The notes under the pieces were generated by a model, which worked only from the letters and a program-made list of their open reading frames with translations, ran no database searches and was not told the origin of the DNA. Below, one piece after another: positions 1 to 64,000 of a DNA stretch of 64,000 nt. The translations under genes were made by a program, and so were the position numbers. Source of the stretch: Pelomyxa schiedti (lineage: Eukaryota > Protista > Evosea); assembly GCA_020536535.1 (NCBI GenBank), contig JAHLWZ010000833.1, positions 1-64,000 of the forward strand, written 5' to 3'. Position 1 is the stretch's first letter, and each line of letters begins with the position of its first letter.

Positions 1-1195
1 TGTTGGTATATGTGAGGGCTCCATTTTGATTGGAGATAACTACTTGAATGACACAATCACGATTTACACTCTGGACACGTCTACCGATCCCCCAGTATCA
101 ACAGACATGCATGTGCTTATTATTGAATGAATTAATCAAAATGCAAAGTAAAAAAGCAAATTGCAGCACACTTGCCTGACTGAACAATTTGCAGATATAC
201 AATACTTGACTTTGCCTACCAAAGGGGGTGCATTGATAACAGTGACAACATTGTGTATCTGTTCTATGGCAAAGCCAATCAACCACACAGAATCGACGCT
301 CTGGATCCCTTCACAGGGAAGCTTCTTTATTTCGGGTGTGCCCCGCCTCCTTTCTGTCACTCACTCACTCATTATTTCTTTGAACTCAAAGCCCAGAGTT
401 CACTCTACCTGAAGGAATAGAGGATGTCAAATGCGATTCTGTCTGGCACACTGTGATTCTCGCTAGCACTCCTTCTCAGCATCACTCTGTGGTGGTCTAC
501 AATGCTGTTCCTGCAACTGGAGAAGTTACCGTGATGGCGGTCTACAATGCCAGCGATTACCAATTGCAATTGATGTACACTCTCACATTTCAACCTTCTC
601 TGCCTGAATCCTCACAGTCCTGGGCAGCAGGCCTATGACAGCCAATCACATCAATACATCTTCCCGAACGAGTACCTGCAAAAAATTGAAAATGGAATCC
701 ACTTCAACTTCGGGACTCTGTTAGCTTTCCAACTTGACAACGGGACTATTGGGGAATATCCCTGGGAAACTGAAGACTGGAATTTTCAGGTTTCAGTTTC
801 CCAATCCCTTGTTGATTTCATTCACACATTCCTCACAGTCCCCGTCAGCAGTTGTTGGGGGTGAATACCTTCTTGTAATCGGAATGTTCTCCCGCTCCCT
901 GGCAACCCAAAGTAAGCAGCAATTGTACCTAGCTGCCCTTCTGAACTTGGAGATGATGGACTACAAAGCCGGTCCTACCTACACAGATGTAGGGGGCGAC
1001 TATGTCATGATAGACACTATCTGGGGGGTTGGAACGGCATATATTCCACAAATCAACCATTTCTTTGGCTACGAGGCCCCCACAAGGTCACGGGGTTCTT
1101 ATCTCTTGGACTGGGATGTGGACACAGGGATAAGAACCAAATCCCAGCAATTTCTTGTTGAACCTCTCACTTGGGTTTCTTATCTCACTCCATGA
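1..1195 (+). CDS. 3' part of an intron-containing hypothetical protein (truncated by window start)
   Basis: Consecutive + strand coding blocks (161-412, 453-638, 734-1195) separated by intron-like gaps, ending in TGA at 1193-1195; no recognisable domain. Confidence 0.5.
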
Positions 1196-1220
1196 TGAAA
1201 GTTAAGAACTCATTTTACTT

Positions 1221-4200
1221 TTACTTGTGCAAAAAAGTGGTGTTGTCAGAGGAGAGATACAGATTCGGAGGGTCGGAATGTGGAGATTCGAAGTCCTCCT
1301 CGATGAACCTTTCTGGGGAGTAGCCAAGTCACTGATTATCTGCTGTTACGAGTACCCCAACGACCATCAGATGGCCTCTGCCCCAGGATGCACCCACTTT
1401 TGGGTACTTCCCACTACCAGAAGATACTTCTGCTTTTATTTCTTTCTTTGACTACAAAAATGTTTCCGGCACGTTGTCGCGCCGGAGGGATGGGCGATTT
1501 CTAATTACAGAGCCTTTTTATTTGCTGACGCCGCAATCATGGCATTGGCGAAACTTAGGAAGACATTGAGTGTGCATTGGGATTGGGTGGGAGCATACTC
1601 TTGGGACAGCCGCTGGAGGGAGATCTCGAAAGTCTCCTTTTCTTCTTTGGCTTTATTCAGATCGTGTTTGAGCTGTGTCATCTCTTCCTCCATAAGTTGT
1701 ACCTGGAAGAGGGTTTATCCTTTAGATGAGGGAGACGGTTTCGGGAGTTGTTAAACTTTATTTTGCAGTGTTTCTAGAGTCAATTCCAGCTGACGAATGT
1801 GTGTCAGCGCTTCCTCATACTGAAGAAAAGTTAGAAACTGTTAGGAATATGTAGAATCACCTTTTCCGTAGGAACAGATGCCTCTAGTTGTGTGACAAGT
1901 TGGTTGATAGTTGAATTCCTCTCGTTGATCTCGGCGTGCGCCGTCTCGAGTTTCTGCTTGAGTTCTTGACATGTGGAAGTTGCCACAACAAGGGCCTGTT
2001 GGGTAGCTAGTGAGAACACAAGGCTTTAGTACACTTGGTGGGTACTTGCGCCTGTAATTCTGTCTGATCCCCAAGGCTTGCAACTTGTTGTTCACTCAAT
2101 TCCAAGAGCTTGTTCAACTCGACTTCACGGTCCTGAGAGGAAAGTAGGTGGGTAGTGACATTTGGAATGAGTGTCAGACCTTAATTTGCTCAGTCAGTGC
2201 TGCAACTTGTATTCGCAGGGAATCAGATTGTGATGCCTGCTCGGCATACCTCTTCCTGAAATCGGCCTCCAAGGATCTGGTGGCAAGGTCTGTGTCAAGC
2301 AATTTCTTGTCTGCTTTGTTGCATTCCTCGGTTTTTCGAAGTAAAGCATCAGAAGCTTCCTGTCATTGAGTTGTTATGTATTCAGTTTAGGGGAAGAAGG
2401 AGCGAACTGTAAGTTTTATCTTTGTCTCTTCAAGGGTTTTGAGAACTGCTACTTTTTCACGCTGTAGGAGTCAAGTTAAAAGAAAAAAAAAGAGAATTTG
2501 AAACTTTGGCTTTTTCTTCCTCAGCTGCAATATCATTTTTCAACTGTGCAAGTTGTTGTTCTTTGGCAGATAACCTTTGCTTTATTCTTGAAAAAAGAAA
2601 AAAGGGTTTGCACAAACTTCAATGAGAATTCACCCATTTCTGAAGTTGTTTTTGCCAATTCATTTCCCATATCTGAAAATCTTTCCTTCCATCTGTTCGA
2701 GTCAGTGAGGCGAGACTCAGCCAGGTCACTGAGTTTTTTACATTGTTGAATGAGAGTTTGCTCGTGTTGCTCTGTAGTCTTTTGTTTGAAACAAGATGAA
2801 CTAAGAAGGAACCAATTGTAGTGGGAAGAAAACTTTGAGTTTATCTTGAAGTTGTGTGACCATCTCCTCTTTCTGCCTAAACTCTGTTTTTAGTTTGTCA
2901 GTTTCCAGTTGGTGTTGCTTTGCAACTTCTTCAAGGTGTTTGGCACTCTGTAGTAAAAATAAGACAGAAAAACGTATGTGATGGAGAGTCAACTTGCTGC
3001 TGCAACTCAAGACGTTTCATTAAATTAGAATTGCTTTGCTTTTCTGCAGCAAATAGCGTTTTAAACTGAAATGATTGTAATCAGTTTTTTCTGAGGGGAA
3101 TAAATGGAGATGAGCTTCTTACATCCTCAAGTTCTGCAGCTTTTGCTGCAACCATCTCTTTTTGTAATGTTAAGTCACTTTTGGCTACAGATGCCTCTGT
3201 TTTGGCCACATCAAGGCCGGATTTAATTACAGTAATCTCTTGACTGAGCTCAAATATTTTCTACACAATAGTTTCTTAAGGCCGGTGGGAATTTTGTTAT
3301 ATAAAAAAAAACGAATATGAAGATGTTGCAGTTGAGTTACCTTTTTTGCCTCGGCCATTTCATTATTTTTGGAACATAAAATTTGTTCGACATCAGAGAG
3401 CCGTCTGAATATTTGTATAAAAGAAGAGAGTAGTGGATGGTAAACACCTCAGCTCCACTGTCATTGTGGCGATATTTTCTTTCAGCTGTGAAATGACTTT
3501 TTTGCTTTCTAGTTCGCTGTTCAAAAGGTTTGACTCTGTATCCTCCAACTTCGTCGTTGTAAGAAAAAGAAGCAGCCGGGAAAACAACCTTGCTTATACT
3601 CTCCTTTTGAGTGTGGAGCCTTTGCTGAAGATTCTGATTGGTATCCTCTAAGTTAGTCACTTGTGTAGATAGGTCGGCAATTGTTTGACTGGCTTTGGAA
3701 AGGGTGTCCGCCTGGAATAAGGTAATTATGTAGAGCGGAAAAAGGAAACGAAAACGATTACCTTGGAGGAAAGTTCTGTTTGAGTGCGACTCAGAATTTC
3801 TAAAGCTTGCTCCTTATCATGCAGATATTGCTGAGATGTATTGTTGTGTTGTGTGACTAGCAGTTCAGATGCTGTAAGTTTTTGACTTGTTTCATCACAG
3901 AGTGATTTAGCTCGGTCTAGTTCTTGTTGTTGCAAGGAGAAAAGTTCACGCCATCTGTCCGATTCTTTTTTCAAGTCTAACTCTGCTGCTTGTCTTTCCC
4001 TTTTGATTGCTTCACTTCTCTCTTCAGAAGTTGTTCGTTTTAGTTTGGACATTTCTTTGATTGTTTGGTCTCTTTGTTCTTCTGCATCCTTCCGGCCTTG
4101 CTCGGCAGTTTCCAGAGAGAGTTGCAGTTTTGATAGCGTGGATTGGCATTGTTCCCTTTCCATCTCAATTTTACTGACAGCAAGTGATAACTCGGAAACT

Positions 4201-7200
4201 TTCTGAGTGAGCTCGGAATTGTTCTGCTTCAATTGGTCAAGCTCTTGCTGCTTCTGTTTGCGAGTTTCAATATAAGCTTCCAGATCTCTTGTGCAAGTCA
4301 TTAGCTTCGTTTCTGCCTCATCATTAAGCATCTGAAGCTTGGAAACTTTGTTGTTTGACTCAGAAAGCTCATTTGCGAGTTGTGATATCTGGGACAGTTG
4401 CGAATCACGAAGGTCAGTTAATCCTTTAAGTTCTGTCTTGACAGAACTGAGGTCACTATGCAATGATGCAATGGTTGCCTCCGAGTTTTCACACCTCTTC
4501 TTAATGGTGGTATTTTCAGCAGTAACAGTTTCAAACTTCGATTTCCATTCTGTAACCTCAGCCAGATTGCGTTCAATAACCTCTCGAAAACTAGGTGCCA
4601 TTGCTTGACAAGGTTTCTCAGTTTCAGGTGGTTGGTCTCCCTCAGTTGTCTGAACAGGCATACCTCCTTCTTTCTCTCGGGACTGTGCTTCAAGCTCCAT
4701 CCTGGCGGCTTTCTCTTTATCTGCAATCTTTTGAGACTCGGACAGTCTTTGCTTAGTGAGGTTAAGTTCGCCCTTCAGTTCATTAGTTCTCCTTTTTTTG
4801 GCTAAAAGGTCCCGCTGTGTATCTTCCAACTGTGCGTTCATTTTCGATGCAGATTGAGTGTGTTCTTCAATTTTGCGTTGTGCTTCAGAGTATTGCGCGC
4901 GAAGGCTCGTTAGCTCTTTTGTGCTGGTATTAAGCTCACTTGCGAGGGAGTTGGTTTTAAGTTCGAGAAGATGTTTTTCACTGGAGAGTGCCTCTATTTT
5001 CGTGTTCAACTGCAGCACATTACTCCTGAGTTCATCAAGAGCAGTATTATGAGCAAGGTTGGCAGTGTTAGCTGAATTTTTGAGAACTTCTGTCTGGTAA
5101 ATAAATAGCTCATTAGGGATTGAATCGAATTTTGGTGGCAGAGAACCTCTTCTGTGAGAAGGTTTATCTTTGCGTTTTTGTTCTCAATCTGAGCCTGAAG
5201 TTGCTGCATTGCAGATAATACCTCTTGTTTTTTGGATGTTTCGCGTGTAAGGTCTTTATCAACTGCCTCTCTGTGGGGACGATGAGTAATAGTATTTTAA
5301 AAAAGAACTTGAACACGCACTTCTCATCATGGAGTTGACCAATTTTCTCTTGTGCCTCCTAAGTACAAATCAGTGATAGTTAGTCGGTGCTTCAAGGAGG
5401 GCCAAATTTTACTTGCAGTTGGGAGCAAGCCGATTTGAGTTTGTCTGAAGTTATAGTGCACTCCTGAATTGCGTCCTCAGTACGCTTTTTCCATTGCAGA
5501 ATGTCCTTCTCAGCGATTTGTAGTCTCGATTGAAGATCAGCATTCTTCACTTCTTTTAGAAATATTCTTTACGTGGAGTGCAGTGTAGTGTCATGCAGTT
5601 GATGAGGGTTATTATAACCTGCTTCTCCGCTGTTGCCAACAGGGATGCTCTCTCTTTCGCCCACACATCTCGCTGCTTTCCTTCCTCCGCCAATGCCATA
5701 TCCTTATTATTTGCAACTTGATCTTGGGACTGCTTCAACTGATCTTGGGTCTGGTTCAGCAGACGCTGGGTCTGCTTTAGTTGATCTTGGGTTTTATTCA
5801 ACAGATCTTGTGTGTCCGTCAGTCCTCGTTTGTGCTGTTCAGCAGTACTTTTGGTATCTTCTAGCTTGGCCGTCAGAGAAGAAATACTTTGCTTGAATGA
5901 ATTTTCTTCTGTTTGCATCTTTGCCACTGTTTCATGGACTTCAGAAAGCTGTCGCCGTAACTGCATTGATTCAGCTTCCAGTTCAGCATTTTTTGAACTG
6001 AGTTTGATGTCCTTTTCTTCAAATTTTTTCAGGTCTGCACAGTACCCAGATAACTGTTGCTTCAGTGACTCCACATCTTTGTCACTTTTGTTCAATGCCT
6101 CAGTTAAAAATGTGATTGTCTTTTCTTGGTCAGAAGATTTTCTTCTCACAATATCAACTTCGGCAATGAATTTGGCATCCGCAATAGCTTTTTCCGATGT
6201 CCTATCTTGGGACTGTTGTAGAGCTTGTTGCAATTGTTGCACAGTTGCTCTCAGTGCTCGAACTTCTTCGGTGTCATTAATATTTGGTACAGGTACACCA
6301 CCACTGCTATGAAGGGGATTTGGCTCAGTTTTAGGGGGCTTTTTATGTGTTATTTCAAGGTTAGCACGATTTTCCCCCCTTTTTAAAAGAAGAGCCATAC
6401 ACTATTTGTAGAACTTGCTGGTGTAGGTGGTTGCGTTAGAGGCTTTGCAGGCGTTGGGGGTGACACTGATGGAGTAACTTCAACAACCGGGGTACCAACT
6501 GTCTTATTTGTGTAGAAAGCAAGGTCAGTGGGCATATGATCAAAATCAGTTTGTTGGAGGTAAGCCATCATTTTTGTGGTATCTTGTGGGAAATAAGTTG
6601 AGAACCAGAAATGAACAGTTGCGGTACCGTGAGTAAAATCTACCACATCAAGCGGGCCTAAGATCCCCAAAAGTAAACCAGTTTTCTCTGTGGAGTGAAA
6701 AATTGAATGTGGGTCGTACCATTCCCTGTCGCGAGTCATGTCAATAAGTTATCATATGATAGTTGTAGTGTAGTGAGTGGAAGGGGGTTTTTTATCCACA
6801 AATTACCTTATGAGATTTGTGTTTTGGGTGATGGCATCCAGTATATCAACGAGTTGTTTGGTAAAAAGGGCATACTGAATGACAGCTCTGCCTATTTAAG
6901 TGTGAGGGAAAAGGAATGGAAAAGGAATGGAAACTACCCTTCCCTCTTGGGGTCTTGGCTTTTGGTAAAGCATTTGCAGTATCAAAAACCTTTTTCGCTT
7001 TCCTACTTTGCTGGAGGAATTCAATGTAGTCCTTCTTCTTTTTGCCTCCAAAAAAGGAAAAAACTTTTGGTTTGTCGTTAGAACCAAGGATTTTTTCATG
7101 TGGGAGTTTTTTTTTTTTTTGGGTGATTGCCAACAAAATAGTCACTTAACAAGTGCACTTTGTGTGAGTGAACTACCTTCTCTCATTCCAACAAGTAGCA

Positions 7201-7519
7201 GTTGCTCAATGGCAATGCACACACGACCATTGAGCTTTTGCGCCTGAGCCAGTGACCCGAAGTCAAACTTTGTCACCTCCTCCCCCTGGTCGTTGGTTCC
7301 ACACGATGCGCCCAGAATGTCCTGGACCGCGGCCGCAAAATCGTCCATCATCTGTTGCGTCTGCAGCGGCGCGTCCTGCGCCGACACCACCAATCCAGAC
7401 GACGACGTGTTGAGCGCGTTTGGCGATGGTGTTGCGCCGGGCGACGGCGTTTCTGGCTGCGAAGAAAGGCCCGACAGCAGCGACGAGAACGAGGTTGGCG
7501 ACGTAGATGGGTTGCTCAT
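1221..7519 (-). CDS. RUN-domain protein with very long coiled-coil (multi-exon)
   Basis: Start MSNPSTSP at 7519. RUN-like motifs RVCIAIEQLLLVGM, KTPRGKG-RAVIQYAL..KQL and EWYDPHSIF..LLGILGPLDVVDF, followed by E/K/Q/L-rich heptad exons (e.g. 3726-5018, 5556-6398). The last exons and the stop at 1221 are my manual splice. Confidence 0.75.
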
Positions 7520-7778
7520 CGGAATGAAGCGGTCTCTCCGTAACCCAGGGGAGTCAGACACGGCCACAATAACAACGAAACTGTTTTTTTTGGCCGTTCG
7601 AGATCTGATCGTTCGGTCAAACTCACTTTCATCAATCTGACACACGATCCGGGGTCTGCTGCCACACTCAACATTTTCATCTGGAACGTTCCAATCAGCT
7701 CCGTTAAGGGGTGTGAGGTGTCAGAGGTTTTCGTCTGTTTCCATCAGGAGACAAAAAGAATAAACAGAATAAAAAAAA

Positions 7779-8658
7779 ATGAGGAAGAGGGCAACGACAC
7801 GCGACGGGAGCGATGATGACGAGATCTACGGTGATGACGAGAGACCACTGGACGCACAACGTATGTTTGTTGTAGTATCTTAATAATAAACCGAAAACTA
7901 GAGTGTAAGATCATTGCCGACGAAATGCAAGTCGCCAATGCAAAGCAGTCCTTTGTGGCACAGGTGTGGTGTTTTTTTCCTCCTCTTGACCCTTATCAAT
8001 TGCAGGTATTTGTATGTGCGTGCGTAATTGGGTTAGCCTGTGTCAAACTTTACTTTGCTTACTGGTGCTTCACAGCTATTGTGGTACCGCCCCATAGAAG
8101 TAGTAAAAGTTATTTATTATACACTAGTTGATAATGTCCACCCAAAGCTCAACTTTCACCACTTTCCCTTCTCTCCCCTGTTCGTTAAAACTGAACAGGT
8201 ATCCAGACCACACCTGGTTAGAACACAAAGACGATGTCTTGTGTACCCGGCACCCACACTACCCTCTCTTGGACCATCTGAACGGTACATTACTTAGTGC
8301 ACTGGAACTCACAAGTGCCCTGTGCTTCGTGCTTTGTGCTTTGCATATCATACCGCCATTTGTGACCCAACAAAATTCCTGGTTGGCATTGATTCCACTC
8401 ATTGTGTCCATGATTGGGTTTTGGCTATCACTTCACTGGCTTCATGGCCCGACATTACTAGACAACACAGTTGACACCAAGCAACACAGTTTCTGGCTCA
8501 TTGCCCACACCCCTCTATTTGGTGCAGTGTGGTTGTTTGGGCTTAACTTTATCGTATCAGTGCTGGTCGCCTACATGAGAAAGATCATAACAGACACGTC
8601 CAAAGCCATCAACGACCTCTCCCTCTCTCAAGCTGCCCAGTGCACCAAAGTCATCTAA
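7779..8658 (+). CDS. Uncharacterised multi-pass membrane protein
   Basis: Acidic N-terminus (MRKRATTRDGSDDDEIY), helix EMQVANAKQSFVAQ, several hydrophobic segments and C-terminal AYMRKIITDTSKAINDL; several short introns, exact junctions unresolved. Confidence 0.55.
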
Positions 8659-8787
8659 CATAACCCAAACAAACATATGTCAAATACCCACCACTGCACT
8701 GCACTCAAAAGGAGCAGCACAACCAGCCGTTCTCTATCACACATTGGACCCAAGTACAAACAAATCAATCTTTTTGAAAAAAACAAA

Positions 8788-10026
8788 ATGAACGTTGAAC
8801 AGAATGCCAGGGTACCGATTCACTCGCAACGACAACCAAAGCTTTACTCACGACACAGGGATTCCCGCAAAATGTACCAGGGGGCACTAAATTGATGGGG
8901 CTGCTGCTGGTCGTCTGCTTCATTATGGGTGGGTTCGTGCTGAGGGCTGAGTTGCCACCGATCACGTCGGCGGTCGCTACGACAAATGGTGGAAGCAACT
9001 CCCATAATGAGCAGGCGGTGGTGCCGAATGCAGTCACTCAAGAGCAGTATTACTCGCGTATGAGAGACAGACCTGCTTATGTGCTGGCAATCAATCCAGG
9101 ATTGTGGGTCTACCACCATTTCTTGTTGGATTGTGATTACTTTTTTTTCTAAATTCCTTTATAATGGAGCCTTAATAGTTTAATTTATGATTTTCTTTCT
9201 GACTTGGCTTATTGCAAACAGCTATTGGCGAGTTTGGACAATTTTCACTGCTGGTTTTTTCGAGATAAGTATACTTAGTGTATGTCCGTTCCTTTTTCCT
9301 GCACATTCCAAAACTCTGAAACGGCCCTTACACTATAGTTCATCTTTTCGTTGGTACTTGTAGCTATAATCGGCAGTCAAATAGAAATACTCTGGGGAAC
9401 TCACGAGTTCTTGCGATTCGCAGCTATTGTCACTTTCGTACCTTATTCTATTGTGTGGCCTTTGGTTACATTTTTTTCGCCTGTGGCGAGGAGCGCTCCA
9501 AATGTCTGTGGCGTCATGCCATTGTTGGTCGGCTTTTCTGTTGCTCTCAAGCAGCTAGACCCCAATAAAGTCATGAACATGTTATTTGTGTATACCATGC
9601 CAATGAAGGTTTGTTCCCTCTAAAGGATATAAAGCTGTACCCTAACCCCAAACCTCGTAGTATTTACCACTAGTAATGGTTGTATGTAGTCTGATTTTCG
9701 GATTGCTTGGGACTCTATGGATGTTTCCCCTCTCAGTTATGGGAATGATTCTCGCTTGGGCATACCTTCGATTCTGGCAGAGTCATGGCCAATCGGCACT
9801 CAAAGGTGATCTCTCTGAGCAGTTCTGTTTTGCAGATTTTTTCCCAGAGCCACTCAGGTATTATCCGAGACCCCAATTACACAACAACCTAAACACCACT
9901 AACCTGCACTCACACGTTCTCCCACAATTACTTCACAGAGGGTTTGTATCACGTATAGAAACTGGCTCTAGGCCGTCTTCCAGTTCCAGTTCCACACACG
10001 CACCTCCCCCAGCCCAAGTGATTTGA
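8788..10026 (+). CDS. TMEM115: TMEM115 / DUF1751 rhomboid-like membrane protein
   Basis: Motifs YWRVWTIFTAGFFE, IEILWGTHEFLRF, GFSVALKQL, AWAYLRF and KGDLSEQFCFADFFPEPLR are characteristic of TMEM115. Confidence 0.85.
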
Positions 10027-10240
10027 GCGCCCCAACCAACACTAGGCTTGTCATACAAAAAATAGGAAAGAAACATGAAACAACTGGTTTTTTCCCCCTG
10101 AACTGTACCTATGTGTCAGATGAAGGTAAACACCCTCAAGGTGGGGCGGCATTCCACTTCCTTTAGGGAATTTGGGCTGTTGAACCCCTTCGCCAAACCA
10201 ACCAACTTAAGATTAAAACAGAAAAAGAAAAAAAAAACAA

Positions 10241-10756
10241 ATGTCACTGTCAGACGAAGACGGGGACGACTACCCAGACGATGGCGCCGGCGACGACGGA
10301 GAGGACAACGTGGACGACGACGCCCAAGACAACGTAGACGACGATGACGACGTAGCTGCGGCGACCCGCTCCACGTCGAGCACGACCTCGTCGTCGTCGT
10401 CGTCGGCCTCGAGATCCACGTCGTCGCTGCTGGGCGGCTCGGCCTCCACCGACGGCGCGGAGTTCCGCGTGATCGAGCTGAGCGTGGTGGAGAGGGAGCA
10501 GCGCGAGGTGACGGAGAGGATAGCGGCGCTGGCGTCGATGCCGCCTGGGCAGGCCGAGCTGCTCCTTATCTGGGCGCACTGGAAGGAGGAGAAGCTCACC
10601 CAGGACTACTTCGACAACGAGGCAAAGGTGCGCGTGTGTGGTGTGAATGTGCTAATGTGTTAGTGTGAGAGTGCCTTCCTTCATTGGTTTGGGTGCGATT
10701 TGTTTGTTGATCCCTCATGTTGTTGATGGTGTTGGTGTTGTTTGGTTGGGCTTGGC

Positions 10757-10824
<68 letters not shown>

Positions 10825-12514
10825 TCGATTGATTCATTGATAAGTGTACTGAACAAAATAAAAAGGTTTGCCGCTCTGCAGGTGTAATTATAAAGCCAAA
10901 CCACGTAGCTAGAACTACTGCAAAAACGCCAGTCAAATGCTTGATATGTTGGGAGTCTGTACCTGAGTCACAGACCTACTCGTTGTCTTGTGGGCATAAA
11001 CCCTACTGCGATCAGGTTGGAAAAGTTTCTTGGAAGTTGGGAGTACTCATACTCTCTTGTAGTGCATTGGTGAGTACATTAAGGAGAGAATTCAAGGTGA
11101 AGGGCGTTTCCTTGTTACGGTATGCATTGCCATCTTGCCAATATAGGCCTGAGCTTATCATCAGTGCCCTCATCCAAAATGTATATCATTGTATCCCGAT
11201 GATGCTATGAGACAATTTTTACCTGATGCACTTTATACCCGTTTCAGGAATTTCATAACCCGTTCACATGTTGAAGCCCAAACAAAAATGCGCTGGTGCT
11301 CCAACCCGAAGGTTAGACGTTTTGCTTTCTACTCACCATCTTACATTGGTTCTGTCTTAAGAGTTGCGGAAGAGTTGTAGAATTCACGGGATTTGGTAAA
11401 CCACCAGACATTGTTACTTGTACTTGTGGGTTCACATATTGTTGGATATGCGGGCATGAGCAGCATGACCCTGTTACTTGCGATCAGGTTTGTTCTTATC
11501 CTTTTCTTCATCTCGTAATGGTGATAGGTGAAAATATGGGAAGAAAGGGGTATGGATCCTGATGCTCGTCTTACCATGATGTGGGTACGCTCCAACACCA
11601 AGCCGTGTCCCAAGTGCAACCGCCCTATTCTGAAAAATGAAGGCTGCAATCACATGGTAATTTGGTTATGTCATACTAAAGCGCCTTATTCAGCATCCCA
11701 CAGACTTGCAGGAAACCTGGAGGTTGTGGCCACGAATTCTGTTGGCTTTGCAGAGAGGTACTTCCCCTAAATCTATAAAAACACGGAAATGGTATTTTAC
11801 ATCTTGTAAAGGACTGGTCCACACATGGCTCACATACAGGAGGGTACTTCTCCTGCAACCGTTATGAGAAGTCCAAAGCAAAGGAAATTGACGATGGGGC
11901 TGCCCGTGAAAAGGCGGAACTGGATCGCTATCTACATTATTACAACAGGTTCTTCAATTATGAATCTGATCTCAAGGTAGATTGAACAACTTGAGTCAAA
12001 CCAACAAATGCAGATGGCAGATGAAAAAAGACAGGCTGCACGCAGGAAAATGGAGGCATTCCGACGAGAAGGTGATACTGACATCACCTCCAAGAGATAT
12101 GGTTGCAGTTGCGATTTCATAGCTGAGGCTGTGGAAGTTGAACTGCAGTGCCGCAGGCTACTCAAGGTTCTCTTTTGAAGATTTATTTTCGACATTAACG
12201 CACTGCAGTATACCTACATCATTGCGTATTTCTTCCCCGACAAGGCCACAGAGAAGGAATTTTTCCTCTTCCAGCAGGCCAACCTTGAAGGTATCACAGA
12301 ACGCCTTGCAGACATGAATAAGGCTGACCTTAAGGTTTTCCTTACCTTTCCCGTGAAATCAATGTAACCACCACAACCATAGGACCTAAATGATGATCTT
12401 CTCCGAACCCGCATCCGCACTACTGCCCATTATCGGGAAGGAATGACTGCTGCAATGGCGGAGGCCGCAAGTAAAATGAAACTTACAAGAGACCCTACCA
12501 CCTCCTCCTCTTAA
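10241..12514 (+). CDS. Ariadne-family RBR E3 ubiquitin ligase (ARIH1-like)
   Basis: Acidic N-terminus, [16 protein letters not shown]1 ([14 protein letters not shown]), IBR ([22 protein letters not shown]), RING2 ([30 protein letters not shown]) and Ariadne domain ([12 protein letters not shown]). Confidence 0.93.
10757..10824. repeat. (TTA)n microsatellite, about 22 units, in intron 1 of the Ariadne gene
   Basis: Perfect trinucleotide run seen directly. Confidence 0.97.
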
Positions 12515-12576
12515 GTAATAAATAAAATAAGGCACAAAAGTTTTTTTTGTTATTCTCTTATTAGCGTATGTGTAGT

Positions 12577-14342
12577 TTAGAGTCGTAGGGGTTTCGGCAG
12601 TACCACACCCCAAGCTAGTTCAATAATTTGTTGAAGAACAATGAGTGACACATTTGTTTGGAAAAGTGAGCACTGTGAGTCTTTTTTCCAGCCAACCAGT
12701 AGTGGCTTGACTTGGAGAAAAGGTGGGTGGGAGTGCACAGTAATGTTCTGGATCACAACCACTTTGTTTGCATAGCTGAAGCAGCAAATGAGGGTCATTC
12801 CAGGAGCCCATTGGTGCAGAGTCTGTTTGTTGGGAGGTGACAACGACATGAAGTGCAGGCGCCTTTGAAAGGGGTTGTTGTCAGACTCGATGCTGAAAAG
12901 GTCGCGGGCAGCAAGAATTCCGTAAGTGGAAGCGGAAGAGAGACTTGTGGATAGAGATGCACAGCCCGGCTTTGGGAGTGCTTGCACAACCATGAGAGTT
13001 CTGTAGCGACAAGTTGCCACCACAACACCATAGTTATCTCGAATAGATAGCACTATGGTGGCAGCGCCGCTAATGTGCATTGATTTTGCGGAGGCCACAG
13101 AGACAGCTGGAAGCGGTGTACTGCTGATTCCAATTGAGTGGGAATGGCGATGTCTATGAACAGTATTGACAGGCGCAGAAGAGGGGGCTGTCACTTCCAC
13201 AGGCAATTCAGAAAGGTTGGAAGCAAGTGCGGCACCGTGGGTGCCAACAACAGCACATGCTTTTGGGTCAGAACCCCATGCAACTCCATACACACTGCCA
13301 ATTGGCCCCACTGGGTTCTGCAGGGACCAAGATGAAACCACAGCTTTAAGTGGCTTGGACCACGTTGCCTCCAACAGAGTTTTTGTGTGCAAAATGGTTG
13401 TTCCGGCGATTATGTAAGTCTCATCAGGCGAGAAGGTGCAATGATGGGAACCGTCCCCAAACAAAATGTGAGTCTGTGCCGCAGCAGTTATTTTAAGCCG
13501 GCAGCACTTTTCACGATTCCTCGTGACTCCTACGTAGTGTTCCTCCTCACACTGTTGATGTTGTGAGTCAGATACCCCAGGAGGGTCCCATAATCTCGAA
13601 CGCAAGCTGGAACCGCACGTAGTGGCGGTGGGGCAGAAAGTGCCGGAAATAGACCAGACTGTCAGCTCGCCACCCCAGCAGAATGAAGCCAACTTGGTCG
13701 CGGCGGAATTCAGGCCGCAACCGGCTACAATTCCGCCGCATCTTACGGCTGAAATTTCTATCCAAGAGCCGTCACAGCACAGACAACAGCAGCAGCGCGC
13801 GAGGCTGGTGATAAAGGCATTATGGGAGGAGCACGATGAGGAGGTTGAGGTTTCAGAGAGTGAGGACTGAGTGTGATTATGGGCTGGGTCAGGGTGCCAG
13901 ACCCATAATCGCACGAGGAGGTCTTTGCAGCCACCGGCGATGACTGTTGGTCGCCGGGAAACTGATAGTGAACAGATCATCTGAGTACACGGTATCGTCC
14001 ACAACTTTGAAAGATCAGAAGCCCGGTGCACGTCTAGAACACTGGATTCATCTTGGGGCCCTTTTTAGAATAGCCTGATTAGGCGCACAAATTGCAACCG
14101 TTTTTCGACACGGCCACTTCGTAGCTGATGGTAGCGAAGCACAAGACAAGAAAAAAATGAAAAGAAATAAGGACGGGAAGAGCAGTCTCGGTACCTTTGA
14201 AAGTAGACAGTACAAAAAAGGAGCCATCAGGAGACCAGCAGCAGGATTTAGCGTAACTCTGCAGAGTAACAAGGTTGGACGAACTAGATAGAGTTAGGAA
14301 GGGTGCATTTCTAGGCCAACACAATTCGTACCACTTTGACAT
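12577..14342 (-). CDS. WD40-repeat-like protein
   Basis: WD-like blades CCWSPDGSFFV, IAGGCKDLLVRLW, GGELTVW, CTFSPDETYII and VYGVAW; 3' end approximate. Confidence 0.6.
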
Positions 14343-14475
14343 GCATTAGTACCCGGACAACGTTTCGAACGTGCCGTATTGCCCCAAAAAAAAAAGAACA
14401 GCACCAATACGAATTGGGCTTGTGATTGCAGATCTTGTCGATCTGATCTAGACAGACAGTTTATTCGGCACAGCG

Positions 14476-16526
14476 ATGATACACACGCAAGGTGCAGTGG
14501 CCTACACGCAGGAGGTGGTAGGTGGGTCGGGCAAGGATGTAAAAGCGACGTACAAAAAGGCTGTGCTTATCACCGTCGCTATAGTTCTCGCTGTAGTTGT
14601 GGTTGCAACCGTAACTGCGGGTACTGATCCTTTTTTTCTCCTAGATCTTAGTTGTGGTGTGTTAATTCTATGCAAAGGTTCTGTCAGGTTTGCCAACAGG
14701 CCACGAGATTACATTGCCGACCATATAACTGTGGAAGGATTGACCTCCCACTTAAATGCTCTCCAAGACATCGCGAATAAGAACAATGGCAATCGTGCTG
14801 CCAACACCACTGGTTATGTGGAATCCATGCGTTACGTTGTGGAAACTTTGCAGAATTACACAGACTTGATTGTATCTACCCAGGAGATACCGTACTGGGG
14901 ATTTGAACTCCTTGGGACGCCTTTCTTGAATCAGATCTCACCTAAGACAGTCCAATATATCCGCGGGGACGATTTCGAAGTTCTGACATACTCTGGTTCT
15001 GGGACAGTGACTTCTCCAATATTCATTGTACCAGAGTATGGGTGCACTGATGCAGATTACGCAGGTATATCCTTAAATTCTACTGCCTGCAAAAAAGTCT
15101 TGTCTCATGATTCCTAGATTTCATTCCTGGTTACATTGCTCTCGTTAAAACTAAAGGGAACTGTACCAACAAAATTAAGGCGCTAACAGCACAAGCGTAA
15201 TCATTCTTTTCATCTGTGCTAGATTTGTTGCTCATCTAACCTTAGCAACCAAGCAAGTGCTTTAATTGTCTGGACTGCAGATGGGAGTACAACCCTGTCA
15301 TCTGGGTACACACGTGGTGCCACAATTCCTACTCTTTCACTTTCTTATACTGCTGGGCTTATGCTTTCTGAGCAAGGTGACACAACTTTGTCCCTGCAGG
15401 TTTATGTCGCGGCTGGAAAAAAACTCAACACATGCAGGTTTCTTCACAAATTGTGGAACTATCTTCTTTCAATGTTATTGCTGAAACCCCTGATGTAAAT
15501 TACAAGAATCATCAACAACACTTACACTCATCTGACAGGGCAACAGCAGTGCCGTAGTTGTAGTGGGCGCACATTTAGATTCTGGAGAGGATGCCTCTGG
15601 GATCAATGACAATGGGAGGTACTACAGTGTGTTAAATCTTATTTCGTTCACGTTGTACAACAGCGGTGTGGCTGCAGTTCTCGAAATGGCTCTTAACGTT
15701 GACGAGTAAGTGGCCTATCAATCTTTTTTTTCCCCTTAATTGTCACTAGTGCACGTTATGAAAATAAAATTGTTTTTGGGTTCTGGGGTGCAGAGGAGTA
15801 TGGCCTCTGGGGTTCCCGATATTATGTACAGGTAGAAATTAAATGGAAGAAAAAAAACCGAAAATTAATTAAAAATAGCACAGAGAAGAGTACCAGTACA
15901 CAATTTTGGCTTGTATGATTATCATGTATATCCCTGCAAGTTTTCCTTTCTCAACCATTTAAGATTTGAACTTGGATATGATTGGAAGCCCAAATTATAT
16001 CCACATGATACTCAAAGCTTCAACAGCCCCAGGAACACCCGCTTTGCAACAATCCTGTGCCGTTATTCAGGTATTTTTGAATCCTTACCAAAATAATTGA
16101 TTTTACCAAGGACTCACTGGAGGAACACTTTAATGACTCCGGCGTACCTTTTGGTTATTCGGCATACGCTAACAATTCAGACTACGGTCCATTTGTGGAT
16201 GAAGGAATAGCTGCTAATAGTCTTCAGGCTGGTGCCGGTTTGTGACATACCCGTTCGAATGGATGTAACATACCCAAATTCAGGTGAAGTAAAAACGACT
16301 GAGCAAAGACACGTTTTTGGAGGCATTGCCCACGCACCCTGTGATCCATGTGTGCATTCCACTATGTCCAGCCCGTTATAACGCAACTATAGGTTACCAC
16401 CTGGCCTGTGATACAATGGACAATGTGGATATTGACGCCTTGTACATAGAGGCAAAGATCTGTGCACAAGTCGTCCACGATCTCGCCAGGGAGTCACACC
16501 TCCAAAAATACCTGTACTCACAGTAA
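14476..16526 (+). CDS. M28 family zinc aminopeptidase with PA domain and N-terminal transmembrane anchor
   Basis: HLNALQDIANKNNGNRAA, GAHLDS, GINDNGSG, FWGAEEYGLWGS, YLNLDMIGSPN, SDYGPF and YHLACDT; the usual Zn ligands are present. TM segment AVLITVAIVLAVVVV. Confidence 0.9.
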
Positions 16527-16664
16527 CACAAATACATCCTTTTCTATCCAAACCCAAAAAAAACTTCAGAAGAACTTTGTTTTTATTTAACATTGCAAGG
16601 TACAAGGGGCAAACAAAAAAAGCACAAACAAAAATCCAAAATTGTGTGTTGTGTGGAGAGGGTC

Positions 16665-18032
16665 TCAGGGCAAAGTGACCAATGAAGCACGGGCTACAGC
16701 TTGAAGTAGGCTGTCTCTAAGCAAGCGTGGTTCCACGTGGGTTGAAGGAGGTGGGACTGCTTTGAGTGCCAGTGGTGATGTGAGTGCTGGGGAGCCGGAG
16801 GGAGGGGAGTCACTTGGAGAAGAAGTTGCGGGAGGGTTTATGGTGCTGTTGGAATTGTTGCCGGAATTGTGGGAATCGCTGTGAGGGCTGGGACTGTGGC
16901 TGTGGATGTTGTTGTTGTGCTTGGGGCTGTTGTTGGCGTTCGGCCCGCTTAGTGTAGCTGATGTTGATGTTGGTGGTGGTGCTGTGGTAGTTGTGGTTAA
17001 AGTCGGTGGGGATAGATTTACAATGCAGTTGGGCTGAATAAGACCACTTTCTGCACTGCGGCGGATTGCTTCCTTCTCACTCCTGAGCCGCTTGGAAAAC
17101 TGTAACCCGCAGGCGTTACATAACCTAAGGAAATAAGATGCTAAAGAAAAGGTTAAGTGGGAATTTACGTGTTGGGTCCATCTTTTCCACGCCTCCACTC
17201 AGGTGTGCTGGAGGTTCCACATTCAGCACAGTGCAGGGGCTTTTTCACAGGTGGGCGCCCTCTTTTCCTCTTTACGGGTGTTGAGCTATCAATTTGGGCA
17301 GAATTCCTTGTAGTGGCTCTTGTTGATTCTGCCATAGTAGGAGGCACATTGGCAGAGTCAGTGACCGGACCCGCACAGCGAAAATTGATCAAGTCAAGGA
17401 GGGGGTCGTGTAAAACACTGAATGGGAAGTGAGCAGTCAGTAGTGCGTTCTTTCTGTCTTCAGAAAAGAATCCACGGCAAGGTCTTGGTGCTCCAACGGA
17501 AGGAAACGCAACTGGCGGTGGAGGCACTGTGACTGGATTGGCATCCAGAGTGTCAACTCCCTTCTCCGAGGCAGCTGCACAACAAGGCGATCCCCGTTCA
17601 TCATCCTTAAGGTCAGGATTCACTGCTGGAAGCTTTTCCTATGAAGAAGCATCAGTTAGGGTTTTCTCAAATAGCAACGTGGAGGTGGATGGAATGGTAA
17701 TATAGTCCATAGAAGGCATATTTAGTTTTGATTTTGATTTCTTCAAGCATACTGAAGTGAGTGAAACGTGACCGCCAACCAATGTAGCAGTTTTCAGGTC
17801 GCGAATTTCAGAAACTAGCCTTATGGCCAGTAGCTCCGTCATTTCGAGCTCAGACGAAGTTATGGGACGCACTTGCCCCTCTTCTGCAATACGAAGAACT
17901 GCCTCAGCAATTGGCTTGATCTTGGTTGTTGGGGTCAGGAAGGAACCAAGACAAATTTGGGCAAGAAAAAAAGTAGAGGGCATTCAGTCTGTGGAATACC
18001 ATCTTAGTCCAAGTGTCTTGTTGTGCCCACAT
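16665..18032 (-). CDS. GATA zinc-finger transcription factor with AT-hook-like motif
   Basis: [28 protein letters not shown] joined across an intron; KRKRGRPP just upstream; start codon uncertain. Confidence 0.85.
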
Positions 18033-18789
18033 TTCGGTTTTATGTGCCAACCACGTGACTCTTGGGGTTTTTTTTTATTTTTTTTTTTTACAGTCTTTTG
18101 GTGCCGTCTTTTCTGTTGTGTCTTTGACTTCAGCATTGCTTATTTTCACGTTGTTGGACGTAAATTTTGCACGTCGTTTTCTCAAAAATGTACTCAAATC
18201 ATGTTTGTTGGATTTTTTGTTGGATTCAGTCGGAGAAAACGTAGTTGGTCCCGGCCGATTCCGCCTGAAATGCTGATCTCAAAATCCACTATACGGAACT
18301 CCAGTATCCCAAACACGGGCAGAAGGAAAAGCCCCCGAACGAGATGTAAACTCACGCACGGAGTGGTACATTCCCATTATCTAACTAATCCAATCGGTTG
18401 TACTCACAGGTTTCATAACTCCTCTGAATGAGCCTCTGAATGGAGAACGGGAAGAACTTTGTTCAGGTGAGGGAGATTAGGGGATTGGACAGTCAGGTTC
18501 CAGATCTTTCCGGGACGTTTTGTACCTTGCTATTTATGAACAGAAAAAGAGAAAGGATTTTCAGCGGGACACTGCCTCAATTGATTTGGCTACCTTCATC
18601 AATCCCCATTTCTCTGGATTCCACGAAGTGTGACGTTGATCCACAGTTGCTGCCGGCCGAAAGAGGAAAAAAAAGAAGAACGAAAAAACTTTTGTAGGGT
18701 GCGTCGTCCTCATCAACGACACCTCTCTTCTAAAACTACAACAAAAAAGCCAAACACACCCGGATCTAGATCTTGTTTGGTTGTGCTAC

Positions 18790-24443
<5,654 letters not shown>

Positions 24444-24561
24444 GCTTTCTTAATACAAGTTTTTGTTGTGTCCTTTTTTACTGCTTCTTCCAAAGTCTTG
24501 TAAAAAAAAAAAAGGGTAACACCTTCCGTGTTTGTGTTTCTTTTTTATTGGGATTTGACTG

Positions 24562-27234
24562 TTAGGATTTGTGTTTTCGTTTGTGAATCAAGTAGTGCTG
24601 TGTGTATACTGAAAACAACTGTGTCTGCAAAAATGCGTTGAGGAAAGGTTTGTTCTCCTTTCTGGACACGTTCGTCATGTGAGTGCACAAGTCCTCTACA
24701 CTGTCAGTTGGCTGGGCTATGTATGTGGCTGTAACTTGGTGCATAAGCCAGCCCATCCACTCTCGTAGCACTGTTTGTATCTCTGCCACAAGTTGAAGCT
24801 GCTTAGGCGTGGCTCTTTCACATGCCGTGTCTTCGGTATTGTTGGGGGCGGGGGCTGTGGGTGGTGGAGTAGCAGAAGGTGTCACTGAGCTAGTCTGAGT
24901 GGGGGTTACACCACCGGTAGCGGCGTCGACTGTGGAAGAACTATTACTGGATCCTCCAGGGAGCAGAGATGAAAGGGATGCGCCTTTGAGAGAGGCTGGA
25001 AGCCGGAATGCTGGGGAAGGGATATGCCATGGTGGGGGCACAAAGAGTTTGCTGTGGAAAGGTTTCAGCCTGTCAACCAGTTTGGATCCCTCTGGCAAGT
25101 TTGGTAGAGGGGATCCACAGTTGGTCAGTTTCCCTCCATTTTGCAGGTCGACGACAATGCAATTTGGTGGCGGGTGTTGACGATGAAGGGTTTGAGTGCC
25201 AATAATGAAAGGGACAGGGGCATCGAAGCAATCCTGCATGTGTGACGGAAGTACAGGTACAAAAATGCCCTGCCATGTCAGGGGCCTCATAAGAGGAACA
25301 AGAGCGAGGACACAGGACGTGAGTATGCTGATGCTGTTGCATATAACAATAATGCTTCTTTCGCATAATATGGCTGAGAGAAGACGAATTATACCTTTTT
25401 TCCGAGTGAGGACAAAGATGAGAAGAGTGAAAAGTACAATCTAAGGGAAGCTGTTGGAAAAGACAAGACAAGCCCCATTCAGCTAAAATTATAGCTGAGG
25501 CATCATCTGGTCTTTCTGTCTTGGGACATCTGAAAAGGTGCTCTCTGGGGTCTCCTGGTAAACTTTTTGAATATTAGGGGTCGAGAGCTGTGATACTGGG
25601 AGAAACCGGAATAAAACATGCTCTCCGAGCCTTGGAGGACGGATATTTGTATAACAGAAGTCAATCAAGTCTATCACCTCTTTTGCGTTAACTGGTATTG
25701 TGGCATTTGGGGAGAGAAGCTGTGGGGTTGTTGTTGCTGATGGGGATTTGTGTGGAGACCCTGGTACAAGAGATTCCACCAAGTCAAATTGCTTACTGAA
25801 GCACGCTAGACGCTCTTTGCCTATACGAAGAAAGTCAGAATTAGCTTCTGCGGGATAGTCAACCAACAACAGCAGCGAGAATGTCATTGAGAAGTGGCAA
25901 AAAAGGGAAATGTGAAAGTAAGCAATAACATCGCTGTGCAAGAACAATGGTAGGTTCCTTGGTTGGAGATGCAGGGTTTGGTGGTAGCACACAGAGTACA
26001 TCAAGTACAACAGCGCATATCCCTGAAAGAGAATGATGTTAAGGTTGTTTCTCTCATAATGGAGTAATACCATAGGTACCGCCTTTCTCATTGGTGAGAG
26101 TGAACACAAACATTGTTGGATTTTTCCCATATAGCTTGGAAGTCACAGAAGAAGCTGCCACTTTGAAAATGCGCACGCCATCTGGAAAGCAGAAGTCCAA
26201 CAGCTAATAGGAATGATTATGGTAAGTTTATTTGAGATAGAATTGGAAAAGAGACTAACCTTTGGCGGCAGAGGCTCTGTTGCAGTTATTACTTTGGATG
26301 ATGAAGTTGGGGGAGATTGAGAGGCTGATTGCGGAGGGTAAACAAACAACAGGCGGGGTGCCAACGGTTTGTCTTCTGAGAGTGCTGTTACATCATGCAT
26401 AGTTACTCCTGGTGTTACTGGTGCAGGTGCAGGGTCACTTACTTTCAAGGGGTGCTCAGAGGTTGTCGTGGGGGAAACGGAAGAATTTTCGGAAGCTAGT
26501 GAGGGCTGAGGTGTTACATTTTCTGGAGTTACTGATGACGGAGATGCTGATTGCGTTGGCTTAGTTTCATTTTCAGGGGGAACCTGTTCGTTTTGTGTGG
26601 GGAGTTGGGGGACTTCTTTATGCTCCAACGGATCGATGGGCTTCTCAGATAAAGCCAACGAAGCATCCACAACAGGCTCAGTGGCCACTTGCTCAGTTGT
26701 CACTGTACCGTTGTCGTTACCAGATTCAGTAGGCTGTGAGGCTTGTTTGGGTTCTCCAAGTGGAGTGGAACCGTCTGCTACAACAGCTCCATCCGGTTGC
26801 GTGTCAGAAGGCTTGGAGTCCGACTTGTCATTGGCGGTGCCCTGCGACGTTGGTGTCTCCGTGGCTACGGCATCAGCGCTTGTCGTAGGCTGTGTACCTT
26901 CCACAGGCGGTGTCTTCTCTTCCGTGGGTGTGGAATTTGAGGCACTTACGAGAGGGGGATCTGGCGCGGCAGGAGTTGCACTATCCGAAGCCGCGATCGT
27001 CGCGGTGGACGGGGTGGTTTCGGCAGTTGTGTGTGGCGTCGCAGCGAGATCTCGGTCAGTCTGTTTCGGCGAGGGCGGAGTGGGTGAAGATGGCGACAGA
27101 TTCGCGTGCGGCTGTTGTGACACGAGCGTCGCAGTTACGCCCGCAATGGCAAAGTGCGTGAAGATCCCACTACGGGGTGACGTTGCAAAGTTGAGCAGTC
27201 GCTCGATCGGAGACACCTGATCATCAAACGACAT
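24562..27234 (-). CDS. DENN-domain protein (putative Rab GEF)
   Basis: FTHFAIAG...PRLLFVYP, FCFPDG, RCYCFLS, ILLSAI, RPLTWQGIFVPVLP, APVPFIIG and FLQTQLF motifs; long P/S/T-rich insertion. Confidence 0.88.
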
Positions 27235-27421
27235 CAATTCTTGCTTTTTCTTTTCAGTTTTCGCAAGAAGAAGAAGTCCCACACATGTGCCCCTAACAAA
27301 CTTTCGTCAAGTTGCAGGCAACACATGCCAAAAGAATGGCACCAGTTCCCGGCAGATCCAAGCGAAGGGGTGCCAATTTCGAGTAGATCATTTTATATTA
27401 AATTAAAGGGAAAGGGACACC

Positions 27422-29042
27422 ATGAGTGGGGATGAAGGGGAGAGCGAAGAGCCAAACGACGAGGACAACGAAGTGCAACTGGGGTTTGTCGAAAAAAACA
27501 CCGAGGAGCGATTTCTGACGCGCGAGTGGTTACCGAATAAGATCGGAGGAAAACCTGTACATACCCTTGCGCTTTCTTTACGGTTTTCACTGTTTTTAGG
27601 CGTGGCTTGTTCCCATCAATCTGCCTCACCCGTCCGTTTTGGTGTGCTCTTCGTGCTCCCTGCCACTGTGGTTCCTTATGCAGGTAATATCCCCCATTTC
27701 TTCACTTCTTTCTAAACCTTTTTTTTTCCTTGAGATTTACGCACCGCTGGAGCATAGAGATGACACCCACCACAGAGCTATTTTCATTTTTTGCTGCAAG
27801 ACGTGCTCTACATTTAAAGCATTCCGCACTCAGCTTCCAAATGAGAATCCCTTCTATTCACCTTCCATGGAAAGTGAAGGCAGTGGAAGCAGTGGGGAAG
27901 AGGGAGAAGGTGTGGAACGGGAGCACGGTGAGGGTGAGGCTGAAGCAAACGCTTCACCTACTGTCTCTACTTCAGCATCCTCCTCAACTTCAGTAATAAC
28001 ACCTCCTTCCACTGTGCCCTCAGATTCTGCAGCTTCCTCCCCATTGACAGGTAATAGCGACGATGAGGATGAAGCAAGTTATCGCACACACATTGAGATC
28101 AAGGAAGGGATTAAATGCAGTCCCCTTTGTGAAGTATGTGGAATACTTGCGCCAAGCGCTTGCAGTAAATGCCATGTGGCTCGTTATTGCTCACCAACTC
28201 ATCAAAAATTCGACTGGGAATTTCACTCTTCGGAGTGTGCGTGTCTAATCTTGTATCTCCTTTCTGAAATTGCCTACTGACCCCCCAAAAGGCCAGTCAC
28301 TACTAACGGGGGTTGCCACTACCCCACTTCCTCATCCGAAATGCGTTGGAGTCTTTCCTCAGTTTGAATTAGTCACCGAGTGTGAGCCAGCTGAAGACAC
28401 TATACCTGACGATGTTGCAAGAAAGTAATTCCATCAACTATACTTTTTGGATTAATTACTTGTCCCAGGCTACATGAACTTGAAATGTCGGAGGGGACAA
28501 CATACAATAAAGGAGACGAAGATTCGAAAGCAATGCAAGATATCCACCGAAAAATGAAGGTCGACAAGGTTTTTGTCCACTTTCAACAGAGGGTAGCTAG
28601 AGCCCCATCTCAGGTCCTAAGGTAAGCTCCATGCACCCCTTTTTCCTTAATGTTTCCAACAGATATGCTCATTTCCCAACTGGGGCTCTGTGGGTATCTG
28701 AAAAGAATATCCCTCGTCCTCAAGGTTATTTGTCTCCCGATGCAAAGCTATACTTATTATTCATCAGACATCCCTCCTTGTCAAAATTGTGGTGCACCAC
28801 GGACATTTGAATTTCAGATACTTCCGCAGTTGATCTATTTTCTTGGAGTAGACCCCCAAGTATCCTCCTTTGACTGGGGAACAGCCGCCGTATTCACTTG
28901 CTCTTCCAGTTGTGCCCCCGGTCTGACTGCTTCCCCAACATCAACACATTCCACACACCCGACAACAACCACAAGTACCCCAACACCTACACCACATTGT
29001 TGTTCCTATGTGGAGGAATTTATTTGGAAACAAGACCATTGA
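27422..29042 (+). CDS. PDCD2: Programmed cell death protein 2 (zf-MYND + PDCD2_C)
   Basis: VQLGF, KIGGKP, IYAP..HRAIFIFCC, MYND CEVC..CSKC..YCS..HQ..W..H, and IPPCQNCGAPRTFEFQILPQL, DWGT, YVEEF. Confidence 0.9.
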
Positions 29043-29063
29043 ATTAAATTTACAACTTTCTAT

Positions 29064-32000
29064 TCAAGAAGAAGCAAACAAAGTCTTATCAGTGAAGGCT
29101 CTGAGTGACTGATACAAGGAGGTGAGTGAGGTGGGAATGTGTGCTGTGGTATTGGCTTCAGATGTCGTAATGTCTTCCATATCATTTCGTATCGTGCACA
29201 GCTGAGTGAGCAGGGCGTCCGTCTCAACTTGCCGTGCTGTTGATGTGCTGTAGTAGGTGGGCCAGCTTTTCCCTGTGGCGAGTGAAGCAAGCCTGGAACA
29301 GATGCAACCATGTAAGGCGGGAACAGCGGCTAGAGCAACTTCTCCATCTCCGGTAATAGACAGGCATACATCGCTTTGTGCGGGATTCACTCCTCGTGAA
29401 ATTGGTTGCTGCGCCTGGTGGGTGCCAGATGAAGGGCTTAGGCGGAAATGCAGGGTACCCATTTGAGTAAGGGATGACGCGGAGAGACCAGTTGCGTCGA
29501 CACTGTTGAAGCTACGGTGAGAATAGAAGGTATGTCAATGGGATGCACACCATTGTGGAGGGAGGTGTGGTAGTAACGCAGAAAGTGGCTGCTGCGCTGA
29601 CGTCCATGGCGCCAATGAAGGACTAATCACAATGGAGAATAATGGCGTGTGCACAGAGTGCTTTACTGGCTCGGTGGCAGAGAAGAAGTCCATTAAATCG
29701 AGTTGCTGGTTGGCAATGGTGGAGGAAAGAGCTTCATTGGTCATTAAAATCGGAGGGCAGGCGGCTCCCAAGCTTGCTGAAATGGTTTTTGTTGCAGCTG
29801 AAAGGAAAAAGTTGTTAGCAATAGAATAGAAGATATCCTCCAAACCATGATAGTTGGCAGACTGGAACTGGAATTTAAGACTAACTTCCACAGTTATAGG
29901 CACATAACATTCTTTTTCAAGTTGTGCTTCAAAAGCCCTAGTTTGTTTGGTAAGAAGGCAAAATGAAGACGGTAAACTCAACCATGCTTGACCAGGAATG
30001 AGGTTGTCAATGTCGCATTCCTTGGTCATCAGTACAGATGTATTGGTATTAATTTGTACAATGCCTAGAACGGTGTCAAGGCGGAGCTGTTGTTATAGAC
30101 ATACATTTCCAGTGACCATAAGAGAGCTCAAAAGGAGACTTATTTGTCAACTGGATTGTGATGACGGGGGTTGTTACTCTTTTTGTCCCGGATGGATGCA
30201 CACTCAAAAAAGGGGCTACAGTGCATGCTAGTGAATTGGGACTTCTGAAAAATTTTCAGTTAACTGAAGAGAATAAAAAAGTGCCAGTACTTGCTGCAGA
30301 CCCCTTGCAGGATAGAGATTGCTGCCGATAATACGTCAAGTTGACTGTGGTTCCACTGTAAGTGTCAGTAACCAAGACATTAAACATTAAACTGGTAAGA
30401 GGAGGTTGCAATCACGAAGCATACGTTACTTAGTGACTGTAAAGAGTCATGCTGCTTTGCTGAACATGTTATTTCTGTCAAAGCTCTCTTCAGAAGTAAT
30501 TGACTAGGTGAGGGTATATTTCCACTAAGTGGAACGTCTCTGTGTGACTCGCTAAACTTTGTTAAAGAAATCCTTTTGTGTTGTGGTGACAAGCCTAGCT
30601 TCCTGGTTGCAACAGGTTGTTCCCAGCGAAATAACAGCAACGCCACCATTTCGCATCAATGCAATAGCATGTCCATACAATTGTTTGCTGTTTTCCCCCA
30701 AATGATACATTTGTACCAACGCAGAGAGAGGAAGAATCTTAGGCCGAATTTCTTTTATTGTGTCAACAGTGATCGTGGGCAAACAGCAGAGGGAAACTTA
30801 CGTGTAACCTCAGTTTGTGGTAAAAGATAGTCACCAGGGAATAGAGGAGCAGTATAGGCAATTCCGCGGGATACATACAGCAATGAAGACTTGATTACAT
30901 TGAGATTAAGTGCAAAGAAAACGGCACACTTACGCCAACGCAAGAAGCACTTGCAATTTCCACTGGAGTGGGAAGAAGAAATATTCGGGTGGAAGAAGCA
31001 CCCCAAAGTGCCACCCATATAACTGCCACGGTCCCAGTTTCGCTGTCAAACCAACCTTAACAATTCTGGAAAGAAAAGAGGAAACAATACCTGAGTAACA
31101 CAAGAGTGTCAGCAAGTTTTGTACTAAAGGCACTATTTGAGGTGAGGATGATACTGTGAATGCCTCCCTAAGAAACTGGGTCACTTTGCTTGAATAATGG
31201 AGAGCGCAGGGGAGTAATACTCGTCAACGTCAGGTACCTACATTGACTGATAGGGGTTGCCTCGGTTGACAGGCTGGTTGCTTAAGGGGAAGGAAATGAA
31301 GTTTGCCTTCACTATCCCCAACCAGCAAGTCAAGTCTGTCATGTGTCCTATTGAGACTGAGAAGGGATTTGGTTTAGAGAAAAATTACGTTGAAGTGGAG
31401 TTATTTATTCTATCAAGTAAAGGGGCCGACACTTGAGTCACATCAGGATACAAGGGGTCATCGATATCAGAGATGGGTGGTTTTTGTTAAGGATGGAAAA
31501 AAAGAAGATTCCAGCATTGTCACAGGGTATAAAAAGATATCTTTAAGGGCAGTGATTGTAGCAGTCTGAGAAAGCACCCAAGTTGAACAAGCAACAAAAT
31601 CGGGTCCTGATCCTGACTGTGGCTTGAACAATGTTAGGGTGCCTTCACACCCGACCACCAACCCAATTGGTGTTTGTATCAATAGAATATGTACATCATC
31701 CTAGTATACTTAATTCACAAGATTCTAAAAAGGTGACAAACTAACCTTAGGAATCTTGTGAAATGGCTGTGAGAACTGGCACATATCAACAATTGGTGGG
31801 TCAATTTGACAACGATAAATGGTTGAATTGCTGCAAGCCGCCAATATTGTTGGCTGTGAAGTCAAAGTCGAGGAGGAACTTTGTGAGGCCGAGCTCTCAC
31901 TCTTTATTCGCGGAAACAAGGTGCTTGTGTAACTAGAGCTCACTGCCGTTGCTCTGGCAGGAAGCCTAAACATGAATCACAGATGAATCACACAACAGGC

Positions 32001-32316
32001 ATCTTTAATCAGCACAAAGGAGTCGGGGCAGAGCGGCACTAACCTCCAGTTAACCACAAATCCATCACCATCCATCCCAAAGCACAGTAGAGCCCCGCAA
32101 GATGAAGCGCCGACCAAAACAACACCCCCTGTCAATGTCCCTCCACTGTTTGTAAGTTGTAAGGAAGTAAATACAACAACCAGGCTAAAAAAACCCAGAA
32201 GCAGGTAAACTTGTTACTCACGTCTTCAAAACGTACGACTTTGTCGCACTGGCCAACAACACTCGCCTAGGGTCGCTCGTGTCACCTCCGAATCTGCCAA
32301 TCACCCGGCTCTTCAT
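29064..32316 (-). CDS. FAAP100-like protein (Fanconi anaemia core complex associated), multi-exon
   Basis: Remembered similarity only: LLVGDSEGKL, IQLTNKSPFELSYGHW, LDLMDF, ALHGCICSRL and terminal LTSLYQSLR occur in the order expected for FAAP100. Start MKSRVIGRF at 32316. Confidence 0.45.
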
Positions 32317-32579
32317 CGTTTTTTGATTGACAAAGTGGCTTGGACACTGTGAATACACTTAGCAAATCGATATTGATCTGCTGAGTGAGCACGGGTGCCA
32401 ATCCTGGGTTTTTTAGGTTATGTGGCAGACAAACGCTTATAAAGTGGAGGCAGGGGTATGATGTCTTTGTTTGAAAAAGTTTGTACAGTCCACTTTGTTG
32501 GCTTTCTCTTTTGAAGAATTGCCCAACATAAACAAAACTGGTGTCACATCACATTCCAGAATTGGAACGCACACAAAAC

Positions 32580-35078
32580 TCATGGATCATTTACACACAG
32601 GGTGTCATCCAGGACAGTAGACAATGAAGCACCCTCCCTGATTCTCTTGGCGTTGGCAGCAAGTGCACGCTCATTCAAATCAGCCAGCACAGTGTCCACG
32701 CACTCAGCCACAATGAGGCTTGCCGGTCTGTCTGGTTCCGCTGCAACCCGCTGCATCACAAGCTTATGGGAAGTGAAGTTAGCCACAGAAAAAGTTGTGG
32801 TTTGAGTTTGTGTGGTTTGAGGGCTAATATTATAATGTATGAGCGAATTAGGGTTAGAAAATTAGCCAGCACACACCATATGGAGGCGTTGTAAAGCCAG
32901 AGCCCAGGAGATTCCAAATGCGGTTTGGTTGGTTTGCTCGGATCCAGCCACGAGCTTCAGGGTAGATGCGAGCTTATTCATGAAAGATTTGTGTTGTGAT
33001 TGGGGAAGCTCCGCTCCGTCAACAACCACTTCCGGCGCAGGCTGCTTATTGACATCTAAGTCCCTGTGTTTTGCCAGAAGAAGTGTTTGGTTAAGGGAAA
33101 TTGTGGGACTGAAAGTTTTCCACACCAGATTTTACACAGGCGGCTGAGCATTTGCAGTGACGCTTTCTGTACTTCTATTTGCTCTGTATTTTGTTCGCTG
33201 TACTCTGGTGAAATAATAGTGAGACAGGAGTAGGAGGAAATGATATCCGGACCTAGAATGATTCCCTTGCTTTTCATTGTTTTTAGATGCATCGAGACTT
33301 GTTGTGCTGCGACAAACGATTCTCGAACGGTTTCTACTTTGTTTGAGATAAAGTTCTCCAAATCATCAATGTACCTGGTAGATACAACTTGGTGGCCTCA
33401 ATTAACTCCTTATTTGGGATAAGTGGGATGGAAAAGAGTTAACTGTAAATACCTTCAAGCCACTGTTTGGCTTGTGCAGAGCTCCAGAGAAATTACACGT
33501 TTCACAGCGCCATTTTTTCCTTCTTCTCCAAATTGAGATATCATCAGAATCTAGTTGAAGTTGGTCTACAACCAACTGCAAATAAATTGGAATGTTACTG
33601 CATTTGGGGCACCTCTCAATGTCCTCTATGCATGCAGTTGATGCAACAGTAATGAAAATTCCTGAGAGAAATCCAGAGCGTGAGTTTTCATAGCCCGCAT
33701 TTCCCAACATACCGATTATTTTGCTATCAAGGTTGAGATTCTCCAAAACTTGTTTCATAAGCTCAAGTTCTGGAGATCCACATAAATCCGCTTTGTTGAG
33801 AACAAAGGCGATTGGAATTCCCGCAAAGGTCTCCTTGCATAATCTTTTTGGAAAAAAACAACCAAATAAATAAAAAGGGAGTAGAAAATCAGATGTCAGG
33901 AGAATGGACTTTGGGAAAGATAAAGCGCACTTGGCTTCAAAGGGCAGAAGCCTGCAAACTGTACAGTCAATAACATACCAGACAACATGGATGGCATTTC
34001 TCACAAATTGTTGTGTTGTCCTGATAAAACCCTCAGCGGTATCCATCTCAATACCCTAGTTGCTATTACACTACCGTTACAATATCATAACTCGGAAACC
34101 TTTGAGTCATAAACAAGGACAGGTGTCTCGTATCCTGATACTGAAGCAGGTGAGGAGCTGGAGGAAGTGGAGAGTGCAGGACCAAATGCCATATTCATGA
34201 CACTAGTTTTTCCAACTCCTGCGTGGGAATGTAAATTAAATGCCATGATTTTTTTTTTTTCAAAAAAAAAAAAAAGGACAACCTTTTCGCCCAACTACAA
34301 GTATATTTGGTTTCAGTTGCTGCGATGTTATCTCGTCAAATGTTTTACATAGCACAGACTCCAATGCTGGCATTTGGAAGCCTATTATGTATTAATCCTA
34401 ATTTACTGGTACTACGAGTCAAACCTGGACCCTCCAATGCTACAGAATTAGTGGTAGCAGTTCCAGTGCTAGCTGATCCAACATTTAAAGGTGTAACAAT
34501 ACCTAATTAAAACCAAGGGGTTATTTTCGAAGCCCTTGCAAATCACAAAAGTACCCAAAAATAAGAACACAAACCCATAACTCAAAAAAAGGAAGGCTTG
34601 TTCCACGAAGTAGTAATAGCATACCCGAAGGTTGTACAGAAGCACTGCCAGATTGCGTGCCAGGCAGCCCGACGTTGCTCCCTGGCGGCACCGACGACAC
34701 GCCAACCCACATCGTCGTCGTGGCCATCGACGTCGTGGTTGCTGTGCCGCCTCCTCCCATAATCGCGGTGATGGGCGCGGACAATACGCCGGGCGTCTGT
34801 TGCTGCTGCTGCGCGGGCTGCTGCTGGGCGATGGCACTGGTTATTATGGGGCTGGGGTTTGCGGGAGGGATCGACGCCGACGAGGACGAAGAAGACGTGG
34901 AGGAGGACGAAGAAGAGGACGACGACGCCGTGGTCGTGGGCGCGGACGACGATGCAACCCCCGTGATGCTGGTGCTCACGACGGAAGAAGGAGGCGCAGT
35001 GGTTGGGGCCACCTTATCCGCCGACGACAGCGCCGGAGGTATCGTCATCTCGCTCACACGAAACTGCGACGACGCCAT
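32580..35078 (-). CDS. P-loop GTPase of bacterial GTPase+DUF697-like type, with zinc-ribbon insert and low-complexity N-terminus
   Basis: KPNILVVGRKG-VGKTS (G1), VYDSKG (G3), IHVVWYVID, VLNKAD (G4), CPKC...CETC, ESFVAAQQVS and QMLSRLCKIW. Confidence 0.7.
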
Positions 35079-35264
35079 TGGGGTATGATATGTACCAATA
35101 GCGAAGGAACCGCGAAGGCCAATCGAGAAAAAAAAAAAAAAAACCAAAGGAAGAGGGGAAAAAAGGCCAAAAAAATAAAGCCGAAGCTTAGTGTAAACAA
35201 CATTAAAAGTGCACGAACGAGATGATCGGTGCCCAATAATTAACAGTGATTCCCCTGCATCCGC

Positions 35265-35831
35265 TCAACTGTCCAACTGTACAAGGAGTGAGACGAGGGC
35301 CTCAGTGGCATCCTTCAAGTAGCCATCACGCAATAGGTTTCGAGCCTGAGGCAGATCAGTCTCGGCCAGGGTCAGCACCCAAGCGATGGCGTCGTGGAAT
35401 GCCACGTGCTTCGCATAAACGTCTTTCCAGGAGGGCTTTGGGGGAGGCCCCAATGTCCCACCGGTGGCCGGCGATTTTCTGTGGGTCACTCTTACGGAAT
35501 GGGAAGTGCTGACTGGGGTCCCGTTCATGGCCTTTTCCAACCAACATCCAAATTCACAGTGCTGGTAGTCTTTGGCCTTTTTCTTCATTTGCATAAGGGC
35601 GTCTTTTGGTTGACCCTCCCTGTATGATGATGTTAAGAACCAACAGTAATGAGTGCGGCTCTGTACCTTGAACCCCCAACTTCTAGTAGGAGTTTGCTGA
35701 TCCACTGTCTGTGGAGTTCAATAGCGCGTTTGATGTCTGGTTTGGGGGGCGGCTAGCAGGAGGTGAGACGTGTAGTGTATGGTACTATCTACCTGTTCTT
35801 GCTGCGTTCTTACAGAGGCAGTACAACCCAT
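35265..35831 (-). CDS. Stand-alone CZB (chemoreceptor zinc-binding) domain protein with N-terminal MGC lipidation motif, 3 exons, 159 aa
   Basis: Exons 35831-35793, 35752-35667 and 35619-35265 with GT-AG introns of 40 and 47 nt join in frame: MGCTAS...AIELHRQWISKL...KDYQHCEFGCWL...AKHVAFHDAIA...ATEALVSLL, giving the His, Cys, His, His ligand pattern of CZB. Confidence 0.8.
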
Positions 35832-36562
35832 GGGTGATGAGAGAATAACTGGGAACAAGTGGGTTTAATTTAACTGAAGACCGAAGTTCTCATCCACTGT
35901 TTGCAGGCGGTGAAAAATGTCCCGTCTAACGGAGCTGAACATTCGGCTTTATGCTGACGAAAGAGGAAGAAAACATCACAATCAAGGGTGGCTCGTCCCT
36001 TTACTTGGCAAATAAGGCATAGACGACAGAATCCTGGAAATTTCGAAATGTCTCAGATTTACAGATGTGGAACCCCGAGACGGAATGAGCTTGGATTTTA
36101 GCTGGGTGATCACATCAGGGAGTTTTGAGCTGAACTACAACTCGCTTTGGTGGAGCATACTCTGTCAATGAGAAATTCTTTGTTACAAGACTGGCAAAAA
36201 ATTTTTCGTTTTTAGTCTGTCAGCTTTTTTTTTTTTGTTGGGCTGTGGGATGGAAGATTTGAAATAGTGTCAGGCAGTGCCTGTGTGATGCCTACCTACT
36301 GATGGAGAGGAGCCCTTTTAGCAGATTCCATTCCACAAGGTGGATCTTTCCTGCGTCAGAGCCCATAAATGGGGTTGTGGTTTGTGCCGAGCTTTCAGTC
36401 TGGGGAAAAAGTGTCAATCAAAAAAAGGCAACAGGCAATGCCTGGTGGCGGCTGGTTAATGTGTAAGGTGCGTAAAAACAAACAAACAAGCAAACCCAAA
36501 CAATTAAATCCCCTGCTCATAGCCCAACGCGGTAAAGGGAAGAAACTTGCTTAGAATCGGGA

Positions 36563-39500
36563 ATGATCTTGCTGCGATTTTCGCTTTTCTTTTTTCTTCT
36601 GGGATTCCCACTATCTCTCCTTTCTTCTGCTGCAGGTGTTTATTTATCCAAAGAGTTAGAATCACTCCCAATTCTTACTCACCTTTCCTAGCACAAAGTA
36701 CTCCAGAAGGTGAATGTGGAGTGAGGTGCTGGCTGGATAATTTGATTGTAGTGATTCCTGATCAGCAAGCAGAATTCAATTATACCATTGCTCGTGTGCT
36801 GCATGAAGTTAGTGTGAATTTGACATCCATAAAATGCAGCCTGTCATCCCTTGGGCCTGTTTCTTCTACCACGAGGCAAGAATTCTCGGTTCCTTCCGGT
36901 GATCAGATTGGATTTCTGAGCCTGCAAATGAGAAATGTGAGCCTGGAATGCAGTGCTGTCTTTAACATGACAAACACCCATAATGGGAAAAGCACTCACG
37001 AGAATGGATTGGCTAATGCTGTTCTGTCTGAAATGGATGCTGAACTCACTCTGACTCTGACGCGACCGGGGTCAACCTGTTCTCAGGCCCTGATCGCCGG
37101 GGTAGAGCACTGCAATATATCACAGCCAAACCTCACTGTGACTACTGTCCCCGAGCCGGCATCCTCTTCAAGTACAACAGTAACCTCGGAGTTGCTTTAC
37201 CAGGCCATGAACTCTCTCTTTGGACTGCAGTTTAATATCTGTGGTATCGTGTCAAATATCATTTCCACCAATGTGTCCGCTGGGATGTCTGATATCCACT
37301 CCAAGTTGGAGACAGCGGCAGCACCAAGACCGCCACCATTTATTTCCTCTCCAGACGAGGGAGCCTTGGATTTAAACACGTCTCCATTTCTGAATGCCAT
37401 CCAGTACGTGGCAAATGACTTCATTGGAACTGATGGAATAGTTGGCTTGAACTTCGTGTTTTCGAAGTTAACTAATGGCACAGGTTTCGTTCAGCCATAT
37501 TGCAGTTTATCAACTCACCTTTGACTATAGGTTACCTCAACATCAGTAGTGGGGATTCCAACAGAACTTTCACAGTGGTCGTTCCAAACTTTGGTTCTGT
37601 TGAGGTGAAAATGAAGAAAATTTGGATTGGAGGGCTGGACAGCTGGAATTTGTTTGACGTACTCGAACCTCTTGATGCCTATACCCTCTGGTCTGGAGTA
37701 GCACTCAAGTCATTTGCAATTGGCGCAGAAATTGAAATTTCCTTGGATATTGTAAACTCCTCATACATAGTTGACCCCTATATATTGGAAGAGTCGATTA
37801 CATTGTCAGTCGAACTGTCGCAGATAAATATATCCTCAGTGATGGATGTAGCTCTGTATCTTGAAAGAGCCGAAAGTTATACTAACTCCCAGTGCCGTGA
37901 CATAGGATGCTTCATAGCATTATTTGAGGAAAACCAAACAGCACTTGTTAACATCATTTTGAACATGTCTGATGTGGATATGGCTGTAAAATTAAACAGT
38001 GGTGGTTCTGATAGTGATGATATTGATAAGTTAGTGAATGACCTTGCAGTATGGTTCATAAGCTCTTTCATAGACTGCGCTCCCGATGTTGTGAGTGGAA
38101 TTGCAGCGGGACCAGTCCTCACCGCTGTCAACTCAGAAATTACTACTGTCCTGTCAGATTCCGAATGTGAGCCTAAAGCTGATGCACGAGGTAGTATGGA
38201 ACTACCAAATCCCTATTCTACATTCGGCTCTGCTTTTGGCGCTGTAGTTGCTTTTGTGGTACTAGTATGCATTGGAATTTATGTCGATGGCTACTTGAAA
38301 TCCAGAGTTCAAATAAAAACTATTGTCCCTAGTGAATCTGAGATCATTACTCAAGACGGTTCAGCACCAAAGTACCAAGACGCAATATCTTCCCCACGGG
38401 CTGAGAAGGCTCCACTGCTGGAAAAAGGATCGAAGACAGAGCCTACCCCAAGTGGTCCATGCCTACTGTTGCATCCCAAACTCCATGGAATTGTGAGATA
38501 CGGCATTCCTGGCCTGATTATGCTCACAGCAGTAATGCTGATCTCCGGGAATACCTCAGGTGGTGCTCAGGTCATTCTGGTCGTAGTCACAAGCACAAAG
38601 CGCATTATTTCCTTTGACCCTATCTTTATATTTACCTTAGGAAACAGTATTCGAGTAAGCAAATTTCAATCAATCAGTACTCCAGCTAACCCTTCCAACA
38701 GGATATGTGGGAAGCTGGAATATGGCCCCTTTCCTTGCTGATTGCCGTTTTCTCTGGTGCTTGGCCTTATTTAAAACTGCTGTTAATGTTTGGCGGCTGG
38801 ATTGCTCCCGCTTGGATCCTTTCTGTAAAAAGGCGAGAACTCTTGCTGATGATCTTAGGTACTTTCAATGACGGATAACGTAAGGTCTCACACCCATCCT
38901 AGATGCACTTGGAAAGTGGTCTCTTATTGACTCCTACGTGATGATTCTCACCTTGGTTGGCTTTAATCTGAAAATCGAAATGCCTGTCCATGAAACAGAA
39001 ATGTACGAGCCCTCTGGCGACTTTGTCATTGAAGTAGTCGTGGAACCTCTTTACGGTTTTACGATATATATCCTTGCGACAGCTGTGTCTCTCACGTTAT
39101 CCCACATAATTGTTGCGTTGCATAGATATAGCGAGGGTACTGCTAAAAGCAGTGAACCACAGGGCAAAGACGGGAATCCTCCCTCAGCGTGCAATGCCCT
39201 TTGCGTTACAGCTTTGCCATCAAGGAGCATAAGAGCCCGAGTTGCCTTTGCAGTCACTGTTGGGGTGCTGATCACCTTTGCCTTGGTTCTTCTCCTTATG
39301 GGGATTATTTATCCCTCTTTCAAGTACGTGTTTGGCGGTGCCGTGGGGTGGTTCCTTACTGCTACTGGGCAGCCCATTGAGGCAGAATACTCTGTCCTTT
39401 CACTCACCAGAGCAATTCCGCGCAGTACGTGCGGTCTCAAGATGGCTGCCACCAGAGTTATTCAGGTGGTTTTTGCAACTACATCCATATTTGCACCACT

Positions 39501-40017
39501 TGGCCACCTTGTTTCTCTGGTCATACTTTGGTTCATGCCAATGTCAGTTCGAGCCCAGAGAGGCTGGTACACACTTTGTGAAGTTCTCAATGCCTGGTCG
39601 TCAATTGATGTAAGTATTCCAATAAGAATAATAAATGTGCTCAACAACAAAACATCACGAATTATGTATTACCCAATAACATTACATATTAAATACTTTT
39701 GGCAAGTGCACTCACCCAAGACCCATTTTTAAAAATGTAAATAGGTATTCATCGTGGCCATAATCACGGCGCTTCTGGAAATACAGCAATTCGCGCAATT
39801 CATCGTCGCCGGGCCGTGCGGCGGCGTCAACGTAATTCTGGAGGACCACCTGGGCGACGGCGCCACGTGCTTCGACGTCGACGCCAAGCTGCTGAGCGGG
39901 TGCTGGCTTCTGTTCGGAGCCTGCGTGGTGTATGGAGTAACCTCGGTCTGGGTCATGAGGGTGTGTCACCAGGCCTTGCTGGGAGGCAGGGGTAGGACCC
40001 CTACCTCTGTCAACTAA
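36563..40017 (+). CDS. Signal peptide + large beta-rich luminal region (BPI/TULIP-like) + two PqiA (paraquat-inducible protein A) membrane domains
   Basis: Exon 1 MILLRFSLFFFLLGFPLSLLSSAA; FTLGNSIRDMW..LIAVFSGAWPYLKL..LGKWSLIDSYV and a second repeat YSVLSL..FAPL..NAWSSIDVFIVA match the PqiA WSxxD motif. The TULIP-like call is inference. Confidence 0.75.
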
Positions 40018-40099
40018 CCCTGGGGGGCGTTATGGGGCTTGGGTCTGGTCACTCCGTCTGGGAGTGGCACTCTCTGCCAATGGCTACAACCACAATAAG

Positions 40100-41430
40100 T
40101 GATGGATGTATTAATACTTGCATTTTTGATCTTTGGTTTTCTCCTTCTTGTCATGGGTGTGATTGACCAACTGGATCATGGGGGGCAAAGTGAAGGTCAG
40201 TGTTTTGCTCTCTGATAAACCAAGGGTGAAGAGAGTGAGGACAGCACCAAGGTTTTTTTTACCACTTCTGAGGAGAAGGTTCACCTGTGGGCAGAAGATT
40301 TTTGTACCAAAGCTATGCAAGGAGAAATTGGAGATCTCTTCCAATCAATCTACCTCTTTTGCCACTAATGTCTCAACAACCTCCTGACTCTGAGGTGGAA
40401 AACATCATTACTTACTGTGGAGAGAAAAACACCATGAGGGCCAACAGCAGTGACTCTGAGAGTAATGGTGCAAAAGGATCTAAGAGAGGCTTCCAAGAAC
40501 AGATATGAGGGGCATGGCACCTGCTCCTGCTGGTACTTATCTCATAAGGCAATGAACTCCAAAGTGTGGGAAGTATGTATTCTTCATAGCTTGTGCTGTG
40601 GGACTTACCTTGATAGGATTTTAAACCTGTTCTATCATAGTGGAAACTGTGATTGAGGCAAATGCCTGGTGTTGGAACTACACCTGGGCTTAAAAAACAA
40701 GCAAAATCAGAAGCAAAGACCATTGAATATCCACAACCAAAGAAATCATTCTGCACTAATTATGAGCCTCTTCACCATTTGGTCAGATAACCAGTTTCAA
40801 GCAGCTAAAAAAAGCTCTTGTTTCCTTCCTGTGTAACTGAAAGTTTATTTGCTGGGTTGTTGTATACAATGTTCAAGGTTGTAAACTTGTTACATGCACA
40901 GTAATGAATGTAATTCACCAGATTCCAATTTGAAGATTGTGCTCTTGCTGTGTACCAATAGCTCCACCACCTCTAAGAGATGATGACATACATCCTACCA
41001 ACAAGTACTGTACAGTACAAGTGTTCAAGAAGTACCTCAAACTCCACCTTCTGTGACAACAACAACTTCAGTGCTAAAACCACCAAAAACCACAGTTTTT
41101 TTTTGTTTTAACTGTTTATAGAATATCTGGGGATTTCTCATTTCTCTTCTGAATTGCTGGTGACATTACAAGCTGCACTGTGAGACACAGACCTACAGCT
41201 TGCAGGAAAGTCATCTGCAAATGCACAAAGGAAAGCCATCTCTGACTGGGCTGCAAAAACTGGAAACATGGAAACAACAAAAACAGTGGTGGCTTCTATC
41301 AAAGAAAAGCAAGCACAAGCTGTTCCTCAGCAACAGTCATGCAAATGCAGACCTTTAGCTTCACAAGTGGCACCCATTCCCAAGGAGACTGCCACAGCAC
41401 CTCAGCCAAAACAACCCCAAAAGCGTTAAA
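40100..41430. pseudogene. Decayed coding-like or mobile-element sequence, CpG-free
   Basis: Short interrupted frames on both strands; no CG dinucleotide between 40057 and 41423; family not identifiable. Confidence 0.35.
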
Positions 41431-41898
41431 ACCTTGGCTCCAGACCACAATGATACAACCAACTTGAAAACCAGTGTCCTGAAAACACTCCAGTGGCTTG
41501 CAAAAGTTGTGAAAATTTTTTTGAAAAAATTGAACTGGGCAGAGGAGGGTGGTGTTGGCCGCAGAAAAGTCGCAGGCAACTCGTGTGTTGGTGGCTAAAC
41601 AAGGAAACCGCATCCCGGGACAACTTTCGCATTTGTCGAAACCAAGTTAATGTCGGGACCGTTGTGGCGGTTTCCAATGTAGTACCAAAGTGTGTCGTTT
41701 TGTGCGGCTGCGCATTCTATTGGGTGTTCCGTGTAGGAACAATCACACAACATTTTTTCGTCATTCCTTACAATCTTTGCGACAATATTTGTGTGGCTTG
41801 TGGCATTCAGTCAAGACTGGGGGTGAATTGGTCGATCTTTCTGGCGTGTATCGGCACTCGCTATGGTTTTAGCGACAATATTTCGACTGATATCGACA

Positions 41899-42975
41899 CA
41901 TGTGGCGACCTTTTCGGCAAAGCTTATCGACTTGGCGTGTCACTGTCTTCTCAGTGAATGGACCAGTGGGTTACACAGAAGCGGAACCAGGGCCTTTGAA
42001 GAAGGGGTGGCTCTTTCTACTGTATATGAATATAAGAAAAGACCACGACATGGAGGAGGTCGGCCAACAAAGATGTCACCAGAGGTTCTATGTATGTTGA
42101 AAGAATTTATTTGTAAAGAAGGGTCTTCCACTAGAGCTGAACAAATCGAATTTCTGTTGGCTAAGACTGGAAAGCTATTCAAGTTTTGTTCCTTCTTCTA
42201 TAATTTAATTGTAACAATGATCAAGTGTCACAAATATTTCACGAGCAACAAAAAAACTAGGATTCAAGTTGCGCTATACAACTAAAAAGAAAATCGGCTC
42301 TGAAAATGAGGTGCTAGGGTTTTTTTTTCTTTGATTTTCATCTATCTCACATAGTAGTTGTTTCCCTAGGGCTCTAGAATCTTATGGTGGTTGCACCCGA
42401 TAACAGACATTTTAACTCCAGGGTTTGTTTGATCCTAATACCTGTCATAATTATATTATTAACCAAGTCCTTGAAGGATATGCTCGATATGGATGAAATG
42501 GGCGGTGACATGAAATCAACATGCAGAAGGCAATGACATTCATTACCTGGGGGTCTGTCCGTGTCAAAATTGTCAGGCATCTTCAGTTTCCTACTTCTGG
42601 GATTGCCTAACTCCTCACATACAGCCATCTGCCTCCAAAAGGCTTAATTTGATCATGGCTGCAGATATCAATGTTGGGGTGATTGCCCCTTTTGTCTTCT
42701 TGGAGAGTTTCAATGTTCATGGTTTTTATTGTTGGCTTGCCACACTTTTACTTCCTGCAATTCGAGGAAGACCCAGGGTGTGCCTGATGGATAACCACAA
42801 ATCATTTTTACGCAGACCTGTCAGCTCTCCTGATTTTGCCTGGAAGAAACCTGCTTTGGGACCATCAAGCAAAATCTCCGTAAGAACACCAAACTTTTCC
42901 CGCCTATGCAGCACACAGTCATTACTTTGTTCCAGGACAAGTCTATCAAGTGTGTGCTTTTGGCACAATGTTTAA
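41899..42975 (+). mobile_element. Degenerate Tc1/mariner-IS630 (DDE_3) transposase
   Basis: HTH region GVALSTVYEY..GGRPTKMSPE; first Asp in LDMDEMG; second Asp in VCLMDNH; PVSSPDF then frameshifted EETCFGTIKQNLR. Stops, a frameshift and an apparent deletion between DNH and SPDF; no TIR pair found. Confidence 0.8.
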
Positions 42976-43463
42976 AGGAAACAGAAAGTTTTTCTTTTTA
43001 AGTGGTTTTTGTTGTTGGGTTAATGTGCACACTTGAAGCACTGTTTTGATTGACAGGAAGCCGGTTGGTAACTTCTGTAGAAGACCCATTCCCTATTGCT
43101 TGATTCCAGTGGTTACTGCTAACGGAAAGTTGAAGCAGCCTCCAACGGCCTGTGGATAATCATGTCATTAGACTGTTGTTGATAGAAAACTGTGCCTTCA
43201 TAAGCCTGCATGACAGAAACCAAAAAAGAAAGGACTGCTTTGGTTGTATCAGTACTCTCACATAATGGTGTCATGTAAAGAATGAATTCTAAAACGCCAA
43301 TGAAGATAATGAAAAGTGAAAGAATATAATACTTTTCAAAGCATCTGTGCCCGGGCTTTTTTCATTGGTGGTTCCTGAGCATTGGTACCTTTTTTAAAAT
43401 AAGTTTGAGGTTGATAACTACATAATAAACCTTGGCTCTGACCTGAGTCTTGGTCATCCTCGA

Positions 43464-43644
43464 TGTGAGGCATTCAGTGATTTCCCAAAATAAATCACCT
43501 CCATTTCGGTGGTTTGTTTATGTTCCTTACCCACCAATGGCCGTACTTCACTCTGTTGTCAATAATTTTTCAAAAGTGTTATGTGAGAAATACCTTGGAA
43601 GCATTACACTTGGCAATGCTGTAAGAAGAGTGATACCGGATTTG
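43464..43644. repeat. Local dispersed repeat, copy A (short)
   Basis: cattcagtgatttcccaaaataaatcacc...gaagcattacac is near-identical to 45031-45170 and to 48848-49040 (interrupted there); its tail gctgtaagaagagtgataccggatttg recurs near 49139-49165. Confidence 0.9.
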
Positions 43645-43683
43645 CAGTGGTGAGCACAATTTGTGTGCCAACTGTGTAGGATG

Positions 43684-43963
43684 TTACATTACGGAAAAGA
43701 TACACCTTAGAGCATTTTCAATCAAGTGCCCAATATGTGCTAATCACTTCACACAAATTGACATCAAACATGCTGTAGACAATTCAATGTATGAGAGATT
43801 CAAGGCTTAGAGCAAAGAAGTCTCTGATCAGGGAGGTGTACCTAAGAATCTCTCATATGTTGAATTGTCAAGAGTACGTTTGATGTCAATTTGTGTGAAG
43901 TGGTTAACACCTCTTGGGCACTTGATTGGAAATGTTCTAAGGTGTATCTTTTCCGTGATGTAA
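43684..43963. repeat. Inverted repeat, 118-bp arms, 44-nt spacer
   Basis: 43684-43801 is the reverse complement of 43846-43963 with 13 substitutions and no indels by my alignment. Confidence 0.92.
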
Positions 43964-44085
43964 TAGAGATTAGGAGAGTGATGGAGGGAAGAATTACATT
44001 AATAATTCCCCTTATCACATCATAGACTTCTGTCATTGAAGGCTGTTGAATTGAATTGTTACTCAGGTCATGGCAATGTGACTTA

Positions 44086-44203
44086 TTGCCGGTAAGGAGT
44101 ATCCTATAGGAGAGCTTCCCGAAATCACAAATGCTATTCTCTTGACTGGGAATAGCATTTGCGATTTCGGGAAGCTCTCCTATAGGATACTCCTTACCGG
44201 CAA
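44086..44203. repeat. Inverted repeat, 56-bp arms, 6-nt loop
   Basis: 44086-44141 versus 44148-44203, 2 differences. Confidence 0.95.
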
Positions 44204-44523
44204 CGAAAGAATAAACGTCACTAGCAGGCATGGGTACTATCAGAGGATGAAACACGGTACTTGGTAGTATTGTTAGCTAACAGCAGTATCCGCTGTTAAA
44301 TACAGTACTGTGTAGTGGGAATAAACGGATCAGATAATGCCACAGTCCATATGGGAAAAAGGAAATAAAACGTTTGTGGGCTAGTTTGAGAATTAGTGCT
44401 AAAAGGGTAATCTAGGAGGAGAAACTGTGACATTTCCATGACCCCTCCCAAGCTTGGCATGCACAATCAGGCAAGCTTCTGTGGGCACTGCCCACAGTCG
44501 GACTAACCCCTAAGTAGGAAAGC

Positions 44524-44742
44524 CTACTTCCTCCCACATTGAGAAGTTCGCCAGACATCCACCGACTGCACCTCAGCCAATTTGCACATACATGCACCTG
44601 GAGAAGAGGGAATGCTAGTTGATAGGTTTCCTCCTGGAATCCAATTCATTTGTACAACCAGATAGTTATCAGTAGTGAGAGCAATGTTGAGCGCGGTCAC
44701 GAAATGGGTGTCGTTAGCCAGTAATTGGTGCGTTTCCTGCAA
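44524..44742 (-). pseudogene. Protein kinase gene fragment (subdomains IV-V)
   Basis: HFVTALNIALTTDNYLVVQMNWIPGGNL resembles the AGC-kinase segment HPFIVxLxxAFxTxxxLYLVMExxPGGEL; no intact flanking domains. Confidence 0.5.
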
Positions 44743-44915
44743 GTATAATAATAATAAGGGTAAGGCAGTTGTTGCTCATACTATATTTGTTGTATCAGGT
44801 GCAATGAGTTCGTGTTTTCACCTGCCTGAATTCTCACCTACACACAGAAGCAACTCTGTCTAAGCACTCACGAGAAGCGGCTTCATTGCTTGCCCCTGCA
44901 CGCACCCACATCCCT

Positions 44916-45695
44916 AGGTGATTTGCCTATTTGGAAAGATTAGGGCACAACCAAAGTCATAATAGCTGCCAGCACCGATGGCTAAGTGATGTGTGGTTGT
45001 GGGCGGTGTTATTAATATCACATCTTCCTGCATTCAGTGATTTCCCAAAATAAATCACCTCCGTTTCGGTGGTTTGTTTATGTTCCTTACCCACCAATGG
45101 CCGTACTTCACTCTGTTGTCAATAATTTTTCGAAAGTGTGATGTGAGAAATACCTTCGGAAGCATTACACCAAGCATTTCATGTCAATGCCAGCTGGATA
45201 GATAAGCGTGGGCTTCAAACAACAACGCGTCCAGAGTGGAGTATGTTGATTATTGGCTGCTGATTCTGCTTGCTACCGATTCCGCTGGATTCCGCGTATT
45301 CTGATTGATTGACAGGAGAAGGCAACACAAAAAGAGAATCCTCACAGAGCGTGTCGAGGATCGCGAGATTCATCCAGAGAGAGGTCTTATTGATATTAAC
45401 TTTGCCGTGTATCGTCATCGAAGTCGAGTGAGAGGAAGCAACCACAATGAAGCCCTAGGGAGTACCAGTAGCTCCTGAGTTCTTTCCTCCGCTCTGAGTA
45501 TGTTCTCGAATGAATCCTTGGTGGAGCCTCATGAATGTGCCTTTGAACTGGTCGCCGTTTGGCCACCACCTCCCACAATCCGTTGAAGGACGACCGCCGC
45601 GGTAACGCGTACTCCGCAACACCACGTCTCGTGGCTCTTTCTCGACATTCCCAACTTGTGCTTTTAAAAAGAGAAAAAAATAAAATAACACGAAG
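44916..45695. repeat. Local dispersed repeat, copy B (degenerate intron-containing gene fragment on minus strand)
   Basis: Colinear with 48722-49560; the minus strand contains a MORN-like WPNGDQFKGTF, a DFGCA string and intron-like GT..AG segments. Confidence 0.85.
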
Positions 45696-48487
45696 TGTGG
45701 GAGTGTGACGATTTCTCTCCAAGCTATCAGATTTAGTAAATCCGAATCGGGAAAACCCTTTCGAGAGAGTGCGGTGTGTGAGTTCTAGAGCACCGATGCT
45801 TAAAGGCCGAGCGGGAAAAAATCGAGCCGGGTTACTTTTTTGTGTGGTGGTTGTTTCGCGCTACTGAAGTTATCAGAATTGCGTAGCGGCCCAATCACCC
45901 GCGATTTTTAATTACGCATCGGCTGATGATTCAAACGAAGGTGTGAAGCGCAACTGGAGTACGCTGCACTACACCATGGCCGTGTTGCCTTATCGACGTA
46001 GACCACACGGAAAGATGGACACATTCCGTGCACGATGCCCAGCGTTTCTGTGCCACCAAAAAGGCAGCAAGACCCAATAATGGTACCCCAGCATTCACCC
46101 AACAGAGTGGCACACCAACACAGGTGGCTGCATGGTAACCGACACACCGGGGCCTGGGCTCCAACTGCCCCACCCCTAACTTGGTGTAGGCCGATCTGTG
46201 ACACAGGCAGATTTGCGCTTGCCTAAAAACAAGGTTTCTGTGATGGAACATGTAAGACACCGTGTCCAAAACAGAACCGTGGGCAGGAAACCCAGATATG
46301 GTACCTTGTTCGACTTTTTCCCCCTGCTCGGATTAAGCATCGCTGCTCTACCCGATTTGCCGGGCAGGTGCCAATGAGGGACCCTTGCCAAAAGTTTCAA
46401 AGTGCCACACCTGAGCAGCGCGTGTCAACCACTGGCAGCAGTGCCCTGCGTGTCCCTCTTGCATCAAACAAAACGCTGTACTTTTTCGTTTTCTTTTATA
46501 CAGCCAAATAAACACGGAAAGAAAAAACACAACAGCGAAGGGGAGTTCTGAGATCTGAGTGCATCACAGACGGGGTGTCGGGTTTCCGGACGTCCGAGGT
46601 GAATATGGCAAAAAATACGCCCCCCGCTGTTGTGTCGGTTATACACAGTGTATAGCTGACTACGACCTGATGGGTCCCACCACCACCCTCCTCGGGTGGT
46701 CGGTTCGGACGGTGCAGGCGGCGGGTATGCCCCCTTGCGATGACGTCCGTGCAAATCATGCCCCGCCGCAACTGGTGGCTCCCTGCTCCGCCGTCGCTTG
46801 TGCAATGTCGTCTGTCGGCATCCGCCCAGTTTGTTCCCGTGGCCCCCCGTTTTCGTAATACCAACTTTTGGTCATCACATCAATCACTAAAAAGATCAGT
46901 GTAGGGCACTCCATAACCCAACCCGACCACCCACAGTGCCATGATCAATAATGCTTTTGCTTGGGGGTGTTTACCTTACTTTTAATATATCTGCGGGGCT
47001 CTGCACTCTCTCTTTTGTATGCCCAAATTTTTACTACCCCCAGACTGATTAGAGAGCCAGCAATGGTGAAAAGAAAGCTATGGTATTTTTTAGATGATTG
47101 TTATAATTACTAATCCAAAATTGCTGATGCAAAGGAAACCAACAAGTTGGTGAAGCCCACCACCCCACTACCCACTTTGTATCATGCCCCGCGCTTGTAA
47201 ATGGTAGCTTCACCCAGTTTGTTGCTTTCTCTAAATTTTCTTTCTTCAGGGCCTTGTGTGTGTTCTTCACGGACAAGACAAGCAACGTTGTTCCACCGTG
47301 CAACTTGTAGTAGTACTTTCATCTTGAGAGTTTGGGCTTGTTGCTGGTGGTATCTTCTCGAACATCCTCTGGGTTTGAAGAACGTGCATTTACCATGGCG
47401 TTCACAAGCCAAGCAATAGATATAGCCCAACCAGTAATGACTCCTTTTATCTTGACAACTCGTTGTTAACATACTTTCTAGTTGCTGGAGCAAAATCAGC
47501 TCAGGAAAACAAAACAGAAAATGATGACTGCGCAATCAATACGCAGCCACAACATTTTCCTTTGTTCCTACTGCTCTCACAACGGGACCTTTCTTTATTC
47601 CTCAGCTCCCCAATCAAAAAGAATAAGGGAGGGATCCAAATTACACACCACAACTAAACACTTGTTGTGAACGCCGAAAAAAAAAAGAAAAGGGTTCTTT
47701 TTTGCAGTGGCGGTTTTTTTTCCCTGGTGCTCCCTCCTCCTCCTCCTCCTATTTGAACCGGTCCGGTCGTTGGTGTGGAATGGGAGCTGGTGGCGATTGT
47801 GTGTGCTTGCTTGCTATGCGCGTCACTGTCACGCTTATGGTTCTCTCTGTCTCCTCCCATTTAGCTGCCGCTAGAATGAATGCCAGGGCAACCGCGTGGT
47901 GACTCCTGCATGGACCACCAGGCTCGACTGTGACCTGTGTGCCGTTGCACCAGAATGTCGTACAGTGTGTTCTCGTCGTGTCAGCTCGCTACGGCCAAGC
48001 TGCAGCGCATAACCACGTAGAGCCGGAGAGGTGCCCACTCCAACAAACACACTCTCTTTTGCACAGGGTTCGATCCAGCCACACCCTAGTTGCAACAGCA
48101 CACGCCAACACCAAACATGTGTGCCAAAGCGAACCCTACGGACCCACTTAAGCACCATGCCCAATGCCAACACACTGCCACAACCGTGGCACAGCCAGAG
48201 AGCCCCAAGCAAAAGAAAGCAAGCCAAGCAAGCAAGCAAGCCAACCACCACGTACAAAAAAAAAAAAAAAAATAAACAAAAAAAACAAACCTTTTTACTT
48301 GTCGGCAACTGCGGCGCCCCTAACATAGCAACCCAAACGTAACTTAGCCGCGCGGCCAAGTAGCCCCTGCGCTCGTTTCGTCGTGCGTGCCGCCGCGTCC
48401 TTGCCCAAAACAAAAGCCAATTTTGTTTTTTTGTTTTTTGATAAACGAAAATTCCTTTTCGCATCCGAAATGGATCTGAGGGCCAAA

Positions 48488-48705
48488 TCACTGCTCAGAG
48501 AGATAACCGTTGAGTGCCGATTGGTCGTGGCTCTGACAGAATCGAAGGTACGCCCACGCGAGAATCATTCCCATAACTGAGATCGGAAACATCCACAGAC
48601 TCCCAAGCAAGGCTGCATACAGCCATTTACTAGCGGTAAATACTACTACAAGGTATTGCGTTGTGGTACAACTTAATATCATTTGGGGTAAGGGATCAAC
48701 ACTTT
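48488..48705 (-). pseudogene. Inverted partial copy of a TMEM115 gene (exon plus upstream intron)
   Basis: LLGSLWMFPISVMGMILAWAYLRFCQSHDQSALNGYLSEQ versus LLGTLWMFPLSVMGMILAWAYLRFWQSHGQSALKGDLSEQ at about 9703-9822; similarity extends into the intron at about 9609-9660. Confidence 0.9.
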
Positions 48706-48721
48706 GTGGATACAAAGTAAA

Positions 48722-49560
48722 AGGTGATTTGCCTATTTGGAAAGATTAGGGCACAACCAAAGTCATAATAGCTGCCAGCACCGATGTGGGCTAAGTGATG
48801 TGTGGTTGTGGGCGGTGTAAGTAATATCAGATTCCTAAGCTGTGAGGCATTCAGTGATTACACAAAATAATGAATGCCTCACAGCTTAGGAATCTGATAT
48901 TACTAACACCGCCCACAACCATACATCACTCCGTTTCAGTGGTTTGTTTACGTTCCTTACCCACCAATGGCCATACTACACTCTGTTGTCAATAAGTTTT
49001 CGAAAGTGTGATGTGATAAATACCTTTGGAAGCATTACACCAAGCATTTCATATCAATGACAGCTGGATAGATAAACGTGGCGATGCACCTGGCAGTCAT
49101 GGGAAGATGAGTACCTAATTGGAATGAGAATCGGCAGTGCTGTAAGAAGAGTGATACCGGATTTGAATGCATATTGCCCACAAGTTCTTTAGGTTCAAAC
49201 AACAACACATCCAGAGTGGAGTATGTTGATTATTGGCTGCTGATTCTGCTTGCTACCGATTCCGCTGGATTCCGCGTATTCTGGTTGATTGACATGAGAA
49301 AGCAACACAAAAAGAGAATCCTTGCAGAGCATGTCGAGGATCGCGAGATTCACCCAGAGAGGGTCTTATTGTTATCAACTTTGCCGTGTATCGTCATCGA
49401 AGTCGAGCGAGAGGAAACAACCACAATGAAGCCCTAGGGAGTACCAGTAGCTCTGGCAAGTGCTACTGAGGACGAGCGCCGCGGTAACACGTACTCCGCA
49501 ACACCTCGACATTCCCAACTTGTGCTTTTAAAAAAAAGAAAAAAATAAAATAACACGAAG
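48722..49560. repeat. Local dispersed repeat, copy C
   Basis: Direct, diverged copy of 44916-45695 with different indels. Confidence 0.9.
48794..48930. repeat. Inverted repeat, 60-bp arms, 17-nt loop, inside copy C
   Basis: 48794-48853 versus 48871-48930, 2 differences. Confidence 0.95.
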
Positions 49561-49876
49561 AGTGTGGCGCAGGGGAAACAGGGAATAGGATTAGAACTCA
49601 CACACCGCACTCCTTCTATCGACCTCTGAACTCTTTGGTGGAGATGATAGGGAAAGGATTTGATGTGCCCTTTGATATGACCATTGGGTGAGCAGTAGAA
49701 GCCAGAAGCTACAACCACCTGTTGTCCTCTCTCCACTGAGCCCTGGATATGAACCCTGATTTTCAACAGCTGTGTGTTTCTTTGCCGGAAATCCTCACAT
49801 GCAGAAGAAGAAGAGGGCGACTTTTTTTTTATTATTTTTATTTTTGGCGGGGTTCTCTCGGGGCTCTCAAATCCAC

Positions 49877-50653
49877 TCAAAACCGGAAGTAAGTTCTGTA
49901 CATGGTAGAGTATGGGGAGGTCATAAACCTAATTGGCAGAGTTAACTAGGCAATGCAAAGTGTTGGTGGGGAAGTACATGGGGTTGGTGGCCCAGTTGAA
50001 TCCTGGCATGTAGTGTGGCTTCATCATTGGCTTCATGGGGTTGCGGACACGAGGCCAGCCAACAATAAACTGCATAACACCAAGCTTGAACTCATCAAAG
50101 GAGATGCGGCCATCGCGATTTCGGTCGAGGTTGAAGAGAACCCATTGGGCAATCTATTGTTTGTGTCAGGTCTTGACGAAAGAAAAGAGAACGCACATAG
50201 AAGTCAATGTGGTACCCAAACTTGTGCAAGACATATTGAATTTCTAAGGAAAATAGTGAGAAACACGGGTCAGAAGGTACGGAAGAAAACCGTGTGGTGT
50301 GATAATTCCATCAGCAACAACTTGGCACTGTGTAACATAATTTAATTAGGGCTCTCACATCGACAAAAGAGCATACATAGAGGCTGTACAGCTTCATTTC
50401 GCGCCTCGGGGTCCAAATTGGCTTGAAGTACATATTTCCGGGCAGCATTTGGCCAGGATACATAGTGTTCCAAACAGGGTACCCTTGGTGAGGAAACATC
50501 GGATACGAGTTCCACGGCATAGCAGCGCGGCCGTAGGCTGGTTGTTTTTAGGTTGAGGTTAGGTCAGTACACGACAAACACGGGACAAAAAAGGCCTTAA
50601 GATCCACCTCCGTAAGATGGGGTCATCAACATCGGTTGTGCGTAGAAGGCCAT
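49877..50653 (-). CDS. Small EF-hand calcium-binding protein with P/M/Y-rich termini
   Basis: Canonical EF loop LDRNRDGRISFDEF, a degenerate first hand VADGIITPH-EIQYVL, and start MAFYAQPM. The stop is at 49877 if the last intron is spliced, otherwise 49929. Confidence 0.75.
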
Positions 50654-50857
50654 GTCTTGTGGTCTGTGTGATGCGATGATTTTATTTTAAATAATGATTT
50701 TCTTCGTGTAAACTTTAACCTCAACCCTTTACAAATTTATTTTTTCTCAACAGCGCAGCCGTTGGCGAAAAGAGGAAAGTGTAGAAAAGAAATAGAAATC
50801 GGGTTTGATTTTGCAGTAACGCTTCCTTCCTCTGATAGACTCGTTTGTTTATTTTTT

Positions 50858-52300
50858 TCACTCAAGGCACTGCAGCATTTCTGTAGCACAATGAAACTCG
50901 GGCAGTTCTTGTAGAGCTTTCGTGAGTGTTCTTATGGGCAGAATGGAACCAGATTGTGAGGCAGAGTGTAGTATTTGTTTGCATTTGTTGGAGGTTGTTG
51001 AATCACAAATAAGAGTGAAGCTGATACTGCATCTGGAACGCATCAAATCAAATGCTATAATGGCTCCACCGGCAGTGCGTGATCCCGTAAGTATGAAGAA
51101 CCTGATCTAGAGGTTAATTGGTACTTGCGAAGTGAGGATTCCCACTTGGACATGTCGGAACCAAAATGCCAGTCCGAAAAGCTGACAGGAATATCATCTA
51201 AAACAAGTTCTTCTTCGACCAAGTGTACATGCTGGTCCGCCGGTGACACGTGATCGAGTGCAAGGAATCCCAATTCGTCAAAGGCAATTGAAGTGGAAGC
51301 GGTTGCACTTTCCTTGGCAGTGGTTGCGGAAGAGGAACATGAATCACGAGTTCCAATTTCTTTTTGTTCAACGACTTGTTGAGCACCATTGGTTGGAGAA
51401 GAATCATCGCGGATTGTTCTACTTGTGATAGCACCATCATTTATACAACTGTGCGAGTTGCAGGTTCCAAAGGGAGTAGAAATTCCGAAAGAATGGAATA
51501 CACCTATAAATGGCCAACTTGTGTGATTGGTGTGTCATGGCAGCTTTGGAAACTTTTACTTGGAAATTCCTAGGCGCGATGGATCCGATTTTATGAGATC
51601 AGAAAATAACCACCCCTGGAAAAACGTATTGTAGGTGCTCGTGACCCCTGGTAGTTGCTGTAACACAACTAGAGATGCCTCGAATTCGAAGTTGTCCACT
51701 AAAATCCATCATCAAAGAATTTAGGGAAAGGTACTTACATACGAGTTGGCAAAGCTGGTGGAAGAATAGTGACAACAGCATCATCACTTTTCGGTACAGA
51801 AGAAAAAATTGCATATGCTGTTTTGACAGAAGACCATGCCTTCCTGAGGGTTTAATGTAACTATCATAACAGCCACAAAAATGGAAGAACAACTCTATCA
51901 GTTCAGTGAGCCTGTTTCTGTCAGCGAATGATGCAGGGATTTTCTCCACGGGTATACTGTAGGCAGCCAGAACTTCACACATCCTCATTGCATCCCCGCC
52001 TAACAAAGTGAGCTCTTTCAATTCGGAAACACTGTAACATGGTTTATAAGTCCAACTATGACAATGATAATGCAACCACACACAAAAAAAAAAGTTTGTA
52101 ACTCAGCGTATTTCATTTGGCTTCCATACCCCCATAGGAGCCCACAACGCCACACTTTTGAATCCCATTCAATACACCATCACGTTCAACATTCTTGCAG
52201 CTGTTTAAATCCAACAAAACTAGGCAGTGCATTCTCACTAAGGGCGCCAAGAGGAAATACAAAAAAACTCACATCGTGGATCCTCTTGTACGGCCGTCAT
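50858..52300 (-). CDS. Hypothetical multi-exon protein
   Basis: Start MTAVQEDPR followed by a GTGAGT donor; spliceable coding blocks (51599-52081, 51055-51273, 50858-51046); no domain recognised. Confidence 0.5.
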
Positions 52301-52369
52301 GAAAAAAACCCGAAAGGAAAAAAGTTACGAAGTTGTATTGTTTAGAATAGAGGGGATAGGGGATATCAA

Positions 52370-54740
52370 TCAGAACAGAGGTTTTTCGGCAACAAGCACA
52401 CAGTTGGTGTTTGGGTAGGGGAGGAGTACAAGGTCCTCTGGTGTTGTTGCAGGTCCCTCAGCATTGGTGTTTTGGAATATTCTCACTTTTCCCTCCAGCC
52501 TATTTTTGACCACCCAAGGGTTGGGATATGCATGTGATGCACCCTCAGTCTCTATCACTGTGAATCCGTGTTCCTGCAGTTGCTGTTTCCATTCAGTGAA
52601 GGACCAAAAGGTGAATTCTTCGTGCATTTCACTTTGCCAGTTGGCTGCACCATTGTATTGTATTAGTCACTGCTTGGTTGGTGAAGGGGTTATGAGAAGG
52701 CTGCACACCAAGGTAATCCTTCTTGGCCATGAATTCCGCTGCTGTTTTGAGGGGGACTATGTAATAATCCTCTCCTCCAATGGAGCGATGCTGATAAGTA
52801 GCCTTCATTGAAGCCGATCTCTTTCCTTTGGCAATCTCGGATGCAAGAAAATCTTCACAGAAGCGGTGGAACCTGGCGGAAGTGGAAAGCTTTTGCAGAT
52901 AAGTAGCATCCGGCGGTGTTCCTGAATATTTGTGTGAATCACATCAAAATGAATAAATTGGTACCAGAGGCTTTTCCCTCCCATGAGGTCTCAGCTTCAC
53001 CATCTGTTTGGCAGCACCACATATATACTTCGCGGTTTTTATCTTCGGGTCCCACAACATCTCTTATTACAAGTCGACCTCCTTTTTTAAGCTAAAGTGA
53101 ATAAGATTAATGATACAGTAGTCACCTACTTTTCTACCTGTTTTATCTTCAAGTCGAGGTAAGTACAAAGAGATGCAGCCTGTTCTCCGTAGCTCCATAT
53201 CTTTTGGTATGTCAAAGCCAATAAAAAAAGTGGTTTAGAGGTCGAACTTCATGAGTGGTAGAATTGCATATTGTGGTGTCAATAGAGTTTGGCTCAAAAA
53301 TTTCGAACATCAAGTTACGCTGCATAACAGTTAGGGGTGCTAGGTGAACATATTGAAGGACCTGGTGAAAGTGCACAAAAGTCCCCCTAAACTGTCCCTG
53401 ACGTAATCTTTCATTGCACTCTGCAAGGAATTCCTTCAAGTTCGTTTATTCCAAATAAATCAAGTGTTCCAGGGAAACCTGGGCAATGTCAATACCAAGT
53501 AAATCAGAATCTCGGAAGTCTTGAGAAATGAGCACCAGCAGGGCTCCGTCAGCACAACCCTAGTCTATGGTCATTTGAAATAGAATAGAGCAAAATCACC
53601 TCATCAACTATACGGCCAGGTTTCAAAAAACTTTTGATATCATTGTATTTGAATTTCATAACTATATGGTGAAAAATCAGTCGAAACAAGGGTAGACAAC
53701 ATATCACCGTCGGGGTTGCTCATCCCCCATGAGTACCTATATGTTGACATTAGAGCAAAGATAAGATGGTAGGACTGCATGCGTGGAGTAATCTCGATTT
53801 TCAGTCAAGCTTCCTGTACTGGAAAGAAGTGGGTCGCGAAACAGTCTCTCTATTCGCTGGAGGGACTTAATTTGAGAGGTGGGAAGTATATCAAGTTACC
53901 GTTGGGATTTCAGGAAGGTCTCTCCAAAGAGATAGAGTCGACAAAGAAAATTCATTGCATGCCACCGCGTTGGAAATAAAAGATGTTCCTCCCTGATGAG
54001 ATAAGGCGAATATACATTAATTATCTTTACCTCAGAAGAGGAACAAAAGGAAAGTAAATCAAAAGTTTTATGTGGAAGTCCAGTCACTCCAGCACCATAG
54101 GGATACTGGGAATCGTCAATAACAGAAAAACCCAACTTGAGGAATTGAGGTTGGAGACTCTCGGTTGTGAGGACCTAGGAATAGTAACCCGTAAAGTTCT
54201 CTTACTAGAGGGAAACCATACAATGGAGTTGTCAGGTGAAAAAGGTGATGTTTCCATACCCTGTATCTGCTCATTGATTTCTCTTATAAGCATTGACCCA
54301 TATGTTTCCTTAAATCCTGATGAAGGCGTAAGATGAATATGTGCAAGAATGTACCAAACCAAAATGAGGGCACCCCAGAATACAATATGGAACCCCAGTA
54401 GCCCGGCTAATAGAGTGTCCAAACCTATCAACACCAAGTACCCTTTCATGAAAAGGTAGAGGATCATAGCGGGAATTGCTCATATTGCAGCTTGTCACTA
54501 CAAAAACGAGTTTGTGGAAGGCATTGCCCTTGAGTTCCAACCCAATACATGGTGGAAAAAACAAAAAAAAAAAAAAAAGTCAGAGCAAAGTCACAGAACA
54601 ATGGCAAATACAATGTGAGGGATGTCAGCATTGGCAGCAAAACACCGTAAAGTCGAGATAGGGGAGGTCAACAACCGAGTCAGTAACGTTTCATCCCTCC
54701 TCGTGAATGCAAGATGGCGTTGCACAAATAACAAATTCAT
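52370..54740 (-). CDS. Fusion of a degenerate nucleotidyltransferase-like (NadM/HUP) domain and a class I SAM methyltransferase
   Basis: N-terminus MNLLFVQRHLAFT..LVFVVTSCNMSNSRYDPLPFHER; methyltransferase motif I IVDE-GCADG, LLGIDI, ICNSTTHE, LKKGGRLVIRD and SEMHEEF. Confidence 0.75.
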
Positions 54741-55037
54741 TACTGCGATGGTGCTCCCAACAGACCGTCACCGCCAAAAAGCAAGTATTTTTTCAGTGTT
54801 CCCTAGCGAAAATCCTTCAATGAAGTGAGGGAAGAAAAAGAGGAGAAAAAACCCTGGTTTCCCGAAATAAGTAGGTTTTTTTTGGTTATTTACGAAGGGT
54901 GGTGCTACAGAAAGGGCAGACGGCGTTTTGCCCTTACGGGTGGCGCGTGAACTCTTCTGTTGTTGTTGTTGGCGGTTTTTTGATGATGGGAGGGGGTGAG
55001 GGAGTAAGGAGGACTGACGAGGGCCCGGTGGGTTAGC

Positions 55038-55608
55038 TTAGGACTTCATGGTCGCGGATTTGGGTGACCCACGTTTCTTGACCTCACCAATTGCCTGAAT
55101 GGATGCGCATGGGGAGCAGCACCATCCAACAAGCAAATCGTTGCAGCAGTTTCCCTGAAGAGAAAGAACAGTAAGTGAAACGATATGATAAGGTGGGGTT
55201 GAGTAGAGTGAGTGGGGTGAAGTGAGAGGTTTGTTTTGTGAAACGGGGTTAGTAATGTACTTCAATTCCATAGCCCTCACGAATGATGTTTCTTATGAAT
55301 GAGGGTGTGCCGCACATGCAGTTGAAGCACCAATCGCTTCCATCGTATTTCTAATGAAGGGTCAATCGCATTCGAAAACCTAATGAAAAACTTACGGAGC
55401 GAGCAGAGGCCATAGCACAAAATGGGCAGCACCAACCATAGAGGCCTAGATACAATTAAAACGATAATAAACGATAAAGGAAGCTTTCGTACAAGTCCCA
55501 GCGCCATCGTGGCAAAGCTGTAAGGAGTTAGGTTATAAAAGGAAAAGGGTCCAAAAGAGAAGAAGGATGTGAGCTCACATCACACAATCCAATTTCCCAA
55601 GAAGACAT
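55038..55608 (-). CDS. PLAC8 family cysteine-rich protein
   Basis: MSSWEIGLCD, IRNIIREGYGIE-GNCCNDLLVGWCCSPCASIQ. Confidence 0.88.
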
Positions 55609-56215
55609 TGTTGTAATAGTTGTTAGTCGCTACGCTTGCGCGTTCGTTCGGTTTTGTTTGTTTTGTTTGTTTTTAAAATTTAACCGCACAAAGCCGTATG
55701 ATTATAAAACCCCGCGGTTAGATTAGCCGAAAAACAGAATTGGGCATTTGCGGTGATCGCAATCCGCATGCAACAGCGCCTGGGGTCAATCATTTTGGTT
55801 TCCTCACGGTTTTTCTACAGCCACACCTAAATGGCCACATTGGCATTTCTGTCAATGTGCAAGAGAGTGCACAATCATTCGCCGCCAGCGCCCTGCACAG
55901 CACATTAGCAGAAACTCAATCTACCTGGTTGTGCTCCGTCTGAGTCCTTGTGTAAGTCCCAACAACCTGGTCTTGAAACGTAGGCTCGAAAAAACTGGCC
56001 GTTCAGTGGCGTTTGTCCCTTGAAAAAGGCCAGTCAATGAACGCGCCTGTTTGGTCTAATTGGTTTTTAAAAACACCTAGTTGAATGTCAGGGATTTCCT
56101 TGTTGTCAATCCTAGTTGTACCAACCCAAATCTTCGTTCATCAGTGGGTGACTCTCACTGACAAATAAAAGAATTCACGAAAAACCATCAAGGATTTACA
56201 CTCACACGATCAAAC

Positions 56216-57030
56216 ATGTTCTCGCTTGTGTCCGGATGTTGGCAGTACCTGCTACAAAAGAAGGAGTACTATGTGCTTTTGTTGGGTCTACAAAACTCCG
56301 GAAAAACTGTGTGTTGCTGTTATTTTGTGTACCCGACGCTAGATCTGATATTGTTGTATTGTCCTCAAGGTTAGACACTCCTAGAACAAACAAAGGCACT
56401 GTACAACACAAAACAGCATTATCACCCAACAGCGGCATATAGCCCAACGATGGGTCTAAACGGTACTTGCATCGCCCGCTCATGCACTCGTGAACCCACA
56501 TGTTTTACAGTTGGCAGGATAGAAGTTGGCTCAATTAAACTTGTGATGTGGGACTTGGGTGGGCAAAAGGCTTTGCGCTCAATATGGTCCAAGGCATTTT
56601 GCATGGATTAATGCTTGCCTTTTCTAAATACCAGTAGTTCTACCATGGGGCTCATGCTATTATATTTCTTGTTGATTCATGTGACGTGGAGCATTTAGAG
56701 GAAGCAAAAGAAGAACTTGGTACACTTCATTTGTTACTTTCTTATAACAAACCAAAAAAAAAGTGAACGTGCAACGACACATGGACCTGCACGGGGTTCC
56801 GATACTCGTAATTGCCAACAAGCAGGAATGTGATACTGCCATGGACATGTGTAAGATAGAATCTTTGTTGTCTGTCGGAACCACCCTGACAATAAAGGCT
56901 GCCTCGGCTGCTGATGGGTTGTTCCCCATTTGTCTGTTTCTTTTTCCTAATACGCACTAGAACCGGTGTGCACGAATGTATAAGTTGGATCACAGAGGCT
57001 ATTAGATATAGCCCAAGAAATGTCTCTTAA
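56216..57030 (+). CDS. ARFRP1: ARF-related GTPase, ARFRP1/Arl3p type
   Basis: MFSLVSGCWQYLLQKKEYYVLLLGLQNSGKT, PTMGLN, WDLGGQKALRSIW and ANKQE; it lacks Gly2 and begins MF, as ARFRP1 does. Confidence 0.85.
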
Positions 57031-57094
57031 TGTTTGGTTTTTTGAACTCGTATTAAAATTGTTGATAGTTGAAGAAATTTTCCTCCTTTTTTCT

Positions 57095-57917
57095 TTAATG
57101 TTTCTTCTTCTTATCCCTCTTTTTGTCCTTCTTTGCCTTCTTGTCCTTCCTGCACAAGTTAATGGCTTTAAAATGTAAAGTGGAAGAAAGCATTCCTGAG
57201 GTAATTCTTTGAAAACTCCTTGAGTTGCTCAGGTGTAATTCCATAAGGAGAGCACAACTGAAGCCTTTGTTGCTTGTGCACACTTTCGAGCTGTGCCTTT
57301 TGGTGGTCCAACTGTTGCTTGAGCATTGACTTCTGAAGCCCAGAGGCACGGGGGTCATAAGCTTCCCATTGCTTAAGGTTAGACATCGAAGCCTTGAACT
57401 CCCCCTTGGACTGTTTGAGCTCGGCCTTCTGCTGCTTTATAAGGGAGCGGTACTGCTGAGCGAGGAGCACGAGGCCCGGCGACGGCTGCTGTGGTCCCAT
57501 CATCGGGGCGCACGACGCGGCGACCGGGGCCACGACCGGGGCCATCATCACGGGCTGCTGAGCCTGGTGCTGCTGCTGCTGCTGGGCGGCGGCCATCATG
57601 GTGGCGGAGGCGACCATCGACTGGAACTGCTGCTGGTACACGCTGAGCATCTGCTGCTGCTGGGCCAGCATCTGCTGCTGGGCGATGCACTGGCGGAGCA
57701 GCTGGTCGTAGGGCACGAGGCAGGCGCCTGTGGGGGAGGCCGAGGTAGACGGGGAGGAGGGGCTGGGCGAGAGGAGCGAGGCGGGCGGGGGGGCCGCGCA
57801 GAGGGTGGCGGGCGAGGCGTAGGCGGGGAGGGTCAGGATCGCAGGGGGAGGGGTCGTGGTCGGGGACGACGACGACGTCAGCGTAGTCGCGGTGGCGGTG
57901 GTCGTGGGAGTGATGAC

Positions 57918-57950
<33 letters not shown>

Positions 57951-58131
57951 TGGGAGTTGGTGGAATGTGAGTTCCTGTTGTTGCTGTTGCTGTTGCTGGT
58001 GCTGAGCATCGGGAGTGGGGACAAGGAGGCCCAACCCAGTGAAGCAGTTGTTGTTATGAGCGCACTAATGAATGTGAGAGGGGAAGAATTATGTGACACC
58101 ACACCGCTTGGGAAGACGAGCTCAACGACAT
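57095..58131 (-). CDS. PolyQ / low-complexity protein with coiled-coil and lysine-rich tail
   Basis: Long GC-rich exon (57168-58034 frame), short first exon MSLSSSSQA and last exon KDKKAKKDKK; no known domain. Confidence 0.55.
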
Positions 58132-58358
58132 CAATTTTTTTTTTCTTGTTGTTGACTTTTTACACTGCCAACCGACGGAACACTGAGAACAGACAAGTTG
58201 GAATTCACTCTAACCACCACTCTTTCTCTGGTGCCACACGAGGAGCTGGAAGTCGGAACAGTGCTTCCGGGTATGTCGGCTGCGCGAAGTGATGGTACAG
58301 TGATGGAGATGTGCAGGGGGAGCGGGTTTTCGGCGTAGTGTAATTGGCTACTTAATAA

Positions 58359-59963
58359 ATGTTTTCCTTGTTTTCCAAACCCGCGCCGCCAAAGGAAACA
58401 ACAACCAGTGGCCACATCAGGACCCCCAGCACCACAAACAACAGCACCCTCACCACCAGCGGCAGCACGTCCACCACCACCACCAACGCCAACAACAGCT
58501 CCAACAGCAGCACAACCAACAATAGCAGTAGTACCACCACCGCCACCGCCGCCGCCGCCTCCTCCACACCCAGCAACGCCAACAACAACAACAACAACAA
58601 TGCCAACGCCAACACCAGCAATGCGCCATCGTCGTCGCCCTCTTCGTCTGCGTCGTCGGGGAGCACAGGAGCCATGACGGCGTCGACGTCCTCGTCGTCG
58701 CTGTCGTCGGACGGGGGCGCGGGGCGGGGCCACGAGCGCGACAAGGTGGCGGAGAAGCTGGCGAGGGAGATGGCGGAGCTGCGGGGGGAGTACGAGCGCA
58801 GGATACACACCATCGCAAAGTGCCTGCAAGACAAGGCCGAGGAGAACATCGACTTGGCAACCAGTGCGCGGCGTTGCTGCTGCTTAAACTAACTACCTTT
58901 CGTTTGTGGGTGTTGCGTTGCTCCCGTGGTGATTGTTGGGCCCTTGGCTTCGCGGCGCGGCTTGTTTTTTTTGGTTGTTTGTTGTATTGCGGATATAGAT
59001 GAATGTGTTTCTTTCAATTAATTAAAGGCAACCCACACAACTTTCTTATTGGTACTATGTAGAACTGAAGACTGTACAAAATAAGGCAGTAATGTTGGAA
59101 ACAACTGTAAAACAATCTAGTGAGGCCGTGAGGCAGAAGGAAGAAGAAATACACAGACTTCAGCACGAAAAAAAGCTGGAGCAGGTTTGCGTTATTCAGC
59201 AGAATCACTATTCCTCATACTCTATAGGACACTGTAGCAGAGATGCAACGAAGACTTTTAACTCTAACCTCTTCATTAGAGGCACTTGCAGAGGACAACA
59301 TCAACATGGCCAAGTCAAAAGGCATGGAGTACAGCACCAAACCCTCTGCCGCCTCGGTGCCATCAAGAAAGTCCCTCACCCTATCAAAATCATCTTCACA
59401 GCCCCCACGCGCCACATCACCACCGCAAATTGTAGATACTCCGGCCCCGTCTTCCGAAGAGAACGCAATGCTCAGAGATGAACTGAAGCGTGCAAAGGTT
59501 GAGCTCGCCAGTGTTTCGCAACGCATTTCCGAACTAGAAGGAAAGCTTTCGCGTTCAGAGTCAGAGTTAGCCAATGCCAAGAAGACTTTGAGGGTGTGCA
59601 ATATCTTCCCATTTCATTTTCGCATTTTCAGTGCTAACTGCACCCATTAACGTTTCCCGTTCCCTTTTTCAGGAGGAGCAAGCTCAGAGGCAAGCCTACA
59701 AGGATTCCAATGACGCGTACGAACGCAAGTTGATTGAACTTGAGGAAAAGATGCAAGACAGCCTCAATCAAGAAGGAGAACGACGGTGTGAGGCTGAGCA
59801 GCAAGCCAAGAGATTCAAGAAAAAAGTCGGGGAGCTGGAATTCCTGCTCAAGGAAATGGACAGTGATTCTGATGATGACGAGAGCAACGACGAAGGAAAC
59901 GACACCAAGAAGAAGGCCAAAGGGGAGGATTCTGATGAAGAGGACTCAGATTCTGACAGTTAA
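58359..59963 (+). CDS. Coiled-coil protein with N/S/T-rich N-terminus and acidic C-terminus
   Basis: ORFs 58359-58892, 59243-59650 and 59631-59963 with heptad character, separated by introns. Confidence 0.6.
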
Positions 59964-60134
59964 TCAAATACCAACAACCCCTTTAATTCCCCCCTTCTGA
60001 GACCAGTTCGTTTTTTCACCCCTTTTCGCTGTGACTGGTGGGCGGCCATCAGTTAATTTTTTACCGTTACCGGAAAGTGCCAACCGGAAAAGATCTACGT
60101 TTGGTTGGTGGATCAACAAACGATTAAAAAAACA

Positions 60135-63100
60135 ATGGACAGAAGAGTGCCCAGAGAGATCTTGGTGCGGTGTTTTGTGTGGCTGGAAGACTTCAGAGGT
60201 ATGACGTGCATTGTGTGTTCCAACTCAAGTGTGGCAGATCTCGTTGCACTGTCGGCAGTGTGCAAAAGTTTCCGGACTGCTAGTGAGGATGACAGTCTCT
60301 GGGAAAAGCAACTGAATCGCGTGTTTGGGTGCGATTGGGAACGGCAAAAACACACCCCACTCAAATTTGTGTTTATACACACGTACAAGACAAGGTTTTC
60401 AGTTTCACTTTACGTGTTTCTTTACCTCACTGGGACCAGGTTAAGACCTCCTTCTCCAGTTGGATCCCTCTCGTTTACCGTCATACCTGAACTATGGCGC
60501 AATGACGGTGCCTTTCTATCAGAAATCCCAGTGATCAAATGCAACACTGCAGAGATACCAGACAGTCAAGGCATTATTTCAAGTAAAAACGGGATACTCT
60601 AATATGCCACTAAAATATAATACAAGATGTTTTACTAGAAAATGTTGAAGATGAAACACTCAGCATAGAGGAGTTACTTGAGAAGAAGAAAGTGGTATGT
60701 GTGAATTTCTAGTTTATTCCATTTATTCTCTTAGAAACTACTCCTTTCTGATGATGTGTCCTCACCAGCAGCAGATACATCTACAACAACGCCAATTGTG
60801 TCCGAAACGAATCAACCTTCACCAGAAGCCTCAGGTATATCCAGGCTCTCCACCCCTGATGCCACAGTGCAACAGACAGACAACAGTTCCACTTCTAAAC
60901 CTGGTAACTTATAGTTGCCATTGGATACAAACTCACTTTGGCATTTTTCTTTCCAAAAAGCACAACCTGAGTGGCCACAAAGCAAGACAAGAAAAACTTT
61001 TATCAATCGGAAACAGACAGCAATAGGGCCGCAGAGAAAACTTGTATGTGAATCCATATTTTCGTGTGTAGTGAAATAGCACCCCAGTCGGGAAGTACAT
61101 TTTTGAAACGTGCTGTACTTCCTGTGAAACCTGCGTCTATTGCCCTAGAAACTTCAGAAACATCCTTTCAGGAATTACTTGAACTCCCACAATGTAAAGA
61201 TATCAAAAATGCCGTAGAATCGTGGTCTCCCCATAATAATGAGTCTCTCTCATTTGTATTACAGATTCATCAAGACTTTTGACAAAAAAGTAAGAGGAAT
61301 GACTATGGAGGCAGAAACAAAAGTAATGATGAATTTCCTTGCCTCAGCTGAGTACACATTGCACTGCAATTCGCCGTGGAAAGAGATGCCACCCGACCTG
61401 TTTCTAATGGCGAAGATGAGTATGAAGACATATCTTTTCAGCCATCTATACAACAAGTACAGACGCAGAAACTTCTTTTCCCATTCTTATTCTCTTTTCA
61501 GTCTTTTTGTGAAAAAATCTCTTCAAGAAAAGGATACCAAGCTATTCAAGCACATCCTCAATTTGCGTTCTGTTGTAGCACCAAAACACTTGGAGATCAA
61601 TAGTCAAATTGATTACGCTCTTGTGGAAAGTGCAGTTAAAGGTTTAAGCTCGCTCACTTTCCTTTGTCTCATGTTTTTGAAGAATTAGAAGGACTAGACA
61701 CTGTTATTACACCATATGAAAAGATTGTTTGTATATTGAATTCATGCAAAGTTCTTTTGTGTACGTTTCTTTTCGAACTTCCTTTTCCTTTAGTCATGTA
61801 ACAAGGAGCCAGTTTCACTGAAGTCCAGTGGTGTGGCAGTTAGTGCTGACGATTTTTTGCCCATGTTTATCTTCATGGTCATTCAGGCCGATATTCCAAA
61901 GCTTGCATCCAACATTTCGTAATACCCAGCATGTATTTTTTAAAAAAATAACTGAATCAGATTCATTGGGAGATTTGTAGATCCAGAAGAACGTCTTGGT
62001 GAAGCATTTTGCTATTTTACACATCTTGCTTCCGCAGTAACATTTATTGAATCGATGACTCCTCCGATTCCCGATCCGGCTCCTGAAACCCCTGTTGCCC
62101 CACGCAAGTAGTGTATTGTGTTTTCTATCTTCTTTTTTCACCATACTAGAGATTCCGCGTCTCCTCAAACTTTTGATGACAATCCCTGCAATGTATCATC
62201 TGTGTCACCATCACTTCCATCTCCTGCATCCAGTACAACTTGGTGCGTACTGCCCATTAAATATTTCCGGTTCCAAATACCATAGGCACCCAGCACGGAA
62301 AATGACGGCATACTCGAGCCCTGTTCCGCGGATGTTGTCTGAGGAAAATTCATGCCTTCCCTCAAGCAGTCCTGTTCAAACTTCGAGTGGAAGTGAGGTA
62401 TCATCTCCTGAATCTGAGGATAGAAACAAAATACTCCAACTTGGTAATCTTACATTACTATTACTTAACCACTTACGCAAGCTCTAGGGATTACTCTTTC
62501 ACAAGATATTATATCTTCCTTTGCTCCGACATTTATTACCCTTAGTATTCCTGTATGGAGTCTTCTGTGTTAACACGTATTCACCATTAAGACAGGTTTG
62601 TAGTATTATAGCTGTTGGCACTGGTGAAGTCTGGGTAGGAACCGGTACCGGAAAAGTGATTGTATACCAAGATAGTACTGAATATGTGTGCACGATTGAT
62701 GTTCATACATCTCCAGTACATGCCCTTTGCGTGGACCAGGGGAACGCCTGGTGCAGTTCCGACGAAGGTGCTCTTTTTTGCATTGGAGTGGCATCACACA
62801 CGGTTATTAGCAAGGTATGCTGCATATTTCCTTCCAAGTTTTCAACCCTTTACAGGTGGTAGTTCATGACAAGTTGCACCAAACTATACAACTTGTAATG
62901 ACACAAATTCTAGAACAGACTTCCACTTGCGTTTTAAGTGTGGCATCCTCCTCCATATCCTGTCACGCAGTTCAGCTGAATTCTCAGAGTGGTCTTGTCA
63001 CTAACTCCATTGTGCTTCCTCATCCTGTATGGTGTGCTGTTCAACGGAACTCAGTTTTGTGGCTCGGCTGCAACAGAGGATGCATTGTTTTGCTTGATTC

Positions 63101-63581
63101 CAGTAACCTCAGCTTGCAGAGCGAATTGCATCTTCCTACACAGTATACTCATCCCATAGCCTCACTTGCATGCACGACCAATCATGTGTGGGCAGCTGTT
63201 GGTGGGTTACTTATAGCCATTGAAGTCACTTCTGGATCCGTTGTGATGAGCACCGGTGTTATACAACAGGAAATACCAACCGCAGTTTGTGTGAAAGTCT
63301 GCACGGACTTTCTCTTCACTGCACACACCAGTGGAAAACTGGCCTGTTGGGACAAAGGCACTGGGGAGTGTCTTCACTTATTCAACCCACACAAGAGCAG
63401 AGGAACACAACCACAACAAACAATCACCAGTGGTGGCAACACTCACTCTCACACGGAGGACGACGCCGACATAGGCGTGAGGGTAGCACTGCTTGAGGTT
63501 GTGAAAACCTCAGGAAGCACACTGTCACTGTGGAGCACATTCCGTACCACAGAATCCGAAGGCCTTGTTGCCTGGAGGTAG
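60135..63581 (+). CDS. F-box + VPS9 (Rab5 GEF) + C-terminal beta-propeller protein
   Basis: F-box VPREILVRCF..DLVALSAVCKSFR..DDSLW; VPS9 PYEKIVCILNSC, SADDFLPMFIF, LGEAFCYFTHLASAVTFI; WD-like blades VWVGTGTGKV, LWLGCNRG and SGKLACWD. Confidence 0.8.
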
Positions 63582-63648
63582 TAACTGGAATATCTCCCCA
63601 CCAAGTAACACAGTTTAATATAGGTTTTTGTTATTATTACTACCATTA

Positions 63649-64000
63649 CTACGGCGTTGTCAGTTTTTCCTTCTCACTGGCACTACCAGTACCAGTACCT
63701 CCATCATCATCTTTCTTGTGGTGATTGCGGCTGTTGGGCCTACCTCCAGTCCTGAAGAGTGGGTTTGGGAGCGGTGGGATGTACGACGTGGCAACGGACT
63801 CGACGTTGACGATTGGCTTCTCGCCGGCGAGGTACCACAGGCCAGCTATGAAGAAGCTCGTGAGAACGAGGCCGGCCCAGTCTTGGGTGTAGTCGAGGTC
63901 GTTGTATATGTAGGGCGTCACGCGACTGGTGGCAATCAACCATATCATCTCAGGGTGGAACTGTGTGTGTGTGTGGAGTGAGGGGGATAGAGAAGAGAAC
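63649..64000 (-). CDS. 3' end of a membrane protein gene (truncated by window end)
   Basis: Last exon with two hydrophobic segments (IWLIATSRV, WAGLVLTSFFIAGLWY). Confidence 0.45.
   Translation of the reverse strand, partial: FSSLSPSLHTHTQFHPEMIWLIATSRVTPYIYNDLDYTQDWAGLVLTSFFIAGLWYLAGEKPIVNVESVATSYIPPLPNPLFRTGGRPNSRNHHKKDDDGGTGTGSASEKEKLTTP

Follow-up and report, generated by a model that had tools for sequence, protein, structure and literature searches.

Pelo_12089 of Pelomyxa schiedti is encoded on the minus strand at positions 35265-35831 of the 64,000-nucleotide stretch of DNA that we analysed (the window). Its three exons join into 480 nt, encoding 159 amino acids and a stop codon. The features of the locus are:

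35793-35831, minus strand: exon 1, 39 nt, residues 1-13, with the start codon and the MGCTAS N-terminus
35753-35792, minus strand: intron 1, 40 nt, GT-AG, phase 0, skipped in RNA contigs X1 and X2
35667-35752, minus strand: exon 2, 86 nt, residues 14-42, with a proline linker and CZB helix 1 (helix 20-40 of the model)
35620-35666, minus strand: intron 2, 47 nt, GT-AG, phase 2, skipped in RNA contigs X1 and X2
35265-35619, minus strand: exon 3, 355 nt including the stop codon, residues 42-159, with the remainder of the CZB four-helix bundle
35711-35713, minus strand: His27, first predicted zinc ligand, part of HxxW, matching the first zinc-binding His of DgcZ in the alignment
35556-35558, minus strand: Cys63, cysteine of CxFGxWL and predicted zinc ligand, invariant in 52 of 52 aligned rows
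35544-35546, minus strand: Cys67, additional cysteine in position 5 of the motif, found in Pelo_12089 alone (1 of 162 domains)
35442-35522, minus strand: Ser/Thr/Pro/Gly-rich loop insertion, about residues 75-101, copy-specific, pLDDT below 50 at 77-89
35394-35408, minus strand: His113-x3-His117, second and third predicted His ligands, invariant in 52 of 52 aligned rows
35186-35264, minus strand: 3' untranslated region, covered by RNA contigs

This three-exon model with its 40- and 47-nt GT-AG introns had been proposed from the sequence in the original prediction, and it agrees exactly with the NCBI record of Pelo_12089. Each of the three exons, compared separately, was identical to its part of the record, and exon 3 alone, used as a query, retrieved a single database protein, the 159-residue Pelo_12089. 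Both predicted junctions were borne out by RNA: contigs from runs X1 and X2, which represent one sample, omit exactly 47 and 40 nt at the intron sites, with CT..AC ends, and DNA run X4 retains both introns. An in-frame stop lies 11 codons 5' of the ATG, and RNA contigs show that the genes flanking Pelo_12089 on both sides are spliced as well. Pelo_12089 is confirmed as a genuine eukaryotic, spliced and transcribed gene of the CZB family.

The neighbouring minus-strand gene (window 33300-35080) has multiple introns, five of them seen in RNA, and encodes P-loop-like GVGKTS and VLNKAD motifs. It is possibly a GTPase; a Pfam search of those of its ORFs that were tested gave no match. On the plus strand, divergent from Pelo_12089, a transcribed multi-exon gene for a membrane protein spans 36547-39732, and the last of its ORFs tested matched PqiA weakly (E 0.006).

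The Pfam CZB profile (PF13682) matched Pelo_12089 with an E value of 9.2e-5 and 23.2 bits, and residues 27-120 span essentially the whole domain (profile positions 1-60 of 64). The gathering score of the profile is 29.4 bits, and we therefore class Pelo_12089, on its sequence, as a divergent CZB-family homolog and not as a curated Pfam member. The copy-specific loop insertion lowers the score: the spacer between the cysteine motif and HxxxH is 43 residues long, against a median of 20, an insertion of 23 residues. The threshold was passed by the related proteins Pelo_16838 (39.9 bits), P0014 of Mastigella (38.9 bits) and those of Mastigamoeba (60 and 63 bits).

The motif CX(L/F)GXW(Y/L), a criterion for the family (PMC8262984), is present as CEFGCWL at residues 63-69, and profile alignment places the 3His/1Cys core (H27, C63, H113 and H117) in register with the ligands of DgcZ. 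Together with C67, these residues are where the motifs named beforehand were located. Across 52 aligned rows, in all of which Pfam CZB was detected, C63, H113 and H117 are invariant and H27 is conserved in at least 90%. A phmmer search of the PDB with the single Pelo_12089 sequence returned nothing useful and profiles were needed; a profile of the eukaryotic family found the CZB domain of DgcZ (3T9O) at E 1.9e-5, with H, C, H and H aligned. The additional redox switch suggested earlier for Cys67 fared worse. A cysteine occupies this position in 1 of 162 domains and in none of the paralogs, and motif position 5 is variable and exposed to solvent (PMC8262984), so sequence comparison does not support Cys67 as a conserved redox switch.

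Structure prediction yielded the four-helix bundle that had been anticipated. The AlphaFold model of Pelo_12089 is a helical bundle (pLDDT 84.5) whose top four matches in a shape search of the Atlas were CZB clusters (TM 0.58-0.64), and a paralog model reached a TM of 0.67 to the CZB-like middle domain of DosC. Foldseek gave zero matches at E <= 0.001 for Pelo_12089 or the paralog model, and a wide VIA structure search recovered generic four-helix bundles alone. In a comparison with the PDB, 3T9O (Z 10.0, rmsd 3.4, 100 aligned) tied with unrelated four-helix bundles, and the predicted structure is therefore consistent with CZB rather than decisive.

Pelo_12089 is one of four paralogs. The other three, Pelo_15370, Pelo_16838 and Pelo_10333, are each 28-32% identical to it and all are split by introns. 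The four ligands are retained in 4 of 4 copies, the cysteine motif varies among them (CEFGCW, CPMGHW, CEFGKW and CPMSRW), the Trp of HxxW is replaced by Leu in two, and the motif Gly by Ser in one. Some of the paralogs bear an automatic Pfam CZB tag, yet are named hypothetical.

A profile search of 1.84 billion representatives returned 441 matches, of which we inspected the best 150. Mastigella eilhardi has a CZB protein starting with MGCGGS that keeps all four ligands (P0014, EP01105_P015717), as well as a TKL-type kinase (residues 213-464) with a C-terminal CZB domain and all four ligands (P0174, EukProt P019712). This kinase fusion is known from one transcriptome assembly, and the top three Pelomyxa matches to the kinase have no CZB domain next to them. 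In Mastigamoeba balamuthi, m51a1_g2303 and g6376 are tandem CZB proteins and g2302 has one CZB domain, all without an MGC start; g2302 and g2303 adjoin each other, and may represent either a tandem array or a single gene model that was split. The Archamoebae relatives thus share the CZB domain and ligands of Pelo_12089 and are all unnamed or "hypothetical" in their sources, but the Mastigamoeba proteins differ from it in being mostly tandem and without MGC, and one Mastigella protein in its fused kinase. Among the best 150 of 441 matches, the remaining hits with a name were bacterial.

Four further intron-split MG(C)-CZB genes, starting with MGCGAS, MGCGAS, MGCAAS and MGSSTSC, belong to one eukaryote in the metagenome ERZ21831265 (ENA). 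Three of the four combine MGC with the complete set of ligands, MGSSTSC being the start of the fourth. This organism, represented by contigs of 19-144 kb (L022-L025, L039), is intron-rich and has a GC content of about 38%; three of its CZB genes have an intron position in common with Pelomyxa paralogs, and it is probably an uncultured relative of Pelomyxa. The common intron, of phase 1, immediately precedes the residue that stands 13 positions before the zinc cysteine, and is found in five genes of the two organisms. The corresponding intron of Pelo_16838 is one codon off, and in Pelo_12089 the intron is another one, located seven codons further upstream. Apart from the CZB gene itself, no synteny was found between the four Pelomyxa loci and those of ERZ21831265.

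Acylation signals are a recurrent feature of the amoebal proteins. All four Pelomyxa paralogs start with MGC, as does Mastigella P0014, and the MGCTAS start of Pelo_12089 matches the PROSITE-type myristoylation pattern. So do seven of the eight other MG(C)-type amoebal starts, the exception being Pelo_10333 with Pro at position 6. An MG(C)-type start is retained in nine divergent genes from three organisms, which suggests that it is under selection, and an MGC start occurs in none of the 137 other hits within the best 150 of 441 profile matches. The P. schiedti genome encodes NMT and many DHHC enzymes. The acylation-type MGCxxS start noted in the original prediction is thus conserved at Gly2 and Cys3 among the paralogs, and we infer that Pelo_12089 is probably myristoylated at Gly2, palmitoylated at Cys3 and anchored to membranes.

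In Src-family kinases such as Fyn and Lck, a Met-Gly-Cys-x-x-Ser/Thr start, like that of Pelo_12089, directs dual acylation and membrane anchoring (PMC2132482, PMC2200018). The cargo of Pelo_12089 differs from that of dually acylated eukaryotic signalling proteins, being a bacterial zinc-sensor domain. G-alpha-i and the kinetoplastid calflagins have the same type of dual-acylation start. We take calflagins to be the functional analogue, acylated and metal-sensing without a catalytic domain, but with EF-hands and calcium. A subgroup of bacterial CZB proteins without MCP or GGDEF (P0005, P0007, P0011, P0040, P0062, P0078, P0107 and P0143) opens with MG-hydrophobic-hydrophobic-x-W, a stretch that may form an amphipathic membrane helix and would then parallel the amoebal anchor.

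As originally claimed, Pfam revealed no output domain fused to CZB in Pelo_12089, nor in the paralog Pelo_16838, and the P. schiedti genome gave no MCP or GGDEF match. This architecture is not a eukaryotic novelty, however: 27.1% of CZB sequences are CZB-only, a class whose function is undescribed in that survey and some of whose members may be incomplete (PMC8262984), and most of the nearest non-amoebal matches among the best 150 of 441 are 110-135 residues long. With the bacterial CZB domains (PF13682; E. coli DgcZ 3T9O, H. pylori TlpD and Salmonella McpA), Pelo_12089 shares the order and register of the 3His/1Cys core, the CxFGxWL motif, the four-helix bundle and the cytosolic topology. Unlike them, it is eukaryotic and intron-containing, carries the Gly2/Cys3 signal and the 23-residue loop insertion, and has no MCP or GGDEF domain; lacking these, it belongs neither to the TlpD-like chemoreceptors nor to the DgcZ-like cyclases. 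With the bacterial CZB-only proteins it shares the stand-alone form and a similar size, and the MGC start sets it apart from them.

We examined the origin of the family in trees of bacterial and protist CZB domains. The 74-row tree, which omits the long-branch rows P0141, P0057, P0122, P0115, P0088 and P0118 and the second domain of P0013, placed 15 eukaryotic domains on one side of a branch with support of 91/93 from a bootstrap that had not fully settled. Quick trees of 169 and 56 rows, with long-branch rows included, split the eukaryotic domains, the intruders being long-branch multi-CZB chemoreceptor rows. With these rows restored, a tree joining the eukaryotic domains was 16.8 log units better than the quick tree (AU p 0.78). 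Given bacterial rows selected by similarity to the Pelomyxa profile and an alignment of about 122 columns, the result is compatible with a single clade of the 15 eukaryotic domains.

Pelomyxidae and Mastigamoebidae are treated as sisters (PMC10711303), and one old transfer from bacteria, before these lineages split, is likely as the simplest reading, though not proven. Since CZB is spread over 21 bacterial phyla (PMC8262984), the direction would be from bacteria to amoebae. The bacterial origin proposed at the outset is supported, and the case gains strength from the presence of the family across Archamoebae. A single-protein scan of GTDB for a donor gave one weak match, from which no donor could be named, and a phage search with the CZB protein gave no match. 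Because the CZB-only form is common in bacteria, the amoebae probably took up a stand-alone CZB gene and added the anchor afterwards.

What might these proteins do? We see an even chance that the amoebal CZB proteins work as zinc-occupancy switches, held at a membrane and acting in trans on a partner. Myristoylation of Gly2 and palmitoylation of Cys3 would hold Pelo_12089 on the cytosolic face of a membrane, where H27, C63, H113 and H117 would bind one Zn2+. The zinc would be lost when free Zn2+ drops, for example when oxygen or peroxide shifts zinc speciation at an oxic-anoxic boundary, or alternatively through oxidation of Cys63. Its loss would loosen the Cys-bearing helix and alter the contact with the partner. 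As no chemoreceptor or GGDEF protein was found in Pelomyxa, the output would have to be eukaryotic, and the likeliest candidates for the partner are eukaryotic protein kinases or other signalling proteins of the membrane. A kinase is suggested by the TKL-type kinase-CZB fusion of Mastigella, the sole direct hint of a eukaryotic output.

In bacterial CZB domains a single Zn2+ is coordinated tetrahedrally, and signalling is driven by its release (PMC12871147). A 2026 preprint argues that CZB has soluble Zn2+ as its conserved input, that this zinc is a messenger of external redox state and oxygen, and that oxidation by HOCl is a special case seen in bacteria associated with hosts (PMC13370339). 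HOCl, named as a signal in the original prediction, is weakened accordingly; for Pelomyxa, an anaerobe that lives free, it is an unlikely signal, and a better fit is zinc serving as a proxy for redox state or oxygen. A more specific and more doubtful extension, which we offer tentatively, is that the acylated CZB proteins use free Zn2+, sensed at the membrane, as an oxygen proxy, signal in trans to TKL-type kinases (in Mastigella, within one fused protein) and steer movement away from oxygen, as a bacterial redox-taxis input rebuilt into a eukaryotic pathway.

Several observations count against a zinc-occupancy switch. The zinc affinity of bacterial CZB is femtomolar (PMC13370339), and the site may be saturated in a eukaryotic cytosol. 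Pelo_12089 has a sub-threshold Pfam score, a long branch and the 23-residue insertion, and the structural CZB matches tie with generic four-helix bundles. The kinase fusion comes from a single transcriptome assembly, nothing equivalent appeared at the top three kinase matches in Pelomyxa, and the Mastigamoeba copies are without MGC.

Tight zinc binding by bacterial CZBs (PMC13370339) would suit a membrane-tethered zinc buffer, scavenger or chaperone with no signalling role, keeping Zn2+ or passing it on near transporters or at phagosome or symbiont-vacuole membranes, as would the missing output domain of the Pelomyxa copies, the vacuole-enclosed symbionts of the host (PMC10579272), and the tandem repeats of Mastigamoeba, which would multiply the sites. 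Yet a protein of 15-17 kDa with a single zinc would store little of it, the divergence of the four paralogs and of their motif variants suits the tuning of a sensor, and the Mastigella fusion hints at regulation; in addition, no zinc-transporter gene was noticed beside the ERZ21831265 loci. We consider such a buffer rather unlikely.

Direct oxidant sensing, in which HOCl, HOBr or peroxide oxidises Cys63, zinc is released and avoidance or a stress response follows, appears improbable. The mechanism was shown for TlpD and DgcZ, whose Cys-bearing motif is conserved here (PMC8262984), and an early warning would benefit an anaerobe reported to be without catalase and peroxidase (PMC8887013). However, a free-living anaerobic amoeba is not exposed to neutrophil HOCl, hydroperoxides are poor oxidants of the CZB cysteine (PMC13370339), and Cys67 is not conserved. 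Somewhat less plausible again is a scaffold or adaptor role for an acylated four-helix protein located at the flagellum or at membranes, with zinc only structural or another metal bound in its place. In fold, bundles of the vinculin, talin and FAT types are matched about as closely as CZB, and the HxxW Trp and motif Gly are substituted in some paralogs, but the four ligands are kept across the family and CZB is the only family indicated by sequence evidence.

In a survey of 10,140 sequences, CZB was essentially only bacterial and the single eukaryotic hit, the sole earlier report of its kind, was dismissed as contamination (PMC8262984). A contaminating or misassembled bacterial or endosymbiont gene has practically no probability for Pelo_12089, even though the assembly derives from single cells with prokaryotic symbionts (PMC10579272): it is refuted by the introns removed in RNA, the intron-containing neighbours on both sides, the four paralogs, the relatives in three other eukaryotes and the intron position common to five relatives.

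The acylation-tagged eukaryotic CZB family of Archamoebae is real, whereas its function is predicted from sequence. It is an expressed, intron-bearing and expanded family, present in at least three named genera, and we found no literature linking CZB to Pelomyxa, Mastigamoeba, Archamoebae or amoebae in a search to which most subscription papers were external. The known gene transfers in anaerobic protists mostly involve metabolic enzymes; here, a sensory module appears to have been rewired with eukaryotic parts, namely an acylation signal and a kinase fusion. The family may serve anaerobic amoebae in sensing zinc or oxygen, and it offers an entry point to the unexplained CZB-only class and an independent test of "zinc as redox messenger" against "HOCl sensor" in a host without neutrophil exposure. 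If the oxygen-proxy reading is true, it would represent the first eukaryotic CZB-type zinc-occupancy sensor and a candidate answer to how these anaerobic amoebae sense oxygen.

There were further matches within the P. schiedti genome. One (C542) was not a CZB. The end of another contig (G000:C660; L017, L036) is a 96% match to C1199:1-774, a stretch with the 5' half of Pelo_16838, and is broken off where the contig ends; this near-identical partial copy is an allele, a duplicate or an assembly overlap. A third is a 3' fragment only: G000:C693:2475-2574 is an 81% DNA copy of the 3' end and untranslated region (window 35226-35341). The same contig carries a 79% copy of window 41021-41449 (G000:C693:491-888), and both matches (L037) are duplicated fragments.
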